Source of the DNA: an uncultured Holophagales bacterium
GTDB taxonomy: Bacteria > Acidobacteriota > Thermoanaerobaculia > Multivoradales > UBA5704
Assembly: GCA_963842525.1 (NCBI GenBank)
Contig: CAWJGT010000005.1
Coordinates: 1-48,373, forward strand
Reading direction: 5' to 3'
Length of the DNA: 48,373 bases
Shown: positions 1 through 48,373 of the stretch, piece after piece
How the letters are laid out: the number at the start of each line of letters is the position of its first letter
Numbering within the stretch: position 1 is the stretch's first letter
The notes under the pieces: generated by a model
What the model was told of the DNA's origin: nothing
The model's input: only the letters and a program-made list of their open reading frames with translations
Databases searched by the model: none
Made by a program: the position numbers and the translations under genes

Positions 1-195
1 GGCGGCGGCACCCGCAAGGCGGTATCTGCCATGGGGGCCACGGGGGCCGCGGGGGCAGGATCGGCCGAGCCCGCCGTGGAGCTCGCCAAGGTGAGCAGAG
101 CTGCCCCAGGTCCAGGCGCTCCTTGATATCTTCGGTGGGCGCGTCGAGACCGTCGAAGAGCGCGAGCATCTCCCAGGGAGGAGTCAACCCGATGA
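1..195 (+). CDS. dnaX: Probable 3' end of DNA polymerase III gamma/tau subunit (partial, frameshifted)
   Basis: One frame reads ...[21 protein letters not shown], resembling DnaX C-termini; position matches the conserved dnaX-ybaB-recR order; probable ATGA overlap with ybaB at 192-195 after an indel. Confidence 0.5.
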
Positions 196-486
196 GCAGC
201 ATGCGTCAACTCATGAAACAGGCCCAGGAGATGCAGGAGCGGCTCCAGCGCGAGCTGAACCAGTTCGTCGTGGAGACCAGCGTCGGCGGCGGTATGGTCA
301 CCGTCCAGATCAGCGGCCACAAGCAGCTCGTCTCCGTCAAGATCGACCCTGAAGCCATCGATCCATCCGACCTCTCCATGCTCGGACCTCATCGTCGCCG
401 CGGTCAACCAGGCGGGCCGCAAGGTCGAAGAGACCATGCAGGGCAAGATGGGCGCGATGGCGTCGAGCCTGCCCGGCCTGTTCTGA
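192..486 (+). CDS. ybaB: YbaB/EbfC nucleoid-associated protein (one frameshift near 384)
   Basis: [15 protein letters not shown]...[11 protein letters not shown]...KIDP; after a shift at ~384 continues [23 protein letters not shown]...LPGLF-TGA(484-486). Confidence 0.9.
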
Positions 487-509
487 TCCACTGCTTCGAT
501 GTCCGACCG

Positions 510-1094
510 ATGCCCGACCCTCTGGCCCGACTGATCGGCGAGCTCGCGCGCCTGCCGGGCATCGGGCCCAAGACCGCAACGCGCTTGGCCCACTATCTCC
601 TCAAGGTGCCCGCCACCGACGCCCAAGCCCTCGCCGAGGCCATCGTCGAGGTGAAGGAGAAGCTCTTCCACTGCTCAGTGTGCAATGCGATCACCGCCAT
701 CGACCCGTGCCGCTACTGCGACGACGAGCGGCGCGACCGCATCCGTATCTGCGTCGTCGAGGAGCCGTTCAACATCGAGCCCATCGAGCGGACGGGGGAA
801 TACCACGGCCTTTACCACGTCCTGCTCGGAGCCCTCTCGCCGCACCGCGGGATCGGCCCCGACCGCCTAGCCATCGCCGGGCTGCTGGCCCGCCTCGAAG
901 GGATTGAGGAGGTCGTGGTGGCGACCAACCCGAACGTCGAGGGCGAGGCCACGGCCCTCTACCTGGCCCGCCTGCTCAAGCCCCGGGGCGTGCGGGTCAC
1001 CCGCCTCGCCTTCGGCATGCCCGTCGGCGGCGATATTGAATATACCGACGAGGTGACCCTGGGGCGGTCGCTGGCCGGCCGGCGCGAGATGTGA
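510..1094 (+). CDS. recR: Recombination mediator RecR
   Basis: LPGIGPKTA HhH, C4 zinc finger (CSVC...CRYC), Toprim VVEE and [12 protein letters not shown] motifs; ATG at 510. Confidence 0.97.
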
Positions 1095-2392
1095 CCGCCT
1101 TCGGCGAGCTCCTCCCCCGCATGGTCGTCCCGCCGCCGGGGCCCCGCGCCCGCGAGCTGTCCCGGTGCCTCGCCGCGGTCGAAGCCCCCGGCATCAACAC
1201 CTTGGCTCCAGGTGGACCCGGCGATCCACCGGCTCCCTCGCTCCTCTGGGAGGAGGCCCGGGGAGCGAACGTCCGCGACGTCGACGGCAATATCTATATA
1301 GACCTCACCGCCGCCTTCGGCGTGGCCGCGGTGGGGCACGCGCACCCGCGGGTCGTCGAGGCGGTGCGCGAGCAGGCAGGCCGGCTCCTCCATGGGCTGG
1401 GGGACGTCCACGCCCATCCGCTGCGGGTCGAGCTGGCCGCACGCCTGGCGCGCCTCGCGCCGGTGGACGACGCCCAGGTCTTCTTCTCCATCTCCGGCGC
1501 CGAAGCCGTGGAGATCGCGCTCAAGACGGCCCTCGCCGCCACCGGCCGGCCCGGCGTCCTCGCCTTCGAGCCCTCCTACCACGGCATGACGCTGGGCGCC
1601 TTGGCCGTCACCTCGCGGGACGAGTTCCGCACGCCTTTCGCCGCCCATCTCCACGGCCACGTGCGCCGGCTCCCCTACGGCTGCCATCCCGGCGAAATCA
1701 CAGCCGTCCTCGACCGGGAAGAGATCGGCGCCGTAATCGTCGAGCCGATCGTCGGCCGGGAGGGCGTCCTGGTGCCGCCTGCCGGCTGGCTTCCCGCCCT
1801 CGCCGAAGCCTGCCAGAGCGTCGGCGCCCTGCTGATCGCGGACGAGGTCTTCACCGGCTTCGGCCGCACCGGGACCCTCTTCGCGGTCGAAGCCGACGGG
1901 GTGCGGCCGGACCTGCTCTGCTGCGGCAAGGCGCTCGGCGGAGGCTTGCCCATCGCCGCCGTGATCGCCCGCCGCGACCTCTTCCGCTGCTGGGAGACCC
2001 CCGGCGAGGCGCGCCACACCGCCACCTTCGTGGCCAACCCCCTGGCCTGCGCCGCCGCCCTGGCCGTGCTCGACATCCTTGAAGAGGAGGATCTGACAAC
2101 GCGCGCCGTTCGCCTCGGCGCCGGAGTGGCCGAGCGGCTGGCGGGCTGGCGGGAACGCTTCCCGGCCGTCTCGGACGTGCGCGGGCGGGGGCTCCTCTGG
2201 GGCGTCGAGCTGGCCTCCAAGGACCTCGCCAAGCGGCTCACCTCGGAGGCGCTCGCGCGAGGGCTCCTCCTGCTTGCCGGCGGGCCGGAGGGGCGGGTGG
2301 CCCAGATCGTACCGCCGCTCCTGATCCCTGAGCCGCTGCTCGATGCGGCGCTCACGATTCTGGAAGAGGAGCTCGAGGAGAAACGTCCGTGA
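1091..2392 (+). CDS. Class III PLP-dependent aminotransferase (GabT/ArgD-like)
   Basis: [52 protein letters not shown] motifs; GTGA overlap with recR stop. Confidence 0.93.
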
Positions 2393-2958
2393 GCGCTCCG
2401 CGGTACAAGATTGCCTTCATTGGCAGCCATGGCGTAGGGAAGACCACCCTCTGCTACGGTCTCGCCGCGCGCCTCAAGGTTCGGGACGTGGCGGTCGAGG
2501 TTGTGCATGAAGTGGCGCGGCGCTGTCCGCTGCCGATCAACGAGGAGACCTCGGTCGCCGCGCAGTCGTGGATCCTCCACGCCCAGATCACCGAGGAGCT
2601 GGTGGCCCAGTCCCGCTATCCGGCGGTGATCTGCGACCGGAGCGTCCTCGACAACTATGTCTACCTCCTGCTCTCCGCCGGCCGGCAGGAGGAGTTGGAG
2701 ACGCTCGTGGAGTCCTGGATGCGCACCTACGACCTCCTGGTGCACGTGCCGGTCCTGGAGCAGCCAAACCCGGACGGCATCCGCTCGGCCAATCCGGCGT
2801 TCCAGCTCGCCGTGGAGGAGCGCCTCGCCCGCGAGCTCGACGGCCGCGGCATCTCCGCCCTCCACCTCGCCCCCGACAGCCGCGCATCCTGGCTCGATAC
2901 GGTCGAGCAGGAGGTCTGGGAGCACGTCCTCGGGCCGGTGCAGCTCCCGCTGCTGTGA
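2389..2958 (+). CDS. P-loop NTPase/kinase (AAA_28/NadR-kinase-like)
   Basis: Walker A GSHGVGKTT, EVAR, ICDRSVLD, DGIR motifs; overlaps upstream stop codon. Confidence 0.85.
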   Translation: MSAPRYKIAFIGSHGVGKTTLCYGLAARLKVRDVAVEVVHEVARRCPLPINEETSVAAQSWILHAQITEELVAQSRYPAVICDRSVLDNYVYLLLSAGRQEELETLVESWMRTYDLLVHVPVLEQPNPDGIRSANPAFQLAVEERLARELDGRGISALHLAPDSRASWLDTVEQEVWEHVLGPVQLPLL

Positions 2959-2988
2959 GGAAGGACCCGAGATCGGGACGCTGCCCAT

Positions 2989-3373
2989 GGACCCGGGACA
3001 ACGCGCCACGGTCTCGGGATCATGCCTAAAGGACCGCAGTCAACGTGCCGCGTCCTTTAGTCCGTGCTTGAGGGACCGCGGTCCGCGGCCCGTTTCCTAC
3101 AGTCGATGCTTGAGGGACCGCGGTCCGCGTGACTTTTTCTTTAGTCCCTGCTACAAGGACCCGGGTCCGTGCGACGTTTGCTGTAGTCAATGCTTCAGGG
3201 ACCCGGGTCCGCGGCTCATTTGCTTTATTCCGTGCTTGAGGGATCGCGGTCCGCGGCCCATTTCCTGTAGTCAGTACTTGAGGGACCCGGGTCCGCGGGT
3301 CGTTTCCTGCAGTCAATGCTTTAAGGACCACGGTCCGCGAGACGTTTTCCCGGGATTCCTTGACCTCGGCCCC
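2989..3373. repeat. 42-bp tandem repeat array with palindromic GGACC-NN-GGTCC core (9 phased units plus 1 degenerate)
   Basis: Core starts at 2989, 3031, 3073, 3115, 3157, 3199, 3241, 3283, 3325 (exactly 42 apart); degenerate copy at 3361. Confidence 0.92.
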
Positions 3374-3430
3374 GCCCCAGACACCCTCTGACGGCGGCGC
3401 GTAGATCGGCTAACATGGCGCCGAGCCCGG

Positions 3431-4108
3431 ATGACCATGCCCACTTTCGAAGGGATCTTCATCTTCCTCCTGGCCCTCCTTGGCGCCGCGGCGTCGATCG
3501 GGCTGTTCTTGGTGTTGCGGCGGTCGGAGGGGAGCCCGGCGATGGAAGCGCTGGGGCGGGGAGACTTCGCGGCGGCCCTGGCGGCGGCGCGGACGGAGGG
3601 GCGGGCCCGGCGGGACGAGCTGTACGCTGCGGCCGTAGCCGCCAAGCACCTGCTCGATCTGAAAACCTCCCGCGAGCTCCTGCGGCGGATCCTCGCCGAC
3701 GATCCGGAGGACGGGGAGGCCTGGCTGGAGTCCGGCCTCGTCGCCTCCTATGGGGGCGACTACGCCGCGGCCGAGCAGGCCTTCGCCACGGCGGCCGCCA
3801 ACCGCTCCGACCTCGCCGAGTCCATTAACCTCCACCGCGCCTGGCTCGAGCTGCGGCGCGGAAATCCTCCGGCGGCCCGCCGCCTCTTCGACGAGGTCGA
3901 GGCGCCTCTCGAGAGCAAGCTGCGCTCCGACCTGGGCAGCGGCGAGCCCCTCTTCGCCGAGTGGTTCCTCCAGGCTGCCGCCCTGTGGGCCGCCTTCGGC
4001 GATCCCGACCGGGCCGCATGGGCGCGCCGCGAAGGCCAGGCCTCGGCTCCGGCCAGCCGCCTCGCCGAGCTCCTGCTCACCGACTCCGGTCCGCTTCCGC
4101 TACAATAG
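3431..4108 (+). CDS. Membrane-anchored TPR-like protein
   Basis: N-terminal hydrophobic helix followed by TPR-like segments (DPEDGEAWLESGLV...GDYAAAEQAF). Confidence 0.75.
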   Translation: MTMPTFEGIFIFLLALLGAAASIGLFLVLRRSEGSPAMEALGRGDFAAALAAARTEGRARRDELYAAAVAAKHLLDLKTSRELLRRILADDPEDGEAWLESGLVASYGGDYAAAEQAFATAAANRSDLAESINLHRAWLELRRGNPPAARRLFDEVEAPLESKLRSDLGSGEPLFAEWFLQAAALWAAFGDPDRAAWARREGQASAPASRLAELLLTDSGPLPLQ

Positions 4109-4115
4109 GCGGACC

Positions 4116-5126
4116 TTGAGCCTCCAGGGACTTTTCCGGCAGTGGGATCTCTTCTCCCACTTCAGCGATGAGCAGTTGTCTCAGCTCGCCGGGTGCGCCT
4201 CCCTCGTCCAGCATCCGGCCGACACCCTGGTGGTCCAGGAGGGGGAGGCGTCTCGCGGCGCCTACATGATCCGCAGCGGCGGCATCCGCATCCAGAGGAA
4301 GACCCCCTACGGCCTGTTCTCCCTGGCCAGCCTCGGTCCCGGCGATCTCTTCGGCGAAACCGCCATCGTCGACCACGGGCCGCGGACCGGCTCGGCGGTC
4401 ACCACCGCCGAGACCGAGATCGTCGCCTTCGACCAGGCGGCGCTCGCGGCGCAGCAGGAGCGCGACCCGGGCTTCCAACTCGCCCTCTACTGGACCTTCT
4501 GGAAGAGCCTCTCGGGGAAGCTCCGCCAGACGAACGCCAACCTCAGCCAGTTCTTCGCCGAGACCGGCGGTCCACCGCCCGGCGATCCGATCACCCACGC
4601 CCAACCGGGAGGGGAGTTCCGCGTCGACCTGGCGGTCAAGCGCAAGCTCTTCCAGGAACAGAAGCTCTCCAACCTGGAGATCAACTTCCTCTCCACCCTT
4701 TCGAAGGAGAAGAAGTTCGCCCCCAACCAGGTCATCTTCCGCGAGGGGGAGACGGCCTACGAGATGTACATCGTGCTCGAGGGGCGCGTGATGATCAGCA
4801 AGTTCATCCCGGGGGCGGGCGAGGAGGCCCTCGCCTTCCTCGAACGCGGCGGCTACTTCGGAGAGATGGCGCTCATCGACAACGCGCCGCGCTCGGCCGA
4901 CGCCAAGGCGCATGACGAGGGAGCCGTCGTCCTCGCCATCCCGCGCGACGTCCTGGAGGGGATCCTCGACATCAACAAGGTCTCCTCCCTGCGTCTGCTC
5001 TCGATCCTCTGCAACCTGGTGGCGGGCCGGCTGCGCGAGATCGACGACAAGATCATCACCTGGTTCATCCTCGCCGGCGGGACCGGGATCTCCTGGCCGG
5101 TGGACCGCCCGCGGAAGCGCGCCTGA
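4116..5126 (+). CDS. Protein with two cyclic nucleotide-binding domains
   Basis: Two cNMP folds: LGPGDLFGETAIVDHGPRTGS and LERGGYFGEMALIDNAPRSAD; probable TTG start at 4116. Confidence 0.88.
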   Translation: MSLQGLFRQWDLFSHFSDEQLSQLAGCASLVQHPADTLVVQEGEASRGAYMIRSGGIRIQRKTPYGLFSLASLGPGDLFGETAIVDHGPRTGSAVTTAETEIVAFDQAALAAQQERDPGFQLALYWTFWKSLSGKLRQTNANLSQFFAETGGPPPGDPITHAQPGGEFRVDLAVKRKLFQEQKLSNLEINFLSTLSKEKKFAPNQVIFREGETAYEMYIVLEGRVMISKFIPGAGEEALAFLERGGYFGEMALIDNAPRSADAKAHDEGAVVLAIPRDVLEGILDINKVSSLRLLSILCNLVAGRLREIDDKIITWFILAGGTGISWPVDRPRKRA

Positions 5127-6211
5127 GCGTTCCTCCCTCCGCCAGGCTCCCGAGCACCTTCCCCACCAGCGACGACTGCGGCAGCCCGGCCCGGCGCCCC
5201 TCGTTCGAACCACCCCGCCGCCGCCTCCGGAGCCTCCGAGCCATGGCGCACCGGCCCGCCTTTCGGCCGCTCAGCCAGCTCCGCCCGGTGCACCGCGATC
5301 TCGAGATTCCGGTAGGTGATCCCGTGGCGGACCGCCGCTTCCTGCTCCCGCAGGCTCCACCTGCCGCCATACCGCGCGCCCAGGTCCGTCTCCGCCCGCT
5401 CCAGGGAGCCATCCGCGGGAACGGGCACCCACGGCAGCTCCCAGGTTCCGGCCAGGAGCTCGCTGTCGTCGGGCCGCCGGAAGAGCAGCACGCCGCGGTC
5501 GTCCTCGACCACGGCGACCAGCAGCCGGTGCCGTTCCGGCTCGCGCTTCACCCGCGGCGGCGGGTACCGCTCGGGGTTCCCCCCGGCCGCGGCCCGGCAG
5601 CCGGTGGAGAGCGGACAGAGGAGGCACTTGGGGCGGCGCGGGGTGCAGAGGGTAGCGCCCAGCTCCATGAGGGCCTGGTTGCTGTCGCCCGGGCGCTCCG
5701 GATCGAGCAGGGACGAAGCCGCAGCCAGGAGAGCCTTGCGGGCGGCGCTCCCCTTCGAGTCCGCGTCGAGAGCCAGCCAGCGGGAGAGGACGCGCTCGAC
5801 GTTGCCGTCGAGCACCGGCTCGGGGACGCCGAAGGCGATGCTCGCCACTGCCGCCGCCGTGTAGGGCCCGATCCCCGGCAGCTCGCGCAGCCCCTCGACG
5901 GTCCGCGGGAACCCGCCGAGCTCGGCGACCCGCCGCGCCGCGGCATGGAGCTGCCGGGCTCGCCGGTAGTAGCCCAGGCCCGACCAGAGGGTGAGGACCT
6001 CTTCGAGGTCTGCCTGCGCAAGGGCCTGGGCGGTGGCAAATTTTTCCAGGAACCTCTTGTAATAGGGGAGCACCACCTCCACGCGCGTCTGCTGGAGCAT
6101 CACTTCCGAGAGCCAGATGCGGTAGGGATCGCGCGTTCGGCGCCAGGGCAGGTCGCGGCGGTGCCTGTTGAACCAGGCGAGGAGGTTCTGGGCATGCCGC
6201 ACCCGCGTCAT
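5065..6211 (-). CDS. mutY: A/G-specific adenine glycosylase MutY (frameshift near 5200; 3' end approximate)
   Basis: RDLPWR, WLSEVMLQQT, WSGLGYYRRA, LPGIGPYTA, DGNVERV, 4Fe-4S CTPRRPKCLLCPLSTGC; NUDIX-like tail ends LPQSSLVGKVL in an alternative frame. Confidence 0.95.
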
Positions 6212-6281
6212 TCTATCTCGGGTCGGCCAATTTGGCAGGCAAGAATGGCGATTTCAGCACGACGCGCAGAGAGGTCTGCTG

Positions 6282-6316
6282 AAAAAGAAAATCCCCCTCC
6301 CCGAAGGGGAGAGGGC
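6282..6316 (-). terminator. Intrinsic terminator of ncRNA unit 1
   Basis: Minus strand CCCTCTCCCC-TTC-GGGGAGGGGG stem (one G-U) followed by ATTTTTCTTTTT. Confidence 0.8.
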
Positions 6317-6475
6317 TTTAAGAGGGGGGCATCCCATCTCTCCGGTTGGCTTATTTGGCTCTACCCCTGTCAATAGGGGATCAGGAGGATGTTTTGCAAA
6401 GGTGAGGCACTAGGGCCTCGTTTTTAGGTGGGAAGTCTTTTGGTGTGTGGGAGCTTCCCCCTCGTCATTTCCTGA
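6282..6475 (-). ncRNA. Putative sigma54-dependent structured ncRNA, unit 1 (~195 nt)
   Basis: Own promoter and terminator; closing helix GAGGGGG..TCCCA / TGGGA..CCCCCTC; hairpins at 6404-6419 and 6364-6379 shared with units 2 and 3; ends inferred from promoter and terminator. Confidence 0.7.
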
Positions 6476-6485
6476 ATCTAACCCC

Positions 6486-6501
6486 TGCAACAACCGTGCC
6501 T
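6486..6501 (-). promoter_or_regulatory. sigma54 -24/-12 promoter, unit 1
   Basis: Minus strand AGGCAC-GGTTG-TTGCA against consensus TGGCAC-N5-TTGCW. Confidence 0.8.
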
Positions 6502-6536
6502 GGTTTCTCATTCCTTCTCTCCCACTCCTCCCCCTC

Positions 6537-6570
6537 AAAAGGAAAACGCTCCCAGCGGGGCTGGGAGCGT
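6537..6570 (-). terminator. Intrinsic terminator of ncRNA unit 2
   Basis: Perfect 10-bp stem ACGCTCCCAG/CTGGGAGCGT (6546-6570) then TTTCCTTTT on the minus strand. Confidence 0.85.
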
Positions 6571-6733
6571 CACGGGGGGAAGCCCATCTCTCCGGTTGGT
6601 CCTTGTGGATCTACCCCTGTTGAAGGGGGATTCGGCAGGTCGGATGAGAGGGTGAGATCTAGAGATCTCGGGATACGGTAGGCTTGGTCGTTGGCTGGTG
6701 GAACATCCCCCTCGGTCATTCTCCTGTATGCCT
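6537..6733 (-). ncRNA. Putative sigma54-dependent structured ncRNA, unit 2 (~197 nt)
   Basis: Closing helix GGGGGA.GTTC / GGGC.TCCCCC; hairpins at 6654-6669 (GAGATC/GATCTC) and 6614-6628 (CCCCT/AGGGG); conserved TAGATCC..CCAACCG. Confidence 0.7.
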
Positions 6734-6743
6734 TCTCTCAGAC

Positions 6744-6759
6744 TGCAATGGCCGTGCCC
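6744..6759 (-). promoter_or_regulatory. sigma54 -24/-12 promoter, unit 2
   Basis: Minus strand GGGCAC-GGCCA-TTGCA. Confidence 0.8.
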
Positions 6760-6779
6760 GGTCCTCTCCTTGGGGCACT

Positions 6780-6806
6780 AAAAGGAAACGGGAGCTTTCG
6801 CTCCCG
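6780..6806 (-). terminator. Intrinsic terminator of ncRNA unit 3
   Basis: CGGGAGC-GAAA-GCTCCCG (GNRA loop on the minus strand) then TTTCCTTTT. Confidence 0.85.
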
Positions 6807-6985
6807 AGCCGAGCGTTGGGGGGGAGGTCCTGAGTTGGGACGGTTGGTTGTGGGATCTACCCCTGTAGAAGGGGAGAGGGAAAGGGATATCAAAGAAGTT
6901 AACGAGATCTCAGGATCTCTTGGAGATGGCAGGAACTTCCGTTTGGCTGGACGGCACCTCCCCCTGAACGCTCTATGAACTTGCC
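6780..6985 (-). ncRNA. Putative sigma54-dependent structured ncRNA, unit 3 (~205 nt)
   Basis: Closing helix GAGCGTT..GGGGGAGGT (6973-6956) / ACCTCCCCC..AACGCTC (6828-6811); hairpins at 6904-6919 and 6860-6874. Confidence 0.7.
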
Positions 6986-6995
6986 CTTCCTTCTC

Positions 6996-7011
6996 TGCAA
7001 TAGACGTACCA
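6996..7011 (-). promoter_or_regulatory. sigma54 -24/-12 promoter, unit 3
   Basis: Minus strand TGGTAC-GTCTA-TTGCA. Confidence 0.8.
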
Positions 7012-7345
7012 CTTTCGGATGAAAGGAGTAAGTCTTTTGTTGCGAGCAGCTTATCTTCTTGAAGCAAGAGGTTCGCGAGGATCTCGAAGATATTCTCTCG
7101 TGTAAATCCTTCCTTCGATCCCGAAGCATTTCTACAAGACTCACCACGCGGGAGGCGTAGGATACGCTGCCCCTGGGAAGGGAGGAGAGTTTGTAGACCC
7201 ATGGACACCGCACCAAAAGTTCTTTCTTCGGAGTCACCCTGCCGGAGGGGTTGCGGGCACGAATGGGTGTTGCTATGATGCGTCCAGTCGTAGCGAGTAG
7301 CGTCTGTCTCCACTGCACTGACGACCCCACCCTCCAGGGTTAGGG

Positions 7346-7377
7346 TTTTCCACACCCTGTGGAATTCCTGCGGAATT
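7346..7377. promoter_or_regulatory. DnaA-box cluster upstream of dnaA
   Basis: TTTTCCACA (7346-7354), TGTGGAATT (7358-7366), TGCGGAATT (7369-7377). Confidence 0.7.
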
Positions 7378-7404
7378 TGACTAGCTTCACGCGTCCGAGG
7401 TCCC

Positions 7405-8696
7405 ATGCCCCAGTCTCTCTGGTCGCTCCTCCAGAAACAGCTCCAGAAGAGCTCGATCCCGAGGAGTTCGCGACCTGGTTCCTCCCCCTGAAGGTACGCA
7501 AGGAGGGGCAGGGCCACCTGATCCTTCTCGCTCCCAATTCCCGTTTCCTGCACACGCTCGAAGAGAGCTACCGTTCCGTCGTGGACCGGGCTCTGGCCGG
7601 CCTCAGCGGCCGCCCCTTTGAGGTTCACTTCTTGTTGGAGGAAGACGACAAGGAGGTGTCCACCGACGAGGTGCCGGCGCCGGGGCACTTCAATCCGAAG
7701 TACATCTTCCAGACCTTCGTCGTGGGCAAGTCCAACGAGTTCGCCCATGCCGCGGCCAAGGCGGTGGCCGAGAACCCGTCCCACAGCTACAACCCGTTGT
7801 TCCTCTACGGCGGCGTAGGGCTCGGCAAGACGCACCTTCTGCATGCCATCGGGCACGAGATCCTGCAACGCAGACCCAACCTCCGGGTCTTCTACCTGGT
7901 GGCCGAGCAGTTCGTCAACGAGCTGATCAACTCTATCCGCTTCGACCGCATGCCCCAGTTCCGCGAGCGATACCGGACCATCGACGTCCTGTTGATCGAC
8001 GACGTGCAGTTCATCGCCAACAAGGAGCGGACGCAGGAGGAGTTCTTCCACACCTTCAACACGCTCTATACGAGCCAGAAGCAGATCATCCTCTCGTCCG
8101 ACTCCTCGCCGCGGAACATCCCGACCCTGGAGGAGCGTCTGCGCAGCCGCTTCGAGTGGGGCCTGATCGCCGACATCCAGCCGCCGGACCTCGAAACCAA
8201 GGTGGCGATCCTGCAGCGCAAGGCTTATACCGAGGGCGTCACCCTCCCCGACGATGTGGCTGTCTTCATCGCCCGGCAGGTCAAATCGAACATCCGCGAG
8301 CTCGAAGGGCTCCTCAACCGGGTCATCGCCCACTCCTCTCTGACTGCCACGCCGCTGTCGCTCGACCATGCCAAGGAGACCCTCAAGGACATCCTTCCCG
8401 AGGAGGGGAAGAAGCCGAACCCGGCAAAGATCGTCAAGGCGGTCGCCGACCATTACGGCCTGAAGGTCGCGGAGATCAAGAGCAAGAGCAACTCGCAACA
8501 GATCGTCTTTCCTCGCAAGGTGGCCATGTACCTGCTGCGCAAGCTCTCGGAGGTCTCCTATCCCGAGATCGGCAAGATCTTCAACGACAAGCACCACTCC
8601 ACGGTCATGTACGCCGTCCGCGACATCGAGGACCGCCGTGCACGGGACGCGGACCTCGACCGCGTGCTCCATGGGCTGGAGCAGCAATTCGGTTGA
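7405..8696 (+). CDS. dnaA: Chromosomal replication initiator DnaA (indel near 7449)
   Basis: ATG 7405 MPQSLWSLLQKQLQK joins ELDPEEFATWF after a shift; YNPLFLYGGVGLGKTHL, LLIDDVQF, QEEFFHTFN, RLRSRFEWG, SNIRELEG, HHSTVMYA. Confidence 0.98.
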
Positions 8697-8940
8697 CTCC
8701 CCAGATAGAGAGGGCCTGGAAAAGCTGTGAAAAGACTGTGCAGGAGAAGCCCTGAATCCCTGTGGAGGGACTGCGGAATTTTCCCGGCCGCCGCAACTTT
8801 TCCGCAACCCCCACAAGCCCGTCCGCAGCTTCCCCACAACCCCCTCACAGAAGCCAAGCTGCCTGGAATCAGGAGCTTGACCCCCACTTCCGCAGTTTCC
8901 GCAGCCCCTATCTACTACTACGGCTATGCTATATATTCAG
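8697..8940. other. oriC: degenerate DnaA boxes, GC-rich spacer, DnaA-trios and AT-rich DUE
   Basis: About 11 TGTG/TGCGGA- and CCACA/CCGCA-type boxes; tandem boxes 8886-8903, GCCCC 8904-8908, TATCTACTACTAC 8909-8921, then CTATATATT; located between dnaA and dnaN. Confidence 0.85.
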
Positions 8941-8965
8941 ATGTCTTCTAGACGGAGAAGAGTGA

Positions 8966-10064
8966 ATGGAGATCCGCCTCAATCGCAGTGAATTCCTGGG
9001 CTGAGCTCGTCCCCATGCAGGGGATCGTCGAGCGCAAGACGACCATCCCTATCCTGTCCCACCTGCTGCTGACCGCGCGCGAGGACAGGCTTCACCTGGC
9101 CGCGACCGACCTCGACGTGTCGCTGACCTCCTGGTGCGATGCGGAGGTCCGCAGCGAAGGAGGAATCGCCGTCCAGGCCAAGAAGCTGGCGGAGATCATT
9201 CGCTCGCTGACGGCCGACGAGGTGATGCTGTCGCAGGAGGAGCCGCGCGAGCTCACCATCCGCTCCGGCCGGTCGCGGTTCCGGATCCACGGCCTGTCGC
9301 CCGATGACTTTCCGACCCTCCCCACGGTCGAGGAGAGCCGCCAGGTGGGGCTGCCGTTCGCCGACTTCCGGCGCATGGTCGCCAAGATCCTCTTCGCGGT
9401 CTCGGCCGAAGAGTCGCGCTTTCAGCTCAACGGCGCCCTGCTCAAGCTCAAGGACGGCTCGCTGGAGATCGTGGCGACCGACGGCCATCGCCTGGCGCTG
9501 GTCGAGGGAGGCCTCGAGGCGAGCGGCGGAGATGATTCCGTGCTGGTGCCGCGCAAGGCCTTGCAGGAATTACAGAGGCTGGAGGGCGACGGCAAGCTCG
9601 AATACCGCCGCGGGGAGCATCACCTCTCCTTCCGGCTCGGCCGCCGCGAGCTGATCTGCCGGATCCTGGAAGGCACCTTCCCGGACTACGAGAGGGTCAT
9701 CGCCAAGGACAACGACAAAAAAGTCCTCTTCGACCGGAAGCCCCTGGCCGACGCCGTGCAGCGCGTCGCCCTCCTGACCGGCGACCGGGCGCGTGCCGTG
9801 CGGCTCCAGTTCTCTCCGGAGCAGATGGTCGTCTCGGCCGCCAACCCCGACCTCGGCGAGGCGACCGAAGAGGTCGCCTGCGATTACGACGGGCCCGAGT
9901 TCCGGGTGGGGATCAACCCGGACTACCTGACCCAGTTCCTGGCCGCCGTGGAGACCGACCGCGTCCGCCTGGAGCTCAAGGACGAGAACACGCAGTGTGT
10001 GGGCTATCCGCACGAAGGTCCGGACACGCGCTACCTCTGTGTGATCATGCCGATGCGGATCTGA
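8966..10064 (+). CDS. dnaN: DNA polymerase III beta clamp (extra G near 9000)
   Basis: MEIRLNRSEFL..AELVPMQGIVERKTTIPILS, AATDLD, VATDGHRL, FPDYERVI, C-terminal VIMPMRI. Confidence 0.97.
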
Positions 10065-10092
10065 GCCCGGCCGTTCCCGGGCTCCTCCTCCT

Positions 10093-11157
10093 TTGCTCTC
10101 CATCCTCACCACGAGCCACTTCCGGAATCTCGAGCCCCTCAAATGGGGCCCGGGGCCGGGCTCACACCTCCTCCTCGGCGGCAATGGCGCCGGCAAGACG
10201 AGCGTCCTCGAAGCGGTCTATGTCCTGGCCACGACGCGGAGCTTCCGCGCGGCGCGCCTGGAGGACTGCGTACAGCACGGGGCCGAGGGGTTCCACCTCG
10301 AAGGCGAGGCGGAGACCGACCGCCGCACGTCGCTGGAGGTCCGCTGGGTCGAAGGTAAGCGTGTGCGTACCGTCAACGGCAAGGCAGTACCTCTTGCTGA
10401 ACACCTGGCGGTGCTCCCGGTGGTGGCCTGGACCTGGGCCGAAGGGGAGGTCCTGGTCGGCGCTCCTAAAGCCCGCCGCAGGTTCCTGGATCGCGGCGTG
10501 CTCGGGATCCGGCCGGTAGCGCTGGACGTCCTCAACCGCTATCGGGAGGCCCTGGTGCACAAGCGCGACCTCCTGCTCCAGGGCGGACCTGGGATCGAGG
10601 TCTGGAACGAGATGCTGGCCGGCGCGGCGGCGGACCTGATCCGGCTGCGGCACGAGTACGTCGAGAGCTTGCGCGAGGCCCTGGCCACGGTGCTGGAGGA
10701 GTCGGGTCTCCCCTTCCCGCCGATCGAGATGCGGTATCGCCCCTCGCCGAGCGACGGCCTCGAAGGTGCGGCAGCCATCGCCCTCGATCTGGAGCGGATC
10801 GTCGAAAAGGAGCGCCGGAGGCAAGCTCCGCTCCTCGGCCCCCACCGCGACGAGCTCGAAATCCTCTGGGGGGGGCACGACATCCGGCGTGTCGCCTCCG
10901 CCGGCGAGCGCAAGTCCCTCTCGCTTCTCCTCCTCGCCGCCCATGGGAGGACCATCGAGTCGGCCGGCAGGAGCCCGGTCTACCTCCTGGACGACGCCGA
11001 CGCCGAATTGGCACCCACCACCCACGCCGCCGTCTGGAGCGTCTTCACCAGGTCCCGGCAGATCCTCGCCACCTCCAACCGTGCCCAGGTCTGGCTCACC
11101 TTGAACGTCGGCAAGGCCTGGGAGATGGACAAGGGGAAGATGAAGGCGCTGGAGTAG
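10093..11157 (+). CDS. recF: DNA replication/repair protein RecF
   Basis: FRN, GGNGAGKTSVLEA, RRRFLD, GPHRDEL, ASAGE, LLDD..AEL; dnaN-recF-gyrB synteny. Confidence 0.95.
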   Translation: MLSILTTSHFRNLEPLKWGPGPGSHLLLGGNGAGKTSVLEAVYVLATTRSFRAARLEDCVQHGAEGFHLEGEAETDRRTSLEVRWVEGKRVRTVNGKAVPLAEHLAVLPVVAWTWAEGEVLVGAPKARRRFLDRGVLGIRPVALDVLNRYREALVHKRDLLLQGGPGIEVWNEMLAGAAADLIRLRHEYVESLREALATVLEESGLPFPPIEMRYRPSPSDGLEGAAAIALDLERIVEKERRRQAPLLGPHRDELEILWGGHDIRRVASAGERKSLSLLLLAAHGRTIESAGRSPVYLLDDADAELAPTTHAAVWSVFTRSRQILATSNRAQVWLTLNVGKAWEMDKGKMKALE

Positions 11158-11288
11158 TCGTCCGGGAAGCTTTTACCCTCATTTTACGTTGAATGTACAA
11201 GGGATAGGAGCGCTTCTCCCGCCTTCGTTTCGAAGATGGTCGCCGAGGCGGCTTTCCCGTCCCTAAGTGACTGAATCTCCAGCACTAG

Positions 11289-13820
<2,532 letters not shown>

Positions 13821-13861
13821 TTCTGTGGACAGAATACTCTGTGTTCGCGTAGGCTCAGGGA

Positions 13862-14011
13862 GTGATCATTCATGAGCTCGTCTGGACGGCGGATCGGATC
13901 GACCACATCGCCCGGCACGGTGTACAACCGGAGGAGTTTGAAGAGGTCTGCTTTGGCCGAGCGCTCTCGTTTAGGACCGAGTCCAGGGGAAGAAATCCGG
14001 TGGTGGAGTAG
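13862..14011 (+). pseudogene. Truncated BrnT-like toxin (49 aa)
   Basis: MIIHELVWTADRIDHIARHGVQPEEFEEVCFG...NPVVE*: BrnT-like N-terminal half only, immediately before an antitoxin gene; below the ORF-track length cutoff. Confidence 0.7.
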
Positions 14012-14014
14012 AAA

Positions 14015-14278
14015 ATGAAACGACAGAAGCTCCCGGACACGGATTCGATCGAAGAGTTGGCTCGCTTTTGGGACACACACGACGTCACTGATTTCGAGGA
14101 TCAGATGAAGGAAGTAACAGAGCCTCTCTTTGAAGGCAGACCTCGATCGGTGGTGATGATTCGCCTGGAGCCGCAAGAGGCAGGGGCTGTCGGGAGGATT
14201 GCGAAAGCCAAAGGGCTATCCAACGCGGAGCTGTTGCGGGAGTGGGCTCTGGAACGACTTCACGCTGTCCAAGGATGA
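14015..14278 (+). CDS. CopG/BrnA-like antitoxin
   Basis: DSIEELARFWDTHDVTDF motif and C-terminal RHH (IRL...IAKAKGLS..LLREW). Confidence 0.8.
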   Translation: MKRQKLPDTDSIEELARFWDTHDVTDFEDQMKEVTEPLFEGRPRSVVMIRLEPQEAGAVGRIAKAKGLSNAELLREWALERLHAVQG

Positions 14279-14302
14279 CAAGAGGCAGGTTTTAAGAGAC
14301 AT

Positions 14303-16939
<2,637 letters not shown>

Positions 16940-17008
16940 GGGGCGTCCGGAGCAGGGAAGCCTCGGGAGAAGGTCTCCGGCTGTGCTATTCTGGCCGCGC
17001 AAGACAAA

Positions 17009-17025
17009 GCAGTGCAATGCACTGC
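17009..17025. promoter_or_regulatory. Palindromic operator upstream of vapBC
   Basis: Perfect inverted repeat GCAGTGCA-A-TGCACTGC ending 13 bp before the antitoxin ATG. Confidence 0.6.
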
Positions 17026-17037
17026 GGGGAGACCAGG

Positions 17038-17292
17038 ATGTCCGATCAACTCACGATCCGTCTGCCGGAGGATTTGAGCCAAGCGCTCGAAGCCGCCACG
17101 GTCCGCCTACGGCGCAAGAGGTCGGACATCGTGCGCCTGGCTCTTTACCGCTTCTTCGATCTTGCCCCGGAAGACGAAGGAAGGCCTTCAGCCCGTGTCC
17201 AACACCTGATTGGTGCCCTGGAGACGGGTATGCCGGACCTGGCCGAAAACCATCGCGCATACATTCTGGAATCTCTCAAGCATGGCGGGTGA
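17038..17292 (+). CDS. vapB: RHH (CopG-type) antitoxin, VapB-like
   Basis: MSDQLTIRLPEDL...RSDIVRLAL RHH pattern; overlaps the PIN gene. Confidence 0.8.
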   Translation: MSDQLTIRLPEDLSQALEAATVRLRRKRSDIVRLALYRFFDLAPEDEGRPSARVQHLIGALETGMPDLAENHRAYILESLKHGG

Positions 17293-17704
17293 GCTGCTGC
17301 TCGATACAGGAGCCCTGGTCTCCCTCCTCGATCGCAGCCAGACCCATCACCGCCAGTGCACAGAGTTGTTCTCCGGCTGGCACGGGGCGGTGGTCAGCAC
17401 CGAAGCGGTGCTGACGGAGGCCACCCACCTGCTGGGACGTACCCCGCGTGGCCGTGAGCTGTGCCTGGAGTTTTTTCTCGCTGGGGGCGCCACGCTGGTC
17501 CCCGCCAGCCTGTCGACGCTCCGACGCTGTCGCGTCCTGATGGAGAAGTACGATGATCAACCGATGGATTATGCCGACGCAACGCTCGTCATGCTGGCCG
17601 AGGAATTGGGAACGGATCTCGTCTTTACTACGGACCGCAGGGACTTCGAGGTCTACCGGTTCGGTAGAGACCGGCCGTTCCGGATTCTTCCTTCCTTTGC
17701 CTGA
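17282..17704 (+). CDS. vapC: PIN-domain toxin, VapC-like
   Basis: LLDTG, TEAVLTEA, MDYADA, TTDRRDF acidic PIN motifs. Confidence 0.9.
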   Translation: MAGELLLDTGALVSLLDRSQTHHRQCTELFSGWHGAVVSTEAVLTEATHLLGRTPRGRELCLEFFLAGGATLVPASLSTLRRCRVLMEKYDDQPMDYADATLVMLAEELGTDLVFTTDRRDFEVYRFGRDRPFRILPSFA

Positions 17705-17843
17705 TGGTCGCTGCCAGCACAGGTGCCGGCCAGGTACTTCATGGGCGCGGGAAGGTGAAGGGGAAGAGGGCGTGAGGTAGACTTGCCCCCGAGGGGTTTC
17801 CCCACCCCTCGTTGGCCAATCCCGAACAGGAGGGACGTGCGGC

Positions 17844-18500
17844 ATGGACTTCTTTCTCGATACCGCAGACATCAAGGAGATCGAGACCGGCCTCGAATGG
17901 GGCATGGTCGACGGCATCACCACCAACCCGACGCTGATCGCCAAGCAGGGCAAGCCGTACCTGGCCACCGTCCAGGCGATCGCCCGCCTCGTGCCGGGCC
18001 CGGTCTCCGGCGAGGTCCTGGCCACCGAATTCGACGAGATCATGGAGCAGGGGCGGCGCCTCGCCGGGCTCGCCGAAAACGTCGTGGTCAAGGTGCCGCT
18101 CACCCCGCCCGGGCTGCGCGCTGTCGCCAAGCTCCTCGAGGAAGGCATCCGGACCAATGTCACCCTCTGCTTCTCGGCGGCGCAGGCGCTGATCGCCGCC
18201 AAGGCCGGCGCCGCCTACATCTCGCCCTTCGTCGGCCGGCTCGACGACGTCGGCGAGGACGGCATGGAGCTGATCGAGAAGGTGGTGAGCATCTACCAGA
18301 ACTACGAGTTCGACACCGAGGTGCTCGTCGCATCGGTGCGCCATCCGGTGCACGTGGTCCAGGCGGCCCTGCTCGGCGCCGACGTAGCCACTCTGCCGTT
18401 CAAGGTCCTCGAGCAGCTCTATAAGCATCCGCTGACCGACGTCGGGCTGGACCGCTTCCTCTCCGACTGGAAAAAGACCGGCAAGAGCTTCGAAGAGTAG
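17844..18500 (+). CDS. fsa: Transaldolase / fructose-6-phosphate aldolase family
   Basis: FFLDTAD, GITTNPTL, VVKVP, NVTLCFS, YISPFVGRLDD, ASVRHP, HPLTD. Confidence 0.95.
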   Translation: MDFFLDTADIKEIETGLEWGMVDGITTNPTLIAKQGKPYLATVQAIARLVPGPVSGEVLATEFDEIMEQGRRLAGLAENVVVKVPLTPPGLRAVAKLLEEGIRTNVTLCFSAAQALIAAKAGAAYISPFVGRLDDVGEDGMELIEKVVSIYQNYEFDTEVLVASVRHPVHVVQAALLGADVATLPFKVLEQLYKHPLTDVGLDRFLSDWKKTGKSFEE

Positions 18501-19081
18501 TGGGCGAGCCCGGGCGCCTCTACCGTCTGGCCTGGGGCCTGTACATGGCCCTGGCCCTGGGCGGCATCCTCTGGATCGGCGCCCGCCAGGGGGTGATCCC
18601 GCTCCGCCTGTTCCTCGACTCACGGCAGTGGTGGCTCGACGTGGTCCTGGGGATCGCAGCCGGCGGCACCCTCCTGGCGATCTGGAAGCTGGCCGAGGTC
18701 GCGTTCCCGCTGGCACGCCGCCTGGAGGAGCAGCTCGGGAACCTGCTCGGGCCGCTCACGCGAACCGAGGTGATCGCTCTCGCCCTGCTCTCGGGCCTCG
18801 CCGAAGAGCTCTTCTTCCGCGGTGCCGTGCAAGGGGCGGTGGGGTGGATCCCGGCAAGCCTCCTCTTCGCCCTGCTCCACACCGGGCCCGGCCCGGCCTT
18901 CCGTCTGTGGACCCTCTTCGCCGCCGTCGCCGGCCTGCTCCTGGGCGCTCTCATGGCCTGGCGTGGCAATCTGCTGGGCCCTATCGTCGCCCATGCCCTC
19001 GTCAACGGGGTCAACCTGTGGCGCCTCGCGGACTCTGCTAGACTCGCCCGGGGCCAGGCCGAGAGCGAAAAGGAGAGCTGA
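18500..19081 (+). CDS. CPBP (CAAX/Abi) intramembrane metalloprotease
   Basis: EELFFRG, FALLH, AHALVN motifs; multiple TM segments. Confidence 0.88.
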   Translation: MGEPGRLYRLAWGLYMALALGGILWIGARQGVIPLRLFLDSRQWWLDVVLGIAAGGTLLAIWKLAEVAFPLARRLEEQLGNLLGPLTRTEVIALALLSGLAEELFFRGAVQGAVGWIPASLLFALLHTGPGPAFRLWTLFAAVAGLLLGALMAWRGNLLGPIVAHALVNGVNLWRLADSARLARGQAESEKES

Positions 19082-19086
19082 AAGAG

Positions 19087-20469
19087 ATGCCAAGCCATTC
19101 GCGGGACGTCCTCGCGCGCATCGACGCCGAGAAGGAGAGCTACCTCGAGGAGCTCAAGGACTATATCCGGATCCCGTCGATCTCGACCGATCCAGCCTAC
19201 GACGGCGAGGTGCAGCGGGCGAGCGAGTTCCTCCTCGGCAAGCTCCGCGAGGCCGGCCTCACCGCCGAGCGGATCGAGACCGGCGGCCATCCGCTCGTCT
19301 ACGCCGAGTGGCTGGGCGCGCCCGGCAAGCCGACCGTCCTGTTCTACGGCCATTACGACGTGCAGCCGGTCGATCCCATCGAGCTGTGGCGCAACCCGCC
19401 GTTCGAGCCGACCGTCGAGGGAGACAAGCTCGTGGCGCGTGGCGCAACGGACGACAAGGGGCAGTCGTACGCCCATGTGAAGGGGGTTGCGGCGCTGCTC
19501 AAGGAGCGTGGCAGCCTGCCGGTCAACGTCAAGTTCCTGGTCGAGGGCGAGGAGGAGTCGGGCGGCAAGTCGATCGAGGAATACGTGCGCCGGGACGCCG
19601 GGCGGCGGCTGGCCGCCGACTGCGTGGTGATCTCGGACACCTCCCTCTATGCCCCCGGGCAGCCGTCGCTCATCTACGGCCTCAAGGGTCTCTGCTACAT
19701 GGAGATCAAGGTCACCGGCCCCAACCGGGACCTCCACTCCGGCACCTTCGGCGGCGCGGTCACGAACCCGCTCAACGCTCTGTGCCAGATCGTGGCGAAG
19801 CTGCGGGACGAAAAGACGGGCAAGATCCTGATCCCCGGCTTCTACGACGACGTGCGGCCGCTCGAGGCCTGGGAGCGCGACGAGTTCGCCAAGCTGCCGT
19901 TCGACGAGGCCGCCTACCGCGACGACCTGGGCGTGCCCGAGCTGTTCGGCGAGGAGGGCTATTCCACCCGCGAGCGCACCTGGGGGCGTCCGACCTGCGA
20001 CGTCAACGGCATCTTCGGCGGCTACATGGGCAAGGGAGCCAAGACCGTGCTCCCCTCCTGGGGCGGCGCCAAGGTGTCGATGCGGCTGGTGCCCGACCAG
20101 GAGCCCGCGAAGATCGCCAGGCTGTTCACCGACTATGTCCACTCGATCGCCCCCAAAGGAGTGAAGGTCGAGGTGGAGACCCTGCACGGCGCCGACCCCG
20201 TGGTCGTCGAGGCGCAGGGGCCGATCGTCGACGCCGCGATGGAAGCCATGCAGGAGATCTGGGGTGCGCGGCCGGTGCGGATCCGCGAGGGGGGGTCGAT
20301 CCCGATCGTCTCCACCTTCGCCGCGGTGCTCGGCGCGCCGGTGCTGCTGCTCGGCTTCGGCCTGAACGACGACGGGCTGCACTCCCCGAACGAAAAGTTC
20401 AACATCAGCCACTTCTATAAGGGGATCCAATCCGTGGCACGGCTGCTGGATCGTCTGGGCGATCTATGA
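19087..20469 (+). CDS. M20 family dipeptidase
   Basis: YGHYDVQP, ARGATDDKGQ, EGEEESG, DLHSG, GGSIP, HSPNE. Confidence 0.95.
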   Translation: MPSHSRDVLARIDAEKESYLEELKDYIRIPSISTDPAYDGEVQRASEFLLGKLREAGLTAERIETGGHPLVYAEWLGAPGKPTVLFYGHYDVQPVDPIELWRNPPFEPTVEGDKLVARGATDDKGQSYAHVKGVAALLKERGSLPVNVKFLVEGEEESGGKSIEEYVRRDAGRRLAADCVVISDTSLYAPGQPSLIYGLKGLCYMEIKVTGPNRDLHSGTFGGAVTNPLNALCQIVAKLRDEKTGKILIPGFYDDVRPLEAWERDEFAKLPFDEAAYRDDLGVPELFGEEGYSTRERTWGRPTCDVNGIFGGYMGKGAKTVLPSWGGAKVSMRLVPDQEPAKIARLFTDYVHSIAPKGVKVEVETLHGADPVVVEAQGPIVDAAMEAMQEIWGARPVRIREGGSIPIVSTFAAVLGAPVLLLGFGLNDDGLHSPNEKFNISHFYKGIQSVARLLDRLGDL

Positions 20470-21020
20470 GGAGCAAGGACAACCTCGAACGGGAGATCAA
20501 GTTCCGGGGCGTGGAGCTGGAGAAGCTGCGGGAGCGGCTCATCGAGCTGGAGGCGGAGAGGGTCGGTCCGCCGGCCTTCGAGGACAACTGGATCCTGGAC
20601 CGCGGCGGCGAGCTCCTCTCCGGAGGCAAGATCCTGCGCCTCCGCACCGACGCCGGCCGCGCCCGCCTCACGCTGAAGGGGCCGATGCGCCTGGAAGGCA
20701 ACGTGCGGGTGCGCGAGGAGTACGAGGTCGTGATCGAGGATGCGGAGGAGGCGCGCGCGCTGCTGGAGGTGCTCGGTTACGGCGTGGTGCGCCGCTACCA
20801 GAAGATGCGGGAGGAGTGGCACCTCGGTGGCGTCACCATCGCCCTCGACCACACGCCGATCGGCGATTTCGCGGAGTTCGAGGGAGACCGCGCCGAGACC
20901 GTGGCCAAGCGCTGCGGCTTCGACGCCGAGAAGTCGGAGAAGCGCTCGTACCTGCGGCTCTATGACGATTACCTCAAGGAGCATCCGGACGCGCCGCCCG
21001 AGATGGTGTTCCGGCCGTAG
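20466..21020 (+). CDS. CYTH domain (class IV adenylate cyclase-like) protein
   Basis: EREIKF, LRLR, LTLKG, REEYE, YQKMRE, FAEFEG, SY. Confidence 0.88.
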   Translation: MRSKDNLEREIKFRGVELEKLRERLIELEAERVGPPAFEDNWILDRGGELLSGGKILRLRTDAGRARLTLKGPMRLEGNVRVREEYEVVIEDAEEARALLEVLGYGVVRRYQKMREEWHLGGVTIALDHTPIGDFAEFEGDRAETVAKRCGFDAEKSEKRSYLRLYDDYLKEHPDAPPEMVFRP

Positions 21021-21055
21021 GGCTCCGTTTCATCCCGCAACAGAGCTGGGGACGC

Positions 21056-22099
21056 ATGCAGGGTAGGCGCCTGAGGGCCCTCGTGCTGGCAGCGGGGCTC
21101 GGCACGCGGCTCCGTCCGCTGACGGAGCGGATGCCCAAGCCGCTCCTGCCGGTCACGGGCGTGCCCATTCTCGGCCACACCCTGGCGCAGCTCGCCGCCG
21201 TGGGCTGCGAAGCCGTGGCCGTCAACCTGCACCACCACGGCGACCTGATCCGGCAGCGCTTCGGCGACGCCTTTGCCGGCGTGCCCCTCACCTGGTCCGA
21301 GGAGCCGGAGCTGCTCGGCACCCTCGGCGTGTTCTGGCCGCTGCGGGACTTCTTCGCTCCCGCGGACCTCATCCTCCTGGTCAACGGCGACAGCCTGTGC
21401 GAGTGGCCGCTGCGGAAGCTGCTCCGGCGCCACCTGGCCGACGGCTCCCGCGCCACGCTCCTCCTCACCTCCCGCGCCGCGCCGGCCGAGTTCGGCGGCG
21501 GCGTGGGGATCGACCGCACCGGCCGCATCCTCTCGTTCCGTCCCACGGAGCCGGAGAGGCCCGAGGTGATCCGCCGCTACGTCTTCGCCGGCGCGCACGT
21601 CTTCGCGCCGGACCTCCTCGGGAGCCTCACCCCGGGCAAATCCGACATCGTCCGCAACCTTTACATGCCGCTGGTCGAAGATCCGGAAGCGCGGATCGGC
21701 TCGCTGGTGACGGCGCGTCACTGGCACGACATGGGGACCCCCCAGCGGTTCCTGGAGGGAGTCGTCGACAGGGCACGCAACGGCTGGCCGGAGCGGCTCT
21801 GGCGGCGGTCGTGGATCTCGAAGGAGGCCAGCGTGGCGGGAGGCGCCCGGGTGAAGAGCTCGTCGATCGAGCCGGGCGCGCGGGTCGGCGAGGGGGCGCA
21901 GATCGAGCGCTCCGTGCTGCTCCCCGGGTCCGTGGTGGGCGAGGGGAGCGTCGTCCGCGAGTCGATCCTGGGCTTCGGCGCCGCGGTGCCGCCCGGGACG
22001 TGGGTGGAGCGCCGGGTGATCATGCCGCAGAGCCCGGCCTTCACGCCGGGCCTGGACGATACCGTGGTCGGCGGCGCGGTTTTCACTCCATTTGGTTGA
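21056..22099 (+). CDS. Sugar-phosphate nucleotidyltransferase with left-handed beta-helix tail
   Basis: LAAGLGTRLRPLT..PKPLLPV, VNGD, WHDMGTP, hexapeptide repeats. Confidence 0.9.
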   Translation: MQGRRLRALVLAAGLGTRLRPLTERMPKPLLPVTGVPILGHTLAQLAAVGCEAVAVNLHHHGDLIRQRFGDAFAGVPLTWSEEPELLGTLGVFWPLRDFFAPADLILLVNGDSLCEWPLRKLLRRHLADGSRATLLLTSRAAPAEFGGGVGIDRTGRILSFRPTEPERPEVIRRYVFAGAHVFAPDLLGSLTPGKSDIVRNLYMPLVEDPEARIGSLVTARHWHDMGTPQRFLEGVVDRARNGWPERLWRRSWISKEASVAGGARVKSSSIEPGARVGEGAQIERSVLLPGSVVGEGSVVRESILGFGAAVPPGTWVERRVIMPQSPAFTPGLDDTVVGGAVFTPFG

Positions 22100-22154
22100 A
22101 CCGCTCCGGCGCGTCTGTCATGATGCTTTGACCGCGCAGCTTATCGACCGACCC

Positions 22155-22847
22155 ATGCTTTCCGACGCTCCTCCCTTCCGGCTCCTCGTCTTCGACTGGG
22201 ACGGCACCCTGATGGATTCGATCGGGTCGATCGTCGCCTGCACCCGCGCCGCCATGGGCGAGCTCGAGATCGAGCCGCTGCCGGACCAGACCATCCGTGG
22301 CACCATCGGCCTCGGGCTGCGCGAGACCATGGAAATCCTCTGCCCAGGGGGCGGAGACGAGATGTTCACACGGGTCCTCGACTGCTACCGGAAGCACTGG
22401 CAGGCCACCTATCGTGACCTGCCCGTGCTGTTCGAGGGGGTGCGGGAGATGCTCGCGGGACTGGCGGACGAGGGTTATCTGCTGGCGGTCGCCACCGGCA
22501 AGAGCCGCCGCGGCCTCGACCATGCCCTCGTCCAGACCAGTCTCGACGACCTCTTCCACGCCACGCGCACGGTGGACGAAGCCTTCTCGAAGCCCCACCC
22601 GCAGATGCTGCGCGCCATCCTCGACGAGCTGGGGGTGCCGCCCCGCGCCGCCGCCATGGTGGGCGACACCACCTACGATCTGGAGATGGCGCGGAGTGCC
22701 GGGACCGCGAGCATCGGCGTCTGCTCCGGCTCGCACTGCCGCGAAGAGCTGGAGCGGCTCGGCCCGCTCGCCTGCCTGGGCGAGGTGACCGAGCTGCTCC
22801 CGTGGCTGCGGAGGCGGGTGCGGGCGGAGGTCGGGGTGGGCACGTAG
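22155..22847 (+). CDS. HAD-superfamily hydrolase (phosphoglycolate phosphatase-like)
   Basis: FDWDGTLMDS, VATGK, KPHP, MVGDTTYD. Confidence 0.92.
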   Translation: MLSDAPPFRLLVFDWDGTLMDSIGSIVACTRAAMGELEIEPLPDQTIRGTIGLGLRETMEILCPGGGDEMFTRVLDCYRKHWQATYRDLPVLFEGVREMLAGLADEGYLLAVATGKSRRGLDHALVQTSLDDLFHATRTVDEAFSKPHPQMLRAILDELGVPPRAAAMVGDTTYDLEMARSAGTASIGVCSGSHCREELERLGPLACLGEVTELLPWLRRRVRAEVGVGT

Positions 22848-22856
22848 GTCCGCTGC

Positions 22857-23717
22857 CTACTTCTTCTTCCAGTCGCCGACCATCTTTTCCAGGTCCGCCA
22901 CCTGCTGGGCCGGCGGAGCCTGCTGCGCGGCTTTCGCGGCGGCGAGCGCCTTTTCGCCCCAGGCGACGGCGCCCTTGTAGTCGTTCTTCTTGGCGAGGAC
23001 CTGCGCCTTGGCGCGCTGGTTCTGGAAGGTCGGCTCGAGGGCGATGGAAGCATCGAGCCAGCGGGAGGCATCGTCCAGGCAGGAGTCGCTCTGGATGCAC
23101 CAGTTGGCCGCCTGATAGGGAGTCTGCCAGCGGACGGCGCTCTTGATCTGGTCCATCACCACCTTCGGCGTATCCACCTCGACCGTGAAGGGGACCGCGA
23201 TCTTTTCCCAGCGCAGGACCACCTTGGTGGAGTTGTCGGTCAGGTCGGCGAACTCGAACCCCATGCGCTCCTGGAAATCGGCGGCCTCGGGCTTGGCCTG
23301 GATGCGCAGGGCGTCGTTCTCCGGCTTGTAGTTGAAGGCGCCCCACTCGTCGGCGTCCTTGCTGAAGATGACGGTCCACTCGTTCTGGGTGGGGATCGTC
23401 TGCAGGCCGTAGAGGCCGGCGGGCAGCTCCTTGCCGCCGACCTTGACCGGCGTGCTGAACCGGATGGTGGTGTTCTCGTTGGCGCCGGTCCGCCAGACCT
23501 CGCCATAGGGGACGAGCTCGCCCCAGATGGTCCGGTCCTTGACGCCTGGGCGGCTGTAGCGGAGGGAGATCTCCGTGATCCCGACGGTCTGGGTCACCGT
23601 CGCGTTCGGGCTGGGGCGGGGCATGTTGAGCTGCTGCGCCGAGGCCGCCGTGGCGAGGCCCAGGGCCAGGAGCGTTGCCAGCGCGGCGGTAGTCGCGCGA
23701 AATTGGGGCTTTTTCAT
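22857..23717 (-). CDS. Secreted DUF2911-family protein with C-terminal TPR
   Basis: Signal peptide; PRPSP, YSRPGVKDR.IWG.LVPYG.VWRTGANE; GGAGG SD upstream. Confidence 0.88.
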   Translation of the reverse strand: MKKPQFRATTAALATLLALGLATAASAQQLNMPRPSPNATVTQTVGITEISLRYSRPGVKDRTIWGELVPYGEVWRTGANENTTIRFSTPVKVGGKELPAGLYGLQTIPTQNEWTVIFSKDADEWGAFNYKPENDALRIQAKPEAADFQERMGFEFADLTDNSTKVVLRWEKIAVPFTVEVDTPKVVMDQIKSAVRWQTPYQAANWCIQSDSCLDDASRWLDASIALEPTFQNQRAKAQVLAKKNDYKGAVAWGEKALAAAKAAQQAPPAQQVADLEKMVGDWKKK

Positions 23718-23782
23718 CGTCAAAACCTCCTTGAGGAATGAGGGGTGCCAGAAGGGCAAGGCAAATCTACCAGAGAGCCGTC

Positions 23783-24919
23783 TCACCTGCTGTAGCCGGC
23801 GTCGACCGGAGCGGGATGGGCCTTCATCCCGGCCGCGCGCTGCTCGGCGAACGCCGCGGCGCTCGCGGCGCGCTCCGCGCTCCAGGCTTCGGGAGCGACG
23901 ACCCAGCCCTGAACGTTGCGCCGGACCAGGCCCGCCAGGAAACGGACGTGGTCGGGCCGGTCGTTGAGGCAGGGGATGTAGCGGAAGCGCTCTCCGCCGG
24001 CTTGGAGGAAGATCTCGCGATTCTGCTCGTCCATCTCCTCCAGCGTCTCCAGGCAGTCGGCCGAGAAGCCCGGACAGAGGACGTCAATGGAGCGGACGCC
24101 GTAACGGGCCATCGCCGCCACCGTCTTGTCGGTATACGGCTTGAGCCACTCCTCCTTGCCGAACAGCGACTGGAACGACACCTCCCAGCGCTCGCGAGGC
24201 AGGCCGAGCTCCTCGGCGGCGAGCCGGGCCAGCTTGTGGCACTGACAGAAATAGGGGTCGCCCGCGTCGAAGTAGCGCTGCGGGATCCCATGGAAGGAGA
24301 AGAGGAGCTTCTCACCCGGCCCGCCGTCCGTCCAGGCCTCGCGGACGCTCGCCGCCAGGCACCGGATGTAAGCGGGGTCGTCGTAGTAGCCATTGACCGT
24401 GTGGATCTCCGGCACCCAGCGCCAGCCTTTGAGCTCGTCGGCGACCGCGTCGAACGTCGAGCCGATGGTGACGCCGGCGTACTGCGGGTAGAGCGGCAGG
24501 ATCAGGATGCGCCGGCATCCCTTCTCTTCCAGCTCGCGCAGCCCGGCACGGACCGAGGGGTTGCCGTAGCGCATGGCGAGGGCCACGTGCAGAGGATTGC
24601 CCACCTCCTGGCGGAGGACCTCCTGCAGGGCCGCGGCCTGGCGGCGGCTGATGACGAGGAGAGGAGATCCCTCCTTGGTCCAGACCTTCCGGTAGAGCGC
24701 CGCCGATTTCGCGGGCCGGGTGGGCAGGACGGCCAGGTGGAGGATGGTCCACCAGAGGAGCCGCGGCAGCTCGATGACTCGCGGGTCAAGAAGGAACTCG
24801 CGCAGATAGCGGCGCAGCGACGGCGTGTCCGGCGCGTCGGGCGTCCCCAGATTGGCCAGGAGGACGCCCACCGCCGGGATCTCGGTGTGCCGGAAGTCGG
24901 GCTGGCCGTAGTACTTCAT
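23783..24919 (-). CDS. hemH: Ferrochelatase
   Basis: NLGTP, YLREFL.DPRV, AMRYGNPS, LPLYPQY, FSFHGIP, EWLKPYT, DCLETLEE. Confidence 0.96.
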   Translation of the reverse strand: MKYYGQPDFRHTEIPAVGVLLANLGTPDAPDTPSLRRYLREFLLDPRVIELPRLLWWTILHLAVLPTRPAKSAALYRKVWTKEGSPLLVISRRQAAALQEVLRQEVGNPLHVALAMRYGNPSVRAGLRELEEKGCRRILILPLYPQYAGVTIGSTFDAVADELKGWRWVPEIHTVNGYYDDPAYIRCLAASVREAWTDGGPGEKLLFSFHGIPQRYFDAGDPYFCQCHKLARLAAEELGLPRERWEVSFQSLFGKEEWLKPYTDKTVAAMARYGVRSIDVLCPGFSADCLETLEEMDEQNREIFLQAGGERFRYIPCLNDRPDHVRFLAGLVRRNVQGWVVAPEAWSAERAASAAAFAEQRAAGMKAHPAPVDAGYSR

Positions 24920-24936
24920 GGCTCGGCGAGCATACC

Positions 24937-25551
24937 TCAGGAGGATTTCGGCCTGTCCACGAGCGTATTCAGGAGTCGGGACACGTCTCGGTAGAGCTTG
25001 TCGAACGAGTCGGCCCGGCGAGCCGCTGTCAGATCGAAAACTGCGGCTAGGGCGGGCTGGTCAAGCGTTTCGCGGTAATGCAGACTGCCCGTCATCCGGG
25101 CGGTCAACCACTCTTTGGCACCACGGATCATCTCCGGTTCCTCAGGAGGATCGAGATCGCCCGCGAGCCCCCGCGAGCCACGCAACGATTCTGCAGCGGC
25201 GAGAAACCAGGCTTCGAACTCCCTCTTCGCCAGCACCAGGCTGATCGGGAGATCGGGACGAACAGCCATGGCGCGTTGCAAAAGCTCCGGCCCCAGGGCC
25301 GCCGGGCATTCGTCATCGCTGTCCAGGATGATGAGGATGCCTCCTCCCCTCCCGGCCCGACGTGCAGCCAGCTCGACGGATCTCTCCAGCTCACCAGGTT
25401 TGATCAGGCGAGTGCGGGGCACGCGGAAGGGATGAGCGATCCGCACAGGATGGCCGGGATGGAGCTCCCCGGCGATCCTGCGAACGAGCACCGGAACGGC
25501 TTCCAACTCGCCGTGGCCTTCCACAATGCAGGTAAGCTCGAAGGGATCCAG
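24937..25551 (-). CDS. DUF4276-like TOPRIM-fold protein (start uncertain)
   Basis: IVEGHGE, ILDSDDECP, EFEAWFLA, GAKEWL, Y.ET.DQ, SFDKL; frame is open ~27 nt upstream of the tracked start. Confidence 0.78.
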   Translation of the reverse strand: MDPFELTCIVEGHGELEAVPVLVRRIAGELHPGHPVRIAHPFRVPRTRLIKPGELERSVELAARRAGRGGGILIILDSDDECPAALGPELLQRAMAVRPDLPISLVLAKREFEAWFLAAAESLRGSRGLAGDLDPPEEPEMIRGAKEWLTARMTGSLHYRETLDQPALAAVFDLTAARRADSFDKLYRDVSRLLNTLVDRPKSS

Positions 25552-25564
25552 GCTGCGTCCTCAC

Positions 25565-26758
25565 TCACAGAAGGTCCAAATCAAGCGTGGGCTTGCCGAT
25601 CGCTTCGGGGGCAGGAGTCAACTGGTTCAGACGCAGGAGCTCGCCGGGCGTATACAGCCGGTCTTTTACAGCCGAGATGCCGACCTTGTCGAGAGGCCCG
25701 ATCCGGGTGAGGCCCTGGTCGGCGGTAACGGCGAGGATCGACTCCGAGGCAATCCTGGAATCGTCCAGCAGGTCGGGGCTGTGGCTGGTGACGAGCACCT
25801 GCGTACGCTCGCTCGCCTCGCGCAAGGCATCGAGCAGGACTCCCGCGGCCGCGGGATGGAGGGCCACCTCCGGCTCCTCGATCCCGACGAGAGGCACCTG
25901 CGGGCGCTCCCCGTTCTTCGACTGGAAAAGGGCGACCAGCACCCCAAGAGCCCGCAGGGTGCCGTCCGACATGTTCGCGGCAGGGAAGCTCCACCGGTTG
26001 CGAGAGCCGGCCATCTGCTGCCGGAATGCCAGCGTCTCCTTGGGGCCGACCGGCTTCGAATCGACCGCCTCGATACCTGAAACGACTTTCGCGAGATACT
26101 CCTCGACGCGACGTTTCGTTTCGGGGGCATGGGCACTGAGCTGTCGGAGAACGCTCGCGAGATTGCCGCCGTCCCTCCACAGAAGCTCGCCCGCATCCGG
26201 AGACTGGAGGTCGCGGATGCGATCAGGATTGAGGTTGTAGAACCCCATGCTCGAGAGGGCCTCATAGAGCGGCCGGAACTCTGGAAGCCCGGAGGCATGG
26301 ACGAGATACAGGCGATCCCTTGCGGCGGCGGGAGTGACCTGGGCGCTCGTCGAAACGACCTCGCCCCGGCGCACCGAGTAGTGTGCCGAGTCGGCACCTC
26401 TGATCGTGCAGTCCTCCTCAAGGACCTCATATCCTGCCTCCTTGAGGGCTCCGATCCGGAAGGCATAGTAGCCGTGCTGTCGATACCGCGGCAGCGAGAA
26501 CACCAACCGAATCCAAACGTGTGTAGGACGCCTGCTGGAGCGCAGTCGAACTTCCTTGATACCTCCGCGGTCGCGGGACGCATGATCGAGGGAGGTCCGG
26601 AGAGAGTCGGCGACGAAGCGGAGGGCATCCAGGAAGTTGCTCTTCCCGGAGCCGTTGGGGCCGACGAGGAATGTGAGAGGTCCGAGCGAGACATCGCAGC
26701 GAGCGATGCTACGGTAGTTCTCCAGGATGACGCGGGTGAGAAACGTGGAATCGCCCAT
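25565..26758 (-). CDS. ABC-type AAA ATPase (AAA_21/AAA_15-like)
   Basis: ENYRSI, GPNGSGKSN, MSDGT, IEEPE, TSHS. Confidence 0.9.
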   Translation of the reverse strand: MGDSTFLTRVILENYRSIARCDVSLGPLTFLVGPNGSGKSNFLDALRFVADSLRTSLDHASRDRGGIKEVRLRSSRRPTHVWIRLVFSLPRYRQHGYYAFRIGALKEAGYEVLEEDCTIRGADSAHYSVRRGEVVSTSAQVTPAAARDRLYLVHASGLPEFRPLYEALSSMGFYNLNPDRIRDLQSPDAGELLWRDGGNLASVLRQLSAHAPETKRRVEEYLAKVVSGIEAVDSKPVGPKETLAFRQQMAGSRNRWSFPAANMSDGTLRALGVLVALFQSKNGERPQVPLVGIEEPEVALHPAAAGVLLDALREASERTQVLVTSHSPDLLDDSRIASESILAVTADQGLTRIGPLDKVGISAVKDRLYTPGELLRLNQLTPAPEAIGKPTLDLDLL

Positions 26759-26822
26759 GGGAGCCCTCGGTCCGCATTCTGTCACAGCGTGTCAGAGCAG
26801 GCCGAGGGCTCGAGGACCCAGC

Positions 26823-28019
26823 TCAGGCGCCCAGCGCCCCGAACACCTCCCCCACCTGTTCCCAGCCGACCCGCATCAGGAAGGTGTTGTTCCTCCCATA
26901 GGACTTGCTGCCCAGGATGAAAAGGCCCGGCTCGGGGTTGGTCAGGGTGTCGACCCCGTGGCTGGTCTGCGACAGGCAGTCGCCGGCGCCCGCGCCGAGC
27001 AGGGCGGCCGAGAGCTTGATCGGACCGCAGGTCGCGTAGCACTCGTGGACCTGGAGCTGCCGGTACAGGCTGTTGTCGCCGACGTAGCCGGTCAGCGAGA
27101 GGATGCGGTCGACCCGCACCGCCTCGGTGACGCCGCCGTTGCGCAGCACGACGCGGATCTTTCCGTTCTCTCGGGAGAGCGCCTCGATCGAGACGTTCCG
27201 GTGCACCTCGACGGCCGGAGAGGCGCCGCCTGCCAGGGCTTCGGCCTCGGCGGCGAGCTGCGCCCGCGCGGGCAGCGGATCGTCCGCCGGGGACCCCCAG
27301 GTTGGCTCGGCGGCACGGAACGCCCAGAGAACCCGGGTGCCCGGCGCGCGGCGCGCCAGCTCGGCCAGCTCGCGCGCCGCGGTCTGCGCGGAATGGCCGG
27401 CTCCGGCGAGGAGGACGGTCTTGCCTGCCCAGTCCTCCGCCTCACTGGCGAAATCAGGGATATCGCGCCGGATCTCGGCGCCGAGAGCGCGCTCGCCCGG
27501 CGCCGGGATGCCGCCGTCCCCCAGGCTGTTGGGGTTGCCGTAGGTGCCGGTCGCATCGATCACCCGCTCCGCCTTTTCAGTCCACTCGCGGCCGGTCTCG
27601 TCGGCGAGCAGGAGCCGGAACGAGTGCCGGCCGCGCTCGGGCGTCGCGATCTCCTCATGCTTGAGCAGGCCCTCGCGGGCGATCGCCAGCACGCGCGTGC
27701 CCAGGCGGACATGCGGGGCGACCTCCGGCAGCTCGGCGACCCGCGCGAAGACCTCGGCAAGCTCCGTTCCGGTGGGGCACTCGTCTCCCGTCGGCACCTT
27801 GACCCCGGCGGCGGCAAGATGCTGCTGCACCCGCGGCGAGACGTTCATCTCCCACGGGGTGAACAGGCGGACATGCCCCCACTGGCGCAGGTGCCCGGCC
27901 ACGGAGGAGGACGCCTCGTAGACGGTGAACGGAAAGCCCCCGTCAACGGCGGCGAGAGCGGCTTCGAGGCCGGTCGGGCCGGCTCCCAGGATCGCGATGT
28001 GCGGCTTGGCTTCGGACAT
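26823..28019 (-). CDS. FAD/NAD(P)-dependent oxidoreductase (flavin monooxygenase-like)
   Basis: GAGPTG, VIDATG, GAGHSA, LTGY; C-terminal ECYATCGP..DCL..PEPG..LGSKSYGR. Confidence 0.85.
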   Translation of the reverse strand: MSEAKPHIAILGAGPTGLEAALAAVDGGFPFTVYEASSSVAGHLRQWGHVRLFTPWEMNVSPRVQQHLAAAGVKVPTGDECPTGTELAEVFARVAELPEVAPHVRLGTRVLAIAREGLLKHEEIATPERGRHSFRLLLADETGREWTEKAERVIDATGTYGNPNSLGDGGIPAPGERALGAEIRRDIPDFASEAEDWAGKTVLLAGAGHSAQTAARELAELARRAPGTRVLWAFRAAEPTWGSPADDPLPARAQLAAEAEALAGGASPAVEVHRNVSIEALSRENGKIRVVLRNGGVTEAVRVDRILSLTGYVGDNSLYRQLQVHECYATCGPIKLSAALLGAGAGDCLSQTSHGVDTLTNPEPGLFILGSKSYGRNNTFLMRVGWEQVGEVFGALGA

Positions 28020-28036
28020 CTTCTTCTCTCCTCGGT

Positions 28037-29008
28037 TCAGAACCGGGACGCCGCCCGTTCCCGGGCAGGCAGGATCTCCAGACAGGTGGTCCACCAGCCG
28101 GTGAGGATCGTCTCGGCGAACTCCTCCGGCAGCTTCTCGCGCCGCATCTCGGCGGCGAGCGCGAGGTGGTCGTAGGCGAGCGGCACCAGCTCGACCCCCA
28201 GGCCCTCCTCCCGTGCCTCCAGCAGCGCATACCAGACCCGGACGTCCCCGTCGTTGGCGGGCCGGCCGATCACGCCGGCGTTCAGGACGTCGCGGCCGGA
28301 CGGCAGGCGGCGGTGCCAGGGGAGCCCGGTGTGGGTGCAGAGCAGGCCGTCGCAGCCGTGCTGGTCGAGCAGAACCTCCAGGAACGGCACCGGCGCCGTG
28401 GACTGAAAGAGAAATTCGTTGATCCGCCGCGGCGAGCCGTGGACGAGCAGCAGCTCGCGGCCACCGATCCGCACGCGGCGGCGGCGGGGGAGCCGGCCCA
28501 TCCAGGCCTTGAAGTCGGGCGAGCAGTTGCGGGTCGTGTAGCCATACGAGATCCCGGCGAAGTGGTTGTCGCGCGGATCGGTATAGCCGCAGTTGCAGTC
28601 CTCGCGGCCGGAGGCGAGCGACTCCTCGTAGTTGCCCTGGATCGCGAGCACGCCTGCCTGGACCAGCAGCGGCCAGACCTTCTCCGGGTTGGGACCGAAG
28701 CCGCCGAGGTCGCCCAGGCAGTAGACCGCCTCGGCGCCGCGCCGGGCGGCGTCCTCCAGCAGCGCCGCGAGCCCGTAGTGATTGTTGTAGATGCCGCCGA
28801 AGACGGCGATGCGGGAGTACGGCCCCTCGACCGGCGTGGGGTCCTCTACGGGAGCCGTCCAGGCGCGGACGGCGGCGGCGCGCTCTTCAGGAGAAAGGCG
28901 CAGCCCGGCCTCCGCGGTCGCCTGGCGGAAGCGGTCGAGAGGCACGAGCTTCTCCCCCCAGGTGGCGAGCCCGCGGTGGAGAGTGAAAGGGGGCGGCCGG
29001 TGCGACAT
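28037..29008 (-). CDS. Calcineurin-like metallophosphoesterase, divergent
   Basis: CLGDL, QGNYE, VHGSP, THTG, NAGVIG; first DxH motif replaced by GGIYNN; CNCGY insert. Confidence 0.82.
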   Translation of the reverse strand: MSHRPPPFTLHRGLATWGEKLVPLDRFRQATAEAGLRLSPEERAAAVRAWTAPVEDPTPVEGPYSRIAVFGGIYNNHYGLAALLEDAARRGAEAVYCLGDLGGFGPNPEKVWPLLVQAGVLAIQGNYEESLASGREDCNCGYTDPRDNHFAGISYGYTTRNCSPDFKAWMGRLPRRRRVRIGGRELLLVHGSPRRINEFLFQSTAPVPFLEVLLDQHGCDGLLCTHTGLPWHRRLPSGRDVLNAGVIGRPANDGDVRVWYALLEAREEGLGVELVPLAYDHLALAAEMRREKLPEEFAETILTGWWTTCLEILPARERAASRF

Positions 29009-29009
29009 C

Positions 29010-29894
29010 TCAGGTCTTGCAGCTCACGCCGTAGACGTGGCAGGTCCAGCAGGCCGCGTGCTCCAGCGGGAAGCTCTCCAGGGTGTCGGCTAGGGTCTCT
29101 CCCATCTTCGCCGTGGGCTCGTTGACCAGGATCGGGCAGACCCAGACCCCCTGGTCCGTGACCATCCGGCAGGAGCTGCACTGGAGGTGGTCCCAGCCGC
29201 CCTCGGGGGCGTCCCCCGCGCGCAGCCGCTGCCAGGTTTCGTAGGCGCCGGCGCGCTCGGCCTCGGCCCCGATCTGAAAGACCGGCAGGACCTTAAGGCG
29301 CGGCCGGTCGATCCCCATCGAGCGCAGGAGGTCGAAGAACAGCTCTTTGCCGGGCGCGGTCCCGGCCTCGCGATGGACCTCGGTGACGGTGAGGACCGGG
29401 TTCAGACCGGCCTGGACCAGGTTGCGCACGCCGCCGAGGATGCGGTCGAAGGTCCCCTCGCCGCGGATCGGGTCGTTGGTCGCGGCGTCCCAGCCGTCGA
29501 GGGAGACGCGGAGGTCGAGCGAGTACTCCGCGGCGTCGGCGAGCGCCTTCAACCGGGCGCAGCGGGCCGGGTCGAGCAGCAGGCCGTTGGTCAGCACGGT
29601 GGCGGGCCCGAGCCGCAGGGTCTCGGCCAGGATCGCTTCCATCTCCGGGTTGAGGAACGGCTCGCCGCCGGTGAAGTAGTACTCCCGGACTCCGAGCTCC
29701 GCCGCCTCGGCAAGGAACCGCCGCACCTCGGCGAGTCCCATCATCTCGTGCGTGTGGTTGGTTGGCGAGCAGGAGACGAAGCAGTGGGTGCAGGCGAGAT
29801 TGCAGACCGTGCCTCCGACCTGGAACCACAGGGTGTCCAGGGAACGCAGCTCCACGCGGGGGGCCGGGTCGGGTCGGATCTCGGGGATGCTCAT
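29010..29894 (-). CDS. Radical SAM protein with Cys-rich C-terminus
   Basis: CNLACTHC, TGGEP, LTNG, VSLDG; C-terminal CSSC, CP, CWTC..C. Confidence 0.92.
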   Translation of the reverse strand: MSIPEIRPDPAPRVELRSLDTLWFQVGGTVCNLACTHCFVSCSPTNHTHEMMGLAEVRRFLAEAAELGVREYYFTGGEPFLNPEMEAILAETLRLGPATVLTNGLLLDPARCARLKALADAAEYSLDLRVSLDGWDAATNDPIRGEGTFDRILGGVRNLVQAGLNPVLTVTEVHREAGTAPGKELFFDLLRSMGIDRPRLKVLPVFQIGAEAERAGAYETWQRLRAGDAPEGGWDHLQCSSCRMVTDQGVWVCPILVNEPTAKMGETLADTLESFPLEHAACWTCHVYGVSCKT

Positions 29895-29998
29895 GAGCGC
29901 ACGCTTCTCACCAAAACTCTATACGACGTCGGACTCTTCCCTGGATGGATCGAAAAGCCCAGATCCAGCCTACAGCGCTTGCGCTATGATGGGCGGCC

Positions 29999-30556
29999 TT
30001 GCGACGCTTCGTCTTCTTCTCGCTCCCGCTCCTGATCCTGGCCATGGGGCTCTTCCACTTCGCCCTGGAAGCCGTGGGCAAGGCGCCCGATCCGTCCGCG
30101 CTCTCCCCGTCCGGAGGCCGCGAGTTACCCCATTGGGTGGCGCTTGCCACCTGGGCTCTGGAGGCGCTGGCCCTCTCGGCGCTGTTCCTGCTGATCCACG
30201 CCCGCAACGGCCTGCGCTGGGTCTCGGGCCTGCTGGCCGGCTGGATCGCCTGGGTGTTCCGCGGACCGTTGCTGGTGGTGACCGTCGTCGGCTTCGCCGG
30301 TCTCCCTCCCGGGCCCTGGTGGTCGCTGGCCTTCGAGTGGTGGATCCTCTACTCCGCCTGTGGTCTGCTGCTCGGAGGGGTGGCCGCCGCGGCGGACCTT
30401 GGGACGGAGGCGAACCCGGCCCCGACCCCTCTCCCGGTCCCGGAACGGATCAGAGAGGAGGAGCCCGCGCAGGAGCCCGCTGAGCCTCCCACGAGCCAGC
30501 CGGTGAGTCCCCCGGAAACCCCTGCGGGTTCTCAGGCCGGCGCCGCCGATCTCTGA
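29999..30556 (+). CDS. Hypothetical membrane protein (about 4 TM)
   Basis: Hydrophobic segments, Pro/Glu-rich tail, host-like codon usage. Confidence 0.7.
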   Translation: MRRFVFFSLPLLILAMGLFHFALEAVGKAPDPSALSPSGGRELPHWVALATWALEALALSALFLLIHARNGLRWVSGLLAGWIAWVFRGPLLVVTVVGFAGLPPGPWWSLAFEWWILYSACGLLLGGVAAAADLGTEANPAPTPLPVPERIREEEPAQEPAEPPTSQPVSPPETPAGSQAGAADL

Positions 30557-30671
30557 GCTTCCTGCACCATGGCGCAGCCGGCCTGCACCACGGCGTGAGC
30601 ACCCGCGCCGCGGCGCAGGTGGCCCGCGCCTCGGCGCAGATCGCCCCAAAAACTCCAGGTACCGCCAGGAA

Positions 30672-32060
30672 TCAGCCGGCTCGGGCGCCGAAGTCGAGCA
30701 GCTCGAAGGCTGCCCGGAGCGGGCCGACGGCCAGGAACATCTCGCGGGTGGCAGGGGGCAGAGACACCTCGAAATGGCCCTGGGCATCACTGGTCACCGT
30801 CGGCACCCCGAAGTAGGAGAGACCTGCCGGGGCTGCTTTGATCCACGCTCCCGTAACCACTCCGTCGGGGGATGCCACCGTGCCGGAAACCCGGAGTTGC
30901 GGACGGATGGTCAGGAGGAGTGGTTCGGAATCGCGGTCATCGGCCAGCTCCACCACGACAGGATCGGCGGAACGATCGCCTCTCCCTTCCGCACCGACCT
31001 GGAGGGGGCCAGGCGGCAAGCCGACCAGCTCGAACTTTCCTTGCTCATCTGTGAAATGCTGCACCTGTGGCTCTGAGACCGGACCCACGCTCTTGGCGTT
31101 GACAATCGCCCGGGTCACTGCGGCTCCTTTTCCATCGATCACGCGGCCGGCCAGCCGTGTGTTCGGAAGCCGGAGAGCCACTTCTGCTACCGTGCTTTCG
31201 GGCTTCGGCTGCACCTTGACCTTCGGGATCTCGCGGCTGACCGAAGGCGCAGTTGAAGAAACATGCACGCTCCAGTCACCAGCTTTTGGGAGGTAGACCT
31301 CAAAGGTGCCCTTCTCATCGGAGTGCGCCCGGATGCGTGTTGCGCCCCACCGGCCGCCAAAGGAAAGCCTGGCTGCGAGGGGGGCTTTTCCCAAATGGAC
31401 CGTTCCGACAACCTGCAGCACATCGAGATCAAAGTGCAGGGGAACCAGGCCAGGGCCGACCTCCACTTCCTCCATGCGCCAGGTGTCCCCACCCTGCGTT
31501 CCGACTTTCAGGAGATATTGTGCCGGCGCAAGGCCCATCTTCTTCCAGGAGCCGCCGCTTTCGGCAGGCTCCAAGGCCACGTCCGTCAACACCGCAGAGC
31601 TCCGGTCCAGGCGCAGCAGGCGCACCGCCCAGGGTTTTCCCCATGGATCCAACGGCGGCGTCAGATAGACTTCTAGCGTCTTCGGAACATCCAGAGCGAG
31701 CGGTGGGTTGGCGATTTCCGTGACCTCACCGGCGACTACGCGCACCGTCGTGGTCGCCGGTGCGAAACGCTCATGCTTCGCTTCCAGGATATAGGCGCCC
31801 GGCGGGACACCGCCGAGTTGAAAAAATCCCCTCGGATGAATCGCCGCCTCAAAAGAAAGCGCCTTGAGGCGGCTTACGGCCTCCTGGTCGCGAACGGGGC
31901 CACCCATCCGCGGGCGCAGCTCGACTCGGCCGCTTTCCCCCAGCGTGCTTCCGTCCGCCGTGACCACCCAACCCAGCACGGCGGAGCCGCGCCGCAGATC
32001 CAGCCGGCCAAGGCGCAACGTGTTGCCTCGTGGCACCCGGATGCCCCACTGGTAGCGTAC
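30672..32060 (-). pseudogene. Fragment of a carboxypeptidase-regulatory-like (beta-sandwich repeat) protein
   Basis: Repeated G.V...G / TDEQGKFEL.GLPPG / TSDAQGHFEV motifs; no own start or signal peptide, abrupt C-terminus. Confidence 0.65.
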
Positions 32061-32265
32061 CGTCAATCCCACAGCCCATCGTCCCACCGAACACAAAGAG
32101 ATCGCATTCACAGCCACCGCTTTGCTGGACGAACGTGCAGAAAGGCTCTCCATCCGTAACTTTGCATTCGGCGCACCCTGTCGAGCTGGAACAGTTCCCA
32201 TGCGCCGGCGGCGCAAGGCCAAGTGAGAGGAGGCCTAGCGCAAGCAGGAATACGAGCTTTCTCAC
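32056..32265 (-). pseudogene. Secreted Cys-rich small protein, 3'-truncated
   Basis: Signal peptide MRKLVFLLALGLLSLGLAPPAHG then 7 Cys in ~45 aa; runs into the unrelated fragment at ~32058. Confidence 0.6.
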
Positions 32266-32701
32266 TTTCCTTTCTTCTTGATACGCTTAAGGATACCAGG
32301 GCCGTGGGAAGAGTGTCAAAAGCAGGCGGCCCTGACCGGTCCTGGTTGCCGTCTGGGACGGCCTCGGTCCGGCGTGGTTTTCCGGTTGACGGCTGGGCCC
32401 TGGTGGTGGCCCCATGCCGCGGCCGTGCGGTCGATCTGCGCTGGGTATGAGGCCGTGGCGGCACCCGGGAGAATTCCGGGCGCTGGGCCGTGGACGTGGT
32501 GGTCGCGGGGGCCGAGACGCCCTGGCCGCTGTGGTTCCCGCAAGGGTTGTGGTCGCGGACTAGGGCGCATCTCGACGCGCATTGGCATTGATGTGTGATG
32601 GCCGGCACAGGCGTGGTGGTTGCGGGCACCTTTGGATTTCGAACGCGGCCCGCACGGACCCCGCAGGCCCGGCAGGCTAGGTGCCGCGCCGGAGACCCGC
32701 C

Positions 32702-32917
32702 ATGCACCGCACCCTCGTGGCCCTGGCCCTTGCCGCCTCGATCCTGACCACCCCCGCCGGCCGCTTCGAACCGCTCTGGAACACCTTCACCCGGATCTGG
32801 GCCGAACACGGGTGCATTCTCGACCCGAACGGCCGCTGCCAGCCGGACCAGGGTACCAGCTCGATCACGGGCGACAATGGCTGTGCCGCCGACCCGGACG
32901 GCCGTTGCATCGGCTGA
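32702..32917 (+). CDS. Small secreted peptide with two GCxxDP[N/D]GRC repeats (71 aa)
   Basis: GGAGA SD; signal-like N-terminus; GCILDPNGRC and GCAADPDGRC. Confidence 0.75.
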   Translation: MHRTLVALALAASILTTPAGRFEPLWNTFTRIWAEHGCILDPNGRCQPDQGTSSITGDNGCAADPDGRCIG

Positions 32918-32923
32918 AGGTTT

Positions 32924-34793
32924 TCACCGTTCGAAGCGCAGCTTGGGGTTGTGCTGCGCGCGGTTGAGATAGGTGATCATGCGCCGCACCCACGCGGCAT
33001 CCGCCTGCTCCTTGCGGGCCGCCTCGCAGAACAGCCTCAGCGCGGCCAGGGCCTCCTTGTGGACCTCCTGGCCTTTGAAGATCCACCACATCTCCTCGGC
33101 CAGCGTCGCCACCTCCGCTGTATGACCCTGCTCCAGGTGGAGCACCGCCAGCTCCAGGGTTGCCTTGGCGTAGTCGTAGGCGATCTTCTGCTCCGCGAGG
33201 TCCCGCCGCACTTGCTCGAAGGCTTCCCGGGCGGCTTCGAGGCGCCCGAGCCCCGCAGATATCTTTGCGTCCAGCCAGTGGGTCCTGGTCAGATCCAGCT
33301 CGCGGCCCAGCTCGAGCGCCAATTCGCGCACCCGCGGCAGAAGGTCCCGCGCTTCGCTATATCGCTTCAGTTCACACAGGGCTACCGCCAAATTGAAGCG
33401 CTGCACAAGAAGAAGCCGGGGTTCGCGCTCGCCATCGATCAGCGGGGCCGCTCCCGCTCGATCCGCTGGTGCCGGAAGATCCACTGCATGGCGTTCGCCA
33501 ACTGTCGTACCTCCTTCGTCCGTCCTGCTTCCAGCCAGAGCACCGCCAGATCCAGGCCCGAAAGAGCTGCGTCGTAGGGGAGGTCTTCGGCGGTGAAGGT
33601 CCCCTGCACCTGCTGCAGCCGCTCCATAGCCTCCTGTTTCTGCCCCAGTCCTGCCATCGTCTTCGCTTCCAGCCAGACCAGGCGGGCGAGGCTCAACTTG
33701 TTGCGCTGCTGCTCGATCAGCTCGCGGACCGCGGGCAGCAGCCTGGCGGCCTCCGCGTAATGCCCCGGGTGCACCAGGTGGTTGACCCGCTTGAAGCTCA
33801 GCGAGAAAAGCAGATAGGCGTCCTGCGACGCCTGCACCCAGGGGATCGCCTCTTCCAGGGCCGCAAGAGCAGCCGGCAAATTCCCCGCTTGTTCGACAAC
33901 GTGCTCTTTATTAAGGAAGATTCTCGCCTTCGCGAGAGGGTCATCCCCGCAGAGCGCGAGAGCATGGTCGAGCAGGGTGAGGGCCTCTTCAAATCGGTGT
34001 TGCGCCCGCCGTAGCGGGGCTTCGCGGTCGAGCATCCGCCATGCGGGGAGCAGGCCGTCGGGGTCAGCCCCGGCGTTCTGGAGCTCCGCGGCGCGTGCAA
34101 AGTCGGCATCGGCGCCGTCGAAGTCGTTGCCGACCCTGCGGGCATTGGCGATGTAGATCCAGCAGTACGCCTGGAGTGCGGCGCCGAAGCGTTCGTCGCC
34201 TTGGAACTGCTCGGCGATGAAGAGTGCGAACCGGGCCAGCTCCAGGGCCTCCTTGGCGCTGTGGGCCGCAGCGCGCTCGCTTTCATGGCAGACCGTTACG
34301 GCCAGGGCCCAGCGGCGGTATTCGGGAAAGGTGCGGACCAGGGTGCGCCAGTCCTTGCGCGGGGCGGTCTTCAGTTTGGCCACAGCTCGGCGGCTTCGTG
34401 GTGGGCCGCGTCCGCCTTCCCTTGCTTCCGTTTACGAATCAGCTCGGCGTGGAGCTCGCGGACGAGCGTCCAGCAGTACGTCAACACGGTGCGGAGGATG
34501 CGCCGGTGCTCCCCGGGGGTGAGGGCCACGGGCGAAGCCGACTCGGAGGGGGGCGGGGGCGCGACGAGCTCGTGGGTGAAGAGCAGGAAGTCGACGGCCT
34601 CGGGCGGGTGACCAATGCGGCCGACCAGCTCCTCGAGCTGCTCGCGGCTGAGCTTCTGGGTGCCGCGCTCGTAGCGAAGGAGCACCTTGTCGCAGATCCC
34701 GAGGAGGGCCGCACCCGCTTTCGGGTCCGGGGCGACGAGGGAACGGAGGTACAGCAGCGCGAGACCGGCGGCTGGGGGTGTGTCCGGGTTCAT
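32924..34793 (-). pseudogene. XRE-HTH plus TPR regulator, frameshifted and internally deleted
   Basis: CAGGAGG SD, ATG 34793; HTH-like LLRYERG; TPR blocks 33439-34383 and 32924-33450 are paralogous and joined at ~33450. Confidence 0.7.
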
Positions 34794-34981
34794 CCGTGCC
34801 TCCTGAAGACTCTTCCAGAAATAAGGTTGCCGGCGGCCCGGAATCTGGGACACGCCGGCGGACCAAGAACGAGGCCGGCGGTTCCGCTGGCCCAGCACAC
34901 GAACCCGGCAGGGAATGCCTATCAGAAATTCGAGCCTGCCGGAAAGCGCAAGTGCGCAGCGACCGTACGATGGTCCCCGCA

Positions 34982-35191
34982 ATGAGGCAAGAGCCGCTCC
35001 TGTGTCAACGCCGGACCGCCGTGGAGAGCCCGCATGTGGATGAGCGCCGCTTGCTGCGTGGTGAGCTCGATCTTTCCGAGCGGCGCCAATTCCTCCGCTG
35101 TCTTCTGAAAAACTGCCCGGAGTGTACCGCCCTGGCGCGCTGGATCTGGCGGATGGGCGAGTCTCCGGAGAAAGGCCGCGCCGCGCGATGA
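34982..35191 (+). CDS. Small protein with CxxC (anti-sigma zinc-finger-like)
   Basis: LRGELDLSERRQFLRCLLKNCPEC; ATGA coupling to the next ORF. Confidence 0.5.
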   Translation: MRQEPLLCQRRTAVESPHVDERRLLRGELDLSERRQFLRCLLKNCPECTALARWIWRMGESPEKGRAAR

Positions 35192-35448
35192 CGTTCGAGG
35201 ATGCGCAGGCGGAGCTCCGGCAGTTGCTGGCGGAGCTGGAAGGGGTGCGGGCGCGGCTGTACGTCGTGCACGGGAGCCTTCCGGCGGCGCCTGAAGATCT
35301 GGACACGGAGGATTTCGCGGTCCATCCGGAAGGGACCGGCGGGTTGCGGAGCGCGATCGAAGGCCTGTTGATCGATCAGATCGAGCCGGGGATCCGGGCG
35401 CTGCGGGCGGCCCTGGAGATTCCGGAGAGGGCGGAGCAGAAGCTGTAA
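35188..35448 (+). CDS. Hypothetical helical protein
   Basis: Translationally coupled, GC3-rich, amphipathic helices. Confidence 0.6.
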   Translation: MTFEDAQAELRQLLAELEGVRARLYVVHGSLPAAPEDLDTEDFAVHPEGTGGLRSAIEGLLIDQIEPGIRALRAALEIPERAEQKL

Positions 35449-35489
35449 GGAGGGGAGGAGGCTGCGTTGTCGCCGGGTCGAATCCCCAC

Positions 35490-35519
35490 GCCCGGGTGCC
35501 GGGCGCCCGGGCACTTTTT
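35490..35519 (+). terminator. Intrinsic terminator
   Basis: GCCCGGGTGC..GCGCCCGGGC stem followed by ACTTTTT. Confidence 0.7.
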
Positions 35520-35550
35520 ATCCGAGCAGGCCGAACGAAAAGGAGCCTCG

Positions 35551-35980
35551 ATGGACGACGAGCTGCTGAGGTTCTGCAGGTCCATGGCGCGGGACCCCGA
35601 CGGAGGAGACGGTGGTCCATCTCTTCGAGCTCCTCGGCTATGAGGCCAAGGAGCAGCGGCGCATGGCCGGCAACCTGAGCGTGATGATGAAGAATGGCGA
35701 GTCGTCCGTCGCTCTGTTCGTGCCCGTGAGCCGCCATTCGGACCTTCAAGCGTTCGTTAAGGCGCGAGGCGCCGGGATGCAACACATCGCCTTCGAGACG
35801 GCCAGCCTGGAGCTGGCGGTGGAGCTCCTGCGCGGTGTCCTCGAATGGGAGCAGGAACCGTTCGACTTTCCCGAGGTCCGAATGCTGTGGTCGAAGCCGG
35901 ACCCGTTCACCGGTCTGGTGATCGAGCTCTTCGAACATCGCCACGGAGCAGGCGACGAAGGGGGTGAGCCTTCTTCGTGA
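35551..35980 (+). CDS. VOC/glyoxalase-family protein (probable indel near 35600)
   Basis: AGGAG SD before ATG 35551; LFELLGY, GAGMQHIAFET, GLVIELFE. Confidence 0.7.
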
Positions 35981-36054
35981 CGCAGCTCCATAGTGTGTGG
36001 CGTTCCTGCGACGAAGAGTCGTCTTGTGCGTCAGGAACGTCACTCGTGCGACGG

Positions 36055-36083
36055 TTGATCGCGTTACGCGATTACGATACACT
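36055..36083 (+). promoter_or_regulatory. sigma70 promoter with embedded palindrome; probably leaderless
   Basis: TTGATC-17-TACACT; ATCGCGT-T-ACGCGAT at 36058-36072; ATG begins 7 nt after the -10 box. Confidence 0.6.
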
Positions 36084-36089
36084 CGCAGA

Positions 36090-36572
36090 ATGACACCCCA
36101 GCCGGAAGATTCCGTCGACAAGGAAGTGCTGCGGTTGATGGAGGTGCTCAAGACGCTGGCGCGGCTGCTCGGTTTCACGAACCGCGACATCGAGCGCATG
36201 ACGGACATCAACCACGCGACGATGTCGAGGTATCTTGCGGGCAAGGGCGAGCCGCGGCTGGATTTCCTGCTGCGTGTGGTGCGGGCCCTGGGTATGGAGC
36301 CGGCAGAGTTTTTCGACTTTGCCTATGCGGAGCGGTCGCCGCAGCTCACCTCGTCGGCGCGCAGGCTGCGCCGCCTTCTGACCGGCCTGAATCCGCCGGC
36401 CCGGCCGGTTGCGCCGGCGGTGAACGAGGACGAAGAAGAAGCCGCGGTGCCCCTGCGGCGGCGCGAGATCGAGGAGATGGTGGAAGACCTGCGACGCGAG
36501 ATCCGGGAGCAGCTCGGCCGGCAGCCAAAGGCCCGCAAGCCCGCCCCGCGCAAGAGCAAGCTCAGTCCGTAG
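36090..36572 (+). CDS. XRE-family HTH transcriptional regulator
   Basis: TNRDIERMTDINHATMSRYLAGKGEPRLDFLLRVVRALG. Confidence 0.85.
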   Translation: MTPQPEDSVDKEVLRLMEVLKTLARLLGFTNRDIERMTDINHATMSRYLAGKGEPRLDFLLRVVRALGMEPAEFFDFAYAERSPQLTSSARRLRRLLTGLNPPARPVAPAVNEDEEEAAVPLRRREIEEMVEDLRREIREQLGRQPKARKPAPRKSKLSP

Positions 36573-36760
36573 ACCGGTGCTCGAAGGGGAGCTTCCTGGT
36601 CGCGGCAGCCAGGAAGACGAGCTGGTTCCGGGTTGCCGTGGTCCAGAGCTCCGTCGGAAGCTGCTGGTCGAGGATGGCCATGGCCTGCCGGTTGAGGCGG
36701 ATCGCCGTCTGGACGTCGCCGCTGTGGAAGGTGTAGAGCGCCTTCTTGACCAGGGCCTGC
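36562..36760 (-). pseudogene. 3' fragment of a TPR-like protein
   Basis: ALVKKALYTFHSGDVQTAIRLNRQAMAILD TPR-like helix pair; no credible 5' part. Confidence 0.4.
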
Positions 36761-37044
36761 ACTGCGAGCTGGGCTTCGTGCGGAAGAACAGAGGCAGTCT
36801 GGCCGGAGCGGAGCCGTTGCTGGGAGCCATGGAGAAGGCATGTCACGGGGCCGTCGCGAACCGCAGCCAAAGCGAGGCGCTCCGTGCGGCCTCGCAAGAG
36901 GCGACCCGGCAGTTGCAGGTCTCGCTGGTTGAAGGACGTGATGTGGCGAGCCGGCTGCGGAGCTTCATCAAGAGCAAGCTCGGAATCCACTCCGCGCAGC
37001 TCCTCGCCTACGGCATCAAACCGATCCGCAAGCGGGGGAGTTGA
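36760..37044 (+). pseudogene. 5'-truncated helical/coiled-coil protein
   Basis: ASQEATRQLQ..EGRDVASRLRSFIKSKLG...YGIKPIRKR; followed by a terminator; upstream part of the ORF looks like an antisense shadow. Confidence 0.45.
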
Positions 37045-37090
37045 TAACTGAAGCAACCGGCTGTCGGAAACCCTGCTGAATAGGTGTCCC

Positions 37091-37119
37091 GGGGCGGTGC
37101 CACGCCGCCCCCGTTTTTT
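37091..37119 (+). terminator. Intrinsic terminator
   Basis: GGGGCGGTG/CGCCGCCCC stem followed by TTTTTT. Confidence 0.75.
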
Positions 37120-37155
37120 CACAGGGGTCCGCTGAGACGCTGCAACAGAAAGTCT

Positions 37156-38520
37156 TTAAGGATGGAGTGCGGCCGCGACGGCTTCCATGCCGGGATCGCG
37201 GCCGGCGAGCCAGGCTTCGATGGTCCAGGGCGCTGCGATGTCAGGCGCCAACGACGCGACGGCGATCGGATGGCGCACGACATAGCCGTGGCAATCGCTG
37301 AAGGCGCGGCAGCCATTGGCGTAATCGTGCCGCTCGGTCGCGCGAGCCACAGAGCCCGCCGCGTTCGGCAATTGCACCGGACCGCCCTCGGCGAAGAATA
37401 CGAGACGGTCGCCGACCATCTCGCCGACGATGGTGACGCGATCCGGCGCGGCTTGCTTCACATAGCCGGTGCTTGAGATCGCGGCGGAGAACGTGAGCGG
37501 GCTCGTCAGGATGAAGATGCGGCCGGGCGCCAGCGTCGGAAGCGCCTGCATGAAGTCGCGCGACGTTGAGAGATCGCCGCCTCCGTTCCAGCGCATGTCG
37601 AGGACGATGTTGCGCCTGTGCGCCTCGCGGATCGCGGTGCGAAATTGATCCAGCGCGGCGTCGATCGAGTAGCCGTCTCTGGTGATGTTCTGGCGCATTT
37701 GGAGGACGATGGCGTCGAGCTCGGGCGCGGCGCGCCAGCGGAACGGCACGGCGCCGTCCTGCAGGGACCAGGGGGCGCGCTCCGGCGTGAGAGCGGCTTG
37801 CCAAGCCTCGCTGGGGGCCTGCGGCAGGAAGATCTGTTGGGGCAGCGCGGTGGGCCGTTCGGCGCTGGGCGGCTCGCCGGCGAGGCGGCGCTCTATCGCT
37901 TGGCCGCTGCGCGTTTCGAAGCGGTACGTGGCGGCATCCGGCGACGCGGTGAGCCCTAGCGTGTGCAGCAGCTCGGGGCCTTCGAGCAAGTTGAAAGCCG
38001 CGCGGTCGCGGAAAGCGTTCACGCCGCCATAGAGCTCGCGCGCGGCGGCGCGCAGGACGGCGACAGGCTTGCCGTCAATGCCGACAAGGCGCGCGCCGAG
38101 CAGATCGGCGTTCGCGGTGCTGGCGCGCGCGACGTAGAAATCCTCGCCAAACACAATCAGCCGCACCGGGACGCGGTTGGATTTCTGCGCAATGAAGCGG
38201 AGCACGTAATGGGTGTGGCCGTTGTCGGCGAGCGCTGCGATGCGCGCGAGCTCGAGCTCGAAAGAGGGTTGGGAGACGCTGGCGCATTGCGCTTCGAGCC
38301 GCGCCAGGCGCGCTTCAGCTTCGGTGCGGGCCGCGGGCGCGTAGGATCGTTCCCGGCCCATGAATTGCTCGCGGAACACGGCGAGATCGGCGCGGCGTGC
38401 GTCCGCCGGGGCCAGCGCGGCGGCGGGAGCCGCAGTCGCGGTACGTTCGTGTTGCGCTGCGGCAGAACCGGCGGCGGCCGTCAGCGCCAAGGCGCAAAGC
38501 ATCACGCGCAGAATGTTCAT
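37156..38520 (-). CDS. Secreted S41-like peptidase
   Basis: Signal peptide; DNGHT, VLDMRWNGGG, TFSAA, IVGE, PDI. Confidence 0.8.
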   Translation of the reverse strand: MNILRVMLCALALTAAAGSAAAQHERTATAAPAAALAPADARRADLAVFREQFMGRERSYAPAARTEAEARLARLEAQCASVSQPSFELELARIAALADNGHTHYVLRFIAQKSNRVPVRLIVFGEDFYVARASTANADLLGARLVGIDGKPVAVLRAAARELYGGVNAFRDRAAFNLLEGPELLHTLGLTASPDAATYRFETRSGQAIERRLAGEPPSAERPTALPQQIFLPQAPSEAWQAALTPERAPWSLQDGAVPFRWRAAPELDAIVLQMRQNITRDGYSIDAALDQFRTAIREAHRRNIVLDMRWNGGGDLSTSRDFMQALPTLAPGRIFILTSPLTFSAAISSTGYVKQAAPDRVTIVGEMVGDRLVFFAEGGPVQLPNAAGSVARATERHDYANGCRAFSDCHGYVVRHPIAVASLAPDIAAPWTIEAWLAGRDPGMEAVAAALHP

Positions 38521-38522
38521 GA

Positions 38523-40473
<1,951 letters not shown>

Positions 40474-40565
40474 AGATTGCTCCTACTTATTTCTTTGAAA
40501 TGTCTTCACCAAGAATCAGAGCATTGTCAGGGCCGCTCTCCTTCGAACCGCGGAAAGGCACGACG

Positions 40566-41291
40566 CTAGGATGCGGAATCCATTGGGAGGCCAAGGACTG
40601 TCCGACAATGCCGCGCAATGGCGCGGGCCTCCTCGGTGTCGATTGCGGAGACGCCGGTGAGAACCTCGCTCGCACGAAGCTGCGCGGTGCCGGGTCCATG
40701 CCCGTCTACGTACTTGACAAGAATGTCTCTCACCCATTCCCGCCGCCGTGCAATGTCCCCCGCCAGCCGGGTGGCCAGCGACGGGATGGCACCCGCCAGG
40801 CTCATATACCAGGCACAGGACTCCAGCATTGACAAGGCGGTCAGGTCGGTACGGGCCGGCTCGTCGCCGGCCCCCGATGCAATCCCGTCGTCGTGGGAGA
40901 GGCCTTCGGCGAGGACAGCGATCAGGCCCTGCTTCCGTTCATCCGTGACCAGCGCGGTTTCGACGCCGCCCAAGTCCAGATCCTCGGATTCCAAGGCCCG
41001 CAGGACCGGCCACAGCAGCCTGATCGCCGTTCCGACCCGGACAGCCGGGTCCGGATGGTCGAGGAGAGTCGTCTTCAGCGTTTCCCAATCGCTCGCCAGC
41101 AGGTAGTGCTCCGTCAACGCTTCGATCACGTACCTCTTGACAACGAGGCTCGCCTCGTTCTGGATGCGCCCCAGATCGGAGCGAAGGGTCTGGATGATGT
41201 GCGGGTAATGTCGTTCAACGTTCCCGGGCTCGGACCCCGTTTGAGGGGGCTGTGCTCGGCCCAGTAGCGCCGCTGCTCCATGCGGCGTCAC
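40566..41291 (-). CDS. Hypothetical alpha-helical (HEAT-like) protein, possibly a fragment
   Basis: LLDHPDPAVRVGTA HEAT-like segment; coding-like GC3. Confidence 0.5.
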   Translation of the reverse strand: MTPHGAAALLGRAQPPQTGSEPGNVERHYPHIIQTLRSDLGRIQNEASLVVKRYVIEALTEHYLLASDWETLKTTLLDHPDPAVRVGTAIRLLWPVLRALESEDLDLGGVETALVTDERKQGLIAVLAEGLSHDDGIASGAGDEPARTDLTALSMLESCAWYMSLAGAIPSLATRLAGDIARRREWVRDILVKYVDGHGPGTAQLRASEVLTGVSAIDTEEARAIARHCRTVLGLPMDSAS

Positions 41292-41605
41292 CCGGCTGAG
41301 GTACCAGTCCGTCGTCTCGGCTTCGAGAACGTCGCGTCACTCCGTTTCTTTGCAAAAAGATACCTTAATAGTGCGAAGGACCACAAAGCAAGGTAAAGCG
41401 ACCATGCACAGGCTCCGAAGATTTCCACTATTAAGCCTGAAGTACTAAGACGTTGTAAACCAGTGATATGCATGTACACACTAATAAAATAGTGTGGCGC
41501 AAAAATCATGGGGAACATGATAATCGAGAGTATGCCAAAAATTTTTGGAATGCTTAAAGCAGGTGCCATGCCCACTTGAGCTGACCTCATCCACCAAGGG
41601 CTCAT
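41288..41605 (-). CDS. Hypothetical small membrane protein (AT-rich)
   Basis: Two or three hydrophobic segments; markedly lower GC. Confidence 0.4.
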   Translation of the reverse strand: MSPWWMRSAQVGMAPALSIPKIFGILSIIMFPMIFAPHYFISVYMHITGLQRLSTSGLIVEIFGACAWSLYLALWSFALLRYLFAKKRSDATFSKPRRRTGTSAG

Positions 41606-41647
41606 CGCATTCCATCCTTCAACCTGTACTGTAAGCGTCTATTCGGG

Positions 41648-41671
41648 GCCGCTGCAGGCGCCAGGTTCGGC
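41648..41671 (-). other. Half attC site (R''/L'' arm only)
   Basis: Minus strand GCCGAAC-CTGGCGC-CTGCAGCGG; partner arm absent. Confidence 0.45.
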
Positions 41672-41732
41672 GGCTTTCTCTGCTTCTATCTCGCGGCCCA
41701 TTGCATTCAGCCTCCACTCCGGCCCCTCTGGC

Positions 41733-42089
41733 TCAAGCCTCCGACCAAAGGGACGGATGCAGCTTAAGAAGAGACTTCGTGGCCTTGTTCTGCCAAGCCA
41801 TGACCAGTGCGTCGTAAACGGATTCTTCGTCGGCTTCGCGGAGGTTCACGTAGGTCGCGCCCCTTCGCCCCCATCCTCCAGGTACGGGCGCGAAGCAATC
41901 CGGCTTGGCGTGCAAGAGAGCATCTTGCTGGTCGTGGAGGAGCGCGACCATCCCGCAAGAATCGTCGGGATAGCCGAGGGTGGCGAAGATCTTGCCGCGG
42001 ACACGGAAGTCCGGATGACCCATGTGCGATTGCTCGCTGGCTTCAGGGAGCGAAAGAGCGAGCCGCCGGAAATCTTCAGCGGTGATCAT
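41733..42089 (-). CDS. MmcQ/YjbR-family protein (cassette-like)
   Basis: FRRLALSLPEA...HPDFRVRGKIFATL...GGWGRRGAT...AW. Confidence 0.88.
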   Translation of the reverse strand: MITAEDFRRLALSLPEASEQSHMGHPDFRVRGKIFATLGYPDDSCGMVALLHDQQDALLHAKPDCFAPVPGGWGRRGATYVNLREADEESVYDALVMAWQNKATKSLLKLHPSLWSEA

Positions 42090-42114
42090 GTAACTTCCAG
42101 TCGTTTGCCGCGAC

Positions 42115-42174
42115 GCCGAACGGGGACGGCGTTCACCGGTGGCGTAGCCATCCGGTGCAACGCCCGGGTTGGCC
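42115..42174 (-). other. Integron attC site (60 bp)
   Basis: Minus strand GGCCAAC-CCGG-GCGTTGCACCGGA-TGGCTACGCCA-CCGGTGAACGC-CGTCCCC-GTTCGGC: imperfect palindrome with extrahelical bases, directly 5' of the MmcQ gene. Confidence 0.72.
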
Positions 42175-42429
42175 GCCGAACCGCCTTCGCTCGGAACCCG
42201 CCGCGCTGGCCACTCCGCCTTGCTCTGGCCGCCGAACCTCATTGATACAATTCAATATATGCATTCGCTCTTCACCCTTGATGAAACTGAATAAATTTTA
42301 CTCCCGAAGAACATGGGTAGGCAAGGAGTCCAAACGTCAATCCGCCTTCCGGTGGGCTTGATGTCGGATGTCCGGCGTCAACCCCTCCCTCCTACCTGGG
42401 AGCCTACGGCTGGGAAAGATGGGACTCCG

Positions 42430-42592
42430 AGGCGCCGCAGGGCTCGAACGTCTGGTGCGTCGGCGCAAGCGTCCAGATGCTCCTCGACTTCTACCGCTAC
42501 GAGTACACCCAGGTCCGCCTCGCGCAGGAGCTCGGGCTGGGTACGGTCTCCAATCCCAATGGTCTGCCTTACAGTGCGATCGGGTTGGTGGT
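42430..42592 (+). pseudogene. Fragment of a C39-like cysteine peptidase domain
   Basis: QGSNVWCVGASVQMLLDFYRYEYTQVRLAQELG (Q-x4-WC..AS..M pattern). Confidence 0.5.
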
Positions 42593-42947
42593 TTCCCTCG
42601 TAGACGGGGAACGTGCCGGCCCGGGAGCCATCGGTCACCCAGAGAGTCGTCACCTCGTTGTCTTGGGCGTAAACGAACGCCCGGTTGCCAGCCTCGACCC
42701 AGGGTGCGAAAAAGTAGTTGAAGTGCTCGCAGTACTCGGCGCAGGCGTCATCCGTCAGGCGATAGGTCCCCGCGGATGTCCCGTCGCTGCGCCACACCTC
42801 GAGGCCGGCCTCGTCGTCGCTCGCGGCGAACAGGCTGATCCCGGAGCTCAGGGTTCCGAAAGAGTGCTGCTCCGCCGCCGCGGAAACGCCGGGCAGAGAG
42901 GTGAAAAGGCTTGCGGCAAGCAGGGTGAGGCACATGGGGTTGCGCAT
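42592..42947 (-). pseudogene. ELWxxDGT-repeat secreted protein, 3'-truncated
   Basis: Signal peptide; EVWRSDGTSAGT and LWVTDGSRAGT repeats, then abrupt switch. Confidence 0.7.
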
Positions 42948-43571
42948 AGCGTTCTCCAAGAGACGTGCTGCCATTCGCCCTGTTGTACGGAACCCGCGCC
43001 TCCGGCGCCTATGGCTGGACGCGATGTATTCGGAGTCGGCCAGAATGCCGGAGCGGTAAGCGTCGCTCCGGCTCGGCGGCCAGCCGGCGGCCTTCTGGCG
43101 CTCCCGCTCCGCGAAGTCTGCGAGCCGCTCTTCACCAGGCCGGGCGCAAGCCGATTTCTGGAGGCGCCGGCTGCTTTTGAGGGCGATCCGTTCCACGGAG
43201 CGGGGGACCCAGAAATCGATGGCGCCGGCTCCGATAGGCGAGCAACCAGCGGGTCTTCATGGACAAGGGGGAGTTCAACCGGTGGCTCTTCGAGGTCATG
43301 AACACGGTCACTCTCGTCGCCGAACGACGGGGCCGCATGCTGGGCAGCGCGCGACTGGCCAGCAGAGTCAGAAACGACGCGTACGCGCATCGTCGCAGTC
43401 CTTCGGCGGCCAGCATACTTGCGGCGCTGAAAGTGGATCTCGGCCTCGGCATCGAGCACGGCGCGCGACGGTACCGAGCTTCGGCGTTTATCTCCAACTC
43501 GGAAAGCCCCGCTTCACGAATGCCGCTGCCCTGTCGAGCCAGCCCCGTCTTACCCGGGAAGTACGCAGGAT

Positions 43572-44391
43572 TCAAGACGTTTGGCGGAACTCGTAGCCAT
43601 AATGCTCCTCAAGATCCGCAAGTAAGGTCTGCGGCCCAACGAGATGCGAACACCCCACAACAATGAGGAGCCGGTGCCCGAGTTCGGCCGCCTTCTGGAT
43701 GTAGTGCTCAGCTCGCGGAAGCCATACCGAGTGTCGATTGGCGAAAAGCCCCGCAGCAATGCCCGGGAAGTCGCTGAAATACTCAGAGAAGCCAAGGGCA
43801 TCTAAGACGGCCTCGGGTTCTCCCATTCTCCAGCTTTCTGCCGCGCGACTGAAGCGCTCCGGTAACTGGCTCAACCGGCTCATGGTGAGCCGCAGGCAAG
43901 CAACTTGTTCGGACAAAGGCGTACCCTGATAAAGGGCTTGGTAAAACTCCGGGCAGCTTTCGAGAAAGAGAGGGATCGCAGTGTGCTCTAGCAGCACTCC
44001 CTCCGCACCTTGCTCAAAACGTGCCCCCGCCCGCTCCAAGGTCGAAATTGCCAACTTTTGCCCGATTTGGAATGGGTACTGAACGCTCAAGTCGCGCGTA
44101 GTTTCCGCGTCCAAACCGAGGTCCCGGGCAGTGCCCTTAACTATCTGCCACAGCTCAGGATCCAGCGAGGCCATTGACAACCCTTGCGGCATGGCGGGGG
44201 GAGGCGGGGCTTCCCGGAAGTCCGCCTCGAATACAACGGCGTCGGCTCCTTGATGAACTTCCCACACCCAATCTGGAAGAGCCCCATCCAGGAAGTGGAT
44301 AGAGCCCAGGATCAGAACGTCGCTGCGCCAAAGCTACGCCGCTTTCGGGCAAGGCTTCGAGCAGAGCGGCCCGGATCTCGTCTTCTACCAT
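43572..44391 (-). CDS. TraB/GumN-family protein (indel near 44335)
   Basis: LW..DVLILGSIH, VVFE, NRHSVW, VVGCSHLVG. Confidence 0.72.
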
Positions 44392-44744
44392 CGTGATCGC
44401 TTGGTCGTTGACGATAATACTGGCCGCTGGCAGTAGCTTGCCGTGCGGCTTAAGCTCCCCCTTGGCGGACTCGCCGGACTGACCCAGGAAGTCCCCAGAG
44501 GCGGACTTGCCCGGATTGACCCGGAAGGCTCGACGCACTACCTGGCGGCGAGAGCTACGCGCCCCGCCGCGTAAAGCTTCTCTACGACGCGGACCATCCC
44601 TCGGGCAAGCCCTACGGCGGGGAAAGCGCCGGGGCCACGACTTCGTTCCTACCGCGCTCCTGGTGCGCCCCGGACTCAGACAGGCATCTGCGAGCCGCGA
44701 GAGCGGATCGAAGCTAAGTATTTTATTTGGGTGGGATTTAGAAG

Positions 44745-44821
44745 TGGTGCAGCCAGGAGGAGTCGAACCCCCAACCTACAGATCCGTAGTCTGTCGCTCT
44801 ATCCAGTTGAGCTATGGCTGC
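44745..44821 (-). tRNA. tRNA-Arg(ACG)
   Basis: GCAGCCA/TGGCTGC acceptor, ACAGA-CTACGGA-TCTGT anticodon arm, GGTTCGACTCC T arm, CCA. Confidence 0.97.
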
Positions 44822-44848
44822 ACGGTAAGGCCGCCGTGCGGAGGCCGC

Positions 44849-44877
44849 ATTGTAGGGCAACAGGCGGCAGGGCGCAA
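44849..44877 (-). promoter_or_regulatory. sigma70 promoter of tRNA-Arg(ACG)
   Basis: TTGCGC-17-TACAAT. Confidence 0.65.
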
Positions 44878-45124
44878 GCCCCGCCGCCCAAACCTCCAAC
44901 AGGACACACAAGCAGCGAATTCCGAGCCTCTCCGGCTCGGAGAGGAGGGCGCGCGAGCAGGGAGGGCTCTCCGGGGCCCCAGACCGGCACCGCTTCCGTC
45001 TACGCGCGTACGTCGCTTGTCAATGCCCGACGGCAGCCACGAAGGGATCGCCATCGATACGATGATGCTGTCAAAGATGCGATGGGTCTGTCAAGGGATT
45101 CCGAGAAAGGAAGGAGGTGTGTGG

Positions 45125-45482
45125 CGGTCGATCCGGGGTCATGGGATAGGCATCGCGAGTTACCTGACAGGCATGCAGCGTCGCTCCGATCCTTGGCGGG
45201 TCACCTCCGACCGATCCAGGTCATCTGCCAAGCATCGCGACCACCTGCCGGGCATCCGAGGAGGTCTGGATCGATCGGGCTCGCCTCGGATGCGTCCAGG
45301 AAGGTCTGGATCGATCGAGGGTTACCCGACAGGCATCGCGAGTCGCCTGACAGGCATTCGGAGCGGCCTGGATCGATTGCGGCTTGCCTCGATGTATTCC
45401 GGGCCGCTTGGATCGATCGCGGGTCACTCGACAGGCATCCGAGTCACCCGATAGGCATACAGATCACTCTGGATCGATCGCA
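45125..45482. repeat. Degenerate 20-21 bp tandem repeat region
   Basis: GGATCGAT(C/T)G at 45268, 45308, 45370, 45410, 45471; GGCAT units at 45149, 45170, 45251, 45332, 45353, 45434, 45454. Confidence 0.75.
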
Positions 45483-45507
45483 GGGCGGGGCTGCCCGGCG
45501 CATTCCC

Positions 45508-46320
<813 letters not shown>

Positions 46321-46340
46321 CGTTCCTCCTCGGTTTCATT

Positions 46341-48045
46341 CTACGCCCGGCGCCCGGGGCGGCCGGCTTCGGCTTCGCGATCTCGTCCGGCTTCACGAGG
46401 CCGATGGCCCGCAGCCGCTGCACCTGCCGGGTGGCCGGCAGCTCCCCAAATACCGGACGAATCGCCGATCGAATCGGCCACCTCGGGGGGAGCAGGCCCG
46501 GCCTGGGCATGGACCGGATCAAAAGGCATCGTCCGCCAGGAGCGCCGTTCCGCGCTCAGCTCTCTCCAACGGGCGAGCTTGCCTGCGACATTCCACTCAG
46601 TCCGTTTGAGGGGCGGCAGACGGTCGTCGCGCACGTCGGCGAAAGCACGAGCGTCATCCCGAGGACGACTGCGGCGGTGAGCCCCGCCGCCAGCTCCATG
46701 CGCCGGTCGGGCCGCGACAATCCCAATCCACAGACGGTCGCCAGAAAAGAAGGCTCAGCGCCTGCGGGCCCACGTAGAAGCGGCCGGCCGGATAGAGTAG
46801 GTCGAGAACAGGGCGATGTGCGCCAGGGTCCAGAGGAGAAGCGCTGCGGCGATCCACGGCGCGAGCTCGGCCGCGCTCCGCCACGGTGGCGGGCGGACGC
46901 CAGAGGGGGATCGCGGCCAGCCAGCCGAGCGCCGGCCACAGGCCGCGTAGTGGTAGATCCGCAGCCCCGGAATGCCGAGGAGCACCCGAGCGGCGACCTC
47001 CAGATGGGGTAGGGGCTTGCGCCCGGGGCCGATCCGGAACGGGCTGTACGGCTCGAAGGCGTAGCGCAGGGAGAAGGCGTCTCCCCCGCGCCCGAAGCGC
47101 CTGGGGACCCAGAGCGATAGCCGGACCACTCCCAGGCCGGCAGCCCCGAGCGCACCAGCACCAGGCAGGTGATTGCCGGGAAGACGGCCGCGCCTAGAAC
47201 GAAAGCGGCGGCGTGCTTCAAGACGGAGCGGAGCCCCTGGCGCCGGAGCGCCGCCAGGAAGAAGACGGCGAGGGGCGGCGCCATCAGCGCTCCGGAGACC
47301 GTCCGCATCGTGGCGGCGAGGCCGAAGGCCAGACCTCCCGCCGCCGTGAGCGCGAGCGCGGCTCTGGCGTCGCCGGTGCGCAGAAGGCCCAGGCCGGCGA
47401 ACACCAGCCCGGCGATGCTGATGCAGGCGGCGGGCTCGTCGCTGAGGAGCGTCTGCCCCATCAGGAGGCCGACCGGGGCGAGGGCCCAGGTCCAGCCCGC
47501 AAACAGGCCGGCGGCCACGGACCACCAGGGCCAAGCGGATGCCGGCGACGGTCCGGACCCCTCACCCCCGGCCCCTCTCCCATCCGCACTCCCGACCTCC
47601 GGGAGAGGGGAGCGATCAGCCAAAAATCGCTGTGTCGGTTCCTCTTCCCCCTCTCCCGGGAGGATGTGAGTGCGGATGGGAGAGGGGGGCCAGGGGGGTG
47701 AGGGACCAGTCTTCGGGTCGCTTCGGCTGCGAGGAGAGCGAGGAGCGCGGCGAGCGCGGCGCCGAAGAGACCAGTCACCTTCCAGAGGTGCTCGGCGGGG
47801 ACACCCAGGCGGATCGCTCCGGCCAGGAGCAGAGGCCAACCCGGGGGGTAGCGCGGGCGCACCCGGTGCGGCCCCACCTGCAGGTACATGCGGCCGGACT
47901 GGGCGATCGACTGGGCGGAAGCGGCGTACTCCAGCGCGTCCGGCCGCGGCTCGAAGCGAGGGCCGCGCGGCTCTGCCGGTCCATACCAGCGCGCCGCGAG
48001 AGCGACCGGCACCACGAGGAGGACGAGGAGGAGGCGAGTCCTCAT
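46341..48045 (-). CDS. Multi-TM membrane protein, GT-C/ArnT-like (several frameshifts; 3' end approximate)
   Basis: PDALEY, RYPPGWPLLLA, LSDEP, GLAATMR segments distributed over three frames. Confidence 0.55.
47559..47704. repeat. ~146-bp palindromic REP/MITE-like element inside a CDS
   Basis: CCCTCACCCCCGGCCCCTCTCCCATCCGCACTC ... GAGTGCGGATGGGAGAGGGGGGCCAGGGGGGTGAGGG, with inner GGGAGAGGGG/CCCCTCTCCC arms. Confidence 0.8.
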
Positions 48046-48127
48046 CGCCTGGCCCCCTGGAAGTTTTGGTCAAGGTGTTGGGTTGTCATGCGAGGACGCA
48101 TTGTAGCGGGGCAGGGGGCCTGCCGGT

Positions 48128-48156
48128 TTGACAGCCTTCGCGGCCTGCCCTACACT
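48128..48156 (+). promoter_or_regulatory. sigma70 promoter of the tRNA pair
   Basis: TTGACA-17-TACACT. Confidence 0.8.
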
Positions 48157-48175
48157 TGTCGTGCGCGTCTTCCGA

Positions 48176-48255
48176 CGGGGCATCGTGGCGCAGCCTGGTA
48201 GCGCACCTGCCTTGGGCGCAGGGGGTCCCCAGTTCAAATCTGGGCGCCCCGACCA
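48176..48255 (+). tRNA. tRNA-Pro(TGG)
   Basis: CCTGC-CTTGGGC-GCAGG anticodon arm, CCCAG-TTCAAAT-CTGGG T arm, CGCCCCG-A-CCA; extra ATC in the 5' acceptor strand. Confidence 0.92.
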
Positions 48256-48298
48256 ACGCCACCGTCAACATTCGAGTCGGATTGGCACGGGATGACCG

Positions 48299-48373
48299 CT
48301 GCCTGTAGCTCAGTTGGATAGAGCGGCGGCCTTCTAAGCCGCGGGTCGGGGGTTCGAATCCCTCCAGGCAGGC
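48299..48373 (+). tRNA. tRNA-Arg(TCT), 3' end cut by window edge
   Basis: CTGCCTG/CAGGCAG acceptor, GCGGC-CTTCTAA-GCCGC anticodon arm, GGTTCGAATCC. Confidence 0.95.

What the first reader, a model, noticed from the sequence alone, without database searches (positions are those of the whole stretch)
6282..7011. Tandem array of three sigma54-driven, structured ~200-nt ncRNAs between mutY and dnaA
Seen in sequence (minus strand): three units with ~250-bp period. Each starts with a -24/-12 motif (TGGTAC-N5-TTGCA, GGGCAC-N5-TTGCA, AGGCAC-N5-TTGCA) and ends in its own GC hairpin plus U-tract. Each has a long-range closing helix pairing a 5' GGGGG tract with a 3' CCCCC tract, with different flanking pairs in each copy. 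Each has a 16-nt hairpin at exactly 6404/6654/6904 that covaries (GAGGC/GCCTC versus GAGATC/GATCTC), a CCCCT-loop-AGGGG hairpin, and conserved TAGA(T/G)CC and CCAACCG. Primary sequence is otherwise diverged, and no ORF is shared. Established: sigma54 drives several multicopy sRNA families (Qrr, CrcZ/CrcY, GlmY, myxobacterial Pxr), but these units do not show their hallmark motifs as far as I can recognise. Inference: a previously undescribed paralogous ncRNA family.
Basis: partly seen in the sequence, partly recalled or inferred. Interest (0 to 1): 0.92.

Follow-up and report, generated by a model that had tools for sequence, protein, structure and literature searches.

The report
Tandem sigma-54-driven structured small RNA genes
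Three head-to-tail genes for a structured, roughly 200-nucleotide non-coding RNA, each with its own sigma-54 promoter and terminator, lie between mutY and dnaA; they belong to an RNA family found across one order of soil Acidobacteriota that matches no family in Rfam.

Summary
On the minus strand, 7011-6283 holds three units. Each has a -24/-12 sigma-54 motif, a roughly 200-nt RNA and an intrinsic terminator. No Rfam family matches.

A covariance model finds the RNA in 52 of 61 sampled genomes of the same order. It finds no true copy in other orders or classes of the phylum.

Covariation supports the closing helix, two internal hairpins and the terminator:
- 122 units: 92.4% of cells paired, 30 of 32 pairs with double changes, 0 of 500 shuffles as high.
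- 39 further units not used to build the model: 88.8% paired.

The sigma-54 motif precedes 43+2 of 45, 90 of 90 and 35 of 39 units. No ORF is conserved.

Outside the window's family the gene is single. Inside that family it forms arrays of 2-3 units that cluster by position, so the duplications are old. The RNA almost always sits just upstream of mutY and often faces away from dnaA, but 9 of 39 loci lie elsewhere, so it can stand alone.

Function and the activator protein are unknown. A trans-acting regulator is my best inference. Expression has not been shown.

The parts
7095..7136 (-). Candidate enhancer (UAS) for the activator protein. It is two direct repeats 31 nt apart: TGTAGAAATGC at 7136-7126 and a degenerate second copy at about 7105-7095. 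They lie about 126 and 95 nt upstream of the -24 GG of unit A.
   Evidence: The same element, TG[TC]A[GCA][AG]AA followed in many loci by a second copy 31 nt on, lies about 85-205 nt upstream of the first promoter in most family-f1 loci, whatever the upstream gene is. In the own genome it is the only one of 44 sites matching TGTAGAAATGC with at most 1 mismatch that has a sigma-54 motif within 300 nt; the C25 duplicate counts as the same locus. Its function is inferred, not tested.
6996..7011 (-). Sigma-54 -24/-12 promoter motif of unit A (TGGTACGTCTATTGCA)
   Evidence: The GG and GC have the canonical spacing. The start is predicted near 6985 from the usual 11-12 nt distance, which is established knowledge and not measured here.
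6782..6985 (-). Unit A RNA, the first-position subtype. It has the closing helix, hairpin 6919-6904, hairpin 6874-6860, CCAACCG at 6847-6841, and terminator 6806-6789 with a T-tract.
   Evidence: Model R2 matches 6785-6990 at 117.3 bits, E 8.4e-35. Fold -70.9 kcal/mol, z -3.63. Terminator. It clusters with the first units of other genomes.
6744..6759 (-). Sigma-54 -24/-12 promoter motif of unit B (GGGCACGGCCATTGCA)
6537..6733 (-). Unit B RNA, the second-position type. It has hairpin 6669-6654, ACCCUCU, the CCCCU/AGGGG hairpin, CCAACCGGAGAGAUGGG, and terminator 6571-6545 with a T-tract.
   Evidence: Model R2 matches 6537-6737 at 176.6 bits, E 5.8e-54. Fold z -2.86. Terminator.
6508..6514 (-). 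GGAATGA box, about 8 nt upstream of the -24 GG of unit C
   Evidence: A GGAAT / GAAT[GC][AG] box lies within 30 nt upstream of the -24 GG in 33 of 59 later units but in 1 of 39 first units. Its role is unknown.
6486..6501 (-). Sigma-54 -24/-12 promoter motif of unit C (AGGCACGGTTGTTGCA)
6283..6475 (-). Unit C RNA, the third-position type. It has hairpin 6419-6404 (GAGGC/GCCUC), the CCCCU/AGGGG hairpin, CCAACCGGAGAGAUGGG, and terminator 6315-6293 with a T-tract to 6282.
   Evidence: Model R2 matches 6283-6487 at 163.3 bits, E 1.1e-49. Fold z -1.52, which is not significant on its own. Terminator.
4853..6211 (-). mutY (context): the co-oriented gene directly downstream of the array
   Evidence: Pfam HhH-GPD, HHH and NUDIX_4. 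mutY is downstream and co-oriented in 17 of 19 and 38 of 41 family-f1 loci and in 30 of 39 loci of other genomes of the order.
7359..8696 (+). dnaA (context): divergent from the array and followed by dnaN, recF, gyrB and gyrA
   Evidence: Pfam. dnaA lies divergent within the fetched flank in 24 of 39 loci.

Best explanation
The region holds three separate genes for a structured non-coding RNA of about 195-205 nt.

Transcription. Each gene is transcribed from its own sigma-54 (RpoN) promoter. It therefore fires only when an enhancer-binding ATPase (bEBP) is activated. That activator probably binds the repeated TGTAGAAATGC element about 100-130 nt upstream of the first promoter. Each gene ends at its own intrinsic terminator.

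Structure. The RNA folds into a G/C closing helix (P1), a weaker inner helix (P2) and two hairpins (P3, GAGAUC/GAUCUC; P4, CCCCU/AGGGG). These are joined by long, highly conserved single strands: CCAnCCAA, ACCCUCU, UAGAUCC and CCAACCGGAGAGAUGGG.

Proposed function. I infer that the released RNAs act in trans as signal-gated riboregulators. The most likely mechanism is Hfq-assisted base pairing of the pyrimidine-rich single strands (ACCCUCU resembles an anti-Shine-Dalgarno sequence) with mRNA ribosome-binding sites. In this scheme the three old, position-specific paralogues give dosage and partly different target sets.

What is shown: the sequence anatomy, the conservation, the covariation, the promoter motif, and the presence of rpoN and hfq.

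What is inferred: transcription itself, the enhancer, the activator, action in trans and the pairing mechanism.

My odds: a real sigma-54-dependent structured ncRNA gene family about 0.9; acts in trans about 0.65; acts mainly by base pairing about 0.4. The confidence figure given for this explanation (0.58) is for the whole statement read as 'sigma-54-gated, independently terminated, trans-acting RNA genes'.
For: Family and distribution:
- Model R1, built from the three units, found 48 units in 21 loci.
- Model R2 found 92 units in 41 of 59 pattern-selected loci.
- R2 matched 52 of 61 genomes sampled from the order: f1 6/6, f2 6/6, f3 6/6, f4 6/6, f5 5/6, f6 1/1, f7 4/6, f8 0/6, f9 6/6, f10 5/5, f11 5/5, f12 1/1.

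Covariation:
- 122 units (118 distinct): 92.4% of cells paired against 80.2% in shuffles, 30 of 32 pairs with double changes, 0 of 500 shuffles as high, and slid controls at 53-70%.
- By helix: P1 98.5%, P3 99.3%, P4 98.1%, terminator 93.2%.
- 39 units from other families, not used to build the model: 88.8% paired, 28 of 32 pairs with double changes, 0 of 500 shuffles as high.

Sigma-54 dependence:
- A strict motif precedes 43 of 45 units; the other two have TGGCAC-N5-ATGCA.
- The motif precedes 90 of 90 units and 35 of 39 units.
- In one search the regex matched 7 of 15 distant units and I read 5 more by eye, giving 12 of 15.
- There is one rpoN gene in the genome and in 60 of 61 genomes of the order. 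The genome has 44 matches to the sigma-54 activator ATPase domain.

Enhancer-like repeat.

Stand-alone gene:
- Every window unit has a terminator.
- Units occur away from mutY with a convergent or unrelated downstream gene: L107 and L098, and all f10 loci and the g9 loci.

Not coding: the median longest complete sense ORF is 17 aa, 5 of 122 units have one of 40 aa or more, and unit lengths fall in all three residue classes modulo 3.

Old paralogues: units cluster by their position in the array across genomes (FastTree topology, support values not examined).

Cofactors: hfq is present. csrA was not found in a genome that is 96% complete.
Against: - No transcript, 5' end or 3' end has been shown. 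No run on record as RNA holds the stretch.
- No target was found. Duplex energies against the dnaA and mutY start regions are no better than shuffles, with z between -0.7 and +1.0. Searches for long complements of the conserved single strands in the own genome found nothing convincing.
- The conserved parts are long junction strands with a repeated CCNACC-like motif. This fits a protein- or ligand-binding scaffold as well as it fits a pairing seed.
- The near-constant position just upstream of a co-oriented mutY (30 of 39 loci) is unexpected for a purely trans-acting RNA. About a third of the units outside f1 have gaps at the terminator columns, and I saw no terminator hairpin in L096 and L101, so read-through into mutY is possible there.
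- Helix P2 is only 72.5% and 61.2% paired.
- The enhancer element was seen only in family f1 and only before the first unit. No activator gene lies next to any true locus.
- Alignments made by the model lean towards its structure.
Confidence: 0.58

Rival explanations
1. Protein-binding decoy or scaffold RNA. On this reading it works like GlmY, CrcZ or 6S RNA: the sigma-54-gated RNA titrates or recruits a protein through its conserved junction strands and repeated CCNACC-like motifs, rather than pairing with mRNAs.
For: - The strongest conservation lies in the single-stranded joiners of a multi-helix fold, not in one short seed (consensus).
- CCNACC-like words recur three times per unit.
- Its size and helix count are like GlmY/GlmZ, as I recall them.
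- No mRNA target was found.
- Multiple copies suit titration.
Against: - No partner protein is indicated. No gene for an RNA-binding protein is consistently adjacent; the neighbours are mutY, dnaA, a protease-like gene or others.
- csrA was not found and GGA motifs do not sit in the hairpin loops.
- Conserved long single strands are also normal for pairing sRNAs over this short an evolutionary range.
Confidence: 0.22
2. Cis-acting leader or attenuator. On this reading the sigma-54 promoter(s) and the structured RNA control transcription reading into mutY, so that repair of 8-oxoG:A mispairs is induced by the signal.
For: - mutY lies directly downstream on the same strand in 17 of 19 and 38 of 41 f1 loci. 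The five misses are loci cut at an end.
- The same holds in 8 of 15 loci and 30 of 39 loci, down to about 47-62% MutY identity.
- Some single-unit loci show no terminator hairpin by eye (L096, L101), and 11-15 of 39 units have gaps at the terminator columns.
- In L094 the terminator stem shares four C's with the 3' strand of P1, a riboswitch-like overlap.
Against: - In the window each of the three units has its own promoter and its own strong terminator with a T-tract.
- A sigma-70-like promoter lies between the array and the mutY start, at 6238-6210.
- In 9 of 39 loci, and in L107 and L098, the RNA is not next to mutY, and the next gene is convergent or unrelated. This covers all five f10 genomes seen and all three g9 genomes seen.
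- A leader would not need to be multiplied together with its promoter.
Confidence: 0.12
3. Origin-linked function. On this reading, sigma-54-gated transcription or the RNA itself, placed next to dnaA and the likely oriC, modulates dnaA expression or replication initiation.
For: - The window holds the classic origin neighbourhood dnaA-dnaN-recF-gyrB-gyrA.
- The dnaA-dnaN spacer has DnaA-box-like repeats and an AT-rich stretch.
- dnaA is divergent within the fetched flank in 24 of 39 loci, and DnaA boxes lie between dnaA and the RNA in L094, L101 and L103.
- An sRNA acting on dnaA mRNA has a precedent in EcpR1 (PMC4414408; I read the listing abstract and the passages on its promoters).
Against: - In many f1 genomes other genes lie between dnaA and the array.
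- The RNA has moved elsewhere in f10 and g9.
- There is no pairing signal with the dnaA start region.
- DnaA boxes are not enriched in the window: 7 found against 4.3 expected.
- Conserved gene order within one order may be simple inheritance.
Confidence: 0.06
4. Not a functional RNA: a repeated DNA element such as protein-binding sites or a mobile or REP-like repeat, whose palindromes only mimic RNA hairpins.
For: - The hairpin GAGATC-N4-GATCTC is a DNA palindrome.
- The genome is rich in another repeat: 425 copies of a REP-like element.
Against: - Compensatory changes keep pairing while the sequence changes. In P3, A-U becomes G-C in 18 units and U-A becomes C-G in 23.
- The long-range helix P1 and the terminators covary.
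- There is one locus per genome at a fixed position, unlike a dispersed repeat.
- Promoter and terminator motifs are strand-specific.
Confidence: 0.02

Closest known systems
Qrr1-5 sRNAs of Vibrio (sigma-54 + LuxO)
   Same: Several paralogous small RNA genes per genome. Each has its own sigma-54 promoter and intrinsic terminator, and all are gated by one enhancer-binding activator. Redundancy and dosage logic is plausible here too. The Qrr properties are recalled from established literature.
   Different: - Qrr RNAs are about 100 nt, dispersed in the genome and share a long conserved pairing region (recalled).
- The present RNAs are about 200 nt, lie head to tail, and have a different fold.
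- No Rfam family matched the region.
- The activator and targets here are unknown.
GlmY/GlmZ of Enterobacteria (sigma-54 + GlrR for glmY)
   Same: A structured RNA of about 200 nt with several helices, made from a sigma-54 promoter with an upstream activator site. Homologous RNAs work together. These properties are recalled.
   Different: - There is no sequence or structure match in Rfam.
- GlmY acts as a protein decoy for RapZ, and no such partner is indicated here.
- GlmY/GlmZ are not tandem and not linked to mutY or dnaA.
CrcZ/CrcY (Pseudomonas, sigma-54 + CbrB) and NrsZ (NtrC-dependent, built of repeated modules)
   Same: Sigma-54-dependent RNAs with internally repeated or duplicated modules that respond to nutrient signals (recalled). 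The review and papers listed name RpoN-dependent sRNAs; I saw only the listing.
   Different: - CrcZ works through A-rich Hfq-binding motifs, and I saw no A-rich repeats here.
- NrsZ is one transcript that is processed into modules (recalled). Here every unit has its own promoter and terminator.
Tandem sRNA gene pairs and arrays under other regulators (OmrA/B, PrrF1/2, LhrC1-4, CcsR1-4)
   Same: Head-to-tail paralogous sRNA genes with C/U-rich unpaired stretches that pair with ribosome-binding sites (recalled).
   Different: - Those use sigma-70-type or other promoters and are shorter.
- None is known from Acidobacteriota.
- There is no homology.
Acido-1 and Acido-Lenti-1 RNA motifs (Weinberg et al. 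2010, PMC2864571; Table 1 passages read)
   Same: Candidate non-coding RNAs of Acidobacteria found by comparative genomics and not tied to a downstream gene.
   Different: Both are in Rfam (RF01686 and RF01687 according to the paper's table). Neither matched the window at gathering score, nor the region at E <= 10.

Membership tests
Sigma-54 (RpoN)-dependent transcription unit | -24 GG and -12 GC elements with canonical spacing (TGGCAC-N5-TTGCW-like) directly upstream of the transcript | tested here: met
   3 of 3 window units. Strict motif in 43 of 45 units, plus 2 with ATGCA. 90 of 90 units. 35 of 39 units. 12 of 15 distant units: 7 by regex and 5 by eye.
Sigma-54 (RpoN)-dependent transcription unit | The genome encodes RpoN and enhancer-binding AAA+ activators | tested here: met
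   One PF04552 match at 221 bits. 44 PF00158 matches. rpoN in 60 of 61 genomes of the order.
Sigma-54 (RpoN)-dependent transcription unit | An upstream activator site bound by a cognate bEBP | tested here: inconclusive
   A conserved direct repeat lies about 85-205 nt upstream of the first promoter in f1 loci and is unique in the own genome in combination with a sigma-54 motif. Binding is untested. No bEBP gene lies nearby. Nothing comparable was defined outside f1.
Sigma-54 (RpoN)-dependent transcription unit | Transcription abolished without RpoN; mapped start about 12 nt downstream of the -12 GC | not testable with these tools
   No run on record as RNA holds the stretch.
Structured non-coding RNA family | Helices kept by compensatory changes across homologues | tested here: met
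   P1, P3, P4 and the terminator are 93-99% paired with many double changes, and 0 of 500 shuffles reach the observed values. P2 is weak (61-73%).
Structured non-coding RNA family | No conserved open reading frame | tested here: met
   Median longest complete sense ORF 17 aa. 5 of 122 units have one of 40 aa or more. Unit lengths are spread over all residue classes modulo 3.
Any described RNA family (Rfam 15, 4227 models; I recall that these include Qrr, GlmY, GlmZ and CrcZ; Acido-1 and Acido-Lenti-1 are confirmed by the paper's table) | Match to the family covariance model at or near its gathering score | tested here: not met
   The only gathering-level hits in the window are three tRNAs elsewhere. 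In 6100-7200 at E <= 10 there are three chance-level hits far below gathering score. ARAGORN finds no tRNA or tmRNA in 6000-7400.
Riboswitch / cis-regulatory leader | Always upstream of, and co-transcribed with, the regulated gene, with an expression platform overlapping the aptamer | tested here: inconclusive
   Co-oriented mutY lies downstream in 30 of 39 loci, but 9 of 39 lie elsewhere. L107 and L098 have convergent downstream genes. The window units each have a promoter and a full terminator. A P1/terminator overlap was seen by eye in L094 only.
Hfq-dependent base-pairing sRNA | Intrinsic terminator with a U-tail, hfq in the genome, a conserved accessible seed, and identifiable targets | tested here: inconclusive
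   Terminators with T-tracts are present, hfq is present and conserved unpaired stretches are present. No target was identified.

The most novel reading that the evidence does not exclude
The RNA may be more than an ordinary seed-pairing sRNA. It could be an ancient, order-wide, enhancer-gated structured RNA whose gene has stayed fixed between dnaA/oriC and the 8-oxoG repair gene mutY because it couples one environmental or metabolic signal, sensed by a dedicated bEBP, to replication initiation and/or mutation avoidance. It might do this by acting on DnaA or MutY expression or on a protein of those pathways. The 2-3-fold arrays in one family would then set the dose.
Probability: 0.1. Interest if true: 0.85.

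Novelty: new variant of a known kind. Interest (0 to 1): 0.72.

Why it matters
Acidobacteriota are among the most abundant soil bacteria, yet very little RNA-based regulation has been described in them. My six literature searches found no paper on this RNA.

This work gives a well-supported new RNA family: about 160 units, strong covariation, and presence in 52 of 61 genomes sampled from one order. It has a very clean regulatory signature, since it is transcribed only from sigma-54 promoters.

Sigma-54 promoters are silent without their activator. The RNA therefore marks a specific, still unknown signalling pathway that can be looked for directly: which of the roughly 40 activators binds the upstream repeat, and what signal does it sense.

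Two further points are open to experiment:
- The arrays of complete promoter-RNA-terminator units behind one candidate enhancer are a tidy natural case for studying how one enhancer serves several sigma-54 promoters, and how sRNA paralogues diverge.
- The fixed position beside dnaA and mutY raises a testable link to replication or repair.

The covariance model also lets these genes be annotated in metagenome-assembled genomes and metatranscriptomes.

Tried and rejected
1. Second array in the genome. The blastn and model hits on contig C25 are a reverse-complement duplicate of C5:1-8836 at 98.5% identity, at the very start of C25. I rejected it as a second locus.

2. Alternative helix ACCCUCU: GGAGAG(A)UGGG. 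It is present in the minimum-energy fold of unit B. On the alignment it is only 70-81% paired with few double changes, so I did not adopt it. It remains possible as an alternative conformer in second- and third-position units.

3. REP-like element as target. The own genome has 425 copies of a repeat whose tail can pair with GAUCUCACCCUCU over 13 bp, including 2 G-U pairs. The repeat has 0 matches in 52 of 60 other genomes of the order, many of which carry the RNA; its counts range from 0 to 215. I rejected it as the conserved target.

4. Pairing with 16S rRNA. The 16S 3' end reads GGCUGGAUCACCUCCUUUCU. The conserved CCAACC is not its complement. Rejected.

5. dnaA or mutY start regions as targets. 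Duplex energies are no better than dinucleotide shuffles, with z from -0.72 to +1.04. RNAduplex on long sequences is a crude test.

6. Long complements of four conserved stretches in the own genome. These returned only the units themselves and scattered 2-mismatch hits inside genes.

7. Extra helices or pseudoknots. A scan of all column pairs gave only noise from G and U columns.

8. Weak model hits in two other classes (G311, G221). They lie inside or at the end of coding genes and have no sigma-54 motif, so they are false.

9. Pattern scan of genome contigs. 18 of 59 loci, with names from other phyla plus L063 and L078, have no model hit (41 loci carried units). These are chance matches.

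10. Activator gene nearby. tblastn with a bEBP ATPase domain hit only two of the chance loci, L032 and L065, and nothing in the window.

11. tRNA/tmRNA-like elements: none. Tandem Repeats Finder does not see the 250-nt period.

12. Expression.
- No RNA holder is listed.
- One soil run, X6, has a library text reading METATRANSCRIPTOMIC WGA cDNA. The tool marks it as RNA only by guess, and it held a small share of the words.
- When laid, its contigs cover 6324-6460. This is the P1-to-P1 core of unit C, 137 nt with 3 differences, and the 13-letter loose ends on both sides look to me like sequencing-adapter sequence (recalled, not checked).
- Its contigs also cover 6810-6956 (the core of unit A) and 6087-6186 (mutY, 10 differences).
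- DNA runs X1-X3 give similar short contigs over the units.
- I do not count this as evidence of transcription. Parts without cover mean nothing.

14. Supplementary files of papers were closed. Additional files of PMC2864571 that describe Acido-1 in detail were not seen. I relied on Rfam for that comparison.

15. Literature searches found no description of this RNA. The searched library lacks most subscription journals.

I added the field and sent the same report again.


Full report
**What is in the window**

Read on the minus strand, 7011-6283 holds three units of about 250 nt. Each starts with a sigma-54-type -24/-12 motif:
- TGGTAC-N5-TTGCA at 7011-6996
- GGGCAC-N5-TTGCA at 6759-6744
- AGGCAC-N5-TTGCA at 6501-6486

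Each ends in a G+C-rich hairpin followed by a T-tract, at 6806-6789, 6571-6545 and 6315-6293. The scan found 7 terminator-like sites in 5800-7600 against 2.2 +/- 1.8 in shuffles.

The three units align at 67% mean column identity. The invariant blocks are GAGGGGGA, GAG..CUC, ACAGGGGUAGA, CCAACCG and CCCCC.

Single-sequence folds give the same plan in all three: a long-range GGGGG/CCCCC closing helix, a 6-bp hairpin ending exactly at 6904, 6654 and 6404, a CCCCU/AGGGG hairpin, and the terminator. The z-scores are -3.6, -2.9 and -1.5.

The region is 58.5% G+C, against 64-71% in the neighbouring 2-kb windows.

The flanking genes are mutY (4853-6211, minus) and dnaA (7359-8696, plus). dnaA is followed by dnaN, recF, gyrB and gyrA.

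**Not a known family, not coding**

Rfam 15 gives only three tRNAs elsewhere in the window at gathering score. At E <= 10 in 6100-7200 it gives only three chance-level matches far below their gathering scores. This covers Acido-1 and Acido-Lenti-1, which the 2010 paper's table lists with Rfam accessions (PMC2864571, passages read).

ARAGORN finds nothing.

Among 122 units the median longest complete sense ORF is 17 aa. Only 5 units have one of 40 aa or more, and unit lengths fall in all three classes modulo 3.

**Homologues and distribution**

blastn with the array found matches in 21 of 24 other genomes of the same family (f1) and in 0 of 16 genomes from other families of the order.

A covariance model built from the three units (R1) found 48 units in 21 loci. 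The rebuilt model (R2) reaches much further:
- Order sample: 52 of 61 genomes have it. By family: f1 6/6, f2 6/6, f3 6/6, f4 6/6, f5 5/6, f6 1/1, f7 4/6, f8 0/6, f9 6/6, f10 5/5, f11 5/5, f12 1/1.
- Class sample: all 14 positives of 151 genomes are from this order.
- Phylum sample: the only two hits outside the order are false. They lie in or at the end of coding genes and have no promoter motif.

These are samples, so 'not found in those searched' is the right wording.

An exact-pattern scan of public genome contigs returned 59 loci, and 41 of them carry model hits. All 41 come from records named Acidobacteriota, Thermoanaerobaculia, Thermoanaerobaculaceae, Thermoanaerobaculum, Holophagales or Acidobacteria gp7. 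That places the organism.

The own genome has one array. The copy on contig C25 is an 8.8-kb duplicate contig end at 98.5% identity.

**Structure**

On 122 units (118 distinct):
- 92.4% of cells form standard pairs, against 80.2 +/- 0.4% in shuffles.
- 30 of 32 pairs show changes on both sides, in 400 cells.
- No shuffle of 500 reaches any observed measure.
- Sliding the 3' partners by 1-3 columns drops pairing to 53-70%.

By helix: P1 98.5%, the small GG/CC hairpin 96%, P3 99.3%, P4 98.1%, terminator 93.2%, and P2 only 72.5%.

That alignment is fitted to the model. I therefore also counted 39 units from other families that were fetched later and not used to build it. They give 88.8% paired, 28 of 32 pairs with double changes and 0 of 500 shuffles as high. 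By helix: P1 95.0%, P3 96.3%, P4 96.9%, terminator 93.9%, P2 61.2%.

An alternative helix between ACCCUCU and GGAGAGAUGGG is less well supported.

The best-conserved letters are in the single strands that join the helices (consensus).

**Sigma-54 dependence**

Counts of units preceded by a motif:
- Strict motif in 43 of 45 units. The two others read TGGCAC-N5-ATGCA.
- 90 of 90 further units that have enough upstream sequence.
- 35 of 39 units from the other families.
- 12 of 15 distant units: 7 by regex and 5 by eye.

The exceptions are mostly second-locus paralogues (L097, L104, L105, L148, L149).

The genome has one rpoN and 44 matches to the activator ATPase domain. rpoN is present in 60 of 61 genomes of the order, including the six g18 genomes that lack the RNA. 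So rpoN is necessary but does not predict the RNA.

In family f1, a conserved TG[TC]A[GCA][AG]AA element lies about 85-205 nt upstream of the first -24 GG, followed in many loci by a second copy 31 nt on. In the window these are at 7136-7126 and about 7105-7095. The element is there whatever the upstream gene is.

In the own genome, 44 sites match the 11-mer with at most one mismatch. Only this locus, and its C25 duplicate, has a sigma-54 motif within 300 nt.

The spacing and distance resemble tandem activator sites at other sigma-54 promoters, which is recalled knowledge. Binding is untested.

Later units lack this element. Instead, 33 of 59 later units carry a GGAATGA-like box just upstream of the -24 element, against 1 of 39 first units. 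No activator gene is adjacent to any true locus.

**Arrays and paralogues**

Outside f1 the gene is single at its locus. A few genomes have a second, diverged copy elsewhere.

Within f1, the 41 pattern loci have 1 unit (6 loci), 2 units (20 loci) or 3 units (15 loci).

In a FastTree tree of the units, first units group with first units of other genomes, second with second and third with third (I did not examine support values). The window's A, B and C each sit with the same-position units of L009-L013 and L016. So the duplications predate the divergence of the genera, and the copies have been kept distinct.

First-position units lack ACCCUCU and GGAGAGAUGGG.

**Position**

mutY follows on the same strand in:
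- 17 of 19 loci and 38 of 41 f1 loci. The five misses are loci cut at an end.
- 8 of 15 loci.
- 30 of 39 loci of other genomes.

dnaA is divergent within the fetched flank in 24 of 39 loci.

The exceptions matter. All f10 loci, the three g9 loci and some others lie elsewhere: after a LigD gene facing a helicase, or between an ABC1 kinase gene and a convergent GH57 gene. They still have the promoter motif. The RNA can therefore stand alone.

**What it most likely does**

The shown anatomy is that of independent, tightly gated RNA genes. Each unit has its own sigma-54 promoter, which by established knowledge is silent without an activated bEBP, and its own terminator.

I therefore favour a trans-acting riboregulator. 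The most likely mechanism is pairing of the unpaired pyrimidine-rich strands with ribosome-binding sites, with help from Hfq. hfq is present, and csrA was not found. I rate this sub-mechanism at only about 0.4, for three reasons:
- No target emerged.
- The conservation pattern suits a protein-binding scaffold as well.
- The mutY linkage leaves room for a cis role.

Expression itself remains unshown. No run on record as RNA holds the stretch. Contigs of one library that is only guessed to be cDNA cover the cores of units A and C, but so do DNA runs.

**Comparison and novelty**

In logic it is closest to the sigma-54-dependent sRNAs (Qrr, GlmY, CrcZ/CrcY, NrsZ) and to tandem sRNA gene arrays (OmrA/B, PrrF1/2, LhrC, CcsR). 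It is homologous to none of the families in Rfam.

It differs in four ways:
- Size and fold.
- Arrays of complete sigma-54 units behind one candidate enhancer.
- Order-wide conservation.
- A fixed place beside mutY and dnaA.

Six full-text searches found no description of it. The library lacks most subscription journals, and supplements were closed.

I rate it a new variant of a known kind. Existence is well supported. Function is open.

Noticed in passing
own genome, e.g. G000:C1:124039-124062; not in the window's array: A REP-like repeat: CCCCCTCTCCCGG, a loop, GGGAGAGGGGG, then NNAGGGGGTGAGG. It has 209 + 216 copies in the own genome, 215 in one relative (G019), and 0-26 in the other 59 genomes sampled from the order.
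   Followed up: partly
window 1-8836 and G000:C25:1-8849: The first 8.8 kb of the window's contig is repeated in reverse complement at 98.5% identity at the start of contig C25. This is probably an assembly overlap or a strain variant. It makes every gene in it look duplicated.
   Followed up: yes
window 8696-8988: The dnaA-dnaN spacer holds several DnaA-box-like words (CTGTGAAAA, CTGTGGAGG, TTTTCCGCA, TTCCCCACA, TTCCGCAGTTTCCGCAG) and an AT-rich stretch. It is likely oriC. Cumulative GC skew has its minimum near 10-12 kb.
   Followed up: partly
window 7340-7377 and 7251-7279 (+): Two facing DnaA boxes (TTTTCCACA and TGTGGAATT) and an 11-nt tandem CCTGCGGAATT x2 straddle the dnaA start. A sigma-70-like TTGCGG-17-TATGAT lies upstream. 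These suggest dnaA autoregulation.
   Followed up: no
window 4853-5126: The 452-aa mutY frame runs about 100 aa past the usual MutY length and overlaps the convergent cNMP-binding gene (3750-5126, plus). The 'conserved' residues 376-452 match other loci in a different frame from the MutY core (L093). They probably reflect the antisense of that gene, not a MutY extension.
   Followed up: partly
L097, L104, L105, L148, L149 (genomes G028, G144, G039, G208, G191): Some genomes of families f5 and f3 carry a second, diverged copy of the RNA at an unrelated locus, for example next to threonine dehydratase, M19 dipeptidase or DUF1684 genes. These copies have no recognisable sigma-54 motif.
   Followed up: partly
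many f1 loci, e.g. L050, L067, L072 upstream of the array: Where dnaA is not adjacent, the divergent upstream gene often begins with a sequence reading ...[23 protein letters not shown]..., which looks like a retropepsin-like / RimK-associated protease. That family name is recalled and was not run against Pfam.
   Followed up: no
window 6508-6514 and equivalent places in relatives: A GGAATGA-like box lies about 8 nt upstream of the -24 element in 33 of 59 later units and 1 of 39 first units. It resembles the tail of the second upstream repeat (TGTACGAATGA).
   Followed up: partly
window 44748-44821 (-), 48179-48249 (+), 48299-48372 (+): Three tRNA genes. These are the only Rfam gathering-level matches in the window.
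   Followed up: no

Follow-up and report, generated by a model that had tools for sequence, protein, structure and literature searches.

Organization and expression signals of the sRNA array

The window analyzed here (the whole stretch of DNA, 48,373 nucleotides) comes from a soil acidobacterium and carries an array of three sRNA genes on the minus strand, of which copy C is the first, copy B the second, and copy A the third and last. The array is flanked by a mutY-like gene on one side and by dnaA on the other. The cores were placed by covariance-model matches and the promoters were read from the sequence, and the upstream dyad is a putative activator site. The features, in the direction of transcription, are as follows.

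7100..7136, minus strand: candidate upstream activator site, dyad TGTAGAAAT ... ATTTACA, about 126 nt upstream of the first promoter
6997..7010, minus strand: copy C sigma-54-type promoter, GGTACG-N4-TTGC
6818..6965, minus strand: sRNA copy C core (78.2 and 77.1 bits)
Copy C, 5′ half, minus strand: P1 5′ strand 6952-6965; J1/2 6920-6951; H2 6904-6919; J2/3 6875-6903
Copy C, 3′ half, minus strand: H3 6860-6874; J3/1 6833-6859; P1 3′ strand 6819-6832
6779..6806, minus strand: copy C intrinsic terminator, 7-pair stem and then a T run
6745..6758, minus strand: copy B sigma-54-type promoter
6572..6713, minus strand: sRNA copy B core (123.4 and 115.9 bits)
Copy B, 5′ half, minus strand: P1 5′ strand 6700-6713; J1/2 6670-6699; H2 6654-6669; J2/3 6629-6653
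Copy B, 3′ half, minus strand: H3 6614-6628; J3/1 6586-6613; P1 3′ strand 6573-6585
6535..6571, minus strand: copy B intrinsic terminator, 12-pair stem and then a T run
6487..6500, minus strand: copy A sigma-54-type -24/-12 promoter, GGCACG-N4-TTGC
6322..6463, minus strand: sRNA copy A core (112.6 and 104 bits)
Copy A, 5′ half, minus strand: P1 5′ strand 6449-6463; J1/2 6420-6448; H2 6404-6419; J2/3 6379-6403
Copy A, 3′ half, minus strand: H3 6364-6378; J3/1 6336-6363; P1 3′ strand 6322-6335
6283..6315, minus strand: copy A intrinsic terminator, 10-pair stem and then a T run

Of 62 homologs, 54 have the sigma-54-type motif NGGYAY-N5-TKGC at a distance of 20 to 35 nt (45 nt in one copy) before the core, and five of the eight copies without the strict promoter show the GG-N10-GC spacing with NTGC. 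The genome encodes rpoN and Hfq and contains 39 matches to Sigma54_activat. Since every gene carries a separate sigma-54 promoter, its transcription would depend on a signal-responsive, enhancer-binding activator. Among 32 copies that stand first or alone, regular-expression searches found the strict form of the candidate activator dyad in 6, compared with 0.10 expected from shuffles; its left half, TGYAGRAA, occurs in 18 of the 22 first copies from the organism's own family and in none of the 10 from other families. A GGAAT box was also seen, by eye and by regular expression, upstream of the internal promoters. A clear hairpin-plus-T terminator was detected in 31 of 61 homologs by a crude test.

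None of the listed sequencing runs that contain the array is recorded as RNA. One run labeled as a metatranscriptome, the RNA nature of which is a guess and in which the depth is below 4, yielded two contigs over cores A and C. The copy A contig corresponds to exactly 6324-6460 between two sequencing adapters and ends within 3 nt of both P1 ends, and the copy C contig spans 6810-6956; no cover was found between them, a gap that is uninformative. The contigs are 95 to 99% alike and therefore come from a relative.

Distribution of the sRNA family

Covariance-model and BLAST searches identified more than 60 members. All of these belong to a single order of Acidobacteriota, and they nearly always lie in the interval from dnaA to a mutY-like gene. 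The RNA is present in families f1, f4, f5, f9, and f10 and was not found in the 23 genomes of family f8 or in family f2 (0 of 1 genome by covariance model and 0 of 2 by BLAST). The genes are multiplied in arrays of two to three, and the copies cluster by array position across genomes; the paralogs are ancient. Over the whole window, three tRNAs and nothing else reach the gathering thresholds of Rfam 15. With E values of up to 10, region 6150-7400 gives three weak, unrelated matches with 22.4, 17.3, and 14.9 bits against cutoffs of 50, 49, and 38; the stronger two of these coincide with terminators. A coding function was rejected, as the 49-codon ORF over copy B stops after 14 codons in the same frame of copy A, and the indels among homologs are not multiples of three. 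In a full-text search with limited coverage of the literature, no acidobacterial sRNA of this kind was found described. The genes constitute an undescribed, order-restricted acidobacterial sRNA family.

A common scaffold supported by covariation

The three RNAs share a common frame in which a long closing helix, P1, encloses two small hairpins (H2 and H3) and three junction strands. The P1 duplex of copy A has a predicted energy of -25.1 kcal/mol. The first-pass annotation had proposed a fixed scaffold in each RNA, and this scaffold proved to be above chance, with covariation over 63 homologs backing P1 and the two hairpins. In the 63-homolog alignment, which was fitted to the covariance model and is biased toward the structure, 93.1% of the cells are paired, both-side changes occur in 18 of 21 base pairs, and none of 500 shuffles reached any of five structure measures. 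In addition, G-U pairs at several positions are compatible with the minus strand only. The covarying common scaffold is real. P1 is kept in sequence as well as in pairing, and the GGAGAGAU element of J3/1 is present in copies A and B and missing from copy C.

An additional helix joining the first nucleotides of J2/3 to the AGA-U-GGG of J3/1 was considered and not adopted. It was 73.4% paired, compared with 68.6% in shuffles, and competes with the inner part of P1, and a second register of this helix found no support; partial pairing of J2/3 with J3/1 may occur. Masking by the leader was not consistent in full-length folds, for which the start sites were guessed.

The junction segments are conserved to different degrees

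All six variable segments quoted in the first-pass annotation were located on the minus strand, where its segment 1 corresponds to J1/2 and its segment 2 to J2/3. They were described as mostly C rich and similar in length, which is correct: J1/2 contains 41% C and 10% G, and J2/3 contains 38% C and 9% G. The G content across the junctions is 9 to 16%, so that these strands are G depleted against the background of a genome with 67.8% GC. The junction segments are predicted to be mostly unpaired, with mean unpaired probabilities of 0.74 for J1/2, 0.63 for J2/3, and 0.64 for the third junction, compared with 0.02 to 0.17 for the helix strands.

The segments had also been said to differ completely among the three copies, and for segment 1 this does not hold. 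Segment 1 has two CC-NN-CC boxes, the four CC dinucleotides of which are 92 to 100% conserved in 63 copies, and its identity between paralogs is 0.59, compared with 0.49 for letter shuffles. A further box, CCAACC in J3/1, is common to all paralogs. For segment 2, the description is roughly right between paralogs, where the identity is 0.52, compared with 0.50 for shuffles, although a family-wide recurrence is seen for its first 6 to 7 nt (ACCCUCU-like) and for a CC further on. Copies at the same array position have a segment 2 identity of 0.63. The difference between same and other positions was reached by none of 500 label permutations. The H2 loops are saturated (identities of 0.37 at the same position, 0.37 at other positions, and 0.38 in shuffles), and the spacers between the cores have an identity of 0.51, compared with 0.44 in shuffles. 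As segment 2 is conserved by array position and the H2 loops are saturated, segment 2 is not drifting neutrally. The picture of two freely variable guides of 20 to 30 nt is therefore not retained, because segment 1 is a conserved element of the whole family. Since the unpaired C-rich stretches vary only partly, they resemble short sites for base pairing or protein binding in an undescribed family of regulatory RNAs rather than programmable guides.

Searches for targets

The nine junction segments were compared with their own genome by blastn-short and matched no better than 30 letter shuffles of each; the best nonself scores, 26.3 to 28.2 bits, were equaled by 2 to 27 of the 30 shuffles, and long complementarity of the kind expected of guides was not seen beyond that of shuffles. 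Among 50,697 phage records, none matched the 718-nt array, and 2 of 72,556 plasmid records, both from Azospirillum, matched the copy A terminator only, with an E value of 0.06. Pairing with the leaders of the neighboring dnaA and mutY genes was not significant (z, -1.7 to +1.5).

The anti-Shine-Dalgarno (anti-SD)-like motifs noted in the first-pass annotation were confirmed, TCCTCCT in copy A and CCCTCTC in copies B and C. By crude gene calls, the 7-mers of copy A J2/3 complement 206 of 1,466 SD-bearing start regions; shuffled sequences complement 58.8 ± 40.3, and 3 of 200 of them attain the observed count. With the same calls, J1/2 complements are not enriched in start regions, and those of copy B J1/2 are depleted (31 versus 82.5, with 200 of 200 shuffles higher). 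This comparison used a home-made gene caller and windows selected for an SD sequence. The caller produced 5,410 calls, overlooked mutY within the window, and showed three-base periodicity upstream of its starts, and the start-region result is therefore only indicative. The anti-SD likeness holds for segment 2 of copy A and weakly for copy B and does not extend to the family as a trait, as the orthologs of copy A mostly have CUUCC instead.

Possible functions of the sRNAs

We tentatively favor the reading that these are sigma-54-activated, trans-acting sRNAs with short C-rich seeds, of which segment 1 is shared and segment 2 is specific to each paralog; we regard this as plausible without giving it even chances. 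Each gene would be transcribed from its own sigma-54 promoter under an enhancer-binding activator, and the RNA would fold so that P1 holds two hairpins and three G-depleted, C/A/U-rich single strands. We infer that these single strands may act in trans, by short, G-C-rich pairing with G-rich stretches of target mRNAs, the mode of action of C-rich sRNAs in other high-GC bacteria. The segment 1 boxes and the CCAACC box of J3/1 would address targets common to the paralogs, and segment 2, which is specific to the array position, would give each paralog its own targets. Of the general features of trans-acting sRNAs, an own promoter and a conserved seed, single stranded and accessible by prediction, are found here.

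The main rival, less probable and still to be taken seriously, is a decoy that titrates a protein, in which four to five CC-NN-CC boxes on G-free single strands, in each of three genes, would sequester an RNA-binding protein or multimer and a sigma-54 activator would set its free level. The boxes are repeated 3.9 times per RNA, compared with 1.27 in shuffles, and recur in all paralogs and throughout the order. While their flanking CC is constant, the inner letters change freely, by transversions as well as transitions, and recognition by a protein fits this pattern at least as well as pairing with a fixed target. The multiplication of the genes, the conservation of P1 in sequence beyond pairing, and the absence of an mRNA target signal in the genome, the neighboring leaders, and the start regions also agree with a decoy. 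Against it, the position-specific conservation of J2/3 would be superfluous for a simple sponge, no partner gene adjoins the array, and no candidate protein emerged. CsrA in particular was not found in the genome (96.4% complete), the motif is not GGA, and the junctions are poor in G, so that a CsrA sponge was rejected. A Y RNA of the YrlA type was also rejected, as no TROVE (Ro/Rsr) protein match was obtained in the genome, while control genomes gave matches.

An improbable reading ties a structured RNA to its place by dnaA and the probable origin, for example as a stable, P1-closed particle, processed from longer transcripts and bound to a factor of replication, repair, or transcription, or as a cis-acting leader with read-through into mutY. 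Of 33 loci, 27 have the mutY-like gene downstream, and 9 of the 33 short loci have dnaA upstream, four of these in other families; paired DnaA boxes occur at 7346-7367 and the cumulative GC-skew minimum at 10 to 13 kb. The junction nucleotides are highly conserved, and the adapter-flanked contig of copy A agrees with the P1 ends, but this read support is a single low-depth contig from a run of guessed RNA nature. By the crude terminator test, most last copies in relatives are without a terminator before mutY. Against this reading, separate terminators are present in most first and middle copies, the stretch from copy A to mutY contains a conserved CTGCCA-type promoter-like site, cis-acting leaders do not usually occur as arrays of two to three near-identical frames, and Rfam gave no match to 6S or another structured RNA.

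A combination of these ideas is more doubtful again: a sigma-54-controlled ribonucleoprotein (RNP) decoy at the replication origin, in which trimming of longer transcripts would leave the P1-closed core as the mature RNA, the invariant CC-NN-CC boxes on G-free strands would capture a reader of C-rich, G-poor RNA, such as a KH-type chaperone or the transcription terminator Rho, and segment 2 would add an mRNA address for each paralog. Programmable guides of the crRNA, bridge-RNA, or OMEGA-RNA style, 20 to 30 nt long and with an effector encoded elsewhere, are very improbable and were rejected: a layout of two similarly long, less conserved segments set in a constant scaffold and the unrelated segments 2 of the paralogs would suit them, but, as the first-pass annotation noted for this array, no effector gene is adjacent, here at any of 33 loci, where the neighbors are the mutY-like gene and dnaA, segment 1 is conserved family-wide, segment 2 is conserved across genera at the same array position and not hypervariable, and the genome, phage, and plasmid searches gave no long segment matches.

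Comparison with known RNA systems

The Qrr sRNAs of Vibrio are encoded by dispersed paralogous genes, each with a sigma-54 promoter and all under one activator; they act with Hfq, have a nearly identical seed, and regulate shared and specific targets. The present genes are similar in that several paralogous sRNA genes each have a sigma-54 promoter. They differ in being tandem, in their conserved short boxes, and in a single-strand identity between paralogs of 0.52 to 0.62, and neither an Rfam match nor a likeness in sequence or structure connects them. CsrB and RsmZ titrate CsrA via GGA motifs, and CrcZ, which depends on sigma-54 and CbrB, titrates Hfq/Crc via A-rich motifs. These systems resemble the array in repeating a short motif many times along accessible RNA and in being encoded by several genes, and CrcZ also in its sigma-54 control, whereas the motif here is CC-NN-CC and not GGA or A rich.

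The C-rich single strands of the 6C sRNA of high-GC actinobacteria bind several mRNAs by multiple G-C pairs (PMC6486639), and 6C is reported to be driven by SigA/SigB (PMC5014011). The likeness to 6C lies in the high-GC host and in C-rich, G-free single strands as the likely working parts, and its pairing model is the one adopted in our favored reading. The C runs of 6C are located in hairpin loops, and 6C is a single-copy gene, whereas here the C-rich stretches lie in junction strands inside P1, the genes form tandem arrays with sigma-54 promoters, and no Rfam match was found. The Cuckoo RNAs (CcsR1-4) of Alphaproteobacteria are described as 2 to 4 adjacent hairpins with CCUCCUCCC in each loop (PMC4615179), and they share with the array the repetition of homologous units with C-rich anti-SD-like motifs (PMC4615179, PMC8034643). 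The 9-mer CCUCCUCCC is absent from 6230-7060, and the CC-NN-CC boxes here lie outside hairpin loops and each unit has a sigma-54 promoter.

Significance of the family

What appeared to be variable segments in three paralogs resolves into conserved short boxes and spacers once orthologs are added. The family is cleanly definable, with a covariance model, more than 60 members, a sigma-54 promoter of uniform type, a candidate site for an activator, and a fixed genomic location between dnaA and mutY. For soil microbiology and RNA research, it opens concrete access to post-transcriptional control and sigma-54 regulons in a phylum that is abundant but poorly cultured. If the RNP decoy were true, one activator signal would retune a global RNA-binding factor together with paralog-specific targets. 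The ancient paralogs, which differ in one single-stranded element, provide a test case for the division of targets among sRNAs.

Organization and distribution of the sRNA array

In the window annotation, region 6280-7010 lies between a mutY-like gene and dnaA, and its minus strand carries three similar units with the cores of copies C (first in the array), B and A (last). Each unit starts with a sigma-54-type element recognized from sequence and ends in a terminator made of a hairpin followed by a T run.

4853-6211, minus strand: mutY-like gene, HhH-GPD and NUDIX_4 domains
6487-6500, minus strand: sigma-54-type GG-N10-GC element, unit start
6745-6758, minus strand: sigma-54-type GG-N10-GC element, unit start
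6997-7010, minus strand: sigma-54-type GG-N10-GC element, unit start
Other flank of 6280-7010, plus strand: dnaA, Bac_DnaA domain

A mutY-like gene lies downstream of the array in 27 of 33 loci, and dnaA lies upstream in 9 of the 33, each locus extending only about 1.5 kb to either side. A sigma-70-like site, CTGCCA-17-TAGAAT (6210-6238, minus strand), is located immediately before the mutY-like start codon; its CTGCCAAATTGG part is also present in relatives, and this recurrence suggests that mutY has its own promoter.

In Rfam searches at gathering thresholds, three tRNAs and nothing else passed in the whole window (tRNA genes lie at 44748-44821, minus, and at 48179-48249 and 48299-48372, plus), and relaxing E to 10 over 6150-7400 added three weak, unrelated matches, none of them a family of the array. 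The array represents a new RNA family that is absent from Rfam; a full-text search of a limited literature collection did not find it described. BLAST with the array matched 22 of 41 related genomes; within the same taxonomic family 21 of 24 had a match, and among other families of the order none of 16. An nhmmer search of the retrieved loci recovered 50 distinct copies, with two to four per array. A first covariance model (R1) was refined to a model with 21 base pairs (R2), which recovered 63 copies from 34 sources; the 48-kb window contributes just three of them. Even sampling of the class gave matches in 12 of 151 genomes, every one in the same order (families f1, 3/3; f10, 1/1; f5, 4/5; f9, 2/2; f4, 1/1), with no match in two further families of that order (f8, 0/23; f2, 0/1) or in ten families of other orders (0/114). 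The phylum sample gave 4 of 151, again in this order only. Among the genomes of these two samples, the family was not found outside its own order. An exact-pattern scan of named genomes returned 120 loci; among the 80 listed, 11 hold true copies by R1, seven titled Thermoanaerobaculia bacterium and four uncultured Acidobacteriota bacterium. Two loci from another family of the order (L166, G144:C13; L168, G039:C191) have divergent second copies at a different locus, which lack hairpin H2, a recognizable sigma-54 element and a detected mutY or dnaA neighbor.

Genome context

The array occurs once in the 9.95-Mb genome (67.8% GC). Contig C25 also carries it, but within a contig-end overlap of 8.8 kb (98.5% identity, 29 gaps), in which window 1-8836 is the reverse complement of C25 positions 1-8849; a single array in the genome is therefore more probable than two. 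Small indels seen in the sRNAs of the window could be assembly artifacts: copy B, for instance, has GGGGGATG on the window contig and GGGGGAGG on C25. The dnaA frame from ATG 7405 (MPQSLWSLLQKQLQK...) goes out of frame near 7450 relative to locus L010 (stretch ~7405-7460), and the indel of the C25 duplicate at this spot is a different one; assembly consensus errors look more likely than a real frameshift.

Just upstream of dnaA (7346-7367) are two inverted DnaA-box-like 9-mers, TTTTCCACA ... TGTGGAATT, which are kept in three relatives' loci (L010, L013 and L014). They overlap GTG 7359, which opens the longest dnaA ORF, and this GTG is thus unlikely to be the real start. Within 6001-13500, GC content falls to 0.59 around 6-9 kb versus ~0.70 on the flanks, and cumulative GC skew is lowest at 10.5-13.5 kb. 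These features, along with dnaA-dnaN and the DnaA boxes, suggest that the replication origin is nearby.

Promoters, terminators and a candidate activator site

The element NGGYAY-N5-TKGC lies 20-35 nt (45 nt in one copy) upstream of the core in 54 of the 62 copies with enough upstream sequence, and five of the eight lacking a strict match keep the same spacing with NTGC. The genome has rpoN, 39 matches to the sigma-54 activator domain, and Hfq; CsrA and TROVE were not found in it. A dyad located about 126 nt before the first promoter, TGTAGAAAT...ATTTACA (7136-7100, minus strand), is a candidate enhancer-binding (activator) site. In the same family, a TGYAGRAA(T) ... ATTTNTACA dyad stands ~110-155 nt upstream of the array's first sigma-54 promoter. 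Its left half occurs in 18 of 22 first copies of this family (about 1.3 expected by our own arithmetic with equal base frequencies) and in none of the 10 from other families; 6 of 32 first or single copies carry the strict dyad (0.10 expected). Many genomes (loci L010-L016, for instance, and the window at 6505-6515) also show, by eye, a GGAAT(G) box that precedes the -24 element by ~10-15 nt in second and third copies but not in first copies.

A crude test recognized a clear hairpin-plus-T terminator in just 31 of 61 homologues; in relatives, the majority of last copies have none. The last copies in the window (6300-6320) and in L010, L011, L012 and L033 have a further C-rich, CCCUCUCC-like stretch after helix P1. 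In the window it makes up the 5' side of the terminator hairpin; the relatives lack its G-rich partner, and no canonical terminator was seen before mutY.

A conserved scaffold with two G-poor segments

In the alignment of 63 copies, which was fitted to the tested structure and is thereby biased in its favor, 93.1% of cells pair (closing helix P1, 11 pairs, 87.8%; H2, 6 pairs, 98.6%; H3, 4 pairs, 99.6%), with both-side changes in 18 of 21 pairs. None of 500 shuffles reached any of five pairing measures; when the partner was shifted by one column, pairing fell to 57-71%. In an independent check, the two ends of each of 62 copies were folded as a duplex, and energies ranged from -15.7 to -34.7 kcal/mol, with P1 frequently extended into the flanks. 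Inner P1 clearly covaries (UUCC/GGGG, GACC/GGUC, UCCC/GGGA, GUCCC/GGGAC), and the frequent G-U pairs are compatible with the minus strand only.

The two segments stand exactly where the first-pass annotation placed them, J1/2 (segment 1) between P1 and H2 and J2/3 (segment 2) between H2 and H3. Over 62 copies their predicted unpaired probabilities are 0.74 and 0.63, versus 0.02-0.17 for helix strands, and their G contents are 10% and 9%. Segment 1 had been taken as free variable sequence, which is contradicted by fixed CC pairs across the 63 copies: it follows A-CC-nn-CC-aaa-(4-6 nt)-(a)u-CC-yr-CC-(5-8 nt), the four pairs being conserved at 100/94, 92/98, 100/100 and 98/98%. A third box in J3/1, CCAACC, is equally fixed (exact in 46 of 63), and each RNA has 3.9 CC-NN-CC boxes versus 1.27 after shuffling. 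The inner letters of box 2 vary (CCUACC, 16; CCCACC, 16; CCUUCC, 10; CCUGCC, 9; CCAUCC, 5; others). J2/3 opens with ACCCUCU-like letters in most copies, with later CC at 72-74%.

In a tree of the 63 copies, with modest support as the sequences are short, copies group by array position across genomes and genera, not by genome, indicating that the paralogues are old. Identities were compared in eight genomes of two genera, grouped by array position alone.

Mean identity (same position; other position; letter-shuffled; label permutations reaching the difference)
J1/2: 0.63; 0.59; 0.49; 0/500
J2/3: 0.63; 0.52; 0.50; 0/500
J3/1: 0.73; 0.62; 0.49; 0/500
H2 loop: 0.37; 0.37; 0.38; 206/500

Whole inter-core spacers, promoter and terminator included, reach 0.51 versus 0.44 shuffled. 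The comparisons by array position show that sites free of constraint have reached saturation over this divergence, that all paralogues conserve segment 1, and that segment 2 is conserved only within each array position; for example, position 1 has UGAU(A/U)UCCCUU, position 2 has CUCACC or CCUACC preceded by GAG, and position 3 has ACCUUU...AUCUUCC. This position-wise conservation rules out neutral drift of the segments, one of the outcomes that the first-pass annotation had set against its guide proposal.

Expression hint and target searches

None of the listed sequencing runs is on record as RNA; one is labeled metatranscriptomic, its RNA nature being a guess, and it contains two contigs 95-99% alike to the window. 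One spans exactly 6324-6460 with adapter sequence directly on both sides, a 137-nt insert whose ends lie at most 3 nt from the P1 ends of copy A; the other spans 6810-6956, core C. Neither includes spacers, and contigs from DNA-labeled runs cover other parts, spacers included. These contigs hint, weakly, that the cores occur as short RNA molecules that may be trimmed to P1, and the crude terminator count among homologues agrees with this.

Against their own genome, the segments gave no match better than their own shuffles (best non-self, 26.3-28.2 bits, equaled by 2-27 of 30 shuffles). Phages gave no match, plasmids gave two, both to the terminator (E 0.06), and pairing with the dnaA and mutY leaders was unremarkable. 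Complementary 7-mers were counted in 1466 start regions that had been selected by the presence of a Shine-Dalgarno motif.

Windows with a complementary 7-mer, crude gene call (observed; shuffled mean; shuffles at or above observed)
Copy A J2/3: 206; 58.8 +/- 40.3; 3/200
Copy B J2/3: 164; 92.9; 18/200
Copy C J2/3: 57; 86.0; 144/200
Copy B J1/2: 31; 82.5; 200/200

The remaining J1/2 segments showed no enrichment among these regions either. The anti-Shine-Dalgarno look reported earlier is real for UCCUCCU of copy A and is not a family trait.

Possible functions

We tentatively read the array as encoding sigma-54-activated, trans-acting regulatory RNAs that pair through G-free strands, with shared boxes for shared targets and segment 2 for targets of each paralogue. 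The main rival, a decoy that titrates a protein, is rather unlikely in our view; the invariant CC with free inner letters, the box repetition and the gene multiplication are all in good agreement with it. Less probable still is a structured RNA linked to the dnaA/origin/mutY neighborhood, or a processed P1-closed particle. True programmable guides are highly improbable; hypervariable guides are ruled out by the conservation of segment 2 within array positions and of segment 1 in all paralogues.

For trans-acting regulatory RNAs, the closest worked example is the 6C sRNA of high-GC actinobacteria (PMC6486639). Sigma-54 activation would drive the RNAs, whose G-free strands may pair by few G-C pairs with G-rich mRNA sites; the boxes common to paralogues would address shared targets, and the position-specific segment 2 would give each paralogue targets of its own.
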